Shown here piece after piece: positions 1 through 64,000 of a DNA stretch of 64,000 nucleotides. The notes under the pieces were generated by a model that worked only from the letters and a program-made list of their open reading frames with translations, was not told where the DNA came from and did no database searches. Both the position numbers and the translations under genes were made by a program. The stretch is from Octopus vulgaris (lineage: Eukaryota): positions 164,672,001 to 164,736,000 of the forward strand of contig OX597816.1 in assembly GCA_951406725.2 (NCBI GenBank). Reading direction: 5' to 3'. Numbering within the stretch: position 1 is the first letter of the stretch; every line of letters begins with the position of its first letter.

Positions 1-106
1 ACATTTGTTTAAAAAGTCGTTATTTGCATTCTGAACCGCGTGATCTGAAACGACGACAGACATGCGCAGGTGTGGCTGTGTGGTGAGAAGTCTGCTGCAT
101 GTGAGC

Positions 107-169
<63 letters not shown>

Positions 170-649
170 TGTGTTAGTGTTTGTCCGCCACTACCACTTG
201 ACAATCAGTGTTGGTGTGTTTACGTCCCCTTAACTTAGCGGTTCGGTAAAAAAACCGATAGAGTAAGTACCAGGCTTTGAAAAAATAAATACGTACTGGG
301 GTCGATTCGTTCAATTAAAACTCTCCAAGGTGGTGGTTCACTATGGCCGCAGTCTAATGACTGACACAAGAAAAAGGTAAAAGATATTTGTTCTTAATAC
401 ATTCCGGTAGATTTGAACGTAAAATAGGCTTATCGCTGGAGGATATTGGCAGGAGGGAACAAGAGACACAATAAGTCGAAACACCGGTGTCCCACAGTCC
501 CTTGTACCAATGGGACGGATGTATTATGAACGTATTGTCGTCGTAAAGAGGAATTGTTCTGTGATGTGCACAACTGCTATGACCACATTTTCTGCTCGTA
601 TCTGCCGTAGTTTGAATTTAGTTTTTGTGACAAGATCAACAATTTCGGG

Positions 650-1010
650 AAAGGGTAAGTCAATTACATCGACCCCACTGTTCAACTGGTACTTATTTTA
701 TTGATCCTTGAAAGATGAAAGGCAGAGTCGACTTCGGCGGACTTTGAACTCAGAACGTAAAGACAGGCAAAATGCCTATTTCTTTACAACCCACAAGAGG
801 CTAAACACAGAGGGGACAAACAAGAACAGACGAACGGATTAAGTCGATTACATCGACCCCAGTGCGTAACTGGTACTTAATTTCTCGATCCCGAAAGGAT
901 GAAAGGCAAAGTCGACCTCGGCGGAATTTGAACTCGGAACGTAGCGGCAGACGAAATACCGCTAAGCATTTCACCTGGCATGCTAACAATTCCGCCAGAT
1001 CGCTGCCTTA
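650..1010 (-). mobile_element. tRNA-derived SINE, family B (AGGCGGCGAGCTGGCAG head), dimeric
   Basis: Reverse complement of the repeat at 22101 and 41770; shared core GAGTTCAAATTCCGCCGAGGTCGACTTTGCC present twice. Confidence 0.8.
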
Positions 1011-1530
1011 ATTTTTCCACATATCAAGAATAAAAATGGAACCGCTAAGTTACAGGGACGTAAATACACCAGCATCAGTTGTCAAGTGATGTTGAGATTG
1101 GGACAAACAGAGACAGAGAGACACACACACAGATACACACATATATACGATGGGCTTCTTTCAGTTTTCGTCTAGCAAATCCACTCACAAAGTTTTGGTC
1201 GATGCTATAGTAGAAGATACTTACCCAAGGTGCCACGTAGCAGGACTGAACCCAGAACCATGTGGTTGGTAAGCAAGCTACTTACCACACACCCACGCCT
1301 GCGTCTATGAATAACTTATTTTAAATTTTCTGTAATTTAGGCAATTTATGTGAATGTGCGTGGCCTAGTGGTTAAGGTGTTGCACAGATGATCGGTAGAT
1401 TGCAGTTTCGATCCTCGTGTGCGGTGGGGCATTACGTTCTTGAATAAAACACTTCATTTCACATTGTACCAGTCAATTCAGCGTTAAATGGATAAGCCCG
1501 CAACAGACTCGTCCCGTTCGTGAATTTTTT

Positions 1531-2052
1531 TCCAAGAGAGTTCCGGACCCCAGTTATGAACTCATTTGCATACAGCCAATCATAGCTTAACTATCAAACT
1601 AATTTATGAGCGCATTGCAAGTGTTGGGCGATAAGATAAGCTCACTTGGTTAAGGAATGACCATGCTTCTTTTCTCTCTTAACAATGCTTTTTGATCTTG
1701 TTCTTGTTTCAATCATGGCTGTCTCTGTGTAGTTATTTGTGTTGTTGTTTACTTTGTAAAGCGTAAAGGGGAAAAGGTTGCTAGCACATTACCCTCTACC
1801 CACATTTTTCCCGTCCACATTTTTACCACATGGGGCCCTAACAAAATGCAATAATAGGTATAGATGCAAATCTATTTAATTACTTGTCTCCAAAAATTAG
1901 GCATAACTTGGCGATCGGTCGACTTACAAAAGCATTCTTCGTCTTGAATTTACCTGGTAGAGTGTGTTTGTTAACTTGACAACAAGGTCAAGGTGAGCTC
2001 TGATTGGCTGCATGCAAATGAGCTCATAACTGCGGTCCGAAACTCTCATGGG
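1531..2052. mobile_element. MITE-like element with ~60 bp imperfect terminal inverted repeats
   Basis: ccaagagagttccggaccccagttatgaactcatttgcatacagccaatc is mirrored by gattggctgcatgcaaatgagctcataactgcggtccgaaactctcatgg; T-run and A-run flanks. Confidence 0.7.
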
Positions 2053-3415
2053 AAAAAAAAATTCGCATCCTGTTCAGGGGGAATTCTGTGATCTCGGTCA
2101 CTTATGCACCATGGAAACCGAGTAACCGGTCCTGCGTGGCCAAGGTGTTTGTTTCTGAAATATTCAAAGAAATGGTTCTCTGAAGATTACATATTTGTTA
2201 AAATATAGGCTATGATGTAAATGGTTAGGAATTGCTGCTGTAGAATTGAAGAGTGTCATAGTACGGTGTTAGAGGAATTAGAGGAAACTGCTAATGGATT
2301 TCCTCAGTAACAATGGGTATCGTAAATTTAGGAGAGTTTTGTTGGGTTTCAAGAATTTCGGTTGCTATCCTAAAGACAACTGAATTCATTGAAATCTTGC
2401 AAACGAGTATCTATTGATTTTGTAACATTACTTCACATATGAGAAAACTGGTGTATAGCCTCGTTATCTTGTTCAAGGTGGACTAGAAGTCTTGAAGTCT
2501 GACTGCATATGCCTGTCTGTGGACATAACTTTGTGGTTTGGTGGCCATAACCCGAATTCACAGAATCAACGTGGATAGGGTGAATTTAAAACAACACCAC
2601 ACCATGAATTTTTTGTAAAACTATTATTAATCATCAACATAAAAACAGCTTACAACAAATATACATACAAACAAACAGCCAATGCAACACCAAACGTGCA
2701 GTAAAAAGTTACAAGGGTAACATATGTACACAGTTCAGAAGTTCGGACTCCATATCTTGGTTTTTCAAAAGTAGCTTTCCAAAAATTTTGGGTTTCATAA
2801 AATCCAGATTTCCAGTTTTGTAAACATTCGGTTTTCAAACGTTGGATTTCGACAGTGGATTTCGAACCGTGACTTTAAGCGTTGTATTTTTATCTGTCTT
2901 GGATAAGCATCATGTATAAACAAAACGGAAGTCTAAAGGCAAACCTTTTGATACCAACACGCCTGAGACAGTCCTTGGTTCTGTGATACAAACTTCGTGG
3001 TCTGAATTAAAATATTCCTTCAAAATTTCAAGATAACTTATTTTCCAAAGACCAGCTTAATAAGGACAAAGCTATTTTCCCTATATTCTTCATTATTTTC
3101 AAAATAAATTGAGAGAAAATCAGTGTTTCAATAGCTGTATAGTAACAGGCTTTAATACAAAAATATAAAAAATACTGGTATCGATTCAACCGACAAAAAA
3201 TTCTTCAAGGCAGTGCTCCAGTATGGCCGTAGTCTAATGAATGAAGCCATTAAAAAATTAAAAGGTAATATATATCCCTTTATCCTTCTACTAGTTTCAG
3301 TCATTGAACAGTGGTCGTGCTTGAGCACCATATATGTGTGTGTGTGTGTGTGTGTGTATACATATACATATATAAATATATATATATGTATGTATATATG
3401 TATACATATGTATAC

Positions 3416-3500
<85 letters not shown>

Positions 3501-4124
3501 GACAGAGAGTCAGAGACAGAGAGTCAGAGAGAGGTTATATATATATACTTATATATATATATATAAATATTCAAATAAATATGTGTATAATTGTGTGTGT
3601 GTGTGTCTGTGTTCTGTGTATATTCTAGTAAACGGTACAAGTAAACGTGATTTAGTAATCTTTGATCTTTTGTCTATGTTTCCCCCGCCTTACGAACCCC
3701 CCACCCCCTCCTCCACCAAATTTTCGGAATACTAACGAAATAACTAAACAGCCATAAAATTCTTTTCATATTATAAATTCATACCATTAGCATTCATAGC
3801 TTTTATTGCTGTTTATTCTAAATTAGTCGGGTGTTTAGTTCCGCCACCCCCATCACCAGTATACCATAGTATAGTAATTATCTTTGCATCGTTTGCTTGT
3901 TTCACTCATTAGACTGTGGCCATGCTGGGGCACCACCTTGAAGAATTTTTCCTTTTTTAAGCTTTGTGCATATTCCATTCGGCTCTATTTGCCGAACACC
4001 TTATTTATGATGACGTAAACACACCAACACCGGTTGTCAAGCGGTGGTGGAAGACCAATATAGATACAAAGACGAGCGCACGCACACACACACACACACA
4101 CATACACACACGCGCGCGCGTAAT

Positions 4125-4440
4125 ATATCACCATGATCACCGTGACCGACCAGGCTATCATATTTTGATACACATCTCTGGTCACAATACGCTTCGCATT
4201 GTTTTAGCCTTCAAATGACGCCACTCCGCTGCCTAAGCGAGTAGACCAACAGAAGAAAAAATGAGAGAAAGTTGTGGCGAAAGAGTACAGCAGGGATCGC
4301 CGCTACCGCCTGCCGGAGGCTCGGGGAACTTTAGGTGTTTTCGCTCAATAAACACTCACAACGCTCGGTCTGGAAATCGAAACCGCGATCCTACGACTGC
4401 GAGTCCACTGCCCTAACCACTGGGCTATTGCGACTCTACG
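4125..4440 (-). mobile_element. tRNA-derived SINE, family C (short-tail variant)
   Basis: Diverged reverse complement of 24839-25150 with A/B-box-like head. Confidence 0.75.
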
Positions 4441-5163
4441 CATAATATATATGTGTATATATATGGCTAGTTTTTACAGTTTCCGTCTATCAAATCCACT
4501 CACAAGGCTTTGGTTGGCCCTAGGTTATAGAAGGAAACACTTACTCAAAGTACCACGCAGTGGGACTGAACCCGGATCCATGTGGTTGGGGAACAAATTT
4601 CTTATCATACAGCCACGCTGGTGTCTAATTAGGGACGTGACTGAATTGATAAATATATACCACATTAATTTTCCTCGATTGACCTAAGGCCTGTTGGCAG
4701 AAGGGGTTAGTTGATTACACTGAACATAGTACTTGAGTTGTATATATTTTATCGATCCCGAAAAGATGAAACACACCGTCGACCTCAGAACGTAAAGATC
4801 CGAAAGAAATGCTACTAACCACTTAGTCCGACATGATAACAATTTTTCCAGTTCGCCGCTTTAATACATATGTCTTAATAAAAGCATTTCTGTATTCCAG
4901 ACAGTTATACATACTATTATTTACTGTGATTTATTCATTACTAGCAGAGGTACCCGGCGTTGTTCGGGGTGTGAACTCATCGTCATTCTCAGAACACTTA
5001 TTTTCTAGTCTCACAACCAGCGCCGCCGAAGCTTTTTTGGAAAACGTACATAATTCCACACCAAAACGTACGAAAATTCACAAAAACGTACAAAATATTT
5101 TTGAAATATGTCACAACCACACAATTAGAGAAAAATATCGGTTTTTCTAAGAAAATTTGAAAT

Positions 5164-5335
5164 AGGCGTAGGAGTGGCTGTGTGGTAAGTAGCCTGCTTA
5201 CGAACCACATGGTTTCGGGTTCAGTCCCACCGCGTGACACCTTGGGCAAGTGTCTTCTACTATAGTCTCGGGCCGACCAAAGCCTTCTGAGTAGATTTGG
5301 TAGACGGAAACTGAAAGAAGCCCGTCGTAAATATG

Positions 5336-5368
<33 letters not shown>

Positions 5369-5580
5369 TTGTGTGTTTGTCCACCCCCCCCCCAACATCG
5401 CTTGACAACCGATGCTAGTATGTTTACGTCCCCGTAACTTAGCGGTTCGGCAATAGAGACCGATAGAATAAGTACTAGGCTTACAAAGAATAAGTCCTGG
5501 GGTCGATTCGTTCGACTAAAGGCGGTGCTCCAGTATGGCCACAGTCAAGTGACTGAAATACATAAAAGAATAAAAGAATA
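5164..5580 (+). mobile_element. tRNA-derived SINE, family A, full length
   Basis: A box TGGCTGTGTGG, B-box-like GGTTCAGTCCC, internal (TA)/(TG) tract, tail GGCGGTGCTCCAGTATGGCC...TAAAAGAA; many further copies in the window. Confidence 0.85.
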
Positions 5581-6464
5581 GGCACGTGCAAACAGATATA
5601 TTTTCTCATTTATTCTCCAAAGGTTTGTGTGAATGGATTGCGGCCATGCTGGGGTACTGTGTTTGAAGTTATTTCTTCCAATCGATTGTATTGTTCCCTA
5701 GTATCTTCCCAACCTGGTCCATATTTTAACAGTCACCCTTTATCGAAATTGTCAAAGGAAAAAAAGATACCTACATCGAAGCACTCAATACCACAAGGAA
5801 TTTTTGTTCGATATTTATGCCGACACGTTTCACACATATACTCAAACACACACACATACACACAGACACAAACACATACACACACACAGACACACGCATA
5901 TACACATACATACACAGAGATACACATATACATACACAGAAACACACAGACTTACATACACATACACACACATATACACACATATACACCTACTCACACA
6001 GACAGACAAGCACACACACACATTTAGCTCTTATCTTTTACATGCCTCAGTCACTGGATCGCGGCCACGCTGGGACAACCACCTTCAAAGGTTTCATCGA
6101 ACAAAGTGACTCCAATACTTATTTTTAAGTATGCCATGGGGTCGTAAACAAACTAACACTAAGCACCGTGTATCTGGGAATCGAAACTGCGATCTTGCGA
6201 TCGTGCGTGCAACACCCTAACCTTCAGGCCATGCACCTCCCCCCCCCCACACACTAATGGGTGTGCTCATGCGTGTCCTTGTGCGACCGACTCCACGTAG
6301 CATTATGCTGTTTGGCATGATCTCAGCTCATAATGCTCTCTGTATAGCATTCTCTGAGACCGGTTACGGTCCATAAACTGCTTCCTGCTCATGCTCTCCC
6401 TGTCTCCCTTCTCTCCTCCTCTCGTTCTCACTCTTTATCTCTATCCAACCTCCCTCTCTCTTTA

Positions 6465-6496
<32 letters not shown>

Positions 6497-7319
6497 CCTC
6501 ACAATATATGTATATATTACAAATCGCATTGATGGTAGCTAGAAGTGGTTTAGTGTTCATGATGGTGGTGTTGATGGAGAAGACTATACAGGTAAACATC
6601 ATCATCATCATTAGCACAACCACTATCATTACCACCACCATCTTCGTCTTCCTGCTTTTCCTTCATCTTGCTCCTCTTCCTCCTCCCCCTCGTCGTCGTT
6701 ACCTTGACGACCAAATCAGCCAAGAGTGTGTTGACTGTATACAAGAGAATGTATTGACCGAACGATGAAAACACTCCTACTAGACTTGGTCAAAACCCAA
6801 CGGATCGAAAACTGCCGCAGGCGTGGATGTGTGCTATGAAGTCACCCTAGGAACATGGAACGTGTCTTCTACTATGACTGCAAGCTGAGCAAAGCTTTGT
6901 GGGTAGATTTGACAGACGGAAATAGTCTGAATTTTGTCACTGAACAGGTCGCGGTGTCAAAGTGACGAAAATATTTTGGTAAATTAAATTTAAATGTTGA
7001 AGTGAACCTAACTGTTTTTGTGTGTTTTTAAATGGCTTATAAACACCTCCCACATTGCAGTTGTTTCTGTTTCAGCATTCGATCTCAGATCAGGTCACTT
7101 GCTATGCAAATACATCTCCTAACATATAAGAATTACGGAATTGAGTAGATAAGATCCTGGCTACAAATGTAACCTCAGAAGTGGTAAATATCCAGGCGTG
7201 GTGTATACCCGAGGCTACTCTTCAGGCCAAGAATATCTTGATTGAATGAAAGTTTACATTGCTGCAAGGAGGTACATCTTAACGCACGGAAGATTCAATC
7301 AGAATGTGCAGAAATCAGA

Positions 7320-8312
7320 GTAGGATAGGTCAGCTGTAAAGTTCATAGGTTGACCAAGTTACTTTCATGGAATGAAACTAATTGATGTTTAATCTTTAAC
7401 ACAGCTCCTTTTGTGGTCGACACGCTTCTTCCATCGGTATTGCTGTGTTTGAATACCATTTGTGAAGAAAATTTCATCCTGTGGGTCAAAAGTGTTTTCA
7501 ATAGCAGATGTGACTTCATCGTCACTGCGATACTGGTTCACAACCAAGTGTTTTTACATATTAGGGAACGGATAGCTGGAGCTCCATCAGTGCACATCCC
7601 TATCGGCGAATCCCACGAAAGTTGGTTTTCCTGAAAGAAGTTTGATACATCATAAAATAGCTGCTGCTGTTGTACAACTATCCGTAGGGTGACAGAACAA
7701 CATTTCCTCTTTTACACAATTGCCTGACACAAAACGAGCATAAACCAGTAGCCAACCGAGAAAACTGAGCGATGTCAGTCGTTTCGTCACGCTGGATGGT
7801 AAAAATGAGAGAATCTCTTACTTGGTCGAAAATTTGACCTTTCATGTCTTGAGACAAGTCATCGATCTTTCTCTTCACTGTATCGTTTGATAAGGAAATC
7901 TGGGAAAGTTTGTTTGCACTATCTTTCCCCAGAACGGCTTCTGCTGCACGGAGTAGACTTGGTTTTATGAGATTCTCCGATGTTATGCCTCTTCTTGCTC
8001 TTTGCATTCAACATGGTGATCTCAAAGGAAGCCTCAACAACCATTGAAGTTTGTTGCCGAAATACCCCACTACCGTACAACTTAGTTTGCTTCAAAGAAT
8101 GTCTTTTTGTTTCAAAGAATGCCTTGGGCTTGTCTGCAAGAGCAGCATGTGTTGTCCTCAAGTGACGTTCCAAACGTGAAAGTCACATTCCATCATGGCC
8201 CGAAGTCTTGTAACATATCACACACTGGGGGACTTCTGTGTCATCCTTTTGGAGGGACACGAATCCAAATCGAATATATTCGTCAAGATACTTCCGTTTC
8301 TTTGCACTCCTT
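7320..8312 (-). pseudogene. Decayed hAT (Buster/Charlie, ZBED5-like) transposase
   Basis: Frameshifted translations: RKYLDEYIRFGF..PQCVIC..ERHL..H (BED finger), IKPSLLRAAEAVLG..LSNDTVKRKIDDLSQD, DETTDIAQ (first catalytic Asp motif). Confidence 0.85.
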
Positions 8313-9444
8313 GCGAATTATTTGATGTGCAGTGGACAGCACAAATATGTGAACAAAAAGTAAGGCACGAGTAAGGTAATGTCAAGGCTCAAGTTAGAAC
8401 GCTCGCCTAAGTTACGAAAAATATTAAAATAAAAAATAATTGGAATGAAAGTTAAATTAAAAGAAAAGTCACACAAAAAATTTGTGCAATAAAATATTGT
8501 ATTTATTTGTACGAAAATATAAAAAAAACGTTTCTTTAAAAAAGAAAAGATTTTGTATAACTTTTAGTTTTATCTAGTACATTCTGTAACATTTAAATCT
8601 GAATTTTAGTTTAACATTCGGTTTTATATTATAACTTACACTATGAACTGGCAACGCCGGGTCATAGTGCTAGTGCATGCATATACAGCTGCGTGCGTGC
8701 GCACATACACGCGAGTACTGTCCAAATCTCCGACCAATCACATACAGCTAGCTGGCATTCAATTGGCGTATCAAGTTTCGGGCATTTTAATCGGGTTTTA
8801 GATAGAAAATTCACCAAAAATCACTTCTATTGATTTTTTTAATGGCTTTGCGGGGTGACTGGGGAAATGTAAAGATGTGCACGACCACCCTTGGACGGTT
8901 TTGAATGACCATAGAAAGTGCGAACCCTCTAACTGAAAAATTGTGGATTTGTATAAAGAACACACACGCAGACATTTTGCCGTTTATATATAGAGAGATT
9001 ATGATACATCATCTAGAGGCAGAAATAATTGTAATGAATTGGAAACTTCTGCTGTATGGTATTTGATATACCTGTATTTGTTTATGTTATACCAGTACAA
9101 GGGTTAATTGTACAGTAATTTAAAGGGATCCTCTTTGTCACATCATGTCACACTAATTCTGTCTGAGAGTTGCGGTAAGGCTACACGTGTCTGGAATACT
9201 CAGCCACCTAAGCGTTAATTTCATGAAGAGGAATCTGATTGGTCTAGCACATGAATGCTCATCATCAAGACCGACGGAGAGTCTATGATTCACTTTTTGT
9301 TTTTTCTAATAATTTTTTTGATAGTTATTAAGCATATTTTTTTAATGAATTTATAAAAAGTCAAGATAGCCACGGACATGACGTGTTTAATCATTGACCT
9401 ACCCCCCAAAAACTGACTAAAGCTCCCTATAAAAAAACAGTAAT

Positions 9445-9810
9445 TGTTGATAACGATCTCAGTTGGCGTGCCCACATCAACAATAAGGTCGATGTAGCTC
9501 GTAGGATGGGCTCCTGGATCTTAAGAACCTTCCGGTCAAGAGAACGAGGTGTCATCTTACCACTTTTCTCCTCCTTTGTACGGCCGCACCTCGAATACTG
9601 CTGCCTTTTGTGGTCTGCCCATACAAAACAAAACATCTCGAAAATTGAATCACCCCAGAGGGCACTCAGTAAACGAATTGAAGGCATGACTGATCTTGAT
9701 TAATGGGACCGCCTTAAAGCCTTGAAACTCTACTCTCTCCAGCGCCACCGCGAGCGGTACATCATTTGTACGATGCGGAGAATATACCGCCAGCATTGCC
9801 CAAACGATAA
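9445..9810 (+). mobile_element. CR1/L2-group LINE ORF2 C-terminal fragment
   Basis: WILRTFRSR..FVRPHLEYCCLLWS..IESPQR..WDRLKALKLYSLQR.RER with an internal stop; related to 50345-51720. Confidence 0.8.
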
Positions 9811-10318
9811 TGAGGCTGCGATTCATGTAAAAGTAATAAGATCATGGGTTCATTAGGTTAAGTTTTATTTGTGAAATACAGTTGCTTTGAATTTGCCTCA
9901 GAAAGAGATCTGTGTTTGTGATGGTTAGTTGGGGTTGGGGTACTAGGAATGTGGCCTGGGTGTCAAGGGGGCGGCAGTCCGAAAACGTTTGGGAACCATT
10001 GCTATAAAGTTAAATGTTGGTCCAACACATGAATATTCACCGTCGATACAGACGGAGACTCTACGATATACTTTTGTCTTTTTTCTCTTTTTCTCTTTTA
10101 CTCTTTTACTTGTTTCAGTCATTTGACTGTGGCAATGCTGGAGCACTGCCTTTAGTCGAGCAAATCGCCCCAGGACTTATTATTTGTGAGCCTAGTACTT
10201 ATTCTATCGGTTTGCTTTGCCGAACCGCTAAGTCACGGGGACGTAAACGCACCAGCATCGGTTGTCAAGCGATGTTGGGGGAGGGGGAGACAAACACAGA
10301 CACACAAACACGCACACA

Positions 10319-10366
<48 letters not shown>

Positions 10367-10399
10367 TACACACACATATATATATCTCTTTCTTTCTCT

Positions 10400-10796
10400 T
10401 TTCTCTTTTACTTGTTTCAGTCATTTGACTGCGGCCATGCTGGAGCACCGCCTTTAATCGAGTAACTCGATCCCGGGACTTATTCTTTGTAGTAAGCCCA
10501 GTACTTATTCTATCGGTCTCTTTTGCCGAGCCGCTAAGTGACGGGGACGTAAACACACCAGCATAGGTTGTCAAGCAATGCTAGGGGGACAAACACTGAC
10601 ACACAAACACATACACACACATATATACATATATACGACAGGCTTCTTTCAGTTTCCGTCTACCAAATCCACTCACAAGGCATTGGTCGGCCCGGGGCTA
10701 TAGCAGAAGACACTTGCCCAAGATGCCACGCAGTGAGACTGAACCCGGAACCATGTGGTTGGTTAGCAAGCTACTTACCACACAGACACTCCTGCG

Positions 10797-10800
<4 letters not shown>
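10400..10800 (-). mobile_element. SINE family A, full length
   Basis: Reverse complement of 5164-5580 and 58072-58488. Confidence 0.85.
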
Positions 10801-10888
<88 letters not shown>

Positions 10889-10891
<3 letters not shown>

Positions 10892-10927
10892 ATGGTATTA
10901 TTAAAATACCATCACAAGTGGTAAGCG

Positions 10928-10967
<40 letters not shown>

Positions 10968-11006
10968 ATGGTATTATTAAAATACCATCACAAGTGGTAA
11001 GCGAAT

Positions 11007-11040
<34 letters not shown>

Positions 11041-11238
11041 ATGGTATTATTAAAATACCATCACAAGTGGTAAGCGAATTATTAGCCGTACGGGCAAATT
11101 AATAACATATACATACAATATTAGATATGTATATATATACAGAAGAGTACTACATGAGTACCTATATCGCTAATTATAGAAGTAAAAAAATACTTATGTA
11201 CCACCAAATAGTCACAAATCTATTACAGACAAAGTAGG

Positions 11239-11240
<2 letters not shown>
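10889..11240. repeat. Three copies of a ~43 bp hairpin-containing element end separated by (TA)n
   Basis: gggatggtattattaaaataccatcacaagtggtaagcgaatt at 10889, 10965 and 11038; the third continues ~160 bp to another (TA)n. Confidence 0.9.
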
Positions 11241-11294
<54 letters not shown>

Positions 11295-12527
11295 GACGGG
11301 CTTCTTTCAGTTTCTGCCTATCAAATCCACTCACAAGGCTTTGGTCGGTCCGAGGCTATAGTAGAAGACACTTGCCCAAGGTGCCACGCAGGGACCGAGG
11401 AGTGGTTTATGACGAATTTCCTACTACTTCACTATATACATATGGTTAGTAAGCAACCTACTTACCACAGAGCCACTCCTAAATTATTTTTTTTTATAAT
11501 ACAATAATTGAAGCATATTTTTTAAAGAGATTTCTAAGAAGGCAAGTTAGCCACGGACAGAGTGTCTTTAACCATTGACCTACCAAAAGAGAGCTGACTC
11601 AAGTTCGTTATAAAAAGAACACTAGCAGCAGCAGTACTGAAAACTATAAATTCGACCTTGTTTGTACCTAAACTATTATAGTGACGCAGCAGAAGTTTTG
11701 TTGTTAAAGAGTTAAATGTCGTGAATGTTATGATAAAATGACTGATATATTTAGAGACATATAAGTATAAGCTACGTTGACATACTTCACTCATATACAC
11801 ATAGTTCTCATGGGCAATTTGTACACTTACGCACGCATGCACGCACACACACATACATACATCACATCACACATCATACATACACACACTCACATTACGC
11901 ATACACACGCACATAAACATATACACAGACGCACACGCACATACACAAACACACACACATGCACAAACCCACACAGACACACGCACACACAGACAGACAC
12001 AAACACACACATAGAGAGACACAAACACACACACAGACACACACACACACAGATACACACGCACACATTACACACATACACATTATACATACACACACAC
12101 ACACAAAAACACACACAGGCACACACAAACACAAACACACACACGCAAACATACACAGACACACACGAACACAAACACACACACACACACACACACAAGT
12201 ATATATATATATGTGTATGTAAATATTTGTATATTACAGTATTGACAAAACTATCCGATATTGTTTTGCATCGCTTGTCACGGTACGCTTGGCTTTGTTT
12301 TAACCGTCGAACGACGCCGTCTCGCTGGTTATGTTAACATCCCCTCCTCCCCACCTGAAAGGAAGAGTAGTCCGAAACAGGTTTCGCCCATTTACGGCTG
12401 GATGGACTGGAGCAATGTGAAAGGAAATATTTTGCTGAAGAACACAATGAGCCGCCCGGTCTTGAAATCGAACTCGTGAGCTACCAATCGTGAGTGCAAC
12501 ACACTAACCACTTGGCTACACGCCTTC

Positions 12528-12610
<83 letters not shown>

Positions 12611-12616
<6 letters not shown>

Positions 12617-13453
12617 CATATATTTTATTTATTACACTATTGTATGACTGAGCGCCTTCGCGTCGATTCGATTCGATTCGTTCCGTTTCGTTTCTTCTTC
12701 TTCTCCCAGTACAGTTTTTATATATAATTATGACGCGAAACCCTATACCTCTTTGCTTAACCTTCCCTTCTCTCCCTTTCTCTCTCTCTCTCACTCCTCC
12801 TCATCTCTCTCACAGCCGTTTGTCTTCCTCTATCTCTCTCTCTCTCTCACTCCTCATCTCTCTCACAGCCGGCCAAATACTTCCTTTTGCATGCGGCCTT
12901 CTAACTGTAAACACACGGTTTTCTTGCGCTCCTTGAATCTCTCCTCGTCTAGGCAAAAAAGGCCCTCTTTGGTTGTTTTCTTGTGTGTTTTTATTTCTTG
13001 TATTGTATTTTTTTGTAATTGTATTTTTATTTTGTATTTTATTTTGTATTTTATTTTGTAATTTTATTTGTATCGTTTTTACGTCCTGTTTGTGTCACAT
13101 TTTGTTATTTCCTTGTTTTTACCCCTCTGCGAAGTAATTTCCTTTAATTTCTTCGCAGGAAGGGCTAGTTCGACGAGTCGTGTTCTGTCCTCACCTTCGA
13201 AACACGCTGGAGTTGAACTAGGGACAGCTGATGAAGGGGATTTTTCCTTGTGTAGTTTGTCTAGTACTCTGTTTTTTCTTTGTAAAAAAAAGGTTCGTTC
13301 CATGCTTGTTTTTACGTTCTCGTTGAGTTCTGCGTCTATTTGTGGTGTCCTGTACTCACGTATATATATTTATATATGCATGTATATATACATGTAGATG
13401 TAGGTACGTACATATATGTATATATGTATGCATATATTTTATTTATTACACTA

Positions 13454-13454
<1 letters not shown>
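12611..13454 (+). mobile_element. Non-coding ribozyme-bearing element with 30 bp terminal direct repeat, inserted in (TA)n
   Basis: tgtatgcatatattttatttattacactat at 12611 and 13425 (814 bp period); CT-rich body, permuted HHR at 13122, tail shared with 37.3, 37.5, 44.7 and 46.8 kb. Confidence 0.7.
13122..13239 (+). ncRNA. Non-circularly permuted hammerhead ribozyme, complete copy
   Basis: Closing CCCCU/AGGGG; hairpin CUGCGAAG/CUUCGCAG; II GAAGG/CCUUC; P0 CUAGUUC/GAACUAG; III CGUGU/ACACG; GUU site (cut after 13184); I CUGUCC/GGACAG; GAAA 13199-13202; CUGAUGA 13228-13234. Confidence 0.8.
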
Positions 13455-13511
<57 letters not shown>

Positions 13512-13854
13512 CAGCCATGCTGGAGTACCGTTTTAAAGGGTTTTAGTTAAAGAAATCGACCTCGGGACTTCTTTGTAAGCCAAGTACTTATTTTATCGAT
13601 CTCTTTTGCTGGGGACGTAAACACACCAACATCGGTTGTCAAGTGAAGGTGGTGGTGGTGGGGGGAGAAAAACAGACACAAAGACACACACACACATAAA
13701 TATAATCATATATGTACATATATATATATGATGGGCTTCTTTCAGTTTCCGTCTACTAAATCCACTGACAGGGTTTTCGTTGGTCCGAGGCTATAGTAAA
13801 AGGTATTTGCCCAAGTTGCCATGCAGTAGGACTGAACCCGGAACCATGTAGTTG

Positions 13855-14500
13855 TGCTTGTCCATAGATCATAGATTTCCTTCCAGCCAAGTCTACCACC
13901 CAGTTTTACTCGGAAGTCTTGGCCTCGAGTTCTGGGCTTATGTCGAACACCTGCTGTCGCATTCGAGAAGAGTACAACTGTCGAGCGAATCTGAACTTAA
14001 GATCGTTCCGCCGATCTCCCCGAATAGGGAGGAGCGAGCCTGTTTTCTCTCGGTAGTTGCTGTGGCGAAAGAGGTAGTATGGAAGACGAGAGTAAAACGA
14101 ACTGCAACAGGCATGTTCATCTCCAGTCTCGAGCTATTTGATTTTTTCGTTTTCCACATGAAACGGAAAATAAGGCTGGAGAAGAAATGCCTGTCGCAAA
14201 GTGTGTTTCGTAAAAGATGGAAGTCTATAGCAAGTATGTTGCGTGTGAAAGAACCTGTTTAAACGAGAATATAAAAAAGGAGAAAGCAAAGTCTTCAGTG
14301 TGAGTATGTGGTTTGTGGGGTCGATCGTGTCCTCCGCTTCATTTTTTCTAAATCACTCATTCTCATTTAATTGTATATATTTTAATTGTTTGTTTATTCA
14401 TACGTTTCGTCTCATTCGATACCCTGACCCCAATGTTTGTTTTGTCTGTCCTCGTATCTTCCCCACTTTTTCTCAACGTTATGGTGAATAAAGAAATTCT
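13855..14500 (+). mobile_element. L1/Tx1-clade LINE 3' fragment
   Basis: ORF end FLSVVAVAKEVVWKTR..FFVFHMKRKIRLEKKCLSQSVFRKRW resembles the Tx1 ORF2 C-terminus; 3' UTR ends AATAAAGAAAT then (CT)/(CACT)n. Confidence 0.65.
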
Positions 14501-14580
14501 CTCACTCTTTCTCTTTCTCTCACTCACTCATTCATTCACTCATTCACTCACTCACTCTCACTCACTCACTCACTCACTCA

Positions 14581-14614
<34 letters not shown>

Positions 14615-14994
14615 CTCTCTCTCTCTTCGCCCCTTAGTAGTAACAAGGTACTCTTGTTCAGTGCTGTTTTCCCGATGAATCCTACTCAATCAAAGTCGAT
14701 GGAACGGAACAAACAGCGTTTAATTATTGCTCCTTCATGAGAAGAAGCGATATCTAAATATGTTTCCTGATGCTAAATTCTAGCAGCTGGAGCTCATGAT
14801 AAAAGAAATTTAAAATTCTAAACGGTGAAATCGTTAAAAGGGAATATCTGCAACATCAAAGACGGATCCATCACGACATAGCAGCAGAAACGTGATATAG
14901 TGACATAATATTTTTATTTTAAACATATGCACACACAAACGCACGCGCACCACAGAAAAATACATACCACAATCAGAGATATACACACGTCTCT

Positions 14995-15202
14995 TTTACT
15001 CTTTTACTCTTGTACTTGGTTCAGTCATTTGACTATGGCCGTGCTGGAGCACCGCCTTTAGTCAAGTAAATCGATCCCAGGACTTATTCTTTGTAAACCT
15101 AGTACTCATTCTATCGGTCTCTTTTGCCGAACTGCTAAGTTACAGGGATCTAAACACCAGCATTGGTTGTCAAGCGATGCTGGAGGGACAAACACAGACA
15201 TA

Positions 15203-15256
<54 letters not shown>

Positions 15257-15435
15257 CATATATATACATATACGCGACGGGCTTCTTTCAGTTTCCGTCT
15301 ACCAAATCCACTCACAAGACTTTGGTCGGCCCTAAGCTATAGTAGAAGACACTTGCCCAAGGTGCCACGCAGTGGGACTGAACCCGGAACCATGTGGTTC
15401 GTAAGCAAGCTACTTATCACGCACCCGCTCCTACG
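14995..15435 (-). mobile_element. SINE family A, full length
   Basis: Reverse complement of family A with internal (CA)n. Confidence 0.85.
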
Positions 15436-15828
15436 TAAAATATAAAATATTTATTTATACACAAAAATAGGGGTATGTATACATGTATACACATACATGA
15501 ACAAATGCATGGAGGAGGTACTCCAGTGTGACCCCTAGCTGATTCGTTGGTCCAGCGCAGTAGTTTTGACTGGGGAGTAAGACAACGACGTCGAAACACC
15601 TTACACTGGTGACGGGTGAATCATGTGTGTTATGGACACACATGGACTAAAAGAAGGGGACGAAAAACAACACCGATCAGATATTCACACTAGAATCTGC
15701 AAGATCGTATTAGGAGTGCATAGACACGTTATTATTTTTGGTGACTTACGATACAACAAATATTTATTTATACACAAAAATAGGGGTATGTATACATGTA
15801 TACACATACATGAACAAATGACGAGTAC

Positions 15829-16813
15829 AGTCCTCTTGTTCCACCACCCATACATTTTTTATGGAGCGAATTTTACTCACAAAGTTTTCATCAATCCGAG
15901 GTTATTACGCAGTGGGAGCGAACCCGGAACCACATAATTAGCACTGGGCACAACCCATCGCCCATCTTTATACCCAATGACGACCACGTAAACAGTCAAA
16001 TATTAGGAAGTCCGTACGTCATAAACCACTCCTCGGTCCCTGCATGGCCAAAACATTTTAAATCTCAACGACCAAGTCCTCTTGTTCCACCACCCATACA
16101 TTTTTTATGGAGCGAATTTTACTCACAAAGTTTTCATCAATCCGAGGTTATTACGCAGTGGGAGCGAACCCGGAACCACATAATTAGCACTGGGCACAAC
16201 CCATCGCCCATCTTTATACCCAATGACGACCACGTAAGCAGTCAAATAGTAGGAAGTCCGTACGTCATAAACCACTCCTCGGTCCCTGCATGGCCAAAAC
16301 ATTTTAAATCTCAACGACCAAGTCCTCTTGTTCCACCACCCATACATTTTTTATGGAGCGAATTTTACTCACAAAGTTTTCATCAATCCGAGGTTATTAC
16401 GCAGTGGGAGCGAACCCGGAACCACATAATTAGCACTGGGCACAACCCATCGCCCATCTTTATACCCAATGACGACCACGTAAGCAGTCAAATAGTAGGA
16501 AGTCCGTACGTCATAAACCACTCCTCGGTCCCTGCATGGCCAAAACATTTTAAATCTCAACGACCAAGTCCTCTTGTTCCACCACCCATACATTTTTTTA
16601 TGGAGCGAATTTTACTCACAAAGTTTTCATCAATCCGAGGTTATTACGCAGTGGGAGCGAACTCGGAACCACATGATTAGCACTGGGCACAAGACATCGC
16701 CCATCTTTGCACCCAATGACGATCACGTAAGTAGTCAAGTAGTAGGAAGTCCGTACGTCATAAACCACTCCTCGGTCCCTGCATGGCCAAAACATTTAAA
16801 ATCTCAACGACCA
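15829..16813. repeat. 246 bp tandem repeat, 4 copies
   Basis: agtcctcttgttccaccacc recurs at 15829, 16075, 16321 and 16567; units nearly identical. Confidence 0.95.
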
Positions 16814-17189
16814 TACCTATTTCAACAGAGAATAAACAGCAAATATTTTAAACACACGGTCATGTATATATACAGTACTGGATTTAACTACAATCTACAT
16901 TATACTACCAAACAGCCGTCGATTCTGCTCGTAATGGCTTGCCAGGGTTAGATTACAAACTGCATATAAGGTTGTGACATAAATATCTGGCATATCAAGG
17001 TCGCCGTCGTTGTTCCGTGCATTCAGTGCAATATACTTAATTCAGAAAACACTGGTTTGTGTAATACGAGGAAAGTACTTAGACGTATATTTTGGCACTG
17101 CCATTAATTAATTAATAATAATATTAATATTTATAATGATGATGATAACAACAACAACAATAATAATAATAATAATAATCATAATAATA

Positions 17190-17400
17190 ATTGGTGCACT
17201 TGGCACACGACAATTATTTCTGTGGTAATTGGTGCACATGGCACGACATCTAAACTAAGAGATTGAAAGATGTTGCAATTGAGACTCGCATTGTCGACCT
17301 CCAGAAAAGTGCAATCCTGTATTCTACAAGAGTTCTAAGAAAGGTCTTGAGATTTGTGGAGATTTGTTGTCACCAAACCCCAGGATAACTTGCCTGCAAA
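17190..17400 (+). mobile_element. R4/Dong-type (RLE) LINE 3' fragment
   Basis: VVIGAHGTT..ETRIVDLQKSAILYSTRVLRKVLRF-like C-terminus, preceded by (AAT)n. Confidence 0.7.
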
Positions 17401-17949
17401 CAAATTTGCACATAATAGTGATGATGATGATGATGATGATGTTACAGGTTTTGTTTTGGTATAAAAGATGGCCTACAGCAAATATTCTGCTCAATATCAC
17501 AGATTTGCTGGTCAGTTGCTTGACCTTAACCAACTGAGCATGTCCCTTGGTGGCTGACGACATGAGCATTTCTGATCACAAACGGAAATAGCGGGCGAGC
17601 ATCATAGCTATGTGTTGAAAGGAATTCTTTGAGGGGTTTGGATAATTTACCTTTGGAAACATGGGTGTTTCGTTCAACCCTTATTCAGAGCAACCCTTAT
17701 TCAGAGACCTTTTAAGCGTGATGGCCTACTAAGATGCCCTGATGCAGTGCCAAGCAGTGGCGTTAATGGCTCCTGATCGTCACTGATTGGAAGTGTTATC
17801 ATGTACAATATTTTGTCTTGGTATAATATATGGGCTATAACAAACATTCTTCTCAATACCACAGATTTTCTTGTCAGTTGCTTGACCATAACCAGTTGGG
17901 CATGTCCCTCGGTGGTTGACAACATGTGCATCTCTGATCACAAGCAATA

Positions 17950-18215
17950 GTAGCGCGAAAAAATACGAAAAAAATTAAGAAATATCAGAATTTAGACAGA
18001 AAGCTGGAGATATTGTGGAAAACTAAGAAAAAAATTCATGTGCTAATTGGTGCATTTGATACAACATCCAAAATTCCACCTAAAAGACTGAAAGATATTT
18101 AAGGTGAGACTCGTACTGTCGATCTGCAGAAAACTACAAGTATATATTCTGCAAGAATCGTAAGAAAGATTCTTCAGATTTGAGGAACTTGTCACCAAAA
18201 CTCAAGATAACATTC
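17950..18215 (+). mobile_element. R4/Dong-type (RLE) LINE 3' fragment
   Basis: Degenerate KKYQNL..LWKTK..VLIGAFDTT..VDLQKT..ARIVRKIL; second copy of 17190-17400. Confidence 0.65.
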
Positions 18216-18404
18216 CTCCTAATTAAATTAGTTTGGTAATTATAATGATCCTCCCCCCCCCCTAATTTTGGCACAAGATCAGCTGTTTTGATACATCCCA
18301 GTTCTCGACTGCTACTATTTTTTCGACCCCGAAAGGATGAAAAGCGAAGTCAACCTCGGTGGAATTTTAACTCAGAACGTAAAGACGGACGAAAAGCTGA
18401 GTGT

Positions 18405-18448
<44 letters not shown>

Positions 18449-18999
18449 CTTTGTGTTTGTTCGTCCATCTCTAAACAACCGTCACTGGTTTGTTCACTTA
18501 GCATTTCAGCAAAAGAGAACCACCAGACCTTCAAGTGAATGCCCCAGTATGGCCGCAATCCAATGACTGAACCAAGTACTAGATAAAAAGATCTTGCTGC
18601 TGATTAGCCTCCTGTAATGAGGGGAGAAGATGAAAAAGAAAAGATTTTACCGCTGGATCATTGTATCTGGCTAATTAACAAAGATTGTAGACGGATTATC
18701 ATTAAAAAAGCATTAGGGATGGGTGAGCTAGTTGATGAATTAGGGGTTCACAAAGAATTTAAGTCGGGCCAGGTGGCTAACATTGTTGAGTGTTAATTAA
18801 TCAGGGTGGATGGCGTGAAAATGTGACATGTTTAAGCCCTGACCAAAACTATTCTGTCACTGGAGATTATAAACGCAGATTGTTTGGCTTTTCTGTTTTG
18901 ATTGTCATTCGCTGTAGTCAGTCAAACTGACATTATACATGCGCCAGGCCTGTTGACCGAGATGATTAACACACGACAAAGAAACAAAAATATATTTGT

Positions 19000-19032
<33 letters not shown>

Positions 19033-19150
19033 TGTGTGAGTGTGTTATATGTGTCATACATACTGACCGTATTTTATACTTGTATGTCACTTTTATATAG
19101 TTAGAAATATAACTATATACTAGATAGGAATAATTAGACTAACTGCTTAG

Positions 19151-19186
<36 letters not shown>

Positions 19187-20531
19187 ATATATTTATACAC
19201 GTGAGTATATAGTAAATATACATACGAAGGTAGCGAGCTGGCTGAATCGTTAGCACGCTTGATGAATTTACTTAGCGGTATTTCGCCTGTCGCTACCTTG
19301 TGAGTTCAAATTCCATCGACTTTGCTTTTCGTCCTTTCGGGGTCGATAAATTAAGTACCAGTAAAACACTGGGATCGATGTAATCGATTATCCACTTCCC
19401 CAAATTTCAGACCTTGTTTTGTTTTGTTTGTTTCTTCTCGAGCCACGCCTGGCTCATTACCGGTTTCATTGGCGTAAAGGTTCCCCACCTGGACGGCACG
19501 CGGTCCGTCGCAGGTGAGCTGCGAGATGCAGGAGGAAATAGTGAGAGAAAGTTGTGGCGAAAGAGTCATCAGAAGTTCGCCATTACCTTCTGCCGGAGCC
19601 GCATGGTGCTTAGGAGTTTCGCTCATAAACACAGATATCGCCCGGTCTGAGATTCGAACCCGCGATCCCCCGACCGCTGCTCTAACCACTAGGCCATGTG
19701 CCTCCACTGTACCTATAGTAGAAAGGTTTATTGTTAGTCAAATGAAAAGCAGCGAACTGGCAACATTGTTAACATGCCGTATAAAATGATTAGCGGCATT
19801 TCAACTGCCGCTACATTCTGAGTTCAAATTCCGCCGAGGTCGACTTTGCCTTTCATCCTTTCGGGGTCGATTAAATAAGTACCAGTTACGCACTGGGGTC
19901 AAAGTAATCGACTTAATCCGTTTGTCTGTCCTTGTTTGTCCTCTGTGTTTAGCCCCTTGTGGGTAGTAAAGAAATAGGTATTTCGTCTGTCTTTACGTTC
20001 TAAGTTCAAATACTACGGAGAGCAACTTTGTCTTTCATCTTTTTGGGGTAGATTAAAATAAGTACCCGTTGAACACTGGTGTCGGTGTGAACTTGAAATC
20101 CGTATCGTTAACACTCAGGATAAAACGCGTAACAGCATTTCATCTGACTTTACGTTCTGAGTTCAAATGCTCTCGAGGTCGATTTTGCCTTTCGGGGGTT
20201 GATGATATAAGAACTAGGTTTAGCAGGCCTTTAGTAGGAAGGATTAATAGTGAAATGGTCTGTTATTTAATCATGTGACTAACCGATTGCTTGCTTAATC
20301 ACTCGGTTAATCACTCAATCAGGATTTTCTAAGTCCTTTCGTCAGCATTTGCGCCCTCATCAATCACAATGACCTTTCTACCCCAGGTTGGAGTAGAGAG
20401 AGCATGTCATTGAAGAGGTCGTCAAATGGCGACGAAAGGACTTTGACAAAGCTAACTGACTGATCGGCCGAACTATTGATCAACCAGTCGATTAGTTAAC
20501 TGGTTAAATGTTATCGAATTGACTAATAATG

Positions 20532-20597
<66 letters not shown>

Positions 20598-22034
20598 GAA
20601 GTGAAATGGAACCAGTGAGTGTGTTTATTATTGGCATGAGGACCCTCCCGAGATAAAGCAAAATCTGTTTCAACACACGAATTTACACCAATAATCTTGC
20701 AAAGCAAAATCAAAAACAGAACATTTGGTGTTTTTATACATGAAGGAAAGCACACTATTTTGCAACGATCGACATTGTTAAGGGGCTTCTTTTTCTATTT
20801 ATTAGGCAGCAGAGAGGCTATAAAACACGTAATGAGATTTGATTTCTCAAGTGTTTCCTGTTTCTGCTTTTAAAACCACTTCATATTTTTAAGTGATATT
20901 ATATCGGTAAGTTTTCACTGTTATTATTTTTAAACACTTGCCAACATTTCTATTTTGGGCGATCAGTTCTAATGTATGTTTTCCATCCATTTTAAAGCGA
21001 AAGAATAAATTGAATAAATGCATATATAAATAAATCATTTAAATGCGTAAATAAATGATAATTGTGCATTTATTTCTTTACTGTGCAATCTTTAAACACC
21101 GAAGTAATTACAGAAGCAACGAGCAATGATTTTTAACCGAGTGGCTGATTTTAGCTTCGCGTGAAAAACAGTTCTTGAGGTTACTAGCTATTGTCAAAAT
21201 GGTTGTAGGAAGTCGGCAATTTCCGGTCAATTGTGAAACGGATATTGAGAAAGAATGAGCTTGAGGAGAAGTTGGGGGTGGGGTGGGGGGAAATGTGTGG
21301 CGAATTGAATGAAAGAACGAGTGAATGAAAGGCGAAGGTAGAGATGCAGTGAATTGAGGTGAAAATAGTAACATAATGGAACAGATAAAGAATAATAAAT
21401 GGAGAGTAAGAGAGACAAAGAAGGAGATAGAATGAAAAAGGAAAGAAAACAAAGGAAAATGAATGAAAGAAAGAAAGAAAGAAAGAAAAGAAAAGAAGCA
21501 AATGTGAAAAACAGGAAAAGAAAATGGTGGAAGAGATGGGGTACAAAGCTTCAAGGAAACTGAAGCTGTAATAAACATCAAAAATATAGTTTTTGAGAGG
21601 ATCGTCTGGTGGAAGAAAGAAACATGTAAACGCAGTACTTAGTATCAATATGGCTCTTACTTCCGGTTCCACATAAATGTGAGGATTTGGGGTTTAAAGA
21701 TCTGTAAAAGGCACAAATTTTCCGGGAAGGGATAAAGTAAACTAAGCTGGCCCTTCTACATGGTTATTATTTATTTCAACTCAAAATGTACCCTTTATCT
21801 TTTACCTGCTTCACTCTTTGGACTGCGGCCATGCTGGAGCACGCCTTGAAGAATTTAGTCGAACAAGTCGATAAAGTTCTTGCTTCTGAACTTGGCACTT
21901 ATTCTATCGGTTTCTTTTTGCCGAACCGTTGACTTACGGCGATGTAAGCAAACCGACACCGGCTGTCAAATAGACTATAATTTTGATATTTTTCTGCAAT
22001 ATCCAGTCTATTAGCTGTGAGTGCTCAAATTATT

Positions 22035-22100
<66 letters not shown>

Positions 22101-22101
<1 letters not shown>

Positions 22102-22493
22102 GGCGGCGAATTGGCAGAATCGTTAGCACGCCGGGCGAAATGCTCAGCGGTATTTCGTCTGCGTTACGTTGTGAGTTCAAATTCCGCCGAGGTCGACTTT
22201 GCCTTTCATCCTTTAGGGGTCGATAAATTAAGTACCAGTTACGCACTGGGGTCGATGTAATCGACTTAATACCTATGTCTGTCCTTGTTTGTCCACTCTA
22301 TGTTTAGCCCCTTGTGGGTAATAAAGAAATAGGTATTTCGTCTGCCGCTACGTTCTCAGTTCAAATTCCGCCGAGGTCGACTTTGCCTTTCATCCTTTCG
22401 GGGTCGATTAAATAAGTACCAGTTACTTACTGGGGTCGATATAATCGACTTAATCCCTCCTCCCAAAGTTCAGGCCTTGTGCCTATAGTAGAA
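22101..22493 (+). mobile_element. SINE family B, dimeric
   Basis: AGGCGGCGAATTGGCAGAATCGTTAGCACG head; core repeated twice; tail TAGCCCCTTGTGGGTAATAAAGAAAT. Confidence 0.85.
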
Positions 22494-22511
22494 ATTATTA
22501 TTATTATTATT

Positions 22512-22550
<39 letters not shown>

Positions 22551-22601
22551 ATTTTTCTTCTTCTTCTTCTGCTTGTTGTTGTTGTTGTTGTTGTTGTTAT
22601 T

Positions 22602-22693
<92 letters not shown>

Positions 22694-23603
22694 CATCATC
22701 ATCATTGAGTGAGAGAGCAGTGCATGCCATCAAAGTAACACTGGGGTAAAATATCCGAAGTCCAGTGTATCCATCATGACTACCCGTCTGATAAGGGTGC
22801 ACCAGGCAAATGCATCACAATAGTATGTGAGCGGCATGGTGATCTCATTTCAAAATAAACAGCGCATGACCTTAAAGGTGGGGCCCAGTTAGAATTTTCT
22901 TCAAGTCGAGAAACCCGTTCCATTCACAAGGTCGCTGAAGAAAAGGGTTGTTTAAGGATGATGAACGAAACACCCATGTTTTCAGGGGTGAATTATCCAA
23001 ACTCTAAAGAATTCCTCTCAACGCATGGCTATGATGCTCCGATCATCATCATCATCATCATCATCATTAATATTAATATCATTTGTAGTTAATAGCGGTT
23101 CTGATGCTTTTACAAGAGCTTTTAAACATCTACCCCATTACCAAGGATCTGTATGATGAAGTAGTCCTTCAAAGACTGTCTTTTAGACGTTTATCTGTTA
23201 TTGGCTCAAAAGAATAAAACAAAAGAGAATAAGAAAAAAGCGGTTTATTTACACGTAATGTAATGTGGCTTCTTCGATAGCGGTGAGATGTAGTTACCAC
23301 GAGTAGCTTAGATCATCTATTTCTTAAGGAAAACGAAAATCAAAAATAAAAAGACAACAACCCGAAAAAAGCCCTCAACGGTAGCAGGAGTGGCTGCGTG
23401 GCAAGAAGTTTGCTTCACAATTACATGGTTTAGGGTTCGGTCCCACTGCGTGGCACCTTGAGCAAGTGTCTTCTACTATAGCATCGGGTCGACCACAGCC
23501 TTGTGAGTGAAAACTCGTGAGAAAGAAAACTGAAGGAAGCCGCTCCTGTTCATATGCATGCATGTATACACACACACAAACGATTATTATTATTATTATT
23601 ATT

Positions 23604-24115
23604 GAGTGAGAGAGCAGTGCATGCCATCAAAGTGACACTGGGGTAAAATATACGAAGCCCAATATACCCATCATGACTACCCGTCTGATAAAGGTACACC
23701 AGGCACATGCATCACAACCATATGTGCGCGACATGGTGATCTCATATCAAGATAAACAGCACATGACCTTGCAGGTGGGGCCCAGTTAGAATTTTCTTCA
23801 GGTTGAGTAGCCCATCCCGCTCAAAAGGTCCCTGAATAAGGGTTGTTTAAGGATGTTGAAAGAACCACCCATGTTTCCAGAGGTGAATTATTCAAACCCC
23901 AAAGAATCCCTCTCAACACATGGCTATGATGCTCCCCCACTACTTCTGCTCGTGATCAGAGATGCACATATCGTCAGCCACTAAGGGACATGCTCAACTG
24001 GTTAAGGTCAAACAACAGACAAGCAAATCTGTGGTATTGAGCAGAATTTTTGCTGTAGCCCATCTTTTATACCAAGACAAAACAATGTACATGATAACAC
24101 TTGCAATCAGTTAAG

Positions 24116-24117
<2 letters not shown>
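23604..24117 (-). mobile_element. Non-coding repeat family flanked by (AAT)n
   Basis: Homologous to 22707-23040, 24188-24234, 39478-40030, 17443-17945 and 62536-62870; conserved end CTCTCTCACTC abuts AAT. Confidence 0.8.
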
Positions 24118-24187
<70 letters not shown>

Positions 24188-24292
24188 GAGTGAGAGAGCA
24201 GTGCATGCCATGAAAGTAACACTGGGGTAAAATACTGTTGGTGATTTTTTTTTTCTACTTTTTACATTTCCTTTGGACTTTCCTATGATTCC

Positions 24293-24329
24293 TGTTTCCG
24301 AAGAAGAGCTTTTTTCGAAACGTTAAACA
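24293..24329 (+). ncRNA. Minimal type I hammerhead (core variant CCGAAGA)
   Basis: UGUUU-CCGAAGA-A-GAG..UUC-GAAA-CG-UU-AAACA. Confidence 0.55.
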
Positions 24330-24838
24330 ACTACTCTTTTCATTCTTTGAGCGTCGTATTAATACATTAGATATGCTACGTCTTCACGCGGTTGTTTTTT
24401 TCCTTGTCTTTTTCTCCGTTTTATTAATTATCGTTGCAAAAGTGTTGTAAGTCCAAAACGTTGATTTTTCAGAAAACGAAAAAAATAGTTTCACCATTCC
24501 ATTTCTTTTTACATTGGCAACAGTTTCAGCTGAACAATAATACTTTGTTGGGTGCATAAAATCGTATCTCCATGCATGTAGGATACTTTCAGTCAGAAAT
24601 ATTTTTGAAAACTCTCGTATGTGGGACTAACTACACTTTTGAAAAATGCTAAAACATTGTACTACATTTTGACAATTTTCATCAGAAGCCGTTGGAAATA
24701 TGATAGCTTGACCAAAAGAACCGGCTATTGCCAGCAAAATTAAATATTGAAAAAAAAAGCATGTGGCGAGTTTTGGACATACGACAGTTTAACATAATAG
24801 CAACGATATATATATATATATATATGTGTATTATATGT

Positions 24839-25150
24839 GGAGGCGCAATGGCCTAGTGGTTAGGGCAGCGGATTCGCGGTCGTAGGATCGCGGTTTCGAT
24901 TCCCAGACCGGGCGTTGTGAGTTTTTATTGAGCGAAAACACCTAAAGCTCCACGAGGCTCCGGCAGTGGGGTGGTTGCGATCCCTGCTGTACTCTTTCGC
25001 CACAACTTTCTCTCACTCTTTCTTCTGTTGGCCTGCTCGCTTAGCCAGCGGGGTGGCGTCATTTGAAAGCTAAAACAATGCGAAGCGCATTGTGACCAGC
25101 GATGTGTAACAACATCTGATGGCCTGGTCGGTCACGGTGATCACGGTGAT
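24839..25150 (+). mobile_element. SINE family C (GGAGGCGCAATGGCC head), short tail
   Basis: A box TGGCCTAGTGG, B box GTTTCGATTCC; ends GGTCACGGTGATCACGGTGA. Confidence 0.85.
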
Positions 25151-25922
25151 ATATATATATAAGTGTATGAGTATGTATGTTTTTATGTCTGTTTGACCCC
25201 ATTACTGCTGGTATGTTTACGCCTCCGTAACTTAGCGATTCGGCAAAAGAGATCCGATGAATTAGGTACCGGGCTTTACCAACAAAATAACAAGTACTGG
25301 GGTTGATGTTGTTCAACTAAAACTCTTCAAGGCGGTGCACCAGCCTGGCCGCAGTCTAATGAGTGAAACAATTAAAAGAAGGATAACAAAGCGGATTATC
25401 TATAACGTTAATAGCGATCGCAACGATTTTGCTAGCGTTGCTAGACAAAGGGAGAATCTCGATTTAGGTCGGATCTCAGGAAAGAAAAGGAAATTGGAGA
25501 AGACCGTGTAATCATTAAATCTGAACTAATTATGAAAGTAACAAACAATGTTTGTTTTTTGTTTTGTTTCTTAATTGATTGGATAATTTTTGCTTCGCGT
25601 GAAAAAAACAATGCCAGACAAGATTTTAACCTGTTGTTGAAATAGCTGTAGGAACTCGGCAATTTCCGGTCATTTGTAAAACCGGATGTTCAGAATGAGC
25701 TCGAGGCGAAGTTGTCGGGGAAGAATGAGTGGTGGAATGAGAGAATGAATGAATGAATGAAAATAGATATGGAATGAATATCTCCTATGACACTGGAGTA
25801 CATCGCAGAGCAGCTAGGAAGATGAGGAGAGGAGGATGAGGATGAGCCGGAAAAGGAGAAGTTAATGGTAAAGAAGATAAAAATGGTGATCATCATCGTC
25901 ATCATCATCCTCTCATCATAAT

Positions 25923-26035
25923 GAAGAAGAAGAAGAAGAAGAAGAAGAAGAAGAAGAAGAAGAAGAAGAAGAAGAAGAAGAAGAAGAAGAAGAAGAAGAA
26001 GAAGAAGAAGAAGAAGAAGAAGAAGAAGAAGAAGC
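25923..26035. repeat. (GAA)n microsatellite
   Basis: Pure trinucleotide run; a similar (TTC)n lies at 62218-62395. Confidence 0.95.
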
Positions 26036-26385
26036 AACGATAAGAATATATAAGTCAGTGTTTCTCAATTTTTACCCTTGTGTAACCCTTAAAATAAATT
26101 GCATGCCTCAAGGAACCTCTGCACAAGAAAAAAAATTATATACCATATTTTTCTCATTTTTTTCCATTGTAGTTCATGTGGTAAATATCATATCATATAT
26201 ATAGTTAGAATTTTCAATATATATATATATATATTTGTTGAAATGGAAAAATGAATTTTCTTGTTACGGATTATTCAAAAGTTTAACCGATACCTGGGTA
26301 GCAAAAATCACAGCAGAAAAAACACGGTTGGAGATAAGACCATATGGTGTTGCAACCGTGCGTTGGTGCGGATAATTGAAGTTTA

Positions 26386-26803
26386 ATATAATTAGTGAAT
26401 GGAAGAAATGGAGTTGAACGAAGATTGTACAGAATTCCTTTTATTACATTCTACACATGTTTCAAAGGCCACAATTTTCCAAATTCTGATTAAATAAGGA
26501 TACCATATTGCAGCTTTCTCTTCAGGAAAAACCAGGAATTACGTTGATTTCAACGTACATTGATAAACAGTTTACCCATGGGCTCTTAAGGAGCGTCCTC
26601 GTTCGAATTGCTTTGCTGCGCCTCTGTTTTGTTTTGTTCTGACAACGTAATTCCTGGTTTTTCCTGAAGAGAAAGCTGCAATATGGTATCCTTATTTAAT
26701 CAGAATTTGGAAAATTGTGGCCTTTGAAACATGTGTAGAATGTAATAAAAGGAATTCTGTACAATCTTCGTTCAACTCCATTTCTTCCATTCACTAATTA
26801 TAT
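26386..26803. repeat. 161 bp perfect inverted repeat with 96 bp spacer, one HHR per arm
   Basis: Arms 26386-26546 and 26643-26803 are reverse complements; right arm runs into (TA)n. Confidence 0.9.
26661..26740 (+). ncRNA. Type I hammerhead with long helix II and palindromic helix III (mirror copy 26449-26528, minus)
   Basis: UUC-CUGAAGA-G-AAAGCUGCAAU..AUUGUGGCCUUU-GAAA-CAUGUG-UA-GAA; helix I only 3 bp. Confidence 0.6.
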
Positions 26804-26902
26804 ATATATATATATATATATATAGGTAAACAGTAAAAATAATTACAGACATGGACAAGAACATGAAACGCCACAGAGACGACACAAGAACCACAGGACG
26901 GG

Positions 26903-27049
26903 ACATTCGAAGCCCTCAGTCATCAGTCAAGAACCAGATCATCTTAGCAATTTCGGCTGATTAATCTTGAGATTGCTCCGATATGGGCAGCCCGCCAAGG
27001 AAAATCTAAGCCAAGTGCATTAGATCCCCTGGAAGAAAGCTTCGAATGT
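26903..27049 (-). ncRNA. Non-circularly permuted hammerhead ribozyme, complete copy (second subfamily)
   Basis: 15 bp closing helix; hairpin; II GGCUG/CAGCC; P0 CCAUAUC/GAUCUGG; III AGCAAU/AUUGCU; AUC site; I UCAAGA/UCUUGA; CUGAUGA at 26926-26920; lies in (TA)n-flanked element 26824-27520. Confidence 0.8.
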
Positions 27050-27516
27050 ATACAACACGAGGACGGAAAACGAACGAAGTACACGAACAAAAATACAGAA
27101 TACGTGACAACAATAAGAATACAAAAACGTAAAAACAATAACGGTAAAAATAAAGTATAAAAAATAAACAACAAAACACAACCAGGACGTAGGACAAGGG
27201 TCTTTCGACAGGACGAATTGAGTATGGGGCTGGCTTATGAAGTTGTGCCTAATGGCCACAGGGAGACGAACAAGTACGTGTTGCTTCAGCGGCTGCTGGA
27301 ACGAAAAGAGCGCTCAACAGCGGCTAGCGGTCACGTGAGAACAAAAGACAAGAGAAAGGGACAGATGAAAAGAGAGAGAAGGTGGACGAGGGAGGAGAAG
27401 AAAGAGACAGATCGAGGGGGCTGGAGGTGAGAGAGATAGAGAAACGTAGAAGGGGGGGGGGGAAGACGGATGGAGAGGGAAAGAAAGGAGGGGGAATAAG
27501 GGAGGAGAGAGAGAGA

Positions 27517-27599
<83 letters not shown>

Positions 27600-27769
27600 A
27601 GTCAAGAAAATAAAATGAAGAAAAATTAAGATGCTTGGTTCATTTTTATTTGTATTACGACTGGTAAAGTAATGCAAATTAAAAAAGTAATAGATTAAGA
27701 GATATATCCATAAGAAAAACTAATAAAAAGAACCACATCAGCTAAATAACCCAACATATCAAAAAAATA

Positions 27770-27866
27770 TTCTACATATGTTTCAATATAACAATATTTT
27801 AGAATCGTTAATAATTATACGTTTTAAAGATGTAATAAGTTGTATATTGTTAGATCTCTTCAGGAA
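27770..27866 (-). ncRNA. Type I hammerhead-like motif of the 26.6 kb type
   Basis: UUC-CUGAAGA..GAAA-CAUAUG-UA-GAA; ACAUAUGU palindrome; helix II register unclear. Confidence 0.5.
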
Positions 27867-28160
27867 AAATAAGTATATTTGAGTCATGAGTTGCGAAATG
27901 ACTTATTTGAGGACTATGTTTAAGAATTTTCAAATGTAAACAAACTACTTTAAGAGACGCAGATTTCATATGATTAGAATGTTATCGTTTAGAATTTAGC
28001 TATTATATTTTTTATTGACGTTTTTTAAAATTTTACGAGACTGTTTATACATATATATTGAGGAACTGTTTATCTATCAATATATTTGGTTAAACCCAGT
28101 TGGCATCCGGATTCTTTTTAATCCATTACATGGATATTGCTTCCTCAAATTCCGTATATG

Positions 28161-28225
<65 letters not shown>

Positions 28226-28235
<10 letters not shown>

Positions 28236-28619
28236 AAATCCGTTCTGTCTGCCTGTGTATATGTCTTCTAGGATCTCGGGCATCCTCCATCCGATTGCGC
28301 TCAAATTTGATATGTAGATACCGACGGTATCAGGGCGTGTATAAGTCTTGAAAAATTACAAAAATCGATTCCAGGTGAGAATGCGATCGATAAAGCCGTG
28401 GGAACGTGCATTTGTACGCGCAAGTACATTAGCTGTTGCGATCGATACTACGCGTTCGCGAGTAAAAAGCACGTGCAGTTTGTGCAAAAAAAAAAAAAAA
28501 GCTGGCTGGCTTGAAATAATGTCACAAAATGGGACGGTCGGACAAGTTGTTTTCAGAAAATTTGGTTTAAATGTTTGCCAACTCAATACCGTCCATTGGA
28601 CAGGGGGCGTTTTGCTCGT
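28226..28619 (+). mobile_element. Non-autonomous Helitron-like repeat
   Basis: TATAAAATC-(CTGT) start and GCTCGT end; second copy at 44060-44449 (minus, TC start). Confidence 0.55.
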
Positions 28620-28795
28620 GTATTTATTTAATTTATTTATTTAGTTTCAGCTCGCAAGCTGTGGCCATGCTGGGGCACTGCCATTTGGTGTTGCTACATG
28701 ATTTTATTTCACGAATGCTTTTTAGCAATTGCCATCTGGTGCATGAGAGAGTTCGATGCAGCTGCCCTCATCTGCACCTCCTGCCGTGAAGTTGG

Positions 28796-28827
<32 letters not shown>

Positions 28828-28830
<3 letters not shown>

Positions 28831-29015
28831 AGAGTTTACGAAGAAAACAAAAGACGAAGACAGGTGGTGTACAAAACAAACAGATGTATTAGTATAACGC
28901 TCAGGAATAGAAAAAGTCTTTTACGTTTCGAGCCTACGCTCTTCTAGAAAAACAAGGAGAGAAACAAGGACAGAAAAAAATGTGTGTAGTGGCTAACGAT
29001 CACTCATGGCGATAT
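28828..29015 (-). mobile_element. (TA)n-inserted minimal-HHR element, core damaged
   Basis: Homologous to 56915-57125 and 60170-60325; GAGCGUAGGCUC-GAAA-CGUA-AAAGA kept, CUGANGA partly deleted. Confidence 0.7.
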
Positions 29016-30155
29016 AAATATATTTATATATATCATGACTTGGAATTGAAACCGTATCGTGGTATAGCTCAGGCGGGTGTTTACGACTTGTTTCTCAGTG
29101 ATGTATAATCATCGCATCATTATCACCGATGTAACTGCGATAGCCAGATGTTACACTGTCAGGCTGTTTACTGATCGTTATCGGAAAATCCCCAACTGAG
29201 TAAACCAGGCGTTTCGTCATTTTTGAAATTCATTCAGAGCTTGTTGTTTCGTCATCAGGGGAGATGATCTTAAGATAACGCTCTTACTGGGTGCATGTAT
29301 GCATGTGTGTGTGGTGTGGTGGAGCGAATGCATGTATGTATGCATGGGTCTATGTATGTATGTATATATTCATGCAAGGGCGCGTGTATGTATCTGTGCA
29401 TGGGTGTGTGTAGGTGGAGTGTGTGTATATGTATGTATGTATGCATGCACGTGTGTATGTATGTATGTATATATGCATGTATGCATGCATGTATATATGT
29501 GTGTATATATGTATGTGTATATATATATATGCGTGTGTGTGTGTATGAGTGTATATATGTATACATGCATATATGAATTGTATGCATGTATGTACGTATG
29601 CGCGCGCACACCCATACACACACGCGTACACACATATAGACATATACACGCACACACATACACACACATAAAACACACGTGTGCACACATACATACACAT
29701 ACGCACACACATACATGCTCACACACATTCACACACAGACACACACGCACACACGCAAGCGCGCGGTGCACACACATACACGCACATACACACACGCACA
29801 CACATACACACACACGCGTACACACATGCACACACACATACAGGCACACACCCAGATGCACACACACACAGGCATAGACATACATATGCGTGCTATTCCC
29901 ACGTTACTGCATGTACATGTTGCTTGTATGAATCTATAGTTTGCTTAAATGTCTGTGAAATTTCAGGAATGGTTTCCATATTTTCACAGTTCCATTAATA
30001 ACTAATAATTGTAATTTGTTTTAATTAGGTGTCTTCTGTCTGGTTTTGTGAAGCCGAGCTTCTCAAGAGAGGCGCCTAGTCAGTGTCTACATAGAATAGT
30101 TAAATGGGGATACAAATACGACGTTGCTGGCTGAGTTGTTGGAGGTTGTCTGGTA

Positions 30156-30721
30156 TTGGGTTGTCCGGAAAGTTCGTGCCGATTTTTAAAGGAAAGAAAA
30201 AGGTCAATAAATACTTGCCACTACATTTTTAATCAACCAAATATGAACCATTTTGTTGCAAAATGCGTCTCCATCTTTCCTTTAGCTTGAAAATACCCTC
30301 TTTCCAGAATTGAGGTGGTTTCATGGCAAAGAATTCATCAAGGTATCTTTTTACGTCATCCAAGGAATTGAAATTTTTACCTTTAAGACTATTCTGCAGA
30401 GACCTGAATAAGTGGAAATCCGAAGGAGCAATATCTGGTGAATATGGAGGGTGTGGTAACACATCCCAGCCGAGCTGCAGCAATTTCAGTCTGGTTCCCA
30501 AAGCATCAAGTGCCGAAAATGAAATTTCTTATCTTCCATTTTAAAGGGTTATAGAATTAACACAGGTTATAGGAACATAAACCTTGTTCCACGAAAAAAT
30601 AGCTTAACCTGTGCTCTAAATGGAAGTGTAGTCAAATCCTATTTTATGGACTCAACCATGTTCTAAAATAAGTCGAAAAGTAAGCTACTATAAATCGACA
30701 CGAACTTTCCGGACAACCCAG
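30156..30721 (-). mobile_element. Internally deleted mariner transposon
   Basis: TIRs ttgggttgtccggaaagttcgtgccgattt / aaatcgacacgaactttccggacaaccca, TA at left; ORF 30229-30501 contains WDVLPHPPYSPDIAPSDFHLFRSLQN. Confidence 0.92.
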
Positions 30722-32070
30722 TTGTTTGACTTATCTAGTCATGCTTTATTTCATATAGAAAGCGGAGGAGGATGGAGGACGATGGAGGAGGAGGTAAAAG
30801 TGAGATAAAGCGAGCTAGCATACGAGTGCATATACTAGGCTTGGCGGTAGGAACTGAGTAAGTGTATGTATGCTATAACTGGTGTTCTGTTGGTTACGAC
30901 GACGAGGGCTCCAGTTGATCCGATGAGCAGAACAGCCTGTTTCATGAAATTAAACGTATAAGTGGCCAAGCACTCTACGGACATGTCTACCCATCTCTTT
31001 ACTACCCACAAGGGGCTAAACACAGAGAAGACAAACAAGGACAGACAAACGGATTAAGTCGATTCTATCGACCCCAGTGCGTAACTGGTACTTATTTAAT
31101 CGACCCCGAAAGGATGAAAGGCAAAGTCGACCTCGGCGGAATTGCGGTATACGAAATACCGCAAAGCATATCGCCCGTCGTGCTAACGTTTCTGCCAGCT
31201 CACCGCTTTATACCATTAACCTAGTTCTCGGGGAGATACAGCGTGACACAGATAGTGACAAGACTGGCCCTTTGAAATGCAGGTATTACTCGGTTTTGCC
31301 TGCAGATTGGACAGGAGTGATCTGAAAGACGCTTTATTTCACATTGCCCCATTCCACTCAGCTGGCACAAACGAGTATCTGTAATTCAAAGGGCCAGCCT
31401 TAACACGTTCTGTGTAACGCTGAATTCCCGAGAACTATATTAATGTTATACGTGTGTGTGGAGTACTCTGCCACTTACACGTTTGATTTCAAGAGCAGGT
31501 TATTCCTTTGATAGGAACCGACGACGGGGTGCCAGAAATAAGAAGCTTATAAAGTGGGAGTCCTATTATGGCTGTTGCTGTTGTTGCTCCTGCATACTTG
31601 TTTTGGTCTAGGGCTCAAAAACTAGGACCCAAAAACCCGAAGCGATTTCCACGGCGTATAAATGAATGAACTTAAAGCAGTCGCCTCTAAATGGTGCCCG
31701 GTTTGTCACGCGGCTAGGTTCCCAATTATTTACATGAGAAATGTTTTGTTCAAGAACACCACACACTGCCTGGTCTAGGAATCGAAATCAAGGTCTTACG
31801 ATCTTGAGTGCAACAATTCAACCACTAGCCCGAGCGCTCTCACTTCAGTTTCGGTAAATTTTCACTATTACATCCGAATGACTTTGAGACGGAAAATTCA
31901 TGTTTTTCTTATGGTTTTCGATGGCTTTTGAACAAATCTGACAACTAAAACCGCCGGATATCACTTATTCTTTAGGGAAACATTCATCTTCAAAGTGAGA
32001 TGAGTGTCAAACATCAATGCAATTACCATTAGAAACAGAATGAAATGGTATGAAATGATTATTTCATCCG

Positions 32071-32315
32071 TCTCACTTTGAAGGCGAAACTTATACCATT
32101 TCAGTTTATACACGCCTTAGTTTGGAGGTGAAATTTATACCTTTCTCACTTTGAAGGTGAAACTTATACCTGTCTCACTTTGAAGGTGAAACATATACTC
32201 CTTCACTTTGAAGGTGAAACTTATACCCTTCTCACTTTGGAGGTGAAACTCATAACTGTCTCACTTTGAAGGTGAAACTTATACCCGCCCCACTTTGAAA
32301 GTGAGATTTATATAT
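32071..32315. repeat. ~29 bp minisatellite, about 8 copies
   Basis: tctcactttgaaggtgaaacttatacc in tandem; inverted ttcaaagtgaga motifs near 31990 and 32400 suggest DNA-transposon subterminal repeats. Confidence 0.85.
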
Positions 32316-32773
32316 TTGCTCCGGTTTCTGAAGTGATTTGAACGAATGACACCATCGAAACCACCAAAAAGCACCCGTTTATAGGTACACCACACTTTCA
32401 AAGTGAGATCGTGTGCAATAACAAAAATTTACCTCGTTTTCTTCTTTAAATATAATTACTAAAATTCTGTTTACTTTTTACTCGAGTCTGTTTTTCTGCG
32501 CTTCTTTTCCGATGCTGTCGTGTCCAGCCATGTTGTTTGTGGTAATTCTCTGCATGTTGTATTTTAGATCTGAGAGGAATATTAGTTTGATCTTGAATTA
32601 AAGAATTCTGCAATGAATGTCATCAAAAGAAGAACCATTTGTTTAACGGAACTGATTGTTGCGGCAAGAATATTAGAAAAGCTGTTTGTTTATCATACAT
32701 TCAAACAAACAAGCATCAAACGCCATGCGTCTTTCATACAAGGAGTCTGTCTGTCTGTCTGTGTGCCTGTCTG

Positions 32774-32812
<39 letters not shown>

Positions 32813-32931
32813 CTGTCTGTCTGTCTATCAAGCAGTCTGCCTACTTGTCTATCTGTCTGTCTCTGTATGTATCTTTGCATGTATCTGTATGCCTCTCTGA
32901 CAATCAATCAATCAATCAATCAATCAACCAG

Positions 32932-32992
<61 letters not shown>

Positions 32993-33119
32993 TATCCGTG
33001 GTAAGAAAAGCCTACGAAAAAGATCACGGTAACCTTGGTCAATATTGTTATATGTTACCATATTTGTTTGCAAGTGGGTAACCCTCTGTTTTCAATTTCT
33101 GGGTTCATAGGATTATGCT

Positions 33120-33582
33120 CAAGGTGGCTTCGTCATTCATACGTGCCATCCTTGCTACATTCACCCATCTTTTTTTAAAACGTTCGCTAGACAAAACTTG
33201 CCTCTCTACTCCCACTTTCCTTTTCAAGTGGTACTTGAAGAAGTTGATGAGAGGTTGACCAGAGAGGAAAGTGTTTGTCTCCAATCCTTTCAGACGCGTC
33301 CACCAGATACACGATCCCTATTGATCGTTTTTTTTCCTCTCTCCCTTTTTTCCTCTTTTTTCTTCTTTTTTCATTTTTCTTTTTTTCCCTTTTTTCTTTT
33401 TATCTTTTCCTTTTTTTCTTTCTCTTTCTTTTCCTTTTTTTATTTTTTGTTGTTCTTTTTTCCCTTTTACGATCCCTTTTGATCGAAAACCTACGCCACC
33501 TTTTTTTTTCTCCCCCAAAAGAAAAGCTCTACCTTGTAACTTGTCCCATCTGTGTGCAGCCCTGTGTGGCCAATAAAGAAAC

Positions 33583-33585
<3 letters not shown>
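33120..33585 (+). mobile_element. L1/Tx1-like LINE 3' remnant
   Basis: Decayed FKWYLKKLMR..ERK reading; T-rich UTR; ends GCCCTGTGTGGCCAATAAAGAAAC then (TATC)n. Confidence 0.5.
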
Positions 33586-33652
<67 letters not shown>

Positions 33653-33653
33653 G

Positions 33654-33694
<41 letters not shown>

Positions 33695-33754
33695 GGTCTG
33701 TCTGTCTGTCTGTCTATCTCTGTGTCTGTCTGTCTATCTGTCTGTCTATCTCTG

Positions 33755-33793
<39 letters not shown>

Positions 33794-33826
33794 ATAAATA
33801 TGCTTCTATATAAATATGCTTCTATA

Positions 33827-33886
<60 letters not shown>

Positions 33887-34417
33887 GCGCACGCTAAGGG
33901 TAACGAATGGGAAAACGAAAGCATAGAAAATGCCATAGGTAGGGTAAAAATAATATATTTTATTCCGTCAACCGAAGCGAAAACTGCGTGAAGACTCGAG
34001 ATTTCGGCAAACTTCAGGCCATCTGTTTCAACGTGTACTTGATGAAACCGAGAGTTTTAGCTAGGTTTGGTTCTATTTCTAGCAGAACAAATGATGTGTG
34101 TGTGTGCGTGCGCGCGATTGTGTGCATGCGTGCGTTGTATTGCGTTTGTATGTGTGTGCACGCGCGCGTGTATGTGTGTGCGTGCGTGTGTGTGCGTGTG
34201 CTTGTGTATGTGTGTGTGTATGTTGTATACATACATACATAAATACATATATATATGTATGTATGCATGCATGTATGTATGTATGCATGCATGTATGTAT
34301 GCATGCATGTATGTATGTATGTATGTATGTATGTATGTATGTATGCATGTATGTATGTATGTATGCATGCATGCATGTATGTATGTATGTATGTATGTAT
34401 GTATGTATGCATTTATG

Positions 34418-34449
<32 letters not shown>

Positions 34450-34542
34450 TATATAAACATATATATATATATATAGGTATTTCATGATAAAATTATTTTA
34501 AGCATTTTCTACCTTGTCTTATTTTCCTTGCACACGCACATA

Positions 34543-34605
<63 letters not shown>

Positions 34606-34744
34606 GACATATATATGAAAGACTTACAGTTAACAAAAGTCGGGATGCGTGGCGTTCAGTTACCTAATAAATGAGAAATGCATTAAATAGACAACGAAAG
34701 CTAAAAACCGCACACGTAGGACAGACACAGAAGGCCCTAATTCT

Positions 34745-34824
34745 TCATCAGTTATCGACCGAATGTTAACACTCAGTTTCATGCCCTTAGTGATTATACT
34801 GAAAACTTCGCATATCGGCGGCGC
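34745..34824 (-). ncRNA. Permuted hammerhead, decayed and 5'-truncated
   Basis: II GCGCC/GGCAU; P0 CCGAUAUG/CAUUCGG; III UUCAGU/ACUGAG; GUA site; I UAAUCA/CGAUAA (2 mismatches); CUGAUGA. Confidence 0.65.
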
Positions 34825-35049
34825 CCGTACATTTATGAATATATATCTGTATATACTTGCATATACGCATGCCTATCCTTTTATTCTTTTACTTGTTTGA
34901 GTCATTTGATTGCAGCCATGTTGGAGCACCGCCATGATAAAATTTTAGGGAGGCTAAAATAACACATATAAACATACATACTTATACATACATACACACA
35001 CACACACATATACATAAATATATACATATATACATAAATATATATATAC

Positions 35050-35115
<66 letters not shown>

Positions 35116-35198
35116 GGTCCCGGGTTGATTCGGGGTTAACCACAGTAAATAAGGTACTCAATACATAGTAGAGTAAAATTAATTTATTATATAGAAGG

Positions 35199-35249
35199 AG
35201 CTTCTACAGGACTAGAACTGTTTCATTCAAGAGAAATCTTCAGGAAGCT
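35199..35249 (-). ncRNA. Type I hammerhead ribozyme
   Basis: AGCUUC-CUGAAGA-U-UUC(UCUU)GAA-U-GAAA-CAG(UUCUAGUC)CUG-UA-GAAGCU. Confidence 0.75.
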
Positions 35250-35398
35250 GCTACATCAGGATGGTCGAAGAAGAACGATCTCCATCGAATTCTTTTGATG
35301 AACTCATCAGTCCGTCTAATGAGGGCTTTTTGGTACTGTTTCCTTGGTGGGATAGTAATGTTCTTCAGGGAAGTGTCGAGGTCGATTCTTGTCAGCAT
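35240..35398 (-). pseudogene. 52-codon N-terminal fragment of a Penelope-like retroelement ORF
   Basis: MLTRIDLDTSLKNITIPPRKQYQKALIRRTDEFIKRIRWRSFFFDHPDVAAS*; resembles the SLKNIP..Y...LI....FIKR.RW..FF N-terminal motif I recall from PLE RT proteins. Confidence 0.6.
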
Positions 35399-35585
35399 TT
35401 TTTCTTGGTGATGGTTATAAGGGCACTAGGGTGTGCTAGGATATGTAGGTCCCGGGTTGATTCGGGGTTAACCACAGTAAATAAGGTACTCAATACATAG
35501 TAGAGTAAAATTAATTTATTATATAGAAGGAGCTTCTACAGGACTAGAACTGTTTCATTCAAGAGAAATCTTCAGGAAATCTTCA

Positions 35586-35640
35586 GGAGCTTCCTGAAGA
35601 TTTCTCTTGAATGAAACAGTTCTAGTCCTGTAGAAGCTCC
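35586..35640 (+). ncRNA. Type I hammerhead ribozyme (inverted copy)
   Basis: GGAGCUUC/GAAGCUCC helix I, CUGAAGA, GAAA, ACAG/CUGU helix III, GUA site. Confidence 0.75.
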
Positions 35641-35649
35641 TTCTATATA

Positions 35650-35740
<91 letters not shown>

Positions 35741-35800
35741 AAATACAAAATGGGACAACAAAACATCCAGATAGACGATACAAAGAAAGCAAGGACGGGT

Positions 35801-35943
35801 CATTCGAAGTTTTCTTTCCTCAGTCAAGTACCAGATTATCTTCGCCATTTCGGCTGATTATACTTGAGATTGCTCCAATCTGGCCAGTCCCAAGGGAAAA
35901 CTAAGCTAAGAGCATTAGATTCCTTGGAAGAAAGCAGCGAATG
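35801..35943 (-). ncRNA. Non-circularly permuted hammerhead, complete with mismatches
   Basis: Closing UUUCUU/AAGAAA; hairpin CCAAGG/CCUUGG; II GACUG/CAGCC; P0 CCAGAUU/AAUCUGG; III AGCAAU/AUGGCG; AUC site; I UCAAGUA/UACUUGA; CUGAGGA. Confidence 0.75.
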
Positions 35944-35992
35944 TATACAAAAACAAGGACGGAAAAAACGGACGATGTTACACAAATACAAT

Positions 35993-36107
<115 letters not shown>

Positions 36108-36236
36108 TATCATATTCATATGTATATATTTATATATATATAAATATATATACATATGAATATATGTATATATACATACATACATACATGTATACATACA
36201 TACATACATACATACATACATACATACATACATACA

Positions 36237-36267
<31 letters not shown>

Positions 36268-37119
36268 TCATACATGCATACTTATATTCATACACAAGTA
36301 CATGTATGCACACACATATATATCTATATATATGTACGTACATGCTTACACATGTGTGAGCCTAACAGATGTTCCATGAGGGATGGTATACATCTCAATG
36401 TTTTCTTAAACACAAACGTGCAATTATTTGTGAATAGAATTTCTGTCGTAAATTTTCCGCATATAACTTACTGACGATGTCACACCACGTAATCTCGTAA
36501 ACACGTGTCCATTTTATTCACTATTGATTGGTCAGCTGTCGTGTGTTATGGTATCTCTTTCTTCTTATATGCGTCTTAGTTTAACGTTAAAGAGAGCGAA
36601 GCTAGTTGAGGTAAAATAGTTGTCTTAGCTTCTGCGAGAATAAGAGAGCTCGATTTTTGTAGAGATCAGATGGGGACCAAACGTTGGGTGAATTCTAAAA
36701 GTTGATGATAGCATCATTTAGGCAATGTTGATGGAATGTTTTCCTCACCATACAAACGATATTGCACTAACGACGGCTTTGGTGGGAATAGAGCTTGAGT
36801 TTTCTCGAGGTGAGCCCACTAATCAGGACCTATCATCTTAAAATTTTCTATTGTTTACTTGCTTCCATAATAAAGTGCGGCCATGCTGGAACATACGTTG
36901 ATGTTTGTTGTCTAATCAATATATAAAATATATAAAATAATATAAATTAATTAATTTTATGTATTGGCGTATGTTTTTCATTGTTTGATTTGCCTAATAG
37001 TGGTTTTATCTCTAATTTAATATAATATAATATAATATAATATAATATATTTATACTATAAAATTGGATTTAATCCTAAATCTGATTTTTCCGTAAGTTT
37101 GATTTATTCCTAAGTTTGG

Positions 37120-37185
<66 letters not shown>

Positions 37186-37219
37186 TGGAGAAGAGAAAAC
37201 AACGCGTGTGTTCGGTCAT

Positions 37220-37600
37220 ATAATAACAATATAATAAATAAAACATATGCATATATACATACATATATGTACATATTTACATCTACATGTATATATATAT
37301 GCATATATGAGTACAGGATACCACAAATAAACGTAGAACACAACGAGAAACGAAAACATATAATCAAACAAGGAAACGGGCTTCTTTTAACAACGAAAAA
37401 ACAGAGTACAGGACAAACAATACTATACAAGGAAAATTCCCCGTTTCCTTGTTTGATTTTATGTTTTCGTTTCTCGTTGTGTTCTACGTTTATTTGTGGT
37501 ATCCTGTACTCATATATGCATGAATATATATACATGTAGATGTAAGTATGTACATATATGTATGTATATATGCATATGTTTTATTTATTATATTGTTATA
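37220..37600. repeat. ~160 bp inverted repeat made from the tail of the permuted-HHR element
   Basis: 37220-37380 vs 37440-37600; homologous to the 13240-13454 tail; (TA)n on both sides. Confidence 0.85.
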
Positions 37601-37652
37601 TATATATATATATATATATATATTGATGTTTGTTCTCTAATCAAAATATATA

Positions 37653-38023
37653 TCTATATATAGAGAGCTGAAGTTGTCTGTGTATGGCAGGTTTGGTAGC
37701 CTTCAACTAACACTATCTCCTCCGAAACCCTGATGCTCAAGTTGACCAAAATTGAGAGTATGATAGAAGAAGGCTTGCTCTTCCTTCCGTAGAAGAAATA
37801 ATTCAAGTCGGACCATGTTAACACCAAAACTTATTTACATCAAAAAGGTGCTTTTTTTCTATGAAAATCCCTATTTTTTACGATTTTTTGACTGCTGTGT
37901 CACCATTTTTCGGTGTTTTTCAACCAGAAAAATGTTCACTTAAAGAGAATAACAAGCTACGTAATGTAAAATTTTTACTTCTCAAAAATTCCAATTCTAA
38001 AGTATCGCCGGGCGATACTGCTA

Positions 38024-38024
<1 letters not shown>
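37653..38024 (+). mobile_element. Non-autonomous Helitron
   Basis: 5' TC, 3' hairpin gtatcgcc/ggcgatac followed by CTAG, inserted between A and T. Confidence 0.7.
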
Positions 38025-38086
<62 letters not shown>

Positions 38087-38143
38087 CAGCCGAAATCTGC
38101 GATGAGGGATCAGTTTCTGACTGAAGAATGAAGGCTTTGAATG
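38087..38143 (+). ncRNA. 3' half of permuted hammerhead
   Basis: CAGCC-GAAA..CUGAAGA..GAAGGCUUUGAAUG; homologous to the 26.9 and 35.8 kb copies; truncated at (TA)n. Confidence 0.6.
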
Positions 38144-38200
38144 ACCCGTTTGTCTTTTTGTTCGTCCCTTCGTGTATTTCACGTTATTTATTTATGTAAA

Positions 38201-38243
<43 letters not shown>

Positions 38244-38293
38244 ATGTTTGTTCTCTAATTAATATATACATATATATATTTATATATATATAG

Positions 38294-38378
<85 letters not shown>

Positions 38379-39242
38379 GACAGAGAGACAGACAGACAGC
38401 CAGACAGAATGCGAATAACAGATGTACGCAGGCAGATATTCATACACACCTATCCACCTATCCACACATAGTTCATACGCGGAAAAGTCCGTGCAAATGT
38501 AGAGACACAGACGTCCACGAATACGCTCACACAGTTACGCCTAGACATACATTAAACACCAGTGTAAACGTCGCGCATAATAGAAGCCCGGAGCTGCTCA
38601 CATGTAAGCACGCATGAAGATCAACCATGGTGCATTCGCATAAGCTAATACACGTGCTCAGTGTCGCTTTCTGTCGCTCTCTTTCTCTGTCTCTCGCATG
38701 TAGGAACGCATACTGCAGACACGAGCCACACACAGAAAATGCTAAATCAACTCCTACATTTATTGTCAGATGTAGAGGCACGCACGCATATGCAAGCACA
38801 CGTGTTAGAAAATAGACCTGATACGCATGCGCATTCTGAACATACACGTTCACCAACACACGCGTTTATATTTACAAAAATCTATATAAATACAAACTCG
38901 TCTTCAGCGCCTTCTCTTGCTTTCTCGTTCGGATACGCATCAACACACACACGTGCACATGCTCGCATAGACTTACACAATTATAACACCATGAGGCGTA
39001 CATTCTACTCTCGTTCAATATGCAGTCAATGTACTATACGCCCCCACAAAAAATACACACACGCACAAATATGTATGTGAGAAAATATATGGATAAGCAA
39101 ATTAGACAGATCAATATATAAAATATATTAAATATATGAAGTACAAAAAATGTAAATATGTATGCATACAAAAAAGGTCAGACTTACACAGAATACAAAT
39201 GATATAGAGAATGCACAGACACACAGACACACAGACACACAG

Positions 39243-39274
<32 letters not shown>

Positions 39275-39412
39275 ACACACACACAGAATAGATATAGGCG
39301 CAAGTGTGGCTGTGTGGTAAGAAGCTTGCTTCCCAGCCACTAGGTTCCGGGTTCAGTCCCGCTGCATGACACCTTGGGAAAATGTCTTCTCTTATAACGT
39401 CGGGCCGGCAAA

Positions 39413-39473
<61 letters not shown>

Positions 39474-39477
39474 GTAA

Positions 39478-40030
39478 TGCCCTGATGCAGTACCAGGCAG
39501 TGGCTCCTGTGGCTTCTGATCTTAACTGATTGGAAATATCATGTACATTGTTTTATCTTGGTATAAATGATGAGCTTCAGCAAATATTCTACTCAGTACC
39601 ACAGATTTGCTTGTCAGTTGTTTGATCTTAACCAGTTGAGCATGTCCCTTAGTGGCTGACGATATGTGCATCTCTGATCACGAGCAGAAGTAGTGGGGGA
39701 GCATCATAGCCATGTGTTGAGAGGGGATTCTTTGGGGTTTGAATAGTTCACCCATGGAAGCATGGGTGTTTCGTTCAACATCCTTAAACAATGTTTATTC
39801 AGGGATCTTTTGAACGGGATGGGTTACTCGACCAGAAGAAAATTCTAACTGGGCCCCACCTACAAGGTCATGTGCTGTTTATCTTGATATCAGATCACCA
39901 TGTCGCGCACATATGGTCGTGATGCATGTGCTTAGTGTACCCTTATCAGACGGTTAGTGATGATAGGTATACTGGGCTATGTATATTTTACCCCAGTGTC
40001 ACTTTGATGGCATGCACTGCTCTCTCACTC
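39478..40030 (+). mobile_element. Longest copy of the (AAT)n-flanked non-coding family
   Basis: Bounded on both sides by (AAT)n; homologous to 23604-24117. Confidence 0.8.
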
Positions 40031-40095
<65 letters not shown>

Positions 40096-40144
40096 TGATA
40101 ATAATAAAAATAATAATGAGAACCCAAGTTCAAAATTTCCCCCA

Positions 40145-40190
40145 GACACCTGATGAAGGCTGGAGGGTATATCAACCGAAACGTTGTGCT
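40145..40190 (+). ncRNA. Minimal type I hammerhead
   Basis: GACAC-CUGAUGA-A-GGCUG..CAACC-GAAA-CG-UU-GUGCU; homologue of 57962-58007. Confidence 0.6.
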
Positions 40191-41512
40191 AACAACAAAC
40201 AAAATGAGGAAAAATATCCGTCAAATGTAAATAATGTACATAATTCCTCATCTCTTAAATATAGAAATTAATTGGATCCTCATCGTCGAAAACGACGGAG
40301 ATCCACTACTTCGCCGCTTAATTTTGTCCACTCGAAAGAGATGAGAGGCACAATCAATTTATACTTTCATTGTTTTTTTATTCTTTTACGTGTTTCAGTC
40401 ATTTGACTGCGGCCATGCAACAACACCGCCCTTAGTCGAACAAATCGACCACAGGACTTGTTCTCTGTTAGCCTAGTACTTATTCTATCGGGCTATTGTG
40501 CCGAACCGCTAAGTTACGGGGACGTAAACACACCAACATCAGTTGTCAAGAGATGGCGTTGGGGTACAAGCACAGACACACATACACACATACACACATA
40601 TAAGTTTACAATGGGTTTCTTTCAGTTTCCGTCTACCAAATCCACTAATAAGGCTTTGGTCAGCCCAAGGCTATAGTAGATGTCACGCAGTGGGACTGAA
40701 CCCAGAACCATATGGTTGGAAAGCAATCTTATTACCACACAGTCACTCAACAAGATTCGAACTGAAATTTAAACTGATCCTTAATTCGTTGCTCTACTGA
40801 ATCTGCAGCAAACTCCCACCGCCACTATTAAATGCTGTCGTCCCCGCCCTGAGGTCTATTTACAGTTCAGAGAAGACCATGTGGAAAATCTATATCTGTG
40901 TATTTACTTGACCTCGTAGAAATAACAACCGAATCTCCCTCAGCTTTGACTCAATTATCATACCAAAGGAGGACAATTTGAATAATGTAGACCTAGATAT
41001 ATTCATGAGTGAACATAAGATCGGATGATCACTGATGGAACGACTTTAGTCAAAGGTTGGATCAATCAGAGCAGAAGAGAGATCTAACTGAACGACAATC
41101 ACGACAACAAAGAAACTGGCTCTCTGTCGGTTGCAACATGTGTTCCAGTTGATCCGATCAACGGAACAGCCTGCTCGTGAATCGAATACCCTAATCACTA
41201 AGCCACGCGTTTTCACGACAACAACAGCAGCAAAAACAACAGCAACAATAACTATAACCATAACTTCAATTTTTCTATTCTACTCTAGGCACAAGGCCCG
41301 AAATTTTGGGGGAGGGGGCCAGTCGATTAGATCAACTCCAGTACGCAACTGGTACTTCATTTATTGACCCCGAAAGCATGAAAAGCCAAAGTCGACCTTG
41401 GCGTAATTTGAACTCAGAACGTAAACACAGGAGAAATACCGCTAAACATTTCGCCCGGCGTGCTAACGTTTCTGCCAGCTTGCCGCCTTAAATCATACCT
41501 CAGTTTGGAAAT

Positions 41513-41745
41513 ACAGTAATCCCTCGCCATATCACGGCTCACCTATCGCGCACTCAGTAAGTACATCGCGGTTCGCCTATCGCACACTCAGTACACCGCG
41601 GTTCACCTATCGCGTACTCAGTACATCGTGGTTCCATTCAGTAATTGGCAGTTCAACTATCACGTATTCAGTACATGGCGGTTCACCTATCGTGCACTCA
41701 GTACATCGCGGTTCACCTATCGCGCACTCATTACATCGCGGATTT
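41513..41745. repeat. 30 bp tandem repeats inside a Tigger-like MITE end
   Basis: TA-CAGTAATCCCTCG terminus, then about 7 copies of gttcacctatcgcgcactcagtacatcgcg. Confidence 0.75.
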
Positions 41746-41769
41746 TTCTGGCTAATATACGTAAATTTA

Positions 41770-42002
41770 AGGCGGCGAACTGGCAGAAACGTTAGCACGC
41801 CGGGCGAAACGCCTAGCAGTATTTCGTCTGCGGTAACGTTTTGACTTCTAATTCCGCCGAGATCAACTTTGCCTTTCATCCTTTCGGAATCGATTAAATA
41901 AGTACCAGTTACGCACTGGTGTCGATGTGTCCACTTAATCTCTTGTTCTATCCTTGTTTGTTCCCTTCTATGTTTAGCCCCCTGTGGGCAATAAAGAAAT
42001 AA
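41770..42002 (+). mobile_element. SINE family B
   Basis: Same head, core and tail as 22101. Confidence 0.85.
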
Positions 42003-42191
42003 ATATATGCAAAGTATATATCGCGGACTCCTCAGTATATCACGGGTTTCTCTGCGGCCGATAAGTATTTATATTTTTTTAGATTTTAATTATTTCTGTG
42101 GGAGGTTTTGGCACGTTACACCCGTAATAGTCGAGGGATTGCTATAAATATGGTAAAGCTGGAATCCGATTATCTTGGAAAAGGAGTGGCA

Positions 42192-42266
<75 letters not shown>

Positions 42267-42839
42267 CAAAAACAAAAGAGTTCACGAAGACAAGCTTTTA
42301 GGTTAAAAATCAAAACTGGGTCAGAGCTTTTAGCAGTTCATCTCCAACTCTGCCTTGTATTTTCGCCTTAGTCTTAGTACGAAGGAGATGGGGGATGTAT
42401 GTAGACGTGCGTACGCGTGTATGCTAATATTCACCTGCTTGTAGGCAAGCTAAGTAAAAGCGCGCGCGTGTGTATGTGTGTATATTTATGTGTGTGTCTG
42501 TAGGAGCGCATGCTATGTGCGATGATTGGCGAATTTTAAGTTACGAGCTTGTTGCTTTTTTATTTTTTATGCGTACATCTGGGTCAATGTTTGCGCGCAT
42601 GCGCCTTCGTTTTGTTTACACGTGCGTAATGCGTATGCGTATGGTTATGTATGTTGCGTGTGTGTGAGTGTGTGTATGGCTGAGCTTATGGAAACTCAGT
42701 AGAATATGAGTCTGTACGCATGTGTGTGTATGCAAATGAAATATATCTTGAATGTGTGTGTGTGTCTATGTATGTATGCATGTATGTATAAATATATGTA
42801 TATATGCGTGTGAATATATGTATGCATACACAGTGCGTT

Positions 42840-42952
<113 letters not shown>

Positions 42953-43648
42953 GTGTAGGAGTAGTTGTGTGGTAAGTAGCTTGCTTACGAATCACATGGT
43001 TTCGGATTCAGTCCCACTACTATAGCATCGGGCCGACCAAAGCCTTGTTAGTAGATTTGGTAAGCGGAAACTGAAAGAAGCCCGTCGTATATATGTATAT
43101 ATATATATATATAGCGGTGCCTACCACACGTTGATAATAGGCAATACACCTTGAAACCTAGGTCCGTGTGTGGCATCCGCTTCTTAGGGAATGATCTCCC
43201 TTTGCAAGATAGAGGACGCCGTGATGGCGTCGGCCTATCTGGTGACGTTGATGTTCGCCTGGGGCTAAATGCAACAGTGGCACCCCCACCACCCTGCCCT
43301 GTCCCTAGCCATATTCAGTTGGCTATTGTCCCTTATATTATATATATATATATATATATATATGAGTGTGTGTGTGTGTGTATATATGTTTGAGTGTCTG
43401 TGTTTGTCCCCCCAAAATCGCTTGACAACCGATGCTGGTGTAACTTAGCGGTTCGGCAAAAGGGACCTATAGAATAAGTACTAGGCTTACAAAGAATAAG
43501 TCCTGTGCTCGATTTCTCGACTAAAGGCGGTGATCCAGCATGGCCGCAGTCAAATGACTGAAACAAGTAAAAGAGTAAAAGAGAGAGTATATATATGCAT
43601 ATATACATACGTATATGTGCGTACTTATATCTATACGTATGTACATAT

Positions 43649-43739
<91 letters not shown>

Positions 43740-43872
43740 TACATATATGAATATGTGGACAAAGGACATCACGAAACGTGCACAAGAAGAAAAAAACGAA
43801 GCACGAGTACTTGGAACATGAATTATTCTTTCGAAGACCGAAAGACACAAATAGAAAACAAAACAAACAACA

Positions 43873-43981
43873 CTGCTTTTCTAGTCACGTATTTCGAGCA
43901 TTTAACAACAGTATACTCTTTCGATAAAGCAGTTGCTCCTGCAAACCGAATTAAATAAAATTTGAGATTTTGTGGAGGGTC
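43873..43981 (-). ncRNA. 5' part of permuted hammerhead (CUGANGA strand deleted)
   Basis: GACCCU closing strand; II GAGCA/UGCUC; P0 CUGCUUU/AAAGCAG; III GUAU/AUAC; AUA site; Ia CUGUUG. Confidence 0.65.
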
Positions 43982-44819
43982 AAAATCGGTAACGAAAACA
44001 GGTCAATGAAAACAAACAGGAAGGGCTACTAAGATAGATAGATAGATAGATAGATAGATACGAGCAAAACGCCCCCCCACTGTCTAATGGACGTTGCTGA
44101 GTTGGCAAACATTTAAACAAAATTTTCTCAAAACAACTTGTCCGACCGTCTCATTTTATGACATTATTTCAAGCCAACCGGCTTTTTTTTTGCGCAGACT
44201 GTACGTTCTTTTTTCTCGCGTACGCGTAGTATCGATCGCAACAGCTGACGTACTTGCGAGTACAAAAGCACGTTCCCACGGCTTTATCGATCGCATTCTC
44301 ACCTGGAACCCATTTCTGTAATATTTTCAAAACTTATACACGCCTTGATACCGTCGGTATCTACATATCAGATTTGAGCGCAATCGGATGGAGGATGCCC
44401 GAGATCCTAGAAGACAGACAGACAGACAGAACAGATTTTATATAATAGATATACATATACACGAGCGATATTAGAGATGTATATTTAAACAGCATTAAGC
44501 AGTCATTTTATACAGATGTAAACACAATTTATAGGGTTGCCTGTACTTAAATGGTGAGGTATGTAGGTGTGCATGCGTTTCTACATTTGTATATATGCGT
44601 ATGCATGCGGGCATATATGTATGCATGTAATGTATGTATGTATATGTATCTATGTATGCATGTAATGTATGTATGTGTATCTATGTATGTGTGTATATAT
44701 ACACACATACATTGTCTTGTACTCTGTTTTTTCGTTGTTAAAAAAAGTCCTGTTTCCTTGTTTGTTTTCGTTTCTCGTTGTGTTCTACGTTTATTTGTGG
44801 TGTCCTGTACTCATATATG

Positions 44820-45203
44820 TGGAAGCACTCCGTCGGTTACGACGACGAGGGTTCCAGTTGATCCGAATCAACGGAACAGCCTGCTCGTGAAATTAACGTG
44901 TAAGTGGCTGAGCACTCCACAGACACGTGTACTCTTAACGTATTTTTCGGGGATATTCAGCGTGACACAGAGAGTGACAAGGCCGGCCCTTTGAAATACA
45001 GGTACAACAGAAACAGGAAGGAAGAGTGAGAGAAAGTTGTGGTGAAAGGGTACAGCAGGGATCACCACCATCCCCTGCCGGAGCCTCGTGGAGCTTTAGG
45101 TGTTTTCGCTCAATAAACACTCACAACGCCCGGTCTGGGAATCGAAACCGCGATCCTATGACCGCGAGTCCGCTGCCCTAACCACTGGGCCATTGCGCCT
45201 CCA
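44820..45203 (-). mobile_element. SINE family C, long-tail variant
   Basis: Reverse complement of 63206-63590. Confidence 0.85.
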
Positions 45204-45204
45204 C

Positions 45205-45960
45205 CCGCCAAAGAATACAAATACAAGAAATAAGCAATGTAGTGTAAGAAACAGTTGCAAAACTTACATAAAAATCTATTGTGCTTGGCTGTGGATCTTC
45301 GATGTCGTCTGCTGGGGCAACAGTCGAAGTAGCCGGAGTTGGTTTTTTGATAAACATGGTAAGCCTTGTCTGAATTGCTTGTTTCTCTTCATAAACTTCA
45401 CGATACGGACGAAACATATCATCTGCCATCCGTTCAATCCTTGCAAATCGTTCGATGTTTGAGTCCATTGCTTCAAATTATTCGAGAAGTTTATTTATTT
45501 GGAATAAACCTTCTGATAATCTTTTTGTAGTGAAACTCCTTTCTGGCACCTCCTTTCTTCCTCCGCGCGTTCTTTTTCCAATTCAAGAAACTCTTCATTT
45601 GTAAGTTCTTCGGATTCTTGGTGTAGTAAATCTTCGTTATTTTCCACTTCACACTCCAAAGAAAGGTCTTTAGCCAGTTTTACTACTTTCCCGCGAATCA
45701 TTTCAAGTTCATGGTCAAAAATTAGCCTGGTGTTAGTCAAAAATCTCGGTGTCTCAAGCAGTCGGCTTATAAACAAATAGGAGGTTGCCTCGATGTCTCC
45801 GCGACAGGATAGTCATCCAACACGTGGAATAACCACAGTGGCGACCGATAACCAAACCTAGGGTAAGCGTTTGTTAGCTGACATCATCCGTAGGGTTAAT
45901 TTCTAAACCTGGTGCGCCAATCGGTCGTAAGTCGGATAGATCGTGAGTCGACGACGACTG
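45205..45960 (-). mobile_element. Tigger/pogo transposon remnant
   Basis: EDLLHQESEELTNEEFLELE..FEAMDSNIERFARIER..YREVYEEK..QTRLTMF resembles the Tigger/TIGD1 C-terminus; TA-CAG terminus near 45960. Confidence 0.7.
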
Positions 45961-46063
45961 TATGTATATATATATTAAAATAGATATAAACATTCAGTAA
46001 TATTTCCTTCTCCTTAAGACAGCGAGCTGACAGAATCGTTAGCACGTTGGGCAAAATGCTTAG

Positions 46064-46130
<67 letters not shown>

Positions 46131-46136
<6 letters not shown>

Positions 46137-46310
46137 GTGAAATAGAAAGATGAATAATCTTGTAGTAGATTAATCAAAAGTTTAACCGATACCTTAGTAG
46201 CAAAAATCACAGCAGTAAACAGCACGAAACAGCCTTTCGAAACACGTGTAGAATGAAATAAAACGATTTCTGTTCAATCTGCGTTCAGCTCATTTCTTCA
46301 ATTCACCAAT

Positions 46311-46320
<10 letters not shown>
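46131..46320 (+). mobile_element. (TA)n-flanked deleted relative of the 26.2-26.8 kb HHR element
   Basis: Shares gtttaaccgatacc..gtagcaaaaatcacagcag with 26281 and GAAA-CACGUG-UA-GAA plus tail with 26726. Confidence 0.7.
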
Positions 46321-46400
<80 letters not shown>

Positions 46401-46590
46401 AATATAAGAAGTGGTCCTATTTCAGTTAATCCAAAAGGTTTCAACCACGAAAATGTAGAATGAAAGTCAGTAATTCGTACGATTCGTACTGACTTTCATG
46501 GGAAACATGTATTTTCGTGGTTGAAACCTTTTGGATTAATCTGGTGCTAGAGTGAGCCATATAGTGACCACTCTCTTATATTTATTTTGC

Positions 46591-46622
<32 letters not shown>

Positions 46623-46632
46623 TAATATATAT

Positions 46633-46769
<137 letters not shown>

Positions 46770-46840
46770 TGTATATATACATATAGATGTAGGTATGTAC
46801 ATATATGTGTGTATGTATGCATATGTTTTATTTGTTAAAT

Positions 46841-46887
<47 letters not shown>

Positions 46888-46910
46888 ACGTACCTATGTA
46901 TGTGTGTGTT

Positions 46911-46956
<46 letters not shown>

Positions 46957-47565
46957 GTATGTATGTATGTGTGTATGTGTAGATGGGTGTGTAAGTATGT
47001 ATGTGTGGATGGATGTGTGTGTATGTACATGCATCTCGATGGCGAATGTGTTGGTAATGAGGATAGCTTCAGTGTTAGATGTACTGATAATGTGATAGCG
47101 TCCTTGCCGTCACCGCCGTCACCGTTAATGTCGTCGTCGTCGTCGTCGTCGTCGTTGTTGTTGTTGTTGGTGGTGGTGGTGCTGGTGGTGACAATACTGA
47201 ATGCTTCTGGCACTAATGTATTTTTTTCTGTATTTCTGTTTTTATTTTATTTCCCAATCTGTAATCAGAGTTTGGGAATAAAAAAACGGAAAAAATACTA
47301 GAAAGTTATAATAGACATATACATACATACATACATACATACATTCATACATACATACATACATTCATACATACATACATACATACATACATACATACGT
47401 ACATACATACATATATGTATATACATAGTATGTATGTTTATATAGACGTACATATAGATACACTCATATGCAAATATATGCGCGTGTGTATATGCAAATA
47501 TACATACATGTACACATGCATATATATACATAAATATACGCATATATGCATGCATACATATGAAC

Positions 47566-47612
<47 letters not shown>

Positions 47613-47643
47613 ATATGTATATATACATATATATGTATATACT

Positions 47644-47719
<76 letters not shown>

Positions 47720-47721
47720 CT

Positions 47722-47761
<40 letters not shown>

Positions 47762-47869
47762 CATATATATACAAACATATATATATATATATATATATAC
47801 ATACATGCATGCATACATATCACATCGCTGTTACAACTATTATCATTGCTACCACCATCATAAGTATAG

Positions 47870-47911
<42 letters not shown>

Positions 47912-48193
47912 ATAATAATAATAATAACAATACGACCACCATCGCCGCCGCCGCTGCTAACGACACCTCCAGCACCATCACCACCATCTCTACTTCTACT
48001 ACCACCGCTTCCACCATCACACCATGACCCCCACCCCCACCACCACAACCATCACTACAACCACTACCACTGCTACGACTACTACAACTACTACAACTAC
48101 TACCAGCACCATCACTACTACCACCACCACCACTGCACCACTATTATCACCAATATTGGTGCTGGTGGTATACGTAGTGGTGGTGATAGTAGC

Positions 48194-48260
<67 letters not shown>

Positions 48261-48613
48261 ATGGTGGTGGTGGTGGTGGTAATTGTAGTGGATGTGATAG
48301 TCGTGGTAATAGCGATGGCGACAGTACTAGTTACCGATGGCTGTGACAATTTGTTTTTTTATCTATTCTGTTATTCTGGAATCCGAATTTGAGACTCATA
48401 AACGAAGAAGAAAACCCGGAAACTGTTATGTATACCATGTTGTTGAGAGATGACAAGATATCTTAATCTAAAACTTATATTGTCATGACGTGACAAGATA
48501 TTTATTCTGAATGTCTGAAGGAAAGAAAAATAGCTGAAGATTTGGAACAGAATTCTTCTCAAGTAAACAAATATATATTATTTCGGCTAGAAATAATATA
48601 AAAAAAAAAGATT

Positions 48614-48696
48614 TAGCACGAGTGGGGTTCGAACCCACGCGGACATTCGTCCATTGGAACTTAAGTCCAACGCCTTAACCACTCGGCCATCGTGCT
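48614..48696 (-). tRNA. tRNA-Leu-TAA: tRNA-Leu (anticodon UAA)
   Basis: 83 nt cloverleaf: AGCACGA/TCGTGCT acceptor, TTGGA-CTTAAGT-TCCAA anticodon arm, long variable arm, GGTTCGAACC, followed by a T9 terminator. Confidence 0.96.
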
Positions 48697-48819
48697 GCTG
48701 TCTGCCAAGCGGCGAAATAAGTAGTTTTGTTCTGTGATAGCTAAAGATTTGGAACAGAATTCTTCTCAAGTAAACAAATATATATTATTTCGGCTAGAAA
48801 AAATTTTAAAAAAATGACT

Positions 48820-48902
48820 TAGCACGAGTGGGGTTCGAACCCACGCGGACATTCGTCCATTGGAACTTAAGTCCAACGCCTTAACCACTCGGCCATCGTG
48901 CT
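48820..48902 (-). tRNA. tRNA-Leu-TAA: tRNA-Leu (anticodon UAA), identical second copy
   Basis: Identical 83 nt sequence followed by a T7 terminator. Confidence 0.96.
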
Positions 48903-49464
48903 GCTGTCTGCCAAGCGGCGAAATAAGTAGTTTTGTTCTGTGACTGTTGCTGATCAGCCACAGTCACATGGTGTAACGTTTATCAGGTTAAGTGTTGCTG
49001 CTTGAAACTAACGTGTATGGGGCAAGAAACACAAGTTGTTGAATCGATGCCAAAACATAACTGGTATTTATTTTTTTTCAAAATAAATTGGAACGTGGAA
49101 TAGACTGTAAATTAGTACAATCGTTGGCATACCTACACAAATGGGCCCCATCTCCTCAACTTTTATACTTTCCTCATAACTATATGAAAAGTGGGTGTTT
49201 TGTGAATGAAATTTTCTACAAGTCTTTTTCAGAGGGTGTAGAATCCGATTATATCAGAATTTAATGGGGGAAGTGGGGATGTAAGCATGTACACATATAT
49301 TATAGGTGCAGTAGTGATTGTGTGGTAAGAAGTTCGCTTCCCAACCACATGGTTCCGGGTTCAGTCCCACTGCGTGGCCCCTTGAACAAGTGTCTTCTCT
49401 GACAGCCTCGGGCCAACTAATGCCTTGTGAATGGATTTAGTAGGCGGAAACTGAAAGAAGCCCA

Positions 49465-49547
<83 letters not shown>

Positions 49548-49853
49548 CACACACATATATATAATATGTCATAATAAAAAGATCTTATAGAGTGTACATG
49601 AGAATGATTACGATAAAACTTACTTGGAAGAGGATGCGTGGCGTTCCATCATATATATTATATACACTAGCATATATACACAACCACATGTACATACCCA
49701 CATCTATATGCACACATATGTGCACACGTGGGTACAGGACGCCATGAAACGTGGACAAAAAAAAAAACACGAGGCACGAGCACATGGAATATGACCCACC
49801 CCTTCGAACAACGAAAGACACAAATGAAAAACAAGACAAACAACATAGAAAAC

Positions 49854-49894
49854 GACCCCTCGTCAGCCGTTGGCCGTCCCTCCACTCCCACACT

Positions 49895-49898
<4 letters not shown>
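49854..49898 (-). ncRNA. 3' half of permuted hammerhead
   Basis: GAAG-UGUG..CAACGG-CUGACGA-GGGGUC; truncated by (TA)n. Confidence 0.5.
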
Positions 49899-49929
<31 letters not shown>

Positions 49930-49934
49930 TCTTT

Positions 49935-50342
49935 TACTCTTTTACTCTTTTACTTGTTTCAGTCATTTGACTGTGGCCATGCTGGAGCACCGCCTTTAAT
50001 CGAGCAACTCGACCCCGGGACTTATTCTTTTTGTAAGCCCAGTACTTATTCTATCGGTCTCTTTTGCCGAACCGCTAAGTAACGGGGACATAAACACACC
50101 AGCATCGGTTGTCAAGCAATGCTAGGGGGACAAACACAGACACACATACACACACACGCTTATATATATATACATATATACGACGGGCTTCTTTCAGTTT
50201 CCGTCTACCAAATCCACTCACAAGGCTTTGGTCGGCCCGAAGCTATAGTAGAAGACACTTGCCCAAGGTGCCACGCAGTGGGACTGAACCCGGAACCATG
50301 TGGTTGGTAAACAAGCTACTTACCACACAGCCACTCCTGCGA
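49935..50342 (-). mobile_element. SINE family A, full length
   Basis: Reverse complement of family A. Confidence 0.85.
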
Positions 50343-50344
50343 CA

Positions 50345-51720
50345 CACACACACCTCCCGTTTCAGTAAAGTCATGGAGCGCATTGTGAGGAAAAGACTGA
50401 TTGAGTTCCTTGCGGACAATTACCTGCTTTCTGACACCCAGGAAGGAGCCCGGGAAGGAGCTGTCTTACACAGCTTCTTTGACACTATGGCCGAATCAAT
50501 TAATGAACTGCTCAAAATGTGGATGTGGTATAACCTCGACTTTGCGAAGGCACTTGACAAGATCGACCATGGAATGATATACCACAAAATACGGGGACTC
50601 GGCATCACCGGTAACGTCGGAGAGTGGCTGCATGATTTCCTAAAGGACAGGACCCAAACTGTAGCAGCCAACGGAGCTCTCTCCACAGAGACACCAATAG
50701 TGAGTGGAGTACCCCAGAGCATTGTGCTGGGGCCACTGCTTTTCGTGGTAGCCCTATCGGTTATGCCATCAGTGACAGAGGCAGCCATGCTTACCAGCTA
50801 TGCCGACGACACAGAAGTCGCACAGTCAGTCAAGGAAACCTCTGATGCTACGCTCTTGCAGAAAGATCTAGATACATGGGCTGATGATAACAACATGCAA
50901 TTTAATGCAAGTAAATTCCAGGCCCTCCGCTACCAGTTAAGCACTGCTCAGGAATCACGACATCAGTACATTGGACCATGTGAAGCAACGATCCCAGCAT
51001 CAAATACGGTCCTTGATCTTGGAACAGAAATGAGCAACAATGCCCCATTTCACACACATATCAACAAAAATGATAGCAGTATCCAGAAGACTGGTCGGTT
51101 GAATTCTGAGAACCTTCTGGACGAGGGACCAAGAAGCTATGATGTCACTATGGAAGTCATTTATCCTCAACCGACTGGACTACTGCTCTTAGCTATGGTC
51201 ACCTTATACTATAAGGATGATAGCAGAGCTTGAAGCAGTCCAGCGACATTACACATAGAAAATTGCATCAATGGAACGACTGAGCTACTGGGACCGATTG
51301 AAAGAGCTACGACTCTTTTCCCCGGAAGGAAGGCGGGAGAGGGATGTAGTGATATATATATGGAAGATACTGGAAGGCCTGGTACCAAACTTTGGAATAA
51401 AGAGCTATACAAGACCACGAACAGGACGTCACTGTGCTGTCTCCACTGCTTCATCTCGGGCAAGGACGATGTACTGCAATAGCTTGGTTTCAAGGGCCCA
51501 CAGCTGCTTAACTGTCTGCCGAAACATCTGAGGAGCCTCCATGGAGTGGGTGTAGACGTTTTCAAACACGAACTTGACCTCTGGCTCATCGAGATCCCAG
51601 ATGAGCCAATATTTAGGCAGGAAACTGAAAAGAGGGCAGTAACTTCGAACTCCTACCTTCACCAAAAGCCGCTCCGACAAAGGCGAAGGCGGTGCTCCAG
51701 CACGGCCACATAAAAAAATA
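50345..51720 (+). mobile_element. 5'-truncated CR1/L2-group LINE (RT domain, frameshifted)
   Basis: DFAKALDKIDH, SGVPQSIVLGPLLF, YADDT, WADDNNMQFNASK, LSYWDRLKELRLFS.E.RRER; A-rich 3' end. Confidence 0.9.
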
Positions 51721-52675
51721 AAAGAATCCGCCATTGATACTTTTTCAACTGCAAGTATGAAAAACGATTAAATTTTGGAAAAATTAAAAGGAAAGTTTTT
51801 TAAAAGAATATTTGCATAGTATTCAAATACAAGGGGCATTTTCTTTGTTTCTGCTTGTCTCTGTCTCATTTACACTCTCGCGATCACTTCTGGTCTTTGT
51901 CACTAACTCAGTTTCTTACCAAATTAGATGGTGTTTACATTTTTCGATTGCTCACCCTAAAGTACATTTTAAGCTGCGCAATTTGAAAATTACTTCGGTA
52001 CAAAAAAAAAGAGAAGAAATTTTCAGTAAAATATGAGAAGTCAAAAACGGAAGAGGAACGCCTGAAATCGACTTTGACTCACAATGTTATTCTCATTTCA
52101 AAATAAAATGCATGCACCAGCATTTTTCATTGTAATATATATATATATATATATAACGAAAACGAAGTCTGGTGGTTATCTGTGAACATCATGTTTCTGG
52201 ATTATAAACATATTGAATATATATTTCATATACATTGCATATATATTTCACATCCTTCTTCAGCACAGCTTTCCATTGAAAAAGATTTATCATAGATTTA
52301 TCAAATGCTACGTACCTCAAACCTTCTGACCATGCGACATCAAAATATTTGAAGAAAGTGAGCAAAAGCTAAACCTACATAGACGTTTGAATTCGTAAAT
52401 CTTCCCTCCAAAATTTTGCCATGCGCACTACAAAAATAGTTCCATATGATTAGGAACTATTGGGTGTCCAACTTTGATAGAAATAAGCATTCTTGACTGC
52501 TATTTCTATTTTTTCGGTATGCGGTCAAGCAACCTGTTGCCTGTCCCTTTTTCTTATATACAATATATATACTGAACTTTACAGAAGTTCCTGCCGGTAA
52601 TCGGCTATATTTACATACCGAATTCTACCAGTAAACAATTGGGGTTTTTTTAAAAGCCTTTATAGAAATTATTTA

Positions 52676-52741
<66 letters not shown>

Positions 52742-52890
52742 TTTCGCTTGGATAACATCGGTGGCGTGGAGAGAAGAGGCTGGTATGCATGGGCAACTGG
52801 TGGTCTTCTATAAACAACATTGCCTGGACTCGTGCCTCGGTGGGTAACTAGTAGGTGCAATCCAATGGTCATTCATGACCGAAGGGGGTC

Positions 52891-52940
<50 letters not shown>

Positions 52941-53256
52941 CACAGGCGTGACTGTGTAGTAAGGAATTGCTTCTCAACCACATGGTTCTGGGTTTAGTTC
53001 CACTGCGTGGCACCTTGGATGTTTTCTACTATTGCCTCGGGCCGACCAAAGTATTGGGAGTGGGTTTGTCAGACGGAAATTGAAAAAAGCCTTTTATATA
53101 TATAGGAGTGGCTGTGTGGTAAGTAGCCTGCTTACGAACCACATGGTTCCGGGTTCAGTCCCACTGAGTGGTACCTTACGCAAGTGCCTTCTACTATAAA
53201 CTCGGGCCAAGTCTTGTGAGTGGATTTGGTAGAAGGAAACGGAAAAGAAGCCCATC

Positions 53257-53340
<84 letters not shown>

Positions 53341-53542
53341 GTATATATGTTTGTGTGTCTGTGTTTATCCCCGCAACATCGGTTGACAACCGATGCGCTG
53401 GTGTGTTTACGTCCCCATAACTTAGCGGTTCGGCAAAAGAGGCCGATAGAATGAGCACTAGGCATACAAAGAATAAGTCCTGCGGTCGATTTGCTCGACT
53501 AAAAGGCATGGCCACAGTCAAAAGACGGAAACAAGTAAAAGA

Positions 53543-53596
<54 letters not shown>

Positions 53597-53957
53597 CCAC
53601 ATAAACGCACATAAAAAAATAATGTCTTGTATTCTGCAGACAAAACAAACGCTTTATTAACTTTTAGTGTTCTAACAATACAATAAATAAGAATATAAAG
53701 CCTACCACATACGTGTATGTGTGCGTGTGTGTGTATGTGGGCTTGTAAATATATACATATAGTCATATACATACATAGACAAACACATACAGACACGCAC
53801 ACACACGTACGTACAGAAGTGCATCTGGAAAAACCATTTTCGTCTAAATAGATATTCAAACAACCTGTTTAGAACAGTAGAGATCCTATAGGAGGAACTT
53901 AGCTGTTCAAAACAAAATTTAAAGAACACATAAGGAAATATGAAAAAAAAAAAAATA

Positions 53958-54008
<51 letters not shown>

Positions 54009-54209
54009 GTTTATACAACACAGTTGCGAACGTGTGTGTGTGTGTGTGTGTGTGTGTGCAAGGGTGTGCGTATATATATCGTATAGACAACCGATGCGTA
54101 CAGGCACTGTGTTGATACGTACACAAAGGACTTAGCGGTTTGTTTGCCAATGATACAAATGTACACTCACATATGCATTATTTATACATATACATACATA
54201 TATACGTAC

Positions 54210-54258
<49 letters not shown>

Positions 54259-54330
54259 TATATATACACATGCATATATACACATATATATATATACATA
54301 CATACATACATACATATATATATATATATA

Positions 54331-54370
<40 letters not shown>

Positions 54371-55291
54371 GCACACATACATACATATGTGTATATATAG
54401 ATGTGTATATATATGTAAATATATATGTACGTATATATATGTATGTATACATATATATACATATACAAATACATATATATGCCAATATATATATACATAT
54501 AAGTTTATATGCATAGTTATGTATGTGTATATATACATATATGTGAATATACACCTACAGTAAATATGTTATATATACATGGGTTTATATACATATATAT
54601 GTGTGCGTGTGTGTGTATGTGGGCTTGTAAATATATACATATAGTCATATACATACATAGACAAACACATACAGACACGCACACACACGTACGTACAGAA
54701 GTGCATCTGGAAAAACCATTTTCGTCTAAATAGATATTCAAACAACCTGTTTAGAACAGTAGAGCAGCAGAAGAAGAAGAAGAAAAAGAAGAAGATGAAG
54801 AAGGAGGAGGAGGAGGAGGAGGTGAATAAGGAGGAGGAGAAGAAGAAGAAGTTGAAGAAGGAGGAGGAGGAGGAGGAGAAGGAATAGGAGGAGAATAAGA
54901 AGGAGGAAGAGAAGAAGAAGAAGAAGAAGAAGGAGAAAGAGAAGTTGAAGGAGGAGGAGGAGGAGAAGAAGAAGAAGAAGGAGGAGGAGGAGGAGTATAA
55001 GAAGAAGGAGGAGGGGAGGAGGAGGAGAAGAAGAAGAAGAAGAAGAAGGAGAAGAAGAAGGAGAAGAAGAAGGAGAAGAAGAAGGAGGAGGAGGAGAAGA
55101 AGAAGAAGAAGAAGAAGAAGAACAAGAAGAAGAAGAAGAAGAAGAAGAACAACAACACAAGAAACCCGATTGTTTTCCAACCTTGTACCACGTAAAATCT
55201 GATTATTTTAATTATCAACTTGAATATAATACATTTAAGGATAGATTCAGGTCAGGCTTTATTAGAAACATCTGTTTAAGACTAATATCGT

Positions 55292-55349
<58 letters not shown>

Positions 55350-55740
55350 CACACATACACATATGTATATAGCCACAGTTATGTATGTGTATATATACAT
55401 ATATGTGAATATACACCTACAGTAAATATGTTATATATACATGGGTTTATATACATATATATATGTGTGTGTGCATGTATTGTGTGTGTGTGCGAATATG
55501 TTTATATATATATATGTACACATATGTCTTTTATATTCTACACATGTGCACGCGCACATGCACACTCACACATGCAAACACACAAGCGTGGCACCTTACG
55601 CCAGTGTCTTCTACTGTAGTCTAAGGCTGCCCCAAACCTTGTGAGTGGATTTGGTAGGGGGTCGATTTGTTCGACTAAACAAACCCGTGAAGGCGGTGCT
55701 CCAGGATGGCCACGGTGACATGACTGAAACAAATAAAAGA

Positions 55741-55807
<67 letters not shown>

Positions 55808-56155
55808 AATAGAGTGAATGAATTATCCTATGTTTATCGTCAGCATGGAAAATTCGTTTAACCGAAAACTGGGTAACAAATTCACGTCAAAAACACGGTT
55901 GAAGCGACCTGTCCAAGGGTAGAAACTCCGGGTTCATGTGCAGAAATTTGTGTGTTGTATATGAATAAATGAAGAAGAAGGAGGGGGAGAAGAAGAAGAA
56001 GAAGAACAACAACAACAACAACAAGAAACCCGATTGTTTTCCAACCTTGTACCACGTAAAATCTGATTATTTTAATTATCAACTTGAATATAATACATTT
56101 AAGGATAGATTCAGGTCAGGCTTTATTAGAAACATCTGTTTAAGACTAATATCGT

Positions 56156-56243
<88 letters not shown>

Positions 56244-56332
56244 CACACATACACATATGTATATAGCCACAGACGTGGCTGTGTGGTAAGAAGCTTGGTT
56301 CTTGTATCATCCTTGTATCATTATCATTCATC

Positions 56333-56421
<89 letters not shown>

Positions 56422-56432
56422 CATACATACAT

Positions 56433-56478
<46 letters not shown>

Positions 56479-57011
56479 TCTTTTTTTTTCTCTTTACTTG
56501 TTTCAGTCATTTTGACTGCGGCCATGAAACTGAAAGAAGCCCTTCGTATATATGTGTGTGTTTCCTGTCTACCGATGTTGGTGTATTTACGTCCTCGTAA
56601 CTCAGCGATTCGGCATAAGAGACCGAACCGCTAAGTAACGGGGACATAAACACACCAGCATCGGTTGTCAAGCAATGCTAGGGGGACAAACAAATAAAAG
56701 AATACATACATATATATAAAGTTAATCCAAACAAGAAAGGGCTTCTTTCAGTTTCCGTCTGCCGAATCCACTCACAAGGCATTGGTCGGCCCGGGGCTAT
56801 AGCAGAAGACACTTGCCCAAGATGCCACGCAGTGGGATTGAACCAGAACCATGTGGTTGGTTAGCAAGCTACTTACCACACAGCCACTCCTGCGCCTATA
56901 TATATATATATATAACGGGAAGGTTTACGAAAATAAACAAAAGACGAAGGCAGGTGGAGTACAAACAAACAAATGTATTAGTATGGCGCTCAGGAATAGA
57001 AATAGGACAAG

Positions 57012-57049
57012 TCTTTTACGTTTCGAGCCTACGCTCTTCGACAGAAAGA
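57012..57049 (-). ncRNA. Minimal type I hammerhead, core variant CUGUCGA
   Basis: UCUUU-CUGUCGA-A-GAGC(GUAG)GCUC-GAAA-CG-UA-AAAGA. Confidence 0.65.
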
Positions 57050-57250
57050 TACACAGAAAAGAAACAAGGAGAGAAACAAGGAGAGAAAAAATGTGTGTAG
57101 GAGCTAACGGTCTATCATGGCGTATATACATATATATGTATATACATATGCATATATGGGTACAGGACGAATACGAAAACATGGAATACGAAGGTTTTTT
57201 GCGAACAACGAAAGAGACAAATGGGGAACAAGACAAGTAACACAAAGAAC

Positions 57251-57296
57251 GACCCTTCATCAATTGTCGACTGTTTTATCTACTCCGCATTTTGAG
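57251..57296 (-). ncRNA. Decayed 3' half of permuted hammerhead
   Basis: CUC-AAAA-UGCG..CGACAA-UUGAUGA-AGGGUC; tail homologous to 49.7 and 43.8 kb. Confidence 0.45.
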
Positions 57297-57316
57297 TAAT
57301 TACGATACACACACAC

Positions 57317-57356
<40 letters not shown>

Positions 57357-57961
57357 ATACACAATAATTAATATTAATATTAGGGAAGGTATTTCCAAGT
57401 CCACAGGCGAGAGAAGTTCCATTTAGTGGTACTAAAATGAATTACTCACGGTATTATATACATATATATACAGATAGGTTTTTAAGAGACAGAATCACCC
57501 TCAAGCAACTCATATAGGACTAAATATTAAAATTATCAAAATCAATACCTACAATTCTTATTCCAAATTATCAAAATTAATACCTTCAATTCTTATTTCA
57601 AATCGTATACTTTACTACGCGCGTTGCTGAAATAGAATGTCTCTAAATACAATACCATATTAAAACGATTATATTGACAATCTTCAGGTGTAGCATATAT
57701 GAACTTATTTTGCTATTTACATCCTATATAACTAAATTTACATCCTATATAAACTAAATTTATAAAACTAGAAGTTGTTGGAATAATTTTACTTTAGTAA
57801 ATAATGAACAGAAATGTGGAATAAAAGTAGGAAAAAGAAATGTTAGTAAAAACAAATGTTAACTTATTTGTATGGTAATTTTCTTTCCATGAATTAAACA
57901 TGGCTACCAGCAATCATATAATCCAGCATTGAGAGCTACTTTTTGGGGGAGATACATATAA

Positions 57962-58007
57962 GACACCTGAAGAAGGCTGGAGGGTATATCAGCCGAAACG
58001 TTGTGTT
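57962..58007 (+). ncRNA. Minimal type I hammerhead
   Basis: GACAC-CUGAAGA-A-GGCUG..CAGCC-GAAA-CG-UU-GUGUU; AACGUU palindrome. Confidence 0.7.
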
Positions 58008-58071
58008 AACAATAAACAAGATGGGGACAAATATCCGTCGAATATAAATAATGTAAATAATGTACATAATT

Positions 58072-58235
58072 AGGCGCAGGAGTGGTTGTGTGGTAAGTAG
58101 CTTGCTTACCAACCACATGGTTCCGTGTTCAGTCCCACTGCGTGGCACTTTGGGCAAGTGTCTTGTACTTTAGCCTCGGGCCGATCAAATCCTTGTTAGT
58201 TGATTTGGTAGACGGAAACTGAAAGAAGCCCGTCG

Positions 58236-58280
<45 letters not shown>

Positions 58281-58488
58281 ATGTCTGTGTGTCTGTGTCC
58301 CCCCAACATCGCTTGACAACCGATGCTGGTGTGTTTACGCCCCCGTAACTTAGCGGTTCGGCAAAAGAGACCGATAGAATAAGTACTAGGCTTACAAAGA
58401 ATAAGTCCTGGGGTCGATTTGCTCGACTGAAGGTGGTGCTCCAGCATGGCCGCAGTCAAATGACTGAAACAAGTAAAAGAGTAAAAGA
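58072..58488 (+). mobile_element. SINE family A inserted into the HHR element tail
   Basis: Flanks ..gtacataatt / aattcctcatctc.. are contiguous in the homologue near 40240. Confidence 0.88.
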
Positions 58489-58664
58489 ATTCCTCATCTC
58501 TTAAATATAGAACTGTATACACTGTCTTCGTTTCAATTAATTCTGAAAATAACGAAGAATTCGGTAAAAACATCTTCGCCATTATCAAGCTGGTATTTGG
58601 AACGCAAATTGAGATGGAATTTTGATGGAAGGTTTTCATTTAGATCACTTTAACCCCTTTGTTA

Positions 58665-59048
58665 CCATATTTCTGCTGAAATACACATTTAAAAAATATT
58701 GTTACTTAGAGAGAAATTATAAAATTAGAAACACTATGGACCTCAATTATTTATGGCTCTGACAAAGGTGTGTACTTTTAATTGATTAAAGTCAAACAAT
58801 GACATGTAGATTATATCTATGTGTTAGGTAGCTTCCAGTCTTTTTGCTTCTACTACCCATATTTCTGCTGAAATATACAGTTAAAAATATTGTTACTTAG
58901 AGAAATTATAAAATTACAAACCCTATGGACCTCAATTATTTATGGCTCTGACAAAGGTGTGTACTTTTAATTGATTAAAGTCAAACAATGACATGTAGAT
59001 TATATCTGTGGGTGTTAGGTAGCTTCCAGTCTTTTTGCTTTTACTACC
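58665..59048. repeat. ~193 bp tandem duplication
   Basis: catatttctgctgaaata..gcttccagtctttttgctt twice. Confidence 0.9.
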
Positions 59049-60260
59049 GTTCTCATGATCGAGACTGGTGGTTATTTCTAACAATATCAGTGTTTAATAG
59101 TGTCGTCACATCATGTTTTAAATATTTACTTTCTTCCGGTAAAAGTATGACCTAAGTCCAAAATCGTGGGAAACAAAGTACCAAGATACAAGTCATGATA
59201 GACACAATACTTAATCAACTGAAGAGAAGACTTCACAATAGCCAACACACACAATAAAATAACGCTATTGTTATATATATTGTCACATATAATGTTATAT
59301 ATCTAAACCAGTTATAACTACAACATTTTCCCACCGTATAAAACGATTTCCTCCGTGGCGAACAAAAAACGTAGGCGGTGAATCAACACAGTTAGAGCGT
59401 GGTATTAAAGAAATTATTTTATTCGTTCCGATCCCATGCACTCTGAGTTCAAATACAGCAAAGTTTTTTTTTTTAATTATGATCCATGAAATCGCCGAAT
59501 GAGATAACTTGCGACATTTTCTTCGGCGTTTACGGTCTGAGTTCTCAGGTGGTTCAGGTAATCTTCCAACCAATTTAACACCATTTCCTTTGGTTTTGGG
59601 GTGCCTTTAGTAGAGTTCAGTATGTTGCAACCACTCTGGGTATTTTGGTCTGAGGACAGCTTCTTCCCTTCACTCTACTAAGTTCCAAGGCTCTCGACTT
59701 CCAGACTTCCAGAATAATTGGTTATATGTGTATATATATATATATGGATGCATGTATATTTACTCTTTACTCTCTTTTACTTGTTTCAGTCATTTGACTG
59801 CGGTCATTCTGGAGCACCGCCTTTTTAGTCGAATAAATCGACCTCAGGACTTATTCTTTGTAAGCCTAGTACTTATTTTATTGGTCTGTTTTGCCGAACC
59901 GCTAATTTACGGGGACGTAAACACACCAACATCTGTAGTCAAGCGAAGGTGGTGGTGGTAAAGACAAACACAGACACACCGATATATACACACATACATG
60001 CATACATACATACATACATACATACATACATACATACATACATACATACATACATACGTACGTACATACATGCATACATATATACATACATGCATACATA
60101 CATACATGCATACGTACATACATACATACATACATACATACATACATACATACACACATACATACATACACAGCTGAAATTTATAGAAAAACAAAAGATG
60201 AAGACAGGTGTATGAACAACGAGCAAGTGTATTAGCTTGACTCTCGGGAAAATGAAAAAG

Positions 60261-60298
60261 CCCTTTACCTTTCGAGCCTACGCTCTTCAACAGAAAGG
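60261..60298 (-). ncRNA. Minimal type I hammerhead, core variant CUGUUGA
   Basis: CCUUU-CUGUUGA-A-GAGC(GUAG)GCUC-GAAA-GG-UA-AAGGG. Confidence 0.6.
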
Positions 60299-60532
60299 AA
60301 TAAGAGAAAATAAAGAGAGAATGAAAAATTCACTCTACCGTCTACCAAATTCACTCAAAAGGGTTTGATCGGCCCGAGGCTACAGTAGAAGACACTTGCC
60401 CAAGGTGCCACACAGTGGGACTGAACCCGGAACAATGTGGTTTGTAAGCAAGCTTCTTACCACACAGCGACGCCTATATACATGAGCAAGAGTGGCTGTG
60501 TGGTAAGAAATTTGCTTTCCAACCATATGTTG

Positions 60533-60587
<55 letters not shown>

Positions 60588-60638
60588 GAAATATTAAATT
60601 TCTAAATATCTCATAGAGATATGTGCGGGATTGAGCGA

Positions 60639-60858
60639 TACAGTGGTTGTATACTGTCAACTTAACGTGACAGTCCTGTAAGGGAATTACACCACCGCTA
60701 TTTAGCCCTAGGAAGCATCGACGAACGGGAATTACACCACTGCTATTTAGCCCTAGGAAGCATCGACGCTTCGTCGATGCTTCCTAGGGCTAAATAGCGG
60801 TGGTGTAATTCCCGTTACGGGACTGTCACGTTAAGTTGACAGTAGACAACCACTCTAT
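60639..60858. repeat. Foldback palindrome with internal ~44 bp duplication
   Basis: 60641-60725 is the near-perfect reverse complement of 60770-60854; 60727-60768 duplicates the inner left arm. Confidence 0.88.
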
Positions 60859-61486
60859 ATAAATATTAAATTCTGAAAATATTAACTTCTGAAAATATTA
60901 GATTATAATTCTAAACATTAAATTCTGAAAATAATAAATTCTAATTCTAAAATATTAAATTCTGAAAAATTTAAATTCTAATTCTAAAATATTAAATTTT
61001 GAAAATATTAAATTTTGAAAATATTAAATTTTGAAAATATTAACTTTTAATTCCAATTTAAAATTTATAATTATTTTTCTTGGCATGACTTCGGGGCGGG
61101 GGTTAGTCGATTAGATCGACTTCGGTACTTATGTTTTATTTTATAGACCTCGGAATTATTAAAGGCGGAAATGATTTCGGTGGGCTTGCTACTAAATGCT
61201 TGCAAATCATTTATTTTGTCCGACGCACTGAAGATTCAATCAAATACCACTTCGCTTAGGCTCTGATATCGATCTTTAATTATTTCTGTCAAATTAGAAT
61301 TAGGCAAAAATTAAAAAAAAAAAAAGCATATCACATGCTACCGGAAGTAAGTCCATCAACACGCTTCTCTCTCCCTTTACACTCGCGCGCGCACACTCAC
61401 AAATACACACGCACGAATTTTTCAAGGAAGACTTAGAAGTCACTACCCACCTTTTCCTTGTAATATTTTATAAGTAATCCAAACTA

Positions 61487-61766
61487 GCGGCTCCCAAACT
61501 TTTTCGGGATGCCGCCCCCTTGACACCCACGCCACATTCCTAGTACCCTCACCCCAACTAATCATTACAAACATAGACCTCTTTCTGAAGCAAATTCAAA
61601 GCAACTGTATTTCACCAATAAAAATTAACCTCATGAACCCATTATTTTGTTGCTTTTACATGAATTGGTACCCACATTATCGTCCCACTTTTCTTCAACG
61701 CCCCCTTCGAACTTACCAGCGCTCCTAGTGAGTTGGGGAAATACCGCCCACTTCGGGAACCACTGC
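61487..61766. mobile_element. hAT-Charlie-type MITE
   Basis: Ends tagcggctcccaaa / ttcgggaaccactg; partial inverted copy at 9810-10001. Confidence 0.65.
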
Positions 61767-62454
61767 TCTAGAGAAATCTCTGTTTCATGTTAAACTGCTT
61801 TCTGTTACGTAACGTCACCTAAAAGCAAACACATACACACATACATATATACGAATGTGTGTATGTGCGTAGTGTTTGTGGTGGTGTTGGACCATTATTT
61901 GTTATCAGTTCAACTGACCTATATGTAACATATGGTTCACAATGAACAGCTTGACGAGAATGAAAGAGAACGAGGCGTAAAACATTGAGGACCAATAAGG
62001 ACGGTCATAATAAGAGCAAAACAGTCGTTTCATGAAACAACCTTCCAATTATAAATAAATAAACGTAGACACGCCAGCATGGAATAACTGTATAAATTAT
62101 AGCAAATATTCTTTCAAATATGACCTACTTCTTCCTCTAAACTTAAGTTCACGTCTGGGTCGATATTTTTCATTGCTCGTTCCGGTTTTTACCCTCAAAT
62201 AACATATTGTTACAGTATTCTTCTTCTTCTTCTTCTTCTTCTTCTTCTTCTTCTTCTTCTTCTTCTTCTTCTTCTTCTTCTTCTTCTTCTTCTTCTTCTT
62301 CTTCTTCTTCTTCTTCTTCTTCTTCTTCTTCTTCTTCTTCTTCTTCTTTTTCTTCTTCTTCTTCTTCTTCTTCTTCTTCTTCTTCTTCTTCTTCTCCTTC
62401 TTCTTCTCCTCCTCCTCCTCCCCTCCTTCTCCTCCTCCTCCTCCTCCTTCTTCT

Positions 62455-62526
<72 letters not shown>

Positions 62527-62871
62527 TTCATTATTGAGTGAGAGAGTAGTGCATGCCATCAAAGTGACACTGGGGTAAAATATACGAAGCCCAATCTACC
62601 CATCATGACTATCCGTCTGATAAGGGTACACCAGGTACATGCATCACAAACATATGTGCGCGACATGCTGATCTCGTATCAAGATAAACAGCGCATGACC
62701 TTTACAGGTGGGGGTCCAGTTAGAATTTTCTTCAGATCGAGTAGCCCATCCCGCTCAAAAGGTCCCTGAATAAGGGTTGTTTAAGGATGATGAAACACCC
62801 ATGTTTTCAGAGGTGAATTATCCAAACTCCAAAGAATTCCTCTCAACACATGGCTATGATGCTTCCCCATT

Positions 62872-63630
62872 ATTACCTCCGCCTTAGCAAAGGCGGAAGT
62901 ATTGTTTTCAGTCGTGTTTGTTTGTTTGTTTGTCCGTGGACAAGATATCTCAAGAACCACAGAATGGATTCGGATGAAACTTTCAGGGATGTTTGGCCTT
63001 GTGACTGGCACTAACTGATTAGACTTTGGGTACCGGAAAAGGATTCTGGATTATTTTTCCTGTTCTTTTACTTAACTTTTGAGAGAGGTCATGTTCATTT
63101 TTAGTATTCTCGTTTGCGAGAACAGTCGAGTTTATTTCAGATATTCTCATTTTAAAAATAGTCTCTGGATAATCGTTAGGAGGACGTTGGTGTTGTCTTG
63201 ACGGAGGAGGCGCAATGGCCCAGTGGTTAGGGCAGCGGACTTGCGGTCGTAGGATCGCGGTTTCGATTCCCAGACCGGGCGTTGTGAGTGTTTATTGAGC
63301 GAAAACACCTAAAGCTCCACGATGCTCCGGCAGGGATGGTGGTGATCCCTGCTGTACTCTTTCACCACAACTTTCTCTCACTCTTACTTCCTGTTTCTGT
63401 TGTACATGTATTTCAAAGGGCCGGCCTTGTCACTCTCTGTGTCACGCTGAATATCCCCGAGAACTACGTTAAGGGTACACGTGTCTGTGGAGTGCTCAGC
63501 CACTTACACGTTAATTTCACGAGAAGGCTGTTCCGTTGATCGGATCAACCAGAACCCTCGTCGTCGTAACCGACGGAGTGCTTCCATCCATGTCTTGACG
63601 GAGGTTTGCGCTCTGTGAGTGGTTTTGTTA
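62872..63630 (+). mobile_element. Helentron-associated (HINE/DINE-1-like) element interrupted by a SINE
   Basis: TTACCTCCGCC..GGCGGA subterminal inverted repeat, (GTTT)n, 3' GACGGAGG, short stem and T-run. Confidence 0.6.
63206..63590 (+). mobile_element. SINE family C, full length with target-site duplication
   Basis: tgtcttgacgga on both sides (63194-63205 and 63591-63602). Confidence 0.9.
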
Positions 63631-64000
63631 CTATCACCATTATTACTAGTGCGGCCAGCTGACAGAATAGTTTTTTCTCGCCGAAAGAAATGCTTAACGG
63701 GACATTCCATTCCATTCCAATCACCTTCAACTGTTTGTCTATATCATATTACTCAGTCTCGAATGCATCAATTGAAGTGTCTCCCTTTAAACGATATAAA
63801 GACTAGTTGTTTTTGTGTCGCATCTCTTCCTTTGATATTGCACTCCATGTCTTGGGCCCTTGTGGCTCATAAAAAAATCATTATTATAATTATGGAAGAC
63901 GTCGCACAGTATCCAATATTGTGCTGTAGATTGAAGATATTGTGTTGTTATTAATGTTATTTTGCTGTAATTCATCAATATTCCGAGATATCACCGTCTT

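What the first reader, a model, noticed from the sequence alone, without database searches (positions are those of the whole stretch)
12611..13454. Terminally redundant 814 nt non-coding host element for the permuted ribozyme
Seen: (TA)n, a 30 bp repeat, body, ribozyme, tail, the same 30 bp repeat, (TA)n; no credible ORF. At 37.2 kb a tail homologue also runs on into sequence resembling the body start (ATGACTGAGC vs ATGACCGAAC). Established: non-autonomous HHR retroelements (retrozymes) and Penelope pseudo-LTRs involve tandem or circular RNA templates. Inference: a retrozyme-like element copied from a circular or multimeric RNA by a PLE reverse transcriptase.
Basis: partly seen in the sequence, partly recalled or inferred. 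Interest (0 to 1): 0.75.

Follow-up and report, generated by a model that had tools for sequence, protein, structure and literature searches.

The report
Penelope-borne retrozyme with core-opened hammerhead
This is one copy of a several-hundred-copy, protein-free jumping element, likely pasted into TA repeats by Penelope-type enzymes, whose RNA is predicted to fold into a self-cutting hammerhead wired in an order my literature searches did not find; the cutting is inferred from where genomic copies begin and is untested.

Summary
Observation confirmed: 814-nt period, an exact 36-nt terminal repeat between (TA)n tracts, no credible ORF. The repeat is neither an LTR nor a target duplication. It is the chance 5' overlap of a 1.04-unit copy: the head-to-tail junction occurs 556 times in the genome. 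Copies end at two fixed 3' sites beside (TA)n (82 of 89), start at variable 5' points and carry inverted 5' parts, the Penelope-like (PLE) footprint. So this is a non-autonomous PLE passenger (animal retrozyme type). Its ribozyme is not type I and probably not strict type SGC. Stem II pairs best with a strand upstream of the cut site (perfect in 74 of 99 distinct copies, downstream 0 of 99), and a splint helix closes the core between A9 and G10.1. Five sequence groups, including the published octopus Naiad tail, keep this wiring with compensatory changes. 5' ends pile up just behind the predicted cut (20 versus 3). About half the copies read through it, so uncut multimers or circles are templates; a circle is unproven. 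The mobilising enzyme is unidentified. This scan noted the same wiring earlier on other DNA of this genome.

The parts
12532..12611 (.). (AT)n target microsatellite, left part
12605..12640 (+). 5' overlap: last 36 nt of the previous unit; chance 5' truncation point, not an LTR or target duplication
   Evidence: exact repeat; junction 556 times; other copies start at many other positions
12641..13454 (+). 814-nt non-coding unit (family A), 38% GC, 44% U
12641..12716 (+). Optional 'tail' segment; its end (about 12716) is the family's second 3' end, an inferred reverse-transcription start
   Evidence: 36 of 89 insertions end here after one hand correction; compare PMC11167929
13122..13126 (+). 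Splint helix, 5' strand (pairs 13235-13239)
   Evidence: 5/5 Watson-Crick; predicted in A, A', B and 2 of 3 C copies by co-folding, weaker and in varying register in the Naiad tail
13127..13158 (+). Hairpin predicted to stack on the splint (13127-13134 with 13151-13158), leading directly into stem II
   Evidence: 8/8 Watson-Crick
13159..13163 (+). Stem II 5' strand (G10.1 = 13159), pairs 13194-13198
   Evidence: 5/5 Watson-Crick; 3 of 5 pairs change on both sides between families
13165..13221 (+). Outer helix P (13165-13174 with 13212-13221), predicted to tie the distal ends of stems I and II
   Evidence: 9 Watson-Crick + 1 GU
13179..13190 (+). Block S: stem III 5' strand 13179-13183, predicted cut after 13184 (GUU), stem I 3' strand 13185-13190
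   Evidence: 5' ends of copies pile up behind it
13194..13206 (+). Block G: stem II 3' strand, GAAA, stem III 3' strand
13222..13239 (+). Stem I 5' strand 13222-13227, CTGATGA core 13228-13234, splint 3' strand 13235-13239
13359..13432 (+). Long AT-rich palindromic hairpin just before the main 3' end
   Evidence: minimum-energy fold
13419..13454 (+). 3' copy of the repeat; 13454 is the family's main fixed 3' end
   Evidence: 46 of 89 insertions end here, 42 of them beside a TA run
13455..13508 (.). (TA)n target microsatellite, right part
26826..27520 (-). Copy of sister family B (780-nt unit, different sequence, same ribozyme wiring at about 26915-26992)
37182..37616 (.). Older relative: head-to-head pair of tail fragments, minus copy ending at the second 3' site, plus copy at the main 3' site

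Best explanation
This is a 1.04-unit copy of a high-copy, protein-free repeat family that likely moves by borrowing the reverse transcriptase and endonuclease of a Penelope-like element, and whose RNA is predicted to carry a hammerhead ribozyme opened inside its catalytic core. Shown: tandem and partial-tandem copies, two fixed 3' ends at (TA)n, variable 5' ends, inverted 5' parts, and helices that covary between families. Inferred cycle: tandem loci are transcribed into multimeric RNA. The ribozyme cuts part of it after 13184, giving unit-length RNA that may be circularised. A PLE protein nicks a (TA)n tract and starts target-primed reverse transcription at one of two internal sites (13454 or about 12716). 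cDNA made on a cut RNA stops at or just before the cut end. cDNA made on an uncut multimer or a circle runs past one unit and leaves a terminal overlap like the 36 nt seen here. Inferred fold: stem II 5' strand, block S, block G, stem I 5' strand with CUGAUGA, then a splint. A9 and G10.1 are not covalently adjacent but are held at the junction of two stacked helices. This is a circular permutant of the SGC/CSG class, opened at the position where PLE hammerheads already tolerate a bulge.
For: Family: 1592 candidates, the 40 scored at 98-100%; junction motif 556 and tail motif 408 exact matches, controls 0. Ends: 46 site-1, 36 site-2, 1 read-on and 6 other of 89 (one row reclassified by hand); 75 of 78 family B insertions end within 2 nt of one site; inverted 5' part in 8 of 90 loci. 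These match the described PLE features. Fold: all six helices pair fully in this copy. The upstream stem II partner is perfect in 74 of 99 distinct block sets against 0 of 99 downstream, and better in 91 against 3. Three of 5 pairs change on both sides, all Watson-Crick. Stems I and III have different but complementary sequences in A, A', B and C. The published octopus Naiad 3' ends and their relatives in G000 show the same order, with complementary stems read by eye. Cutting: 20 5' ends in the 40 nt behind the cut against 3 in the 80 nt before it (nominal P 4e-6), and 5 within 3 nt against 0.5 expected. Family B shows 15 against 5 (P 9e-4). One A' dimer is joined base-to-base, head-to-head, to a 5'-truncated RT/GIY-YIG PLE (L059/L107).
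Against: No biochemical or RNA-end evidence: the runs were contigs only and none is on record as RNA. The downstream stem II pairing (type SGC) also holds in 99 of 100 cells in A/A'/C, though 49 are GU. The cut triplet here is GUU, a weak one (recalled). In family B no BLAST-called 5' end fell on the 3 nt at the cut (0 of 78; 1 after hand correction). The 40/80-nt windows were chosen after seeing the data, and reverse transcriptase stalling in a stable fold could add to the excess. The pseudoknotted fold is not the minimum-energy structure (z -0.37). The upstream partner was sought over 28 positions and the downstream over 6. The splint is less clear in the Naiad tail and absent in one truncated C copy. 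The intact PLEs examined carry minimal type I motifs or none recognised, and share no tail with A or B. Close Naiad matches have open frames of at most 292 aa.
Confidence: 0.7

Rival explanations
1. Same element and same PLE route, but the active fold is plain type SGC (Eckert 2023): stem II is 13195-13198 with 13236-13239 behind a bulged A, and the upstream strand and splint form an alternative, perhaps inactive, conformation.
For: Block order S-G-C with a linker of about 3-4 nt as in HRIMA-1. 99 of 100 cells paired in A/A'/C. PLE hammerheads keep a bulged base between 9 and 10.1 (PMC4209133). The two pairings are mutually exchangeable in family A.
Against: 49 of 100 cells are GU and only 1 of 4 pairs changes on both sides, mostly to GU. 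Family B would need a 5-nt insertion. In the Naiad tail the downstream strand gives about 2 pairs, read by eye. 0 of 99 perfect against 74 of 99.
Confidence: 0.17
2. The template is a true circular RNA of about 814 nt (cut, then ligated), copied by rolling-circle reverse transcription.
For: 48 of 89 copies read through the cut site (47, plus one corrected row) and some span two ribozymes (L021/L022). In a six-unit family B array the five full units differ by 0-2 of 780 nt with no gaps, against 6-14 changes and 3-5 gaps for 8 units from other loci. Animal retrozymes form circles (PMC7229834).
Against: Other tandem neighbours are not closer than unrelated copies: B 0-17 changes per 300 nt (10 pairs, mean 4.9) against 4.0 between loci; A 0-25 per about 120 nt (8 pairs, mean 5.8) against 3.8 (some high values may be segmenting errors). 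The unit is U-rich and only about half paired as a circle, unlike the compact self-paired retrozyme circles. A PLE tested in vitro used uncut RNA (PMC11167929).
Confidence: 0.35
3. The hammerhead is an inactive relic; the element is a non-autonomous PLE derivative copied from uncut tandem transcripts, and the 5' pile-up is polymerase stalling in a stable structure.
For: About half the copies read through. PLE ribozyme mutants did not affect insertion in vitro. Family B ends spread over 635-669 rather than sitting on one base.
Against: Core words are invariant in 34 aligned copies of three groups and the stems covary. The stop rate drops tenfold just upstream of the scissile bond, inside the structure and not at its 3' edge.
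Confidence: 0.1
4. A SINE- or LINE-type insertion whose 30-36 nt repeat is a target-site duplication, or a DNA-level repeat.
For: A direct repeat flanks the body on both sides.
Against: The repeat is element sequence, found internally at 556 junctions; other copies have longer, shorter or no overlap; no poly(A) tail and no tRNA or Rfam head.
Confidence: 0.02

Closest known systems
Animal non-LTR retrozymes (Cervera and de la Pena 2020, PMC7229834, passages seen; Li, Clavereau and Pollet 2026, bioRxiv 10.64898/2026.07.22.740005, parts 1-2 of 5 read)
   Same: Non-coding, low GC, one hammerhead per unit, monomers to multimers in tandem, proposed PLE origin; unit lengths up to 972 bp reported.
   Different: Defined by type I hammerheads; this one has a non-canonical wiring that their descriptors would miss. 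The unit is longer than the 170-400 nt circles shown experimentally; a circle is not shown here.
Penelope-like elements and their non-autonomous derivatives (Craig et al. 2021, PMC8557442, passages and supplement rows plus part 24; Frangieh et al. 2024, PMC11167929, parts 1-2 of 4)
   Same: Partial tandems forming pseudo-LTRs, inverted 5'-truncated parts, (TA)n targets, two internal 3' ends with an optional tail.
   Different: No ORF; the two 3' ends lie about 76 nt apart against a 30-40 nt tail; no sequence link to an intact autonomous family found.
Type-SGC and type-CSG non-circularly permuted hammerheads (Eckert et al. 2023, PMC10085705, parts 2-6 of 8 read, supplements not seen)
   Same: Same cyclic order of blocks, crossing stems I-III, short stem I to stem II linker, extra helix tying stems I and II, full core consensus.
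   Different: Eckert assumed CUGAnGA is inseparable from its stem II strand; here that block appears split and splinted. Their SGC and CSG examples came from metatranscriptomes and metagenomes, not genomes of known organisms, and were shown to cut; this one is untested.
Naiad PLE 3' ends marked 'HHR_half_core' (Craig et al. 2021 supplement; Naiad_Ovul, and the unmarked Naiad_Obim)
   Same: Both octopus Naiad consensus tails show the same strand order with complementary stems I, II and III (read by eye); relatives lie in G000.
   Different: Naiads are autonomous and were reported to lack canonical hammerheads; stem sequences differ from family A; the copies found in this genome are decayed.

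Membership tests
Hammerhead ribozyme | Core consensus CUGAnGA, GAAA, UH | tested here: met
Hammerhead ribozyme | Stems I, II and III supported by covariation | tested here: met
   five related groups, so few independent events
Hammerhead ribozyme | Site-specific self-cleavage | not testable with these tools
   indirect only: 5'-end pile-up
Type I/II/III hammerhead | Circularly permuted order CGS, GSC or SCG | tested here: not met
   order scan; no Rfam hammerhead match
Type-SGC hammerhead | Block order S, G, C | tested here: met
Type-SGC hammerhead | Stem II strand directly after CUGAnGA (at most 1-2 nt inserted) | tested here: inconclusive
   possible with GU pairs in A/A'/C, not in B or the Naiad tail; upstream partner better
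Animal non-LTR retrozyme | Non-coding tandem units, one hammerhead each, low GC | tested here: met
Animal non-LTR retrozyme | Type I hammerhead | tested here: not met
Animal non-LTR retrozyme | Accumulates as circular RNA | not testable with these tools
   contigs only; tandem-unit identity mixed
Non-autonomous Penelope-like element | Fixed internal 3' ends with optional tail, variable 5' truncation | tested here: met
Non-autonomous Penelope-like element | Partial tandems and inverted 5' parts | tested here: met
Non-autonomous Penelope-like element | Microsatellite (TA)n target | tested here: met
   42 of 46 site-1 ends; family B
Non-autonomous Penelope-like element | 3' sequence similarity to an autonomous family | tested here: not met
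   none among the PLE loci fetched; search limited to top-scored candidates. Only the wiring is shared with Naiad.
Plant LTR retrozyme | Long terminal repeats each holding a type III hammerhead | tested here: not met
   the repeat is 36 nt, variable and without a ribozyme
Any retroelement or DNA transposon with target-site duplication | Target-site duplication | not tested
   unreadable here because both flanks are (TA)n; not surveyed across copies

The most novel reading that the evidence does not exclude
An active hammerhead architecture outside the six published block orders, opened between A9 and G10.1 and closed by a helical splint, is carried by thousands of copies of several non-autonomous PLE passengers in an animal genome and by Naiad retroelements thought to lack hammerheads. 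It cuts in the germline and yields 0.8-kb circular or unit RNAs that hitch-hike on PLE reverse transcriptases.
Probability: 0.5. Interest if true: 0.85.

Novelty: new variant of a known kind. Interest (0 to 1): 0.72.

Why it matters
Non-circularly permuted hammerheads (types SGC and CSG) were reported only from environmental sequence. A genomic, high-copy example with a split core block would break the assumption behind the six-permutation scheme, and would explain the 'half core' notes on Naiad elements. It would also mean that descriptor-based ribozyme and retrozyme surveys miss a class. The many copies give a natural record of PLE target-primed insertion (two start sites, inversions, stops at the cut). 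A 130-nt transcript with a few compensatory mutants decides the fold, and RNA ends can test the open question of what PLE hammerheads do.

Tried and rejected
Rfam at gathering and E-value thresholds: no hammerhead; only TA-palindrome hits to miRNA families far below cut-off. Minimum-energy folding does not give the pseudoknotted core. My first reading, strict type SGC, was lowered after one search gave the lead and searches tested it. Alignment A1 (34 of 74 listed segments, chosen by me) sets family C's S block 2 columns off, so undercount stems I and III; block-anchored tables replace them. A register using G8/A9 in stem II was rejected. Autonomous partner: GIY-YIG search (150 of 6136 candidates scored) and 14 + 17 fetched loci showed intact 753-782 aa RT/GIY-YIG frames with no tail shared with A or B. 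PLE fragments near L154, L306, L124, L231 and L242 are separated from the element by about 60-700 nt and were not counted as joint insertions. Naiad search (150 of 3097 scored): close matches have open frames up to 292 aa. Expression: no RNA holder listed; contigs of 8 of 24 runs cover parts of the unit but cannot show ends, strand or circles. One paper (PMC5785218) was not held; only its title was seen. Target-site duplications were not surveyed.

Full report
Observation. The window holds an AT run (12532-12611), a body and a TA run (13455-13508). The terminal repeat is exact over 36 nt, 12605-12640 and 13419-13454, with period 814. The longest of 26 open frames inside the element is 137 aa and low in complexity; 5 of the longer frames were scanned and none reached a Pfam cut-off. 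The 37.2 kb homologue exists as described, fused head-to-head to a second tail fragment.

Family. The ribozyme region has 1592 candidate matches in G000, and the 40 scored are 98-100% identical. The head-to-tail junction occurs exactly 556 times and a tail motif 408 times, with 0 for the reversed controls. The repeat is therefore element sequence. I mapped 90 tail-anchored loci, taken from the first 100 of 408 listed. One was dropped as a second unit of the same array. Of 89, 46 end at the site equal to 13454 (42 beside a TA run), 37 were classed at a second site about 76 nt into the next unit (one of these in fact reads on) and 6 end elsewhere. 5' ends scatter over more than one unit length, and 8 of 90 loci have an inverted part at the 5' end. 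Two internal starts, an optional tail, partial tandems, inverted 5' parts and (TA)n targets are the features described for Penelope-like elements (PMC11167929, parts 1-2 of 4; PMC8557442, passages). The window copy is a 1.04-mer whose overlap is a chance 5' end.

Sister families. A second family (B; 780-nt unit, window copy 26826-27520 minus) has 358 exact tail matches and arrays of up to six units. 75 of its 78 insertions end within 2 nt of one site (85 loci, 7 redundant array units dropped; 2 ran off the fetched stretch). Older groups A' and C were fetched.

Ribozyme. The core words lie in the order S, G, C, the non-circular class of Eckert et al. (PMC10085705, parts 2-6 of 8). Stems I and III have different yet complementary sequences in A, A', B and C. 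I first read this as type SGC. Earlier notes of this scan suggested a core-opened wiring and a Naiad link, which I then tested. Among 99 distinct block sets from the loci held, the five bases before GAAA have a perfect upstream partner 20-26 nt before the cut in 74 and a perfect downstream partner in 0 (the loci are enriched by design and the upstream search was wider). On a 25-row alignment chosen by me, 3 of 5 upstream pairs change on both sides, all Watson-Crick. The downstream pairing also holds, in 99 of 100 cells, but 49 are GU. Co-folding the flanks of 14 copies predicts that the bases right after CUGAnGA pair with a strand further upstream, stacked on a hairpin that leads into stem II. 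This is clear in A, A', B and 2 of 3 C copies, and less regular in the Naiad tail. In the window copy all six helices pair fully. The fold is thus a circular permutant of the SGC/CSG class opened between A9 and G10.1, a position known to tolerate a bulge (PMC4209133 and PMC1636495, passages). The 3' ends of two published octopus Naiad consensus sequences show the same order, read by eye; one is marked 'HHR_half_core'. Their relatives in G000 number 1134 candidates and some lie downstream of decayed RT frames. The host is therefore likely an octopus.

Does it cut? The cut is predicted after 13184. In family A, 20 of 89 5' ends fall in the 40 nt behind it against 3 in the 80 nt before it (0.83 against 0.08 per 100 nt at risk), and 5 fall within 3 nt against 0.5 expected. 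Family B gives 15 against 5 of 78. Two values were corrected by hand: L233 is an internal deletion, and L283 starts on the cut base. Against this, B had no BLAST-called end on the 3 nt at the cut, the windows were chosen after seeing the data, and stalling in structure may contribute.

Template. 48 of 89 copies read through the cut site, so uncut multimers or circles serve as templates. One six-unit B array is near-identical inside (0-2 of 780 nt) and distinct from 8 units of other loci (6-14 changes), as rolling-circle copying or local amplification would give. Other tandem neighbours differ as much as unrelated copies. A circle is possible but not shown. RNA runs were contigs only and uninformative.

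Carrier. G000 has many intact 753-782 aa RT/GIY-YIG frames with a C-terminal endonuclease; I call them Neptune-like from recall, without a tree. The 753-aa family carries a minimal type I motif with a U3-A8 pair, and no tail shared with A or B was found. Close Naiad matches are all broken. One A' dimer is joined base-to-base, head-to-head, to a truncated C-terminal-endonuclease PLE. I infer that the wiring is shared with Naiads while current movement uses other PLE enzymes in trans; this rests on one junction.

Literature and verdict. Searches for 'type-SGC' (1 paper), non-circular permutation, octopus + hammerhead + Penelope, Naiad + hammerhead, permuted hammerhead + retrotransposon since 2023 (none) and unusual cores found no description of this wiring. 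The library lacks most subscription papers. Eckert's supplements and the bioRxiv supplements were not seen and may bear on novelty. The element is a new variant of animal retrozymes or non-autonomous PLEs (PMC7229834, passages; bioRxiv 10.64898/2026.07.22.740005, parts 1-2 of 5), and its main interest is the ribozyme. Interest 0.72.

Noticed in passing
window 26826-27520 (minus): Very young copy of sister family B with the same ribozyme wiring in unrelated sequence; arrays of up to six units elsewhere (L367).
   Followed up: yes
window 35790-35920 (minus), 38085-38170 (plus), 57130-57300 (minus), 44712-44818 (plus): Older fragments of B-like, C-like and A-like families; the one near 38085 begins at a TA run just 5' of its GAAA block.
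   Followed up: partly
window 40150 and 57967 (plus): Canonical type I PLE-style hammerheads whose stem II sequence resembles family B's; a hint that the permuted form arose by reshuffling tandem type I motifs.
   Followed up: no
L059 / L107 (G000:C9, about 53.35 Mb): A' dimer joined base-to-base, head-to-head, to a 5'-truncated RT/GIY-YIG PLE: possibly one insertion made from two different RNA templates.
   Followed up: partly
L412-L424; L073-L075: Two young autonomous PLE families with intact 753- and 781-aa frames; the 753-aa family has a minimal hammerhead with a U3-A8 pair and ends at (TA)n.
   Followed up: partly
L332, L333: A third young PLE family, C-rich, with a minimal type I hammerhead in its tail.
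   Followed up: no
L040 (G000:C13): At the 5' end of the six-unit B array, about 30 nt of flanking DNA is duplicated in inverted form around a (TA)n tract.
   Followed up: no
window 26086-26776: An inverted duplication of several hundred nt (hairpin-like) lies downstream of the family B copy.
   Followed up: no
window 48530-48943: 206-bp tandem with two identical tRNA-Leu(TAA) genes on the minus strand.
   Followed up: no
window 15829-16813: Four-copy 246-bp tandem at 98% identity that includes SINE-like sequence.
   Followed up: no
window 50094-51230 (plus): 379-aa open frame, probably a LINE RT fragment; its end resembles the frame seen in L412.
   Followed up: no

What the first reader, a model, noticed from the sequence alone, without database searches (positions are those of the whole stretch)
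26903..27049. Sequence-divergent subfamily with the same permuted HHR architecture
Seen (minus strand): helix sequences differ entirely from the 13.1 kb copy, yet order and spacing match. Closing ACAUUCGAAGCUUUC/GAGGGCUUCGAAUGU, hairpin, II GGCUG/CAGCC, 1 nt, P0 CCAUAUC/GAUCUGG, III AGCAAU/AUUGCU, AUC site, I UCAAGA/UCUUGA, then CUGAUGA. It lies in a ~700 bp non-coding element (26824-27520) between (TA)n tracts, with the same layout: CT-rich, T-rich, ribozyme, tail. Inference: structure rather than sequence is conserved, implying selection on the fold.
Basis: partly seen in the sequence, partly recalled or inferred. Interest (0 to 1): 0.9.

Follow-up and report, generated by a model that had tools for sequence, protein, structure and literature searches.

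The report
Split-core hammerhead ribozyme of Naiad retroelements
This is a short non-coding jumping element, present in hundreds of identical copies between TA repeats, that carries all the parts of a hammerhead ribozyme in a rearranged order not found in our literature searches; the same arrangement sits at the 3' end of Naiad retrotransposons from several animal phyla, which were reported to lack hammerheads, and it likely cuts its own RNA.

Summary
All six helices, CUGAUGA, GAAA and the AUC site lie where stated (P0 has one U-C mismatch). The blocks run S-G-C, like the non-circular type-SGC hammerheads of Eckert 2023. But CUGAUGA is not joined to stem II: the stem II 5' strand lies upstream, and a closing helix plus hairpin bridge A9 and G10.1. 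That falls outside the six published permutations. The fold recurs with different helix sequences in 24 representatives (10 from this genome, 14 from metagenomic Naiad contigs), and by eye in 11 of 54 published Naiad consensi. Nematode Naiads instead carry type CSG. Naiads were reported to lack canonical hammerheads, so this likely fills that gap. The host is a 780-bp non-coding, (TA)n-targeting, retrozyme-like unit: 231 exact core copies, and arrays of up to six units. 5'-truncated copies pile up at or just 3' of the predicted cut (32 junctions in 10 nt, 5 in the 21 nt upstream), an indirect sign of cleavage in vivo. Cleavage, circularisation and the helper enzyme are untested. This subfamily has the loosest junction, and no intact Naiad was found in this genome.

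The parts
26825..27519 (-). 5'-truncated copy (about 695 of 780 bp) of a non-coding, retrozyme-like retroelement, family A
   Evidence: 98.7% identical to the 780-bp array unit over 695 nt; shared fixed 3' end
26799..26824 (.). (TA)13 tract at the fixed 3' end; the unit itself ends in TATATA
27519..27599 (.). (TA)40 tract at the truncated 5' end
27050..27518 (-). CT-rich then T-rich non-coding body
27035..27049 (-). closing helix (Pc), 5' strand
26995..27032 (-). hairpin (Ph) that leads into stem II; 2-nt linkers on both sides in this family
26988..26992 (-). stem II 5' strand, beginning with G10.1 at 26992, upstream of the rest of the core
26980..26986 (-). P0 5' strand (equivalent of the stem I-II interaction helix of type SGC)
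   Evidence: comparison with PMC10085705
26965..26977 (-). block S: stem III 5' strand, AUC site with C17 at 26971, stem I 5' strand; predicted cut 26971/26970
   Evidence: junction pile-up
26946..26959 (-). block G: stem II 3' strand, GAAA, stem III 3' strand
26934..26940 (-). P0 3' strand
26920..26932 (-). first half of block C: stem I 3' strand and CUGAUGA
26903..26917 (-). closing helix (Pc), 3' strand, 2 nt after A9
26825..26902 (-). 3' tail to the fixed end
13122..13239 (+). same architecture in an unrelated-sequence family (C), zero-gap junction; predicted cut after 13184
35800..35945 (-). family B copy, 80% identical to family A; this copy has point changes in stems II and III
38085..38200 (+). 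related copy truncated about 10 nt 3' of the predicted cut

Best explanation
The region is a likely self-cleaving hammerhead ribozyme whose blocks run S-G-C and whose A9-G10.1 link is replaced by a closing helix and hairpin, carried by a 780-bp non-coding, (TA)n-inserting element that is likely copied by a Penelope-like reverse transcriptase. Shown: the core nucleotides, the six helices and their order; the same order with different sequences in other families and at the 3' end of Naiad elements; the fixed 3' end at (TA)n, 5' truncation and head-to-tail arrays. Inferred: (1) closing helix and hairpin stack into one duplex whose nick delivers A9 and G10.1, so the core folds as in other hammerheads, with G12 and G8 catalysing the cut after C17 (26971); P0 holds stems I and II together. 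(2) Transcription through tandem units gives 780-nt monomers. (3) After the cut four helices (Pc, II, P0, III) still join the two ends, which would favour re-ligation into a circle. (4) A Penelope-type endonuclease nicks (TA)n, the nick primes on the unit's TATATA 152 nt 3' of the cut, and reverse transcription either runs off the cut end of a linear RNA (short copies ending at +1 to +10) or goes on round the circle (arrays). (5) The ribozyme was inherited from Naiads; the present helper is unidentified, a young Neptune-like element of this genome being a candidate.
For: Across 24 representatives upstream stem II + P0 give 259 of 264 pairs against 218 +/- 3 in shuffles; the zero-gap Pc + Ph arm gives 218 of 240 against 184.5 +/- 3.5, slid registers 181-197; a stem II partner directly after A9 pairs only 0.30-0.41, the same as cross-family partners. 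In five related metagenomic Naiads 5 of 6 stem II pairs change on both sides with 100% pairing; in 11 family A/B copies 10 pairs change on both sides, 0 of 500 shuffles. 17 of 80 Naiad contigs carry a ribozyme (14 split, 3 CSG), all sense and 3' of the RT match; antisense 0, reversed 0, complement 1. By eye the split form stands in 11 of 54 Naiad consensi of PMC8557442. In this genome Naiad RT remnants lie about 1.4-1.6 kb upstream of the same ribozyme in 6 distinct loci. TA-abutting 5' junctions of family A: 32 of 37 at +1..+10, 6 to 8 of them at +1, 5 in the 21 nt upstream, against 18 over +11..+41; p = 4e-9 and 1e-11 for the two contrasts. The C13 array has five full units differing by 0-2 bases plus one truncated unit. 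231 exact copies of the 73-nt core.
Against: No cleavage was measured. This family has 2-nt linkers at the junction and a U-C mismatch in P0, and alone does not beat the shuffle nulls. The minimum-energy fold does not form the core (pseudoknots not modelled). 18 of the 32 junctions lie at +8/+10, where TA microhomology favours joining; two of the eight at +1 can also be read as -4; the tallies are by hand, from the first 100 rows only, and the two anchors cover slightly different subfamilies. Dispersed copies differ from the array unit by only 1-7 bases, so array homogeneity does not prove one circular template. The 24 representatives were found by a descriptor that demands stems I and III, and five are close relatives. 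51 of 68 Naiad contigs with at least 300 nt of 3' sequence show no hammerhead. All Naiad ORF hits in this genome are broken, and the unit has no BLASTN homology to Naiad 3' regions.
Confidence: 0.78

Rival explanations
1. The fold is conserved but family A no longer cleaves, or the fold is a non-catalytic recognition signal for the reverse transcriptase; the junction pile-up reflects TA microhomology.
For: Family A has the loosest junction and a P0 mismatch; 231 copies read through the site; 18 of 32 junctions fall on AT-like bases; most Naiad contigs have no hammerhead, so Naiads can do without one.
Against: All core positions are kept in 24 representatives, and G10.1-C11.1 in 23 of 24. Other AT-like spots (-14..-11, +18..+21, +29) draw 0-5 junctions each, and +1 draws 6-8 against a mean near 1.2 at other T positions.
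Confidence: 0.13
2. The ribozyme cleaves, but arrays arise from read-through transcripts, template jumps between linear monomers or later unequal crossover, not from a circular RNA.
For: Three junctions show re-copied or jumped sequence at +1; Penelope-like elements make partial tandems in general (PMC8557442); no circular RNA was shown here.
Against: Array junctions carry no scar at the cut site and the period is exactly 780; canonical animal retrozymes give circular RNAs (PMC7229834). This rival differs from the best explanation only in steps 3-4.
Confidence: 0.3
3. It is an ordinary type-SGC hammerhead: stem II forms with the bases just after CUGANGA, and the upstream match is incidental.
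For: In families C, D and F a G-rich stretch one base after A9 can give 4 pairs with the stem II 3' strand.
Against: In families A and B that stretch gives 0-2 of 5 pairs; over 24 representatives it pairs no better than strangers; it pairs instead with the strand before the hairpin.
Confidence: 0.04
4. Chance pairing in a repeat-rich genome.
For: A looser descriptor gave 2 hits on reversed sequence against 8 real in 600 kb; this copy alone is not significant for some helices.
Against: Strand and position specificity in Naiad contigs, covariation, the same order in several phyla.
Confidence: 0.01

Closest known systems
Type-SGC hammerhead ribozymes (HRIMA-1 motif; Eckert et al. 2023, PMC10085705)
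   Same: S-G-C order, short linker from stem I to stem II, a helix joining the far sides of stems I and II (P0 here), same core.
   Different: Block C is split: A9 and G10.1 are not neighbours, and the ends of the motif lie in an inserted closing helix. HRIMA-1 was found in metatranscriptomes, not in genomes of known organisms; this form is in animal genomes.
Type-CSG hammerhead ribozymes (two sequences in Eckert et al. 2023)
   Same: Same cyclic order; seen here with intact block C in 3 metagenomic Naiad contigs and, by eye, 6 Naiad consensi from the nematode part of the file.
   Different: The window's form is opened between A9 and G10.1 instead of between blocks.
Non-LTR retrozymes of animals (Cervera and de la Pena 2020, PMC7229834; Li et al. 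2026, 10.64898/2026.07.22.740005)
   Same: Non-coding, a hammerhead in each unit, dispersed monomers and head-to-tail arrays, link to Penelope-like elements.
   Different: Those carry canonical or minimal type I hammerheads; circular RNA was shown for them and not here; this unit is tied to (TA)n.
Naiad Penelope-like elements (Craig et al. 2021, PMC8557442)
   Same: (TA)n target, 5' truncation, tandem and inverted 5' structures, the same ribozyme architecture near the 3' end.
   Different: No ORF; no detectable sequence homology to the Naiad 3' regions tested; family A is very young while the Naiad copies found in this genome are decayed.
Pseudoknot-containing (PK) hammerhead (Zhan et al. 2024, PMC11300833)
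   Same: Hammerhead core inside a pseudoknotted scaffold.
   Different: There helix II is replaced by a pseudoknot beside the A9-G12 and G10.1-C11.1 pairs; no upstream stem II strand and no inserted two-helix arm are described in the parts read.

Membership tests
Hammerhead ribozyme | CUGANGA, GAAA, NUH site and U16.1-A15.1 pair | tested here: met
   CUGAUGA 26926-26920, GAAA from 26954, AUC with C17 at 26971
Hammerhead ribozyme | Stems I, II and III abutting the core, with covariation | tested here: met
   G10.1-C11.1 in 23 of 24 representatives
Hammerhead ribozyme | CUGANGA joined to stem II with at most 1-2 inserted bases (stated for all known alignments in PMC10085705) | tested here: not met
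   Stem II 5' strand lies 62-66 nt upstream of CUGAUGA; the adjacent partner does not pair
Hammerhead ribozyme | Site-specific self-cleavage after N17 | not testable with these tools
   Indirect only: 5' junctions pile up at +1..+10
Type-SGC hammerhead (HRIMA-1) | Block order S, G, C | tested here: met
Type-SGC hammerhead (HRIMA-1) | Short stem I-stem II linker and a helix binding the other sides of stems I and II | tested here: met
   5-nt linker, 1-6 nt across representatives; P0 6 of 7 here, 7 of 7 in family B
Type-SGC hammerhead (HRIMA-1) | Block C uninterrupted | tested here: not met
Non-LTR retrozyme | Non-coding unit, tandem copies, ribozyme in every unit | tested here: met
   780-bp unit, longest ORF 68 aa, six-unit array
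Non-LTR retrozyme | Type I hammerhead | tested here: not met
   order is S-G-C with split block C
Non-LTR retrozyme | Expressed as circular RNA | tested here: inconclusive
   Only contigs of runs guessed to be RNA were available; two span the head-to-tail junction, which tandem DNA would also give
Naiad Penelope-like element | ORF with N-terminal GIY-YIG endonuclease and C-terminal RT | tested here: not met
   no ORF in the unit
Naiad Penelope-like element | (TA)n insertion, 5' truncation, tandem and inverted 5' structures | tested here: met
   3' end followed by (TA)n or the next unit in 28 of 29 junctions read, overlapping loci included; inverted duplication at the 5' end of the C13 array
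Naiad Penelope-like element | Sequence homology of the 3' region to an autonomous Naiad (expected of a direct non-autonomous derivative) | tested here: not met
   BLASTN of the unit against 152 Naiad-related loci gave only hits to inserted copies of the same small families; the architecture is shared, the sequence is not

The most novel reading that the evidence does not exclude
Naiad retroelements across animals carry an active hammerhead in a seventh topology, in which the catalytic CUGANGA strand and stem II come from distant parts of the RNA and are joined by a four-way-junction-like arm; it is the 'missing' ribozyme of Naiads, has switched to type CSG in nematodes and been replaced or lost elsewhere, and in this genome drives on the order of 10^4 retrozyme-like copies through circular RNA.
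Probability: 0.65. Interest if true: 0.92.

Novelty: new variant of a known kind. Interest (0 to 1): 0.87.

Why it matters
It makes two open points directly testable. Craig et al. reported that Naiads lack canonical hammerheads and flagged unexplained half cores; here those half cores fold into complete, permuted ribozymes. Eckert et al. assumed that CUGANGA and stem II cannot be separated, which limits hammerheads to six permutations, and found their non-circular forms almost only in environmental sequence; this form breaks the assumption and sits in animal genomes in many copies. If it cleaves, ribozyme searches have missed a whole topology, and the A9-G10.1 step is a natural site for inserting a domain. 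A 150-nt transcript and a few compensatory mutants settle it.

Tried and rejected
Rfam found no ribozyme in the window region or in 20 Naiad contigs, 8 of which carry the permuted forms: the models do not cover this topology. ViennaRNA cannot form the pseudoknotted core. The automatic helix parser chose wrong registers for 4 of 24 representatives (A, E, G and the Naiad relic); its pairing fractions are raised by the choice of best register, so the fixed-geometry tests are used instead. A nine-sequence MAFFT alignment misaligned two Naiad clades and was dropped for a five-sequence one. Sequencing runs: no RNA holder listed on record; contigs cannot show RNA ends, so they were not used for or against cleavage. 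A motif from the 5' part of the published octopus Naiad ORF had no match in G000. Three protein searches for an intact Naiad in G000 gave only broken frames (first looks are incomplete). The RT tree is the quick version only and the G000 row is a long branch; it shows split-form ribozymes in several separate Naiad subclades but supports no order of events. The tool that returns DNA around a protein by identity was closed. Earlier findings of the scan: none returned. One review (PMC3334697) was not held. Supplements of the bioRxiv retrozyme paper and of Eckert 2023 were not seen and could list related sequences.

Full report
Observation. The order is closing strand, hairpin, stem II 5' strand, P0, stem III 5' strand, C17, stem I 5' strand, stem II 3' strand, GAAA, stem III 3' strand, P0', stem I 3' strand, CUGAUGA, closing strand. 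P0 pairs 6 of 7. A strict descriptor gives 2 hits in the window and 1 in 3.84 Mb of shuffled windows. This copy alone does not beat the nulls for the upstream helices, and the pseudoknot-free fold keeps only the closing helix. Rfam has no matching ribozyme.

The element. The window lies in a 2.8-Gb genome, inferred to be an octopus because a motif of the published octopus Naiad has 192 exact matches against 0 for the control. The query drew 3131 first-look candidates, and the 40 scored were 99-100% identical; the 73-nt core has 231 exact copies. The full unit is 780 bp with no ORF above 68 aa. Its 3' end is fixed and followed by (TA)n or by the next unit in 28 of 29 junctions read; 5' ends vary. 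One array holds five full units differing by 0-2 bases plus a truncated unit, with an inverted duplication of flank at its 5' end. A looser descriptor found 8 intact cores in 600 kb of unselected sequence (2 in the reversed control; 5 of the 8 in the 200 kb beside the window), so the whole group is on the order of 10^4 copies (rough).

Topology. Eckert et al. (PMC10085705; parts 1 and 3-6 of 8 read) divide the hammerhead into blocks S, G and C, assume none can be interrupted, and so allow six orders. Here the order is S-G-C, with the short stem I-II linker and the I-II helix of their type SGC. But the stem II 5' strand precedes block S, and A9 is followed by a strand that pairs just upstream of a hairpin, which in turn leads into G10.1. 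Over 24 representatives (10 from this genome, 14 from metagenomic Naiad contigs) upstream stem II + P0 give 259 of 264 pairs against 218 +/- 3. The zero-gap closing helix + hairpin give 218 of 240 against 184.5 +/- 3.5, and 181-197 in slid registers. A stem II partner next to A9 pairs no better than a stranger's. Compensatory changes: 5 of 6 stem II pairs in five related Naiads; 10 pairs in 11 family A/B copies. These sequences are related and were chosen by a descriptor, so the figures are not independent probabilities. That one extra base is tolerated between A9 and G10.1 is recalled, not from a call; the G12/G8 mechanism is from PMC11300833 (parts 1-2 of 6).

Link to Naiads. Craig et al. 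(PMC8557442; passages; preprint passages; supplement metadata and motif searches) state that Naiads lack canonical hammerheads and flag eight half cores that fit no descriptor. Reading the places of four CUGANGA spellings in their consensus file by eye, I see the split form in 11 of 54 Naiad consensi. Six are named by the next header (Bfor, Amil, Aacu, Anas, Obim, Ovul); five are placed only by file order (probably Clytia, two Morbakka, Darwinula, a squid). Two of the eleven are imperfect (short stem I in Bfor, mismatched stem II in the squid-like one). Six others, three named Nbra1-3, have intact block C in the order C-S-G. Motifs broken by a line end are missed. Independently, 80 metagenomic contigs with Naiad-type ORFs (GIY-YIG N-terminal in 2 of 2 full-length proteins scanned) gave 14 split and 3 CSG ribozymes, all sense and 3' of the RT match, with 0, 0 and 1 in three controls; 51 of the 68 contigs with at least 300 nt of 3' sequence gave none. 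In G000, Naiad RT remnants and the ribozyme lie in the same copy in 6 distinct loci. Against a direct parent: the 780-bp unit shows no homology to these Naiads, and all Naiad frames found in G000 are broken.

Sign of cleavage. If some template RNAs begin at the cut, truncated insertions should end there. Among 37 distinct TA-abutting 5' junctions of family A (first 100 rows, C1-C9), 6 begin exactly at +1, 2 more have a short re-copied piece in front of +1 (also readable as -4), 24 lie at +3..+10, and 5 lie in the 21 nt upstream. A control anchor gave 18 junctions over +11..+41 in the same range. The contrasts are p = 4e-9 and 1e-11, and 6 at +1 against about 1.2 at other T positions is p = 0.0015 (hand tallies). 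Eighteen of the 32 are at +8/+10, where TA microhomology helps, so this is suggestive, not proof. Read data were contigs only and say nothing on ends.

Mechanism. Shown: sequence, helices, covariation, distribution, insertion pattern. Inferred: folding through a coaxial Pc/Ph arm; cleavage after C17; monomers held end to end by four helices and likely circularised, as shown for canonical animal retrozymes (PMC7229834, passages); target-primed reverse transcription from the unit's TATATA, 152 nt 3' of the cut; run-off at the cut or rolling copies. A young Penelope-like family with RT, C-terminal GIY-YIG, 753-782-aa open frames and 3' ends at (TA)n is a candidate helper; nothing ties it to the unit beyond the shared target. 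Li et al. (10.64898/2026.07.22.740005, parts 1-3 of 5) argue that animal retrozymes derive from Penelope-like elements but searched only for type I hammerheads.

Novelty. Eight literature searches and passages of PMC3088659, PMC10162972, PMC7936874 and PMC13725137 showed no hammerhead with a domain between A9 and G10.1 and no permuted hammerhead in Naiads. The library lacks most subscription papers, so absence from print is not established. It works like a hammerhead in a non-LTR retrozyme, but fails the membership tests for type SGC (block C intact) and for classical retrozymes (type I). Verdict: new variant of a known kind, interest 0.87.

Noticed in passing
PMC8557442 File S5, nematode part; L264:2822, L300:3530, L309:2968: Naiads with an intact-block type-CSG hammerhead (six consensi by eye, three metagenomic contigs); type CSG was known from two sequences only.
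   Followed up: partly
L343:2521-5600, L347:2485-5640 (G000): Young Penelope-like family, probably Neptune, with 753-782-aa open frames in dozens of copies, 3' ends at (TA)n, and a type I hammerhead-like motif with U3 and A8 in place of C3 and G8.
   Followed up: partly
L246:3076-3135: A Naiad contig without hammerhead has a twister-P5-like match in its 3' region (E 4e-4, below the gathering score): some Naiads may use another ribozyme.
   Followed up: partly
window 40149-40185 + and 57966-58002 +: Canonical-order hammerhead cores (CUGANGA, hairpin, GAAAC) with the same stem II sequence as family A in the 57.9-kb copy; likely Penelope terminal-repeat relics.
   Followed up: no
window 35110-35640: Direct repeat of about 140 bp followed by a perfect 40-bp inverted repeat between TA tracts, a Penelope-like tandem/inverted structure.
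   Followed up: no
L045:2100-2215: A further family (H) with a textbook zero-gap split-core ribozyme whose G/C-rich stems resemble metagenomic Naiads more than families A-G.
   Followed up: partly
PMC8557442 File S5, part 17 (ctgacga place 9): An arthropod Naiad seems to have S, G and C blocks spread over about 200 nt with long insertions; topology not resolved.
   Followed up: no
window 48614-48902 -: Two identical tRNA genes (anticodon UAA) in a 206-bp tandem duplication.
   Followed up: no
window 50094-51233 +: 379-aa frame with a LINE-type reverse transcriptase fragment.
   Followed up: no
window 15829-16813: Four tandem copies of a 246-bp unit at 98% identity.
   Followed up: no
window 26830-27300: Contigs from runs of three other coded organisms (B, C, D) hold the family, so it is older than this species or shared with close relatives.
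   Followed up: partly

Follow-up and report, generated by a model that had tools for sequence, protein, structure and literature searches.

A probable decayed split-core hammerhead ribozyme in an octopus repeat, and related folds at the 3' ends of invertebrate retroelements

The closest described relatives of the motif reported here are the permuted hammerhead ribozymes of Eckert et al. 2023 (PMC10085705), who, in the sections of that paper covered here, treated three blocks, S, G and C, as unbreakable, derived six possible block orders from them and validated two, types SGC and CSG, by cleavage. Among the Penelope-like elements (PLEs), Naiads have been reported without canonical hammerheads, although some, in the covered parts of the reporting paper and its supplement, are marked 'HHR_core' or 'HHR_half_core', with no structure proposed (Craig et al. 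2021, PMC8557442). Here, we analyze a segment at positions 34745-34824 of a 64-kb stretch of octopus DNA (the window), which is AT-rich and contains many microsatellites, SINE pieces and one LINE reverse transcriptase fragment. We regard the segment, from comparison with related sequences, as very probably a decayed, 5'-truncated split-core hammerhead derived from the 3' end of a retroelement. Our sequence comparisons show the strand order II5'-P0a-S-G-P0b-I5'-CUGAUGA, a layout that is the cyclic order of types CSG and SGC opened at a new point.

Anatomy, decay and repeat family of the octopus copy

An earlier sequence-only reading had proposed a permuted hammerhead in this segment, and every block that it named was found at its place on the minus strand, 34824-34745:

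34824-34820, minus strand: IIa GCGCC, the 5' strand of helix II (N10.1 onward) and the 5' end of the motif, detached from CUGAUGA; its placement is backed by covariation in other families
34818-34811, minus strand: P0a CCGAUAUG, 1 nt after IIa, the 5' strand of the helix tying stems I and II
34803-34791, minus strand: S block, with IIIa UUCAG-U, H17 = A at 34797 (GUA site) and Ia UAAUCA at 34796-34791
34785-34772, minus strand: G block, with IIb GGCAU at 34785-34781 (helix II 3' strand), GAAA and CUGAG (helix III strand)
34765-34759, minus strand: P0b CAUUCGG
34757-34745, minus strand: helix I strand Ib CGAUAA at 34757-34752 and core CUGAUGA at 34751-34745, with no helix II strand after the core
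34744-34733, minus strand: tail after A9, the P4 3' strand expected from other families; the P4 partner and the hairpin P5 are missing here
34621-34827, minus strand: 3' end of the 5'-truncated repeat that carries the motif, about 205 nt, running to a TA-rich microsatellite

The hammerhead core set is present (CUGAUGA, GAAA and the NUH triplet GUA), and the predicted cut site would lie between 34797 and 34796. Helix III forms 5/5 pairs, helix I 4/6, helix II 4/5 (a G-U at the core pair and one C:A) and P0, the counterpart of the 'interaction' stem in type SGC/CSG, 5/7 without a bulge; the best helix II score downstream of CUGAUGA is 3. Neither P4 nor P5 forms at A9, although both do in the window copies A, B and D listed below, and the match to five listed contigs ends at 34827, which agrees with the loss of an upstream hairpin proposed earlier. 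Given two mismatches in helix I, the weakness of helix II and the lack of P4/P5, the copy is probably inactive. Nested minimum free energy folding was no better than shuffles (z 0.55), a method that cannot show a pseudoknotted fold, and an Rfam search at gathering score gave no hammerhead of types I-III in the window and two tRNA matches only. At 48614-48902 (minus strand) lie two identical tRNA genes with a long variable arm and a UAA anticodon, in a 206-nt tandem repeat. Directly upstream of the motif lies a SINE 3' piece (34878-34960, minus strand); a stretch beyond it, CCCUAAAAUUU, bears a weak resemblance to the absent P4 partner, and the SINE may therefore have inserted within P5.

A descriptor of the order II5'-P0a-S-G-P0b-I5'-CUGAnGA, loose and written with the motif already seen, gave three matches in the window, at +13228, at -26926 and at the 34745-34824 copy, with scores of 57, 55 and 42, respectively. 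Their helix sequences are unrelated, and the earlier proposal of at least three subfamilies within 64 kb is thus borne out by three families that share one block order. In 300 block-wise dinucleotide shuffles (19.2 Mb) the same descriptor gave 56 matches, or 0.19 per window, with a top score of 41; since the 34745-34824 copy outscores the best shuffled match by one point, its reality rests on the family data given below. The other copies in the window are as follows:

13121-13240, plus strand: copy A, complete, of a separate family, with P4, P5, II, P0, III and I and a GUU site (score 57)
26904-27048, minus strand: copy B, complete, of a second family, with an AUC site and a 15-bp P4 (score 55)
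35801-35943, minus strand: copy D, its motif at -35823, a decayed member of family B
38085-38143, plus strand: copy E, its motif at +38121, a decayed member of family B broken off at the G block by (TA)n
49632-49897, minus strand: a possible further truncated copy, weak, with core CUGACGA, GAAG for GAAA and the S block absent

No second member of the 34745-34824 family was found in the window by self-blast or by a relaxed scan allowing one core mismatch. Two repeat families that otherwise differ have an exact 15-mer in common close to their 3' ends, at 34643-34657 and 49632-49646 (minus strand), which may be a terminal signal. Large, (TA)n-flanked inverted duplications at 26386-26803 and 35124-35740 adjoin copies B and D and look like the truncated copies in inverted orientation that are known from Penelope-like insertions. 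Two motifs, at 40150 (+) and 57967 (+), resemble minimal type I hammerheads such as Penelope elements carry, and a type I-like motif at 22935 (+), with its repeat copies, is doubtful.

Sequencing runs supplied the family of the 34745-34824 copy. At 80% likeness 285, 354, 259 and 65 contigs aligned in four runs, representing at most three samples, and for this family the earlier suspicion that the motif is abundant is supported. The letter that restores pairing accounts for 727.6/783.8, 1390/1436.4, 381.6/404.1 and 36.9/39.3 of the depth at 34795 (93-97%) and for 2225/3752.6, 7109.8/11573.5, 3702.7/7227.8 and 108.8/186.8 at 34757 (51-61%). Because pairing letters dominate at both positions, both helix-I mismatches revert (UUAUCA/UGAUAA), a reversion that the sequence-only reading had put forward as a check, and helix I reaches 6/6 pairs in the family majority. 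The P0b position 34761 differs from the window copy in 73-82% of the depth. At 34781, C makes up only 11-28% of the depth, so GGCAU occurs in other family copies too, and the helix II defect of the window copy is therefore unexplained by its family; its core helix II pair is G-U, and the U is found in part of the family. Contig loose ends at 34780 (18, 30, 21 and 4 contigs in the four runs, agreement 0.55-0.83) lead into a sister subfamily that has a GUC site and reads GGUGC ahead of GAAA, and the GCGCC of the window copy would pair 5/5 with this GGUGC.

The repeat itself is delimited by depth that begins at 34618-34626, by TA-rich loose ends at 34622 and by matches that stop at 34827. Two runs each contain one contig that joins 34816 back to 34623, a hint of partial tandems of the repeat. 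A (TA)n target, 5' truncation and a partial-tandem joint, all found here, are Naiad-type traits that are not unique to Naiads, and Hydra-1_Obim also uses a (TA)n target.

Helix II and the P4/P5 bridge across metagenome families

A sequence-only, pairing-free pattern built from the window family and excerpts of Acropora Naiads matched at least 120 metagenome loci, with long flanks for 80. Helices I (5/6) and III (3/4) form in 77/120 of the loci listed and failed in 43/120; three of the 77 lacked flank, and for the remaining 74 listed loci the best partner for helix II and P0 was found upstream 71 times and downstream three times, which places a split of the CUGAUGA block between A9 and G10.1. 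The pattern forces CUGAUGA, GAAAC and GUH, so that their conservation in this set is no evidence, and family 0 (33 loci) is not independent of a pattern built from the window family and Acropora Naiads. The loci listed fall into 14 families. In viral contigs a tighter pattern gave 6 matches, 0/6 of which reach 5/6 pairs in helix I, and a pattern specific to the 34745-34824 family found nothing; 121 stretches matched there by a looser pattern were put down to chance.

Taking one random member from each of the 14 families together with three window copies (17 units), we compared each unit's own helix partners with foreign ones. The upstream own partner scored 24.6 against 19.2 +/- 0.47 for foreign partners (maximum 20.8 of 500), whereas downstream the own partner scored 18.3 against 18.4. 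Several pair types occur at nearly every pair position of helices I, II and III, and 10.1-11.1 is G-C in 14/17 units. Within family 1 (plain MAFFT alignment of 13/16 loci, three short-flank loci left out), the split model leaves 92% of cells paired with 48 compensatory cells against 18.7 +/- 3.7 (0/500 shuffles), a count that overstates events because the sequences are related (about three subfamilies). Helix II of this family is 83% paired with 2/5 pairs changed on both sides, and 3/6 pairs of P0 show change on both sides. These comparisons show that helices I, II, III and P0 are kept by compensatory change across many families, and with this pairing and covariation in other families the earlier assignment of helix II to an upstream strand is supported.

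The same data weigh on a simpler reading, in which the motif would be an ordinary type SGC hammerhead whose helix II is drawn from the bases right after CUGAUGA and whose upstream match is due to chance. The blocks S, G and CUGAUGA do stand in SGC order, 5/74 of the listed loci have 4/5 pairs at the classic helix II place, and the form exists in the locus set: the family of L182 is a plain type SGC, and in L182 itself, an AT-rich metagenome contig, the helix II strand directly follows CUGAUGA and is followed by the interaction stem. Against this, the classic SGC order has 0 matches in the 64-kb window, the classic helix II of family 1 is 38.5% paired with zero compensatory cells, a slide of -2 that lifts pairing to 70.8% consumes the core G8/A9, and downstream partners are indistinguishable from foreign ones by the scores just given. 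We consider an ordinary SGC hammerhead highly improbable and retain the split core.

A second regularity of the split fold lies in the tail that follows A9. With the core blanked, this tail pairs with the strand directly before a hairpin (P5) that ends at IIa; this strict P4+P5 junction was found in 34/53 of the listed metagenome loci with enough flank and a helix II, against 22/530 with foreign tails, and in 9/11 families. The strict test supersedes a lenient P4 test (42/53 against 105/265) whose background is high, and P5 alone forms in 48/53 loci, a count without background. An alternative in which the tail pairs with the loop of the upstream hairpin was dropped in favor of the strand that precedes this hairpin. 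If P4 and P5 stack, A9 would lie two base-pair steps from N10.1 across their duplex. In four loci of family 1 (L218, L201, L217 and L224) the tail can, by eye, also pair into the base of P5, an alternative that would allow branch migration at the P4/P5 junction. The permuted hammerhead of the sequence-only reading is supported; that reading missed the P4 helix, the retroelement setting and the probable inactivity of the 34745-34824 copy.

Host elements and Naiad consensuses

In one metagenome locus (L164) a frameshifted ORF with an N-terminal GIY-YIG, CxC and DKA, which are marks of Naiads in the parts of PMC8557442 covered here, ends 89 nt before CUGAUGA; a Pfam search did not recognize the ORFs of this locus, and PF01541 was found in homologues of the ORF. 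A further locus (L178) also has Naiad-like protein matches upstream, giving 2/74 of the listed loci in total, most contigs being short. In family 1, a 994-aa ORF that encodes a reverse transcriptase, zf-RVT and a C-terminal restriction-like nuclease motif is matched at its end by 10/16 loci and stops 86-121 nt before CUGAUGA. In this RLE-type LINE, which may be HERO-like, the split hammerhead lies over and just behind the stop codon (L141:1-960, minus strand; L139), and in L141 a following element copy begins soon after the ribozyme, in head-to-tail or partial tandems that resemble those of Penelope-like elements. We hold insertion of the LINE into a Naiad tail to be less probable, as the strands of P4/P5 share bases with the final codons of the LINE itself.

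Such tandems invite the explanation that the core is completed between tandem units or in a circle, CUGAUGA being followed by IIa of the next unit. Partial tandems are described as typical of these elements in the covered parts of PMC8557442, and tandem joints occur both in the contigs of the 34745-34824 family and in L141. In every copy examined, however, the sequence downstream of A9 consists of the P4 strand and at least about 100 nt of 3' UTR, P5 lies ahead of IIa, and no unit boundary coincides with A9; a core shared between units seems to us very unlikely, and the split fold within one unit remains our preferred reading.

Beside the window copies, no remnant of a Penelope-type ORF was found by Pfam on 103/218 candidate ORFs or by tblastn of 113 Naiad-like proteins, and we therefore infer the Naiad-type host of the 34745-34824 copy indirectly. 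The same Pfam search over window ORFs gave only RVT_1 at 50094-51230, a 379-aa LINE reverse transcriptase fragment on the plus strand (E 2.5e-18). We think it likely that the host was a Naiad-type Penelope-like element.

The Naiad consensuses themselves were inspected by eye in File S5 of Craig et al. 2021, over 19 CTGATGA places unbroken by line ends and six record ends. In total, the split order closes nine of the published consensuses covered: with P4/P5 strands at the 3' ends of Naiad_Amil, Aacu and Anas (Acropora), Naiad-2_Movir, Naiad_Plae, Naiad_Esco and one unnamed record, and with an upstream hairpin in Naiad_Obim and Naiad_Ovul. Two of these, Naiad_Ovul and Naiad_Esco, bear an HHR_core/half_core note, and such notes and the split fold are alike in having CUGAnGA in the 3' UTR and, 35-50 nt from it, GAAA. 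Three nematode records, among them Naiad-3_Nbra and Naiad_Hpol, carry at the 3' end a plain, well-formed type CSG hammerhead, of a type for which the covered sections of Eckert et al. 2023 (PMC10085705) give two known examples. Naiad_Bfor fits the split fold in part only, its helix I having 2 bp, and in this inspection no fit was seen for Naiad-Ppla or Naiad-2_Skow. Six window motifs are absent from the Naiad 3' ends in the portion of the Craig et al. 2021 supplement covered, so the window families differ from the published consensuses. Since opening a CSG cycle between A9 and N10.1 produces precisely the split order, tandem duplication would be a simple path from one to the other.

Proposed fold and comparison with known hammerheads

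We propose that P4 and P5 stack into one duplex, whose strand crossover would then hold together A9 and G10.1, joined by a covalent bond in described hammerheads. A normal three-helix core could thereby form and, in an ancestor of the decayed copy, would cut after the NUH triplet by standard hammerhead chemistry, in which G12 acts as base and G8 as acid and the products carry a 2',3'-cyclic phosphate and a 5'-OH. Its role may have been to cut read-through or tandem element transcripts into units, as proposed for other Penelope-like hammerheads. On the wider claim we lean, with some reserve, towards an active seventh layout, additional to the six considered possible, whose stacked P4/P5 crossover would stand in for the A9-G10.1 bond: this layout would be the missing ribozyme of many Naiads (of cnidarians, acanthocephalans and cephalopods), would interconvert with CSG there, would have been taken up at the 3' end of an unrelated RLE-type LINE with head-to-tail tandems, and would exist in millions of unrecognized invertebrate copies.

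It is also conceivable, though we hold it unlikely, that the fold is real and does not cut itself, serving as a 3' structure for reverse transcriptase binding or cutting only with protein or as a dimer. A break between A9 and G10.1 is without tested precedent in the literature covered, and the search pattern itself dictates core conservation among the metagenome loci; yet all core bases and an NUH triplet (AUC, GUU, GUA) are also preserved in the window families, whose detection did not involve that pattern, and the G10.1-C11.1 pair, whose G side lies outside the pattern, is kept in those 14/17 units. In the work covered, the one PLE hammerhead studied in vitro (anole, PAc) required protein to cut, insertion did not depend on it, and none of the reads terminated at its site (PMC11167929), whereas PLE hammerheads with single-base inserts after A9 are listed in the part of Craig et al. 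2021 File S2 covered here (PMC8557442). Cutting by the intact split core remains the reading that we favor.

The split core would break a stated premise of the six-permutation hammerhead scheme and offer a direct test of the need for the A9-G10.1 link. It would give a structure to the unexplained 'half core' notes of Naiads, undercut the view of a Naiad clade spreading without a hammerhead, carry non-circular permutations over from rare environmental RNAs to high-copy retroelements of animals, and add an RLE-type LINE to the elements with a 3'-terminal hammerhead. Aptamers, too, could be inserted into the fold at a new point.

An extra base between A9 and G10.1 was reportedly described by de la Pena and Flores in 2001. 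One- or two-base core insertions are known in hammerheads (Perreault et al. 2011, PMC3088659, as far as covered) and differ from the split core, whose chain ends enter via a helix between A9 and G10.1. In the literature searched, mostly open-access papers, we found neither an account of a hammerhead whose chain opens between A9 and G10.1 nor one of permuted forms in Naiads; the covered part of PMC13725137 cites Weinberg et al. 2015 for variants with additional helices, which could bear on novelty.

The comparison with the permuted types in the covered parts of Eckert et al. 2023 (PMC10085705) is the closest. The split-core motif shares with types SGC and CSG the reversed cyclic block order, the pseudoknotted helices I-III, the short linker between stems I and II and the interaction stem (P0) that joins the remaining sides of these stems. 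The 34745-34824 motif has the type SGC order S, G, CUGAnGA with an interaction stem, but lacks the unbroken block C of that type, with a helix II strand 0-2 nt after CUGAnGA: in the Eckert scheme block C (I strand, CUGAnGA, II strand) is assumed to stay in one piece, and here it is split after A9, with P4 and P5 added. A term search of the accessible Eckert et al. 2023 supplement gave no octopus or Acropora entry, and the hosts differ, being animal retroelements here and metatranscriptome or metagenome contigs there. With the Penelope pseudo-LTR hammerheads, as described in the covered parts of PMC8557442 and PMC11167929, the motif shares a position near the element 3' end, 5' truncation, partial tandems and TA targets. 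Those hammerheads are of the nested type I/minimal form, whereas the split-core fold is non-circular and is missed by their descriptors.

Follow-up and report, generated by a model that had tools for sequence, protein, structure and literature searches.

The window, a 64,000-nucleotide (64-kb) stretch of Octopus vulgaris contig OX597816.1, contains an element of about 547 bases (positions 35109–35655) that is derived from a Penelope-like element (PLE). Judged from its sequence, it is a recent, non-coding remnant of a PLE of the Hydra clade. We put at about 0.95 the probability that it is of Hydra origin and was made by reverse transcription, with a Hydra-clade PLE family supplying the RT-endonuclease and a (TA)n tract serving as target. 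Only the jump from about codon 48–52 of the ORF to a hammerhead ribozyme (HHR) is unusual, and we lean slightly towards a one-off template jump during a single insertion as its cause. The features are as follows.

35053–35112, no strand: left (TA)n tract, target microsatellite; pure AT run of 60 nt, ending at 35112
35109–35246, minus: 3′ repeat, pLTR copy B; HHR followed by 96 nt up to the long terminus; 100% identity to 35441–35578
35155–35175, minus: tail hairpin, copy B; 5-bp stem, the same stem as in Hydra loci
35199–35249, minus: HHR-B, complete type I hammerhead from the descriptor scan, in the form of published Hydra HHRs; predicted cut after 35205
35205–35536, minus: notional 332-nt monomer between predicted cleavage sites; its release here is disfavoured by folding
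35240–35398, minus: 52-codon stub of a Hydra PLE ORF; homology to about residue 46–49, HHR junction between codon 48 and the stop
35399–35440, minus: leader, 42 nt, long terminus to ATG
35441–35578, minus: 5′ repeat, pLTR copy A; identical to copy B
35487–35507, minus: tail hairpin, copy A
35533–35579, minus: HHR-A, 5′-truncated, with a 4-bp helix I; predicted cut after 35537
35566–35591, no strand: foldback centre; an 11-nt stretch duplicated in tandem, then the palindrome AGCT; read directly
35585–35655, plus: inverted arm with HHR-C; core at 35594, predicted cut after 35632; the short AT-rich terminus closes the arm 23 nt beyond that cut
35654–35733, no strand: right (TA)n tract; pure AT run of 80 nt from 35654

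The two direct repeats are 138 nt each, are offset by 332 nt and show no difference. The inverted arm (71 nt) is identical to the 3′ copy at 70 of 71 positions, and its last 65 nt are the start of the direct repeat without a change. The two arms of the element end differently, 23 and 96 nt past the cleavage site, which gives two 3′ ends 73 nt apart. At the foldback centre, the 11-nt duplication (35566–35576 and 35577–35587) adjoins AGCT. Any target-site duplication is unreadable within (TA)n. An earlier note on this DNA had described two tandem HHRs 332 nt apart with an inverted HHR, a 52-aa ORF ending on the UGA of the next HHR core, and essentially identical repeats marking a recent element. 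All of this holds (cores at −35575, −35243 and +35594; ORF −35398..35240). The left end, placed there at 35111, is nearer 35109. The order given there, HHR, leader, ORF, HHR, leader and (TA)n, stands for the HHRs, the ORF and the (TA)n, but what follows HHR-B is a 96-nt 3′ end, and the leader is the 42-nt segment. Likewise, the repeats carrying the two tandem HHRs are identical as it said, but HHR-A itself is incomplete.

The three HHRs are of type I, with cores starting at −35575 (A), −35243 (B) and +35594 (C). HHR-B has a helix I of 6 bp, a helix II of 3 bp with U·U at its base and a helix III of 4 bp. A relaxed descriptor scan gave five HHR-like matches in the window, three of them HHR-A, HHR-B and HHR-C, and none in the reversed sequence. 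Rfam recognised no HHR in the element, whether gathering or E-value thresholds were applied; the basis of the HHR call is therefore custom descriptors together with likeness to published Hydra HHRs. The Rfam E-value matches on the element were rejected as hairpin artefacts of the palindrome. In isolation, the HHRs fold no better than shuffled sequences (z 0.14, 0.29 and −1.45). The U·U at the base of helix II recurs in 14 of the 26 rows of the published Hydra HHR table (available part of PMC8557442), and the helix III stem in 4 of the 26, both counted by eye; the 8-nt loop III is longer than in those rows. The HHR form thus agrees with a Hydra placement and would support it independently of the peptide.

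The ORF encodes 52 aa and terminates on the UGA within HHR core B. A meaningful stop codon within the HHR core was considered and rejected as a 1-in-3 frame coincidence. The earlier note had suggested searching the 52 aa against PLE proteins. With phmmer they match 295 proteins at E≤1e-3 (best 1.9e-11, 59% identical), mostly at the N-termini of the matched proteins, and hhalign gives a probability of 98.8. The motif RW[KR] is present in 135 of the 150 matches listed (of 295); in the stub it is RWR at residues 38–40. Full-length relatives were fetched with one 713-aa match as the query, which gave 2,340 relatives among 8,000 candidates scored, 120 of them listed. Among these 120, RW[KR] occurs in 117, DK[TS] in 118, the catalytic DD motif in 120, CxCX5C in 116, CxxC near the C-terminus in 119, and GxK[FY] within the first 150 aa in 2. 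This motif set matches the Hydra-clade diagnostics, (TA)n targeting included, in section 11 of the available text of PMC8557442. The stub aligns to positions 3–46 of a 711-position HMM of the full-length relatives (E 6e-16), and the window has no further fragment of an ORF of this kind.

The element has the Hydra-type N-terminus with RW[KR]; DKT, the RT core, the CxCX5C linker and the C-terminal GIY-YIG were found neither in this copy nor elsewhere in the window. We identify the peptide as the N-terminus of a Hydra-clade PLE RT-endonuclease, and the element is a derivative of that clade, not an autonomous member. The PLE origin proposed earlier is thus upheld and narrowed to the Hydra clade, for a recent element that has lost RT and EN. 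A Pfam scan of the 52 aa found 0 families, and scans of 12 and 7 relatives found no RT family and GIY-YIG in one of the seven; the RT/EN call therefore rests on motifs. A PDB sequence search with a full-length relative gave 0 matches. The parent of the stub was not found by word-indexed searches of longer and similar-length proteins, a negative of little weight. Hydra-1_Obim, in the available supplement of PMC8557442, is identical to the stub at 16 of 44 N-terminal residues (by eye), and the stub comes from a different family.

For comparison, we used 14 loci (L001–L014; 62,582 nt) encoding Hydra-like proteins, selected by RT motifs in one scan of public genome contigs. Their contigs are filed under bacterial MAGs and are most likely animal host contamination. 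A custom scan found HHRs in 9 of the 14. In all three loci having both an upstream HHR and an ATG, the two are 180, 192 and 221 nt apart, measured from the HHR core; the distance in the element is 177 nt. An intact 728-aa ORF lies between 391-nt pLTRs in L002. The native spacing from ORF stop to HHR is 80–194 nt (nine cases), and this stretch is missing from the element along with RT and EN. In the families of L005 and L006, short and long termini are about 65 nt apart (73 nt in the element). The arrangement of pLTR, tail and inverted 5′-truncated copy parallels L005, L006 and L011, and at L005 5042–5330 a (TA)n, a long arm, a foldback 9–14 nt from the HHR cores, a short arm and a second (TA)n form a cap equivalent to that of the element.

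Downstream of Hydra HHRs, a tail hairpin is conserved, at both positions listed above in the window and in L003, L005, L006, L008, L009 and L011. Its stem formed in the window and in seven of the eight locus segments folded, a count biased by the picking of segments by pattern. In the window, an A-U pair stands in place of G-C, which is a compensatory change. We took the stems from single folds and give no pair count, because the 5′ side of the hairpin was misaligned by MAFFT. The hairpin is a candidate signal for RT initiation or protein binding. Because the HHR form, the HHR-to-ATG spacing, the (TA)n, the tail hairpin and the foldback cap all recur in Hydra loci, the repeats, the cap and the (TA)n target are ordinary Hydra products, and they therefore argue against an artefact. 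No second stub-type element was found in the 14 loci (62,582 nt), a set chosen by RT motifs. L012 (1281–2469) has a repeat of about 310 nt in tandem and inverted copies, with a segment that looks tRNA-like by eye.

Among described systems, the Hydra-clade PLEs in the available part of Craig et al. 2021 (PMC8557442; Hydra-1_Obim, Hydra-1_Ajap) have in common with the element an N-terminal KNI..P and RW[KR], a type I HHR in the pLTR, a (TA)n target and a pLTR with an inverted 5′ cap. They differ from it in possessing RT, EN and a 3′ UTR upstream of the HHR, and in a tail of 30–40 nt against 73 nt. Four motifs from the window were absent from the supplement of Craig et al. in a text search, in which line breaks may hide matches. 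The same source describes non-autonomous Chlamys PLEs (MRC1) and the internally deleted Chlamys-3_cRei, short or deleted derivatives that keep their pLTRs as the element does; however, these belong to another clade, are mostly without HHRs and are multi-copy. Poseidon PAc of Anolis carolinensis (available part of PMC11167929) can be likened to the element in its tail, delimited by two internal sites of RT initiation past the HHR, and in its AT-rich targets. The PAc ORF starts inside the HHR, whereas the ATG of the element lies 177 nt past the core start, and the matching cis-region is therefore the tail plus the leader, not the ORF stub.

The position of the junction can be bracketed. Protein homology of the stub fades at residues 46–49, inside a variable loop, and the identity of HHR-B with the other HHR copies starts 6 nt ahead of core B, which places the junction about 6–15 nt from that core. 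The starts of copies A and C lie 3–9 nt from their own cores, so that all three modules begin within about 3–15 nt of the core, with only 3–6 nt in common upstream of it. Truncation within 15 nt of the core is also seen at L005 5201/5227 and at L011 8474 (15 nt). Other same-family comparisons in the Hydra loci have 41–223 nt in common upstream of the core (ungapped and thus lower bounds, and non-independent), and truncation at the HHR edge is therefore no strict rule. A junction at the 5′ edge leaves HHR-B with its whole helix I, as expected from selection for a working ribozyme, which counts against RT run-off.

We nevertheless favour a single event of RT run-off and template jump over a mini-family, because all three HHR modules begin about 3–15 nt from the core. 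In Poseidon, RT initiates internally at two sites near the pLTR–ORF junction and both AT-rich strands are nicked (available part of PMC11167929). Going by PLE biochemistry, both strands of the (TA)n would be nicked by the endonuclease; from either resulting 3′ end, cDNA synthesis would begin at one of two internal sites lying downstream of the HHR. The short-terminus cDNA would stop at the 5′ edge of the HHR. The long-terminus cDNA would stop there too, by run-off or stall, and then jump into the ORF near codon 48–52, perhaps guided by AGCT microhomology. After the jump, the ORF start, the leader, the tail and the HHR would be copied again up to a second stop at the HHR edge, where the long-terminus cDNA would slip by 11 nt and join the short-terminus cDNA head to head. 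The whole insert could be derived in this way from the first ~340 nt of the parent RNA. The product is what we observe; priming, jump and joining are deduced, and the mechanism is taken from another PLE clade (Poseidon). The earlier note had proposed that an internal deletion created a retrozyme-sized monomer. The loss of RT and EN and the 332-nt spacing agree with this, but a template jump at the HHR 5′ edge fits the junction better than a random internal deletion, and propagation is not supported (one copy in 64 kb, folding against a double cut).

The main competitor, to which we give clearly less credence than to the single event, is a propagating non-autonomous mini-Hydra. Its 332-nt unit would come as a multimer or circle from a master elsewhere and be moved in trans by a Hydra protein, with RT going 1.4 times round. 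The unit retains a complete HHR, the tail hairpin and the leader; its GC of 41% and its size, within the range of 170–400 nt, suit an animal retrozyme. There is precedent for non-autonomous PLEs that have pLTRs, and retrozymes have been proposed to descend from PLEs. The stub also deviates at near-invariant residues (positions 9, 15 and 41) although the repeats are identical. It has T where P stands in 101 of 101 full-length N-termini and scores below all 107 held-out full-length N-termini, which came from proteins picked for closeness to one query; this low score could reflect decay in an earlier non-coding master. Against such decay must be weighed the intact 728-aa ORF of L002, which scores even lower. 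No second copy of the element was found within the 64-kb window. A circle of the unit would keep a whole HHR, but its predicted fold is modest (51% paired, z −1.4, equalled by 5 of 60 shuffles), and retrozyme circles are described as highly self-paired (available part of PMC7229834).

Release of a monomer from this locus does not look easy either. Animal non-LTR retrozymes (PMC7229834; available part of bioRxiv 10.64898/2026.07.22.740005) resemble the element in their type I HHRs in direct orientation about 330 nt apart, their low GC and the absence of mobility coding. The element differs in having 1.4 units, a truncated first HHR, an inverted cap, an ORF remnant and a PLE-type HHR, and in showing no sign of copies in 64 kb, multimers or circles. 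Retrozymes are recognised by tandem units of about 150–450 nt with type I HHRs, of which the element offers a 332-nt spacing but only 1.4 units, by many copies per genome and abundant circular RNA, and by two consecutive complete HHRs that can free a monomer; here HHR-A has a helix I of only 4 bp. With ViennaRNA, which takes no account of tertiary contacts or protein help, simultaneous activity of both HHRs is penalised by about 80 kcal/mol in a read-through RNA, where one HHR is sequestered by the inverted arm; the cost is 14–16 kcal/mol if the RNA starts at 35579–35590. The Poseidon HHR needs protein help (available part of PMC11167929). Since the upstream HHR-A is truncated and paired with the inverted arm, the element is probably unable to release the 332-nt monomer, and the double cleavage suggested earlier is disfavoured by predicted folding at the locus. 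This copy is most likely a dead end, to go by the folding. We regard as tentative the combined idea that the 332-nt HHR unit, with the opening codons of a Hydra PLE gene still in it, is a retrozyme caught at birth, arisen by RT run-off and a jump into the ORF and since spread by a Hydra protein through the conserved tail hairpin.

The other explanations are improbable. A full-length Hydra copy could have been inserted and then have lost about 2 kb by deletion at the DNA level; the outer structure is a normal pLTR–ORF–pLTR with an inverted cap, as in L002, and an internally deleted PLE copy has been described (available part of PMC8557442). However, the breakpoint would sit no more than about 15 nt from the place at which the other two modules begin, a target with an estimated chance of about 1% (~15 of 2,200 nt), and 138-nt repeats with 0 differences leave little time, so that we consider this quite unlikely. 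Still less probable is retrotransposition of a spliced RNA, with a cryptic donor after CAG (codons 50–51) and its acceptor at the 5′ boundary of helix I. The junction does read as CAG followed by the inner helix I strand, and the intron of Drosophila virilis Penelope ends at the 5′ end of helix I (available part of PMC4209133), but the same AG is required for helix I pairing, and the published Hydra HHR table shows, by eye, no enrichment of AG immediately before the core. An assembly or read artefact, either a foldback read or a repeat collapsed between microsatellites, is equally improbable. Such an error would be invited by long (TA)n tracts enclosing perfect repeats and a palindrome, but the arms end at two Hydra-type termini known from unrelated genomes and an 11-nt duplication sits at the centre, as a random artefact would not produce.

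The window has a second HHR repeat family at 40144–40244 and 57961–58061 (both plus strand), whose copies are 90% identical, have a long helix II and begin their common sequence 6 nt before the core. It has no detectable sequence in common with the element and its HHR form is different, and it may well be PLE-related. The element had been suggested earlier to point to the class of enzyme that mobilises the local HHR elements, but it gives this no direct support: the single additional HHR family detected is dissimilar. Six further foldback palindromes (26386–26803, 37218–37605, 46318–46672, 60638–60858, 31209–31450 and 20265–20509) have arms of 72–87% identity. Of these, 26386–26803 and 37218–37605 adjoin (TA)n and resemble inverted inserts of PLE type. 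To the right of the element, after the (TA)n, lies another repeat (35767–35986; 80% identity to 26871–27087). Two identical tRNA genes with anticodon UAA (Leu) lie 206 nt apart on the minus strand (48614–48696 and 48820–48902). A 379-aa stop-to-stop frame at 50094–51233 (plus strand) with a YADD motif is presumably a decayed LINE-type RT. At 15814–16951 (plus strand) there is a tandem repeat of a few hundred bases, with a repeated peptide unit in the ORF list. At about 53700–56600, identical translated stretches recur (53702/54569 and 55266/56130), suggesting a local or assembly duplication.

Much of this architecture has precedents. HHRs in pLTRs and close inverted pairs (PMC4209133), and partial tandems, inverted caps, tails, and non-autonomous and internally deleted PLEs (PMC8557442), are described in the available parts of these papers. 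The proposal that retrozymes stem from PLEs is already in the literature: their mobilisation by PLEs is suggested in the available text of PMC7229834 and argued from pLTR homology in that of bioRxiv 10.64898/2026.07.22.740005, whose supplements may list ORF-bearing units. Octopus vulgaris has recently active Penelope families, according to the available part of PMC13282606, and the repeat library of that study could already hold the family of the element. In the openly readable literature, we found no report of a retrozyme with an ORF stub or of a Hydra tail hairpin.

Retrozyme origins and their mobilising enzyme are still argued from co-occurrence and pLTR similarity. The element illustrates a possible shrinkage of a PLE into a small ribozyme repeat. 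As a single dead copy it would be one more complex PLE insertion; even then, the PLE mechanism could be approached through two clues, the conserved tail hairpin and the recurrence of 5′ ends close to the HHR edge. Were the caught-at-birth reading true, a repeat of retrozyme size would be linked to a named enzyme clade through coding sequence, beyond pLTR likeness, and a minimal cis-RNA for Hydra retrotransposition would be defined. Such an ORF-bearing intermediate would offer a direct handle on these questions and a small substrate for tests of Hydra cis-signals.

Follow-up and report, generated by a model that had tools for sequence, protein, structure and literature searches.

What kind of RNA is encoded at 35801-35943 of the window (the whole 64,000-nt stretch of Octopus vulgaris DNA that was analyzed), and do the base differences between this sequence and a related one at 26903-27049 count as evidence for its fold? 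Both were read on the minus strand, which is the RNA sense, and are referred to below as the ribozyme copies of subfamily B (35801-35943) and subfamily A (26903-27049). Our answer, to which we give a probability of about 0.8, is that the first is a decayed, 5'-truncated retroelement copy whose RNA likely would fold into a split-core, kink-turn-closed, self-cutting hammerhead and be copied by a Penelope-like reverse transcriptase. The parts of the B copy, in RNA order, and the other copies in the window are as follows, with the basis for each in parentheses.

About 35743..35995, minus strand: subfamily B single copy, 5'-truncated, between TA/CA microsatellites, RNA sense minus (BLAST ends, which cluster against B-lineage loci at 35743, with 33 matches, and at 35991-35997)
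35928..35943, minus strand: outer helix 5' strand (CAUUCG...UUUCUU), pairing with 35801-35816 (sequence, fold)
35890..35927, minus strand: hairpin H, directly before G10.1, deleted in subfamily D (fold; D copies that lack it)
35885..35889, minus strand: helix II 5' strand, GGCUG in the family and GACUG here, with a near-private lesion at 35888 (pairing, copies)
35877..35883, minus strand: P0 5' strand, the equivalent of the type SGC stem I-II "interaction" helix (covariation; two-sided changes at 4/7 pairs in 18 representatives)
35874..35876, minus strand: GGA, non-bulged strand of a predicted kink-turn, 3n=G, 2n=G, 1n=A (motif; conserved at G94/G97/A98% in 179 copies)
35868..35873, minus strand: helix III strand and AUC triplet, predicted cut between 35868 and 35867 (conservation, 5' ends)
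35862..35867, minus strand: helix I strand 3' of the predicted cut (covariation; helix I is 99.1% paired, with two-sided changes at 4/6 pairs in the 18 representatives)
35852..35856, minus strand: helix II 3' strand CAGCC, after a 5-nt linker at 35857-35861 (covariation)
35844..35851, minus strand: GAAA core at 35848-35851 and helix III strand at 35844-35847, with a private lesion at 35846 (copies)
35838..35843, minus strand: 3-nt bulge and GA-U, bulged strand of the predicted kink-turn (conservation; G99/A99/U97% in 179 copies, the bulge itself varying)
35831..35837, minus strand: P0 3' strand (covariation)
35817..35829, minus strand: helix I strand at 35824-35829 and CUGAGGA core at 35817-35823 (only position 7 varies)
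35801..35816, minus strand: outer helix 3' strand, beginning right after A9, AAGAAA pairing with UUUCUU (sequence, fold)
26819..27518, minus strand: young subfamily A copy, 780-bp monomer, in tandem arrays elsewhere (copies)
26903-27049, minus strand: subfamily A ribozyme, predicted cut between 26971 and 26970 (sequence)
38085..38205, plus strand: subfamily D copy, 5'-truncated just past the predicted cut (copies)
13122..13245, plus strand: family K ribozyme, sequence-unrelated with the same wiring, predicted cut 13184|13185 (descriptor, sequence, copies)

The first-pass annotation had treated the A and B copies as alignable homologues, and they align at 80% over 222 bp (E 8e-50). All of the base changes it listed are present on the minus strand: for helix I, A has UCAAGA/UCUUGA and B has UCAAGU(A)/(U)ACUUGA, with pair 6 going from A-U to U-A, and the last P0 pair goes from C-G to U-A. 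It also placed the sole core change, from CUGAUGA to CUGAGGA, at position 7, correctly, given that N7 is the only core position varying among the subfamilies. At P0 pair 4, A has U·C where B has G-C; this had been taken as a mismatch repaired in B, which reverses the direction of change, as G-C is the majority state (155/179) and U·C (17/179) is derived in the young A subfamily. A 7-bp helix I had been drawn for B, and the letters are there, but pair 7 is A-U in just 46/179 copies (U·U in 95, A·A in 32) and helix I is thus 6 bp.

These counts refer to an in-register set of 179 copies, from which 54/233 full-core copies with indels (D, G and E lineages) were dropped. Helix I pair 6 was A-U in 97 of them, U-A in 63, U·G in 8 and otherwise in 11, and the last P0 pair was U-A in 77, C-G in 71, U·G in 26 and otherwise in 5. 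The substitutions therefore travel in pairs across copies, rather than segregating independently as had been named as the outcome that would count against the fold. The annotation called them direct compensatory changes, a description that suits this paired segregation but not the A-versus-B comparison, the base changes of which are fixed differences between two subfamilies and not per-copy evidence. Helix I pair 6 needs a single 5'-side step on the 18-copy tree and so records one historical event. P0 pair 3 is A·C in 43 copies; P0 thus tolerates a mismatch.

The suspicion that the B copy is decaying was well founded. It has one mismatch in helix II (35888, the second pair) and one in helix III (35846), near-private lesions that set it apart from nearly all relatives. 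At 35846, 28 other B-type rows have the family base and approximately 100% of the contig depth in four runs differs from the window copy; at 35888, 98-100% of that depth differs and three other B rows carry the same change, the depths being from contigs only and the RNA status of the runs a guess. As a predicted ribozyme with two near-private lesions, the copy probably no longer cleaves well, and its value is its B-lineage evidence.

The A and B sequences are copies of a non-coding, (TA)n-inserting retroelement. The pattern GCCGAAA N20-32 GACTGANGA gave 11,505 exact matches genome-wide, compared to 13 for a reversed control. A structural descriptor scan of the window matched copy A and a sequence-unrelated repeat at 13185, missed the 35801-35943 copy because of its helix III lesion, and gave 0 matches in 20 block-shuffled windows; taken together, these controls indicate that the signal is not chance. 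All scored matches (40/40) were 99-100% identical to the A copy, and those to the B copy in its own search were 95-100% identical. Further subfamilies (C, D, E, F, G, H, I and J) were found, and the B lineage comprises at least 1,162 copies. The 780-bp monomer of family A occurs singly and as head-to-tail arrays, with one end sharp at a TATATA tract and the other variable. Given the sharp 3' end and the variable 5' ends, the RNA sense is the minus strand and the copies are 5'-truncated. The element RNA is 69% pyrimidine with a longest ATG frame of 68 aa. Clean tandem periods were 776-785 (A), 676-677 (D), 775 (E), 844-855 (F) and 699-713 (G), with one of 872; no clean tandem of the B subfamily was seen in this survey. 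Contigs from three other organisms also contain the family. Contigs of four runs guessed to be RNA bridge the head-to-tail join, as genomic tandems would too; none of the runs holding the family is on record as RNA, and contigs cannot show RNA ends.

Some arrangements were observed alongside. A D array at L121 (C27:25603500-25607500) has units of ~1,325 bp, each a 676-bp dimer plus a microsatellite-filled spacer, and looks secondarily amplified as a satellite. Inverted 5' ends with breakpoints inside the ribozyme region, like those of twin-primed insertions, were seen at L159, L164, L188, L226, L300, L302, L335 and L339. Self-comparison of the window returned near-identical tandem, direct or inverted repeats at 15829-16813, 53716-54764, 55108-56225, 58665-59048, 26386-26803 and 37218-37605, and a tandem of ~206-bp units at 48530-48943 includes, on the minus strand, a pair of identical Leu tRNA genes (UAA anticodon). 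A long inverted repeat (35516-35655 and 35182-35252) contains a conventional type I hammerhead, with CUGAAGA at 35594 (plus strand, predicted cut after 35632) and a second, minus-strand copy with CUGAAGA at 35243; the repeat (35182-35655) looks like the end of another Penelope-like element, ~90 bp from the B copy.

From 5' to 3' along the RNA, the first helix III strand is followed by AUC and the first helix I strand; a short linker leads on to CAGCC and GAAA, after which come the second strand of helix III, P0, the second strand of helix I and CUGANGA. All hammerhead core nucleotides are thus present on the minus strand in a non-circular order (cut site, GAAA, CUGANGA; S-G-C), which differs from the circular order C-G-S of the type I, II and III hammerheads in Rfam. 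CUGANGA, GAAA and NUH each adjoin the correct helices I and III, and helix II, using the upstream strand, closes on G12 with G10.1-C11.1, a G-C pair in 17/18 representatives. No subfamily has a helix II strand 0-2 nt after A9, where the outer helix starts instead. U16.1 is invariant (179/179) and H17 is C in 156, A in 19, U in 3 and G in 1 of the 179 copies; the cleavage triplet is AUA in subfamilies C (L064-L080) and G (L126) and GUC in E, all conforming to NUH.

Covariation was assessed on 18 hand-picked representatives, the relatedness of which inflates both the shuffle test and the following counts: 95.2% of cells in helices I, II, III and P0 were paired, and 14/23 pairs had two-sided changes, with 0/500 shuffles as high and slid controls at 13-50%. 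On a tree of the 18 copies from which the tested columns were excluded, two steps each were required at pairs 3 and 4 of helix I and at pair 15.2/16.2 of helix III. Searches of the window against Rfam returned no ribozyme at gathering score and, among the best 150 of 164 rows at E<=10, no hammerhead; the matches were chance ones, mostly to miRNA families. Nested folding of the window copy favors the plus strand (z -4.37 compared to -1.16); it cannot represent pseudoknots and so cannot show helices I and II along with P0 and III. HDV-like, pistol, twister and plus-strand ribozyme readings were considered by eye and dropped, given that the helix order did not fit and the insertion polarity points to the minus strand.

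The same wiring recurs in sequences unrelated to A and B. The family K element (about 12700-13365; 563 exact matches) has, in order, an outer helix CCCCU/AGGGG right after A9, an 8-bp hairpin, helix II GAAGG/CCUUC, P0, III and I, with a zero-gap four-way junction and helix sequences entirely different from those of A and B. Among Naiad elements, the portion of PMC8557442 drawn on here covers tails from part of roughly 54 records; its File S5 consensus tails fall into four distinct types, each with, by eye, this wiring order and an upstream helix II and P0. One tail type has a helix I of just 2 bp, and two octopus records have the hairpin and the kink-turn motif (PMC8557442). An octopus Naiad tail motif has 726 genome matches at <=1 mismatch; by eye, 1.5 kb upstream of 20 such loci showed no recognizable Naiad reading frame. 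In the same account, as far as it was available, Naiads are reported to be without canonical hammerheads (eight are flagged "HHR_half_core") and cephalopod Naiads to be long inactive (PMC8557442).

Cleavage at AUC would be expected to leave many reverse transcripts ending at that bond or slightly before reaching it. The 5' ends were determined by gapped mapping in position-ordered samples of 96, 95, 72 and 50 copies, each from among 100 matches listed, the last two being of the B lineage and family K, and junctions at +1..+13 from the predicted cut were compared with those at -1..-40. These numbered 29 vs 4 of 96, 24 vs 3 of 95, 13 vs 6 of 72 and 10 vs 5 of 50, with per-base hazard ratios of 15, 18, 5 and about 5 and p values of 4e-11, 8e-10, 5e-4 and 3e-3, respectively. 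The first two samples overlap, and those copies of the second that are not shared with the first give 16 vs 3 by hand count; the second sample also has 11 junctions in the 45 bases further downstream. In the first sample, +1 is the exact position of 5/96 junctions, and one more could also be placed there. The step is weaker in the B lineage, with 0/72 junctions at +1/+2 and the nearest at +3. Most junctions are 2-20 nt short of the cut, their placing shaped by TA microhomology, and 3' ends are mostly 125-170 nt downstream of it. About half of all copies extend more than 120 nt past the cut, which suggests that the template was often uncut, circular or jumped. The pile-up is indirect support for the predicted cleavage in vivo.

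Which sequence pairs with CAGCC decides between the split core and a simpler fold. No partner lies directly after A9, and the candidates are GGCUG upstream of P0 and GGCU five bases past A9. Use of the latter would make the RNA a plain type-SGC hammerhead with a 5-nt insertion, or one arm of an upstream/downstream on/off switch. In 99 non-B copies the two are nearly alike, with the upstream helix II 96.4% and the downstream 94.7% paired, the latter with one two-sided change (A-U to G-C), and family K could form a weak wobble version of the downstream helix. In 80 B-lineage copies, by contrast, the upstream helix is 91.2% and the downstream 50.9% paired, with two of its four pairs broken (C·A in 75/80 and 73/80), and yet B was amplified and has a truncation step. 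The downstream GGCU is moreover buried in the outer helix, which starts at or near A9 and in B has Watson-Crick pairs at its first six positions; its use would leave P0 unjoined to helix II, and the Naiad tails, so far as PMC8557442 presents them, pair helix II upstream. The simpler fold is therefore improbable. The B lineage, keeping the upstream helix II without the downstream one, favors the split core, and this loss is the most informative point of the locus, one overlooked by the first-pass annotation. With helix II paired upstream, and with the outer helix and hairpin H (lost in subfamily D) between, the chain would open between A9 and G10.1; this wiring, with the helix II strand upstream of P0, is supported by covariation among the copies, and P0 is then the counterpart of the type-SGC I/II interaction helix.

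A slightly less probable reading takes the structure as a non-catalytic one that binds protein or acts in packaging, descended from a hammerhead, with the junction pile-up due to reverse transcriptase stalls, microhomology or a transcription start. Cleavage is indeed a prediction, junctions are spread over +1..+21 and often use TA microhomology, and the parts of PMC11167929 used here report cleavage to be dispensable in vitro for another Penelope element. Such a reading leaves unaccounted for the conservation of catalytic nucleotides across families with unrelated helix sequences and the drop in junction density that two unrelated families share at the equivalent bond; AAU, immediately 5' of the cut, has just as much microhomology and yet 1/191 junctions. 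It is more doubtful still that cleavage occurs in trans, between tandem units or two RNAs that form an ordinary three-way junction. Tandem arrays exist in the family and dimeric hammerheads are described from animal repeats in the available part of PMC7229834, but the ordinary strand order would require three units, and the short helix I-II linker, P0 and the kink-turn motif make sense only inside one unit; monomeric SGC ribozymes, in the text of PMC10085705 consulted, do cleave.

In the preferred split-core fold, P0 and helix III are separated by a 3-nt bulge followed by tandem G·A/A·G, opposite GGA. This motif fits the standard kink-turn definition as given in the relevant part of PMC5061560, and, according to the portion of PMC4382518 used, 3n=G means that ions should suffice for folding. 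The standard form is not followed exactly in subfamilies E and F or in family K. The predicted kink-turn would supply the sharp bend that P0 needs if it is to meet helices I and II at their distal ends.

The sequence, copy number, covariation, insertion pattern and junction distribution are observed, and the fold, the kink, cleavage, a circular RNA and Penelope-like mobilization with internal initiation are inferred. The outer helix and hairpin would close the A9|G10.1 gap, forming a four-way junction that in subfamily D is reduced to a three-way one; P0 would tie the far ends of helices I and II, and the kink-turn would bend helix III back onto P0. Tandem or circular RNA would be cut at NUH, giving unit-length RNA for a Penelope-like reverse transcriptase. 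Reverse transcription may begin internally at the UA-rich tract 125-170 nt past the cut, with nicked genomic (TA)n as the primer, and run to the cut end, where it would often stop and leave short copies, or else go on round a circle or jump, leaving longer copies and 700-870-bp tandems. Internal initiation has been demonstrated for another Penelope-like element; for one Penelope element, ribozyme cleavage was dispensable in vitro and no reads started at the site (both from the sections of PMC11167929 covered). Type-SGC ribozymes, with the same strand order, are reported in PMC10085705, in the part seen, to cleave in vitro.

GIY-YIG frames are numerous in the genome, with a 781-aa open frame in 16/148 rows, and of 12 GIY-YIG loci examined, none had this fold within 1.5 kb. 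That result, with the reported long inactivity of cephalopod Naiads, counts against the proposed explanation. The intact 781-aa frames (L381, L386 and 14 other rows) belong to a young GIY-YIG element that is a candidate mobilizer of the A subfamily; L386 also has a CUGAAGA...GAAA motif in the ordinary order.

Seen more widely, it is quite likely that the wiring represents a seventh hammerhead topology, in which a ring closed by the kink-turn is opened within the catalytic strand, at A9|G10.1, with a helical-junction clamp, that it is the missing Naiad ribozyme, and that it drives recently active large retrozymes whose cut site would be recorded genomically by the ends of thousands of insertions. 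If the fold cleaves, the published assumption that CUGANGA runs straight into helix II would be broken, and non-circular hammerheads would move from environmental RNA to animal genomes, at more than 10,000 copies. It would also explain the seeming absence of ribozymes from Naiads, as descriptor searches would miss a split core. The presence of a kink-turn in a naturally self-cleaving RNA points to control of cleavage by protein or ions. With the truncation step, one can ask from genome sequence alone whether ribozymes of the Penelope type cut in vivo (compare the parts of PMC8557442 and PMC11167929 cited above), and the B lineage serves as a natural control, already at hand, for the choice of helix II.

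Literature searches, which extended to few subscription papers and to Eckert et al. without its supplements, returned no account of the split-core wiring or of an SGC-order hammerhead in an animal. Non-LTR retrozymes, as portrayed in the available portions of Cervera and de la Pena (2020, PMC7229834) and bioRxiv 10.64898/2026.07.22.740005, are likewise non-coding, low-GC, tandem and dispersed, with one hammerhead per unit and coexistence with Penelope-like elements. Non-coding tandem units with one ribozyme each were found for A, D, E, F and G. The retrozyme hammerheads are, however, of type I in units of 170-400 nt (PMC7229834, in part), whereas here the order is S-G-C, not that of a type I hammerhead, and the units are ~680-870 bp, with a non-circularly permuted ribozyme.

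Naiad (Craig et al. 2021, PMC8557442, from the part used) shares (TA)n targets, 5' truncation, tandems, inversions and the 3'-tail wiring. The family described here encodes no protein, the monomer being without coding capacity and lacking an N-terminal GIY-YIG + RT frame, and by eye it has no likeness to the available octopus Naiad tails beyond the core motifs (PMC8557442). The retroelement is thus at most a non-autonomous partner of Naiad. In the pseudoknot-containing hammerhead of PDB 8YDC, a pseudoknot helix supplies helix II, and the core thus tolerates a rewired helix II; its connectivity is pistol-like, and the portion of its account drawn on (PMC11300833) does not describe a kink-turn or an A9 split.

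The closest likeness is to type SGC (HRIMA-1) and type CSG of Eckert et al. (2023, PMC10085705), which, in the text available, have in common with the present RNA the order cut site, GAAA, CUGANGA and a short I-II linker; type SGC also has the extra helix joining the far ends of I and II, here P0. The S-G-C order, the 5-nt linker, a 6-bp helix I, a 5-bp helix II and an I/II interaction helix are all found here, but block C is broken and the ends do not lie before block S and after the interaction helix. According to the same part of that source, the SGC and CSG types come from metatranscriptomes and metagenomes and are absent from known genomes except for one GCS candidate, whereas the host here is a retroelement of an animal genome. 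Eckert et al. thought six block orders possible and considered a large insertion at A9/G10.1 outside the possible (PMC10085705, in the portion covered). Compared to type SGC as described there, block C is split here, helix II does not follow A9, the outer helix and hairpin occupy A9|G10.1, and P0 continues into helix III by way of the kink-turn motif.
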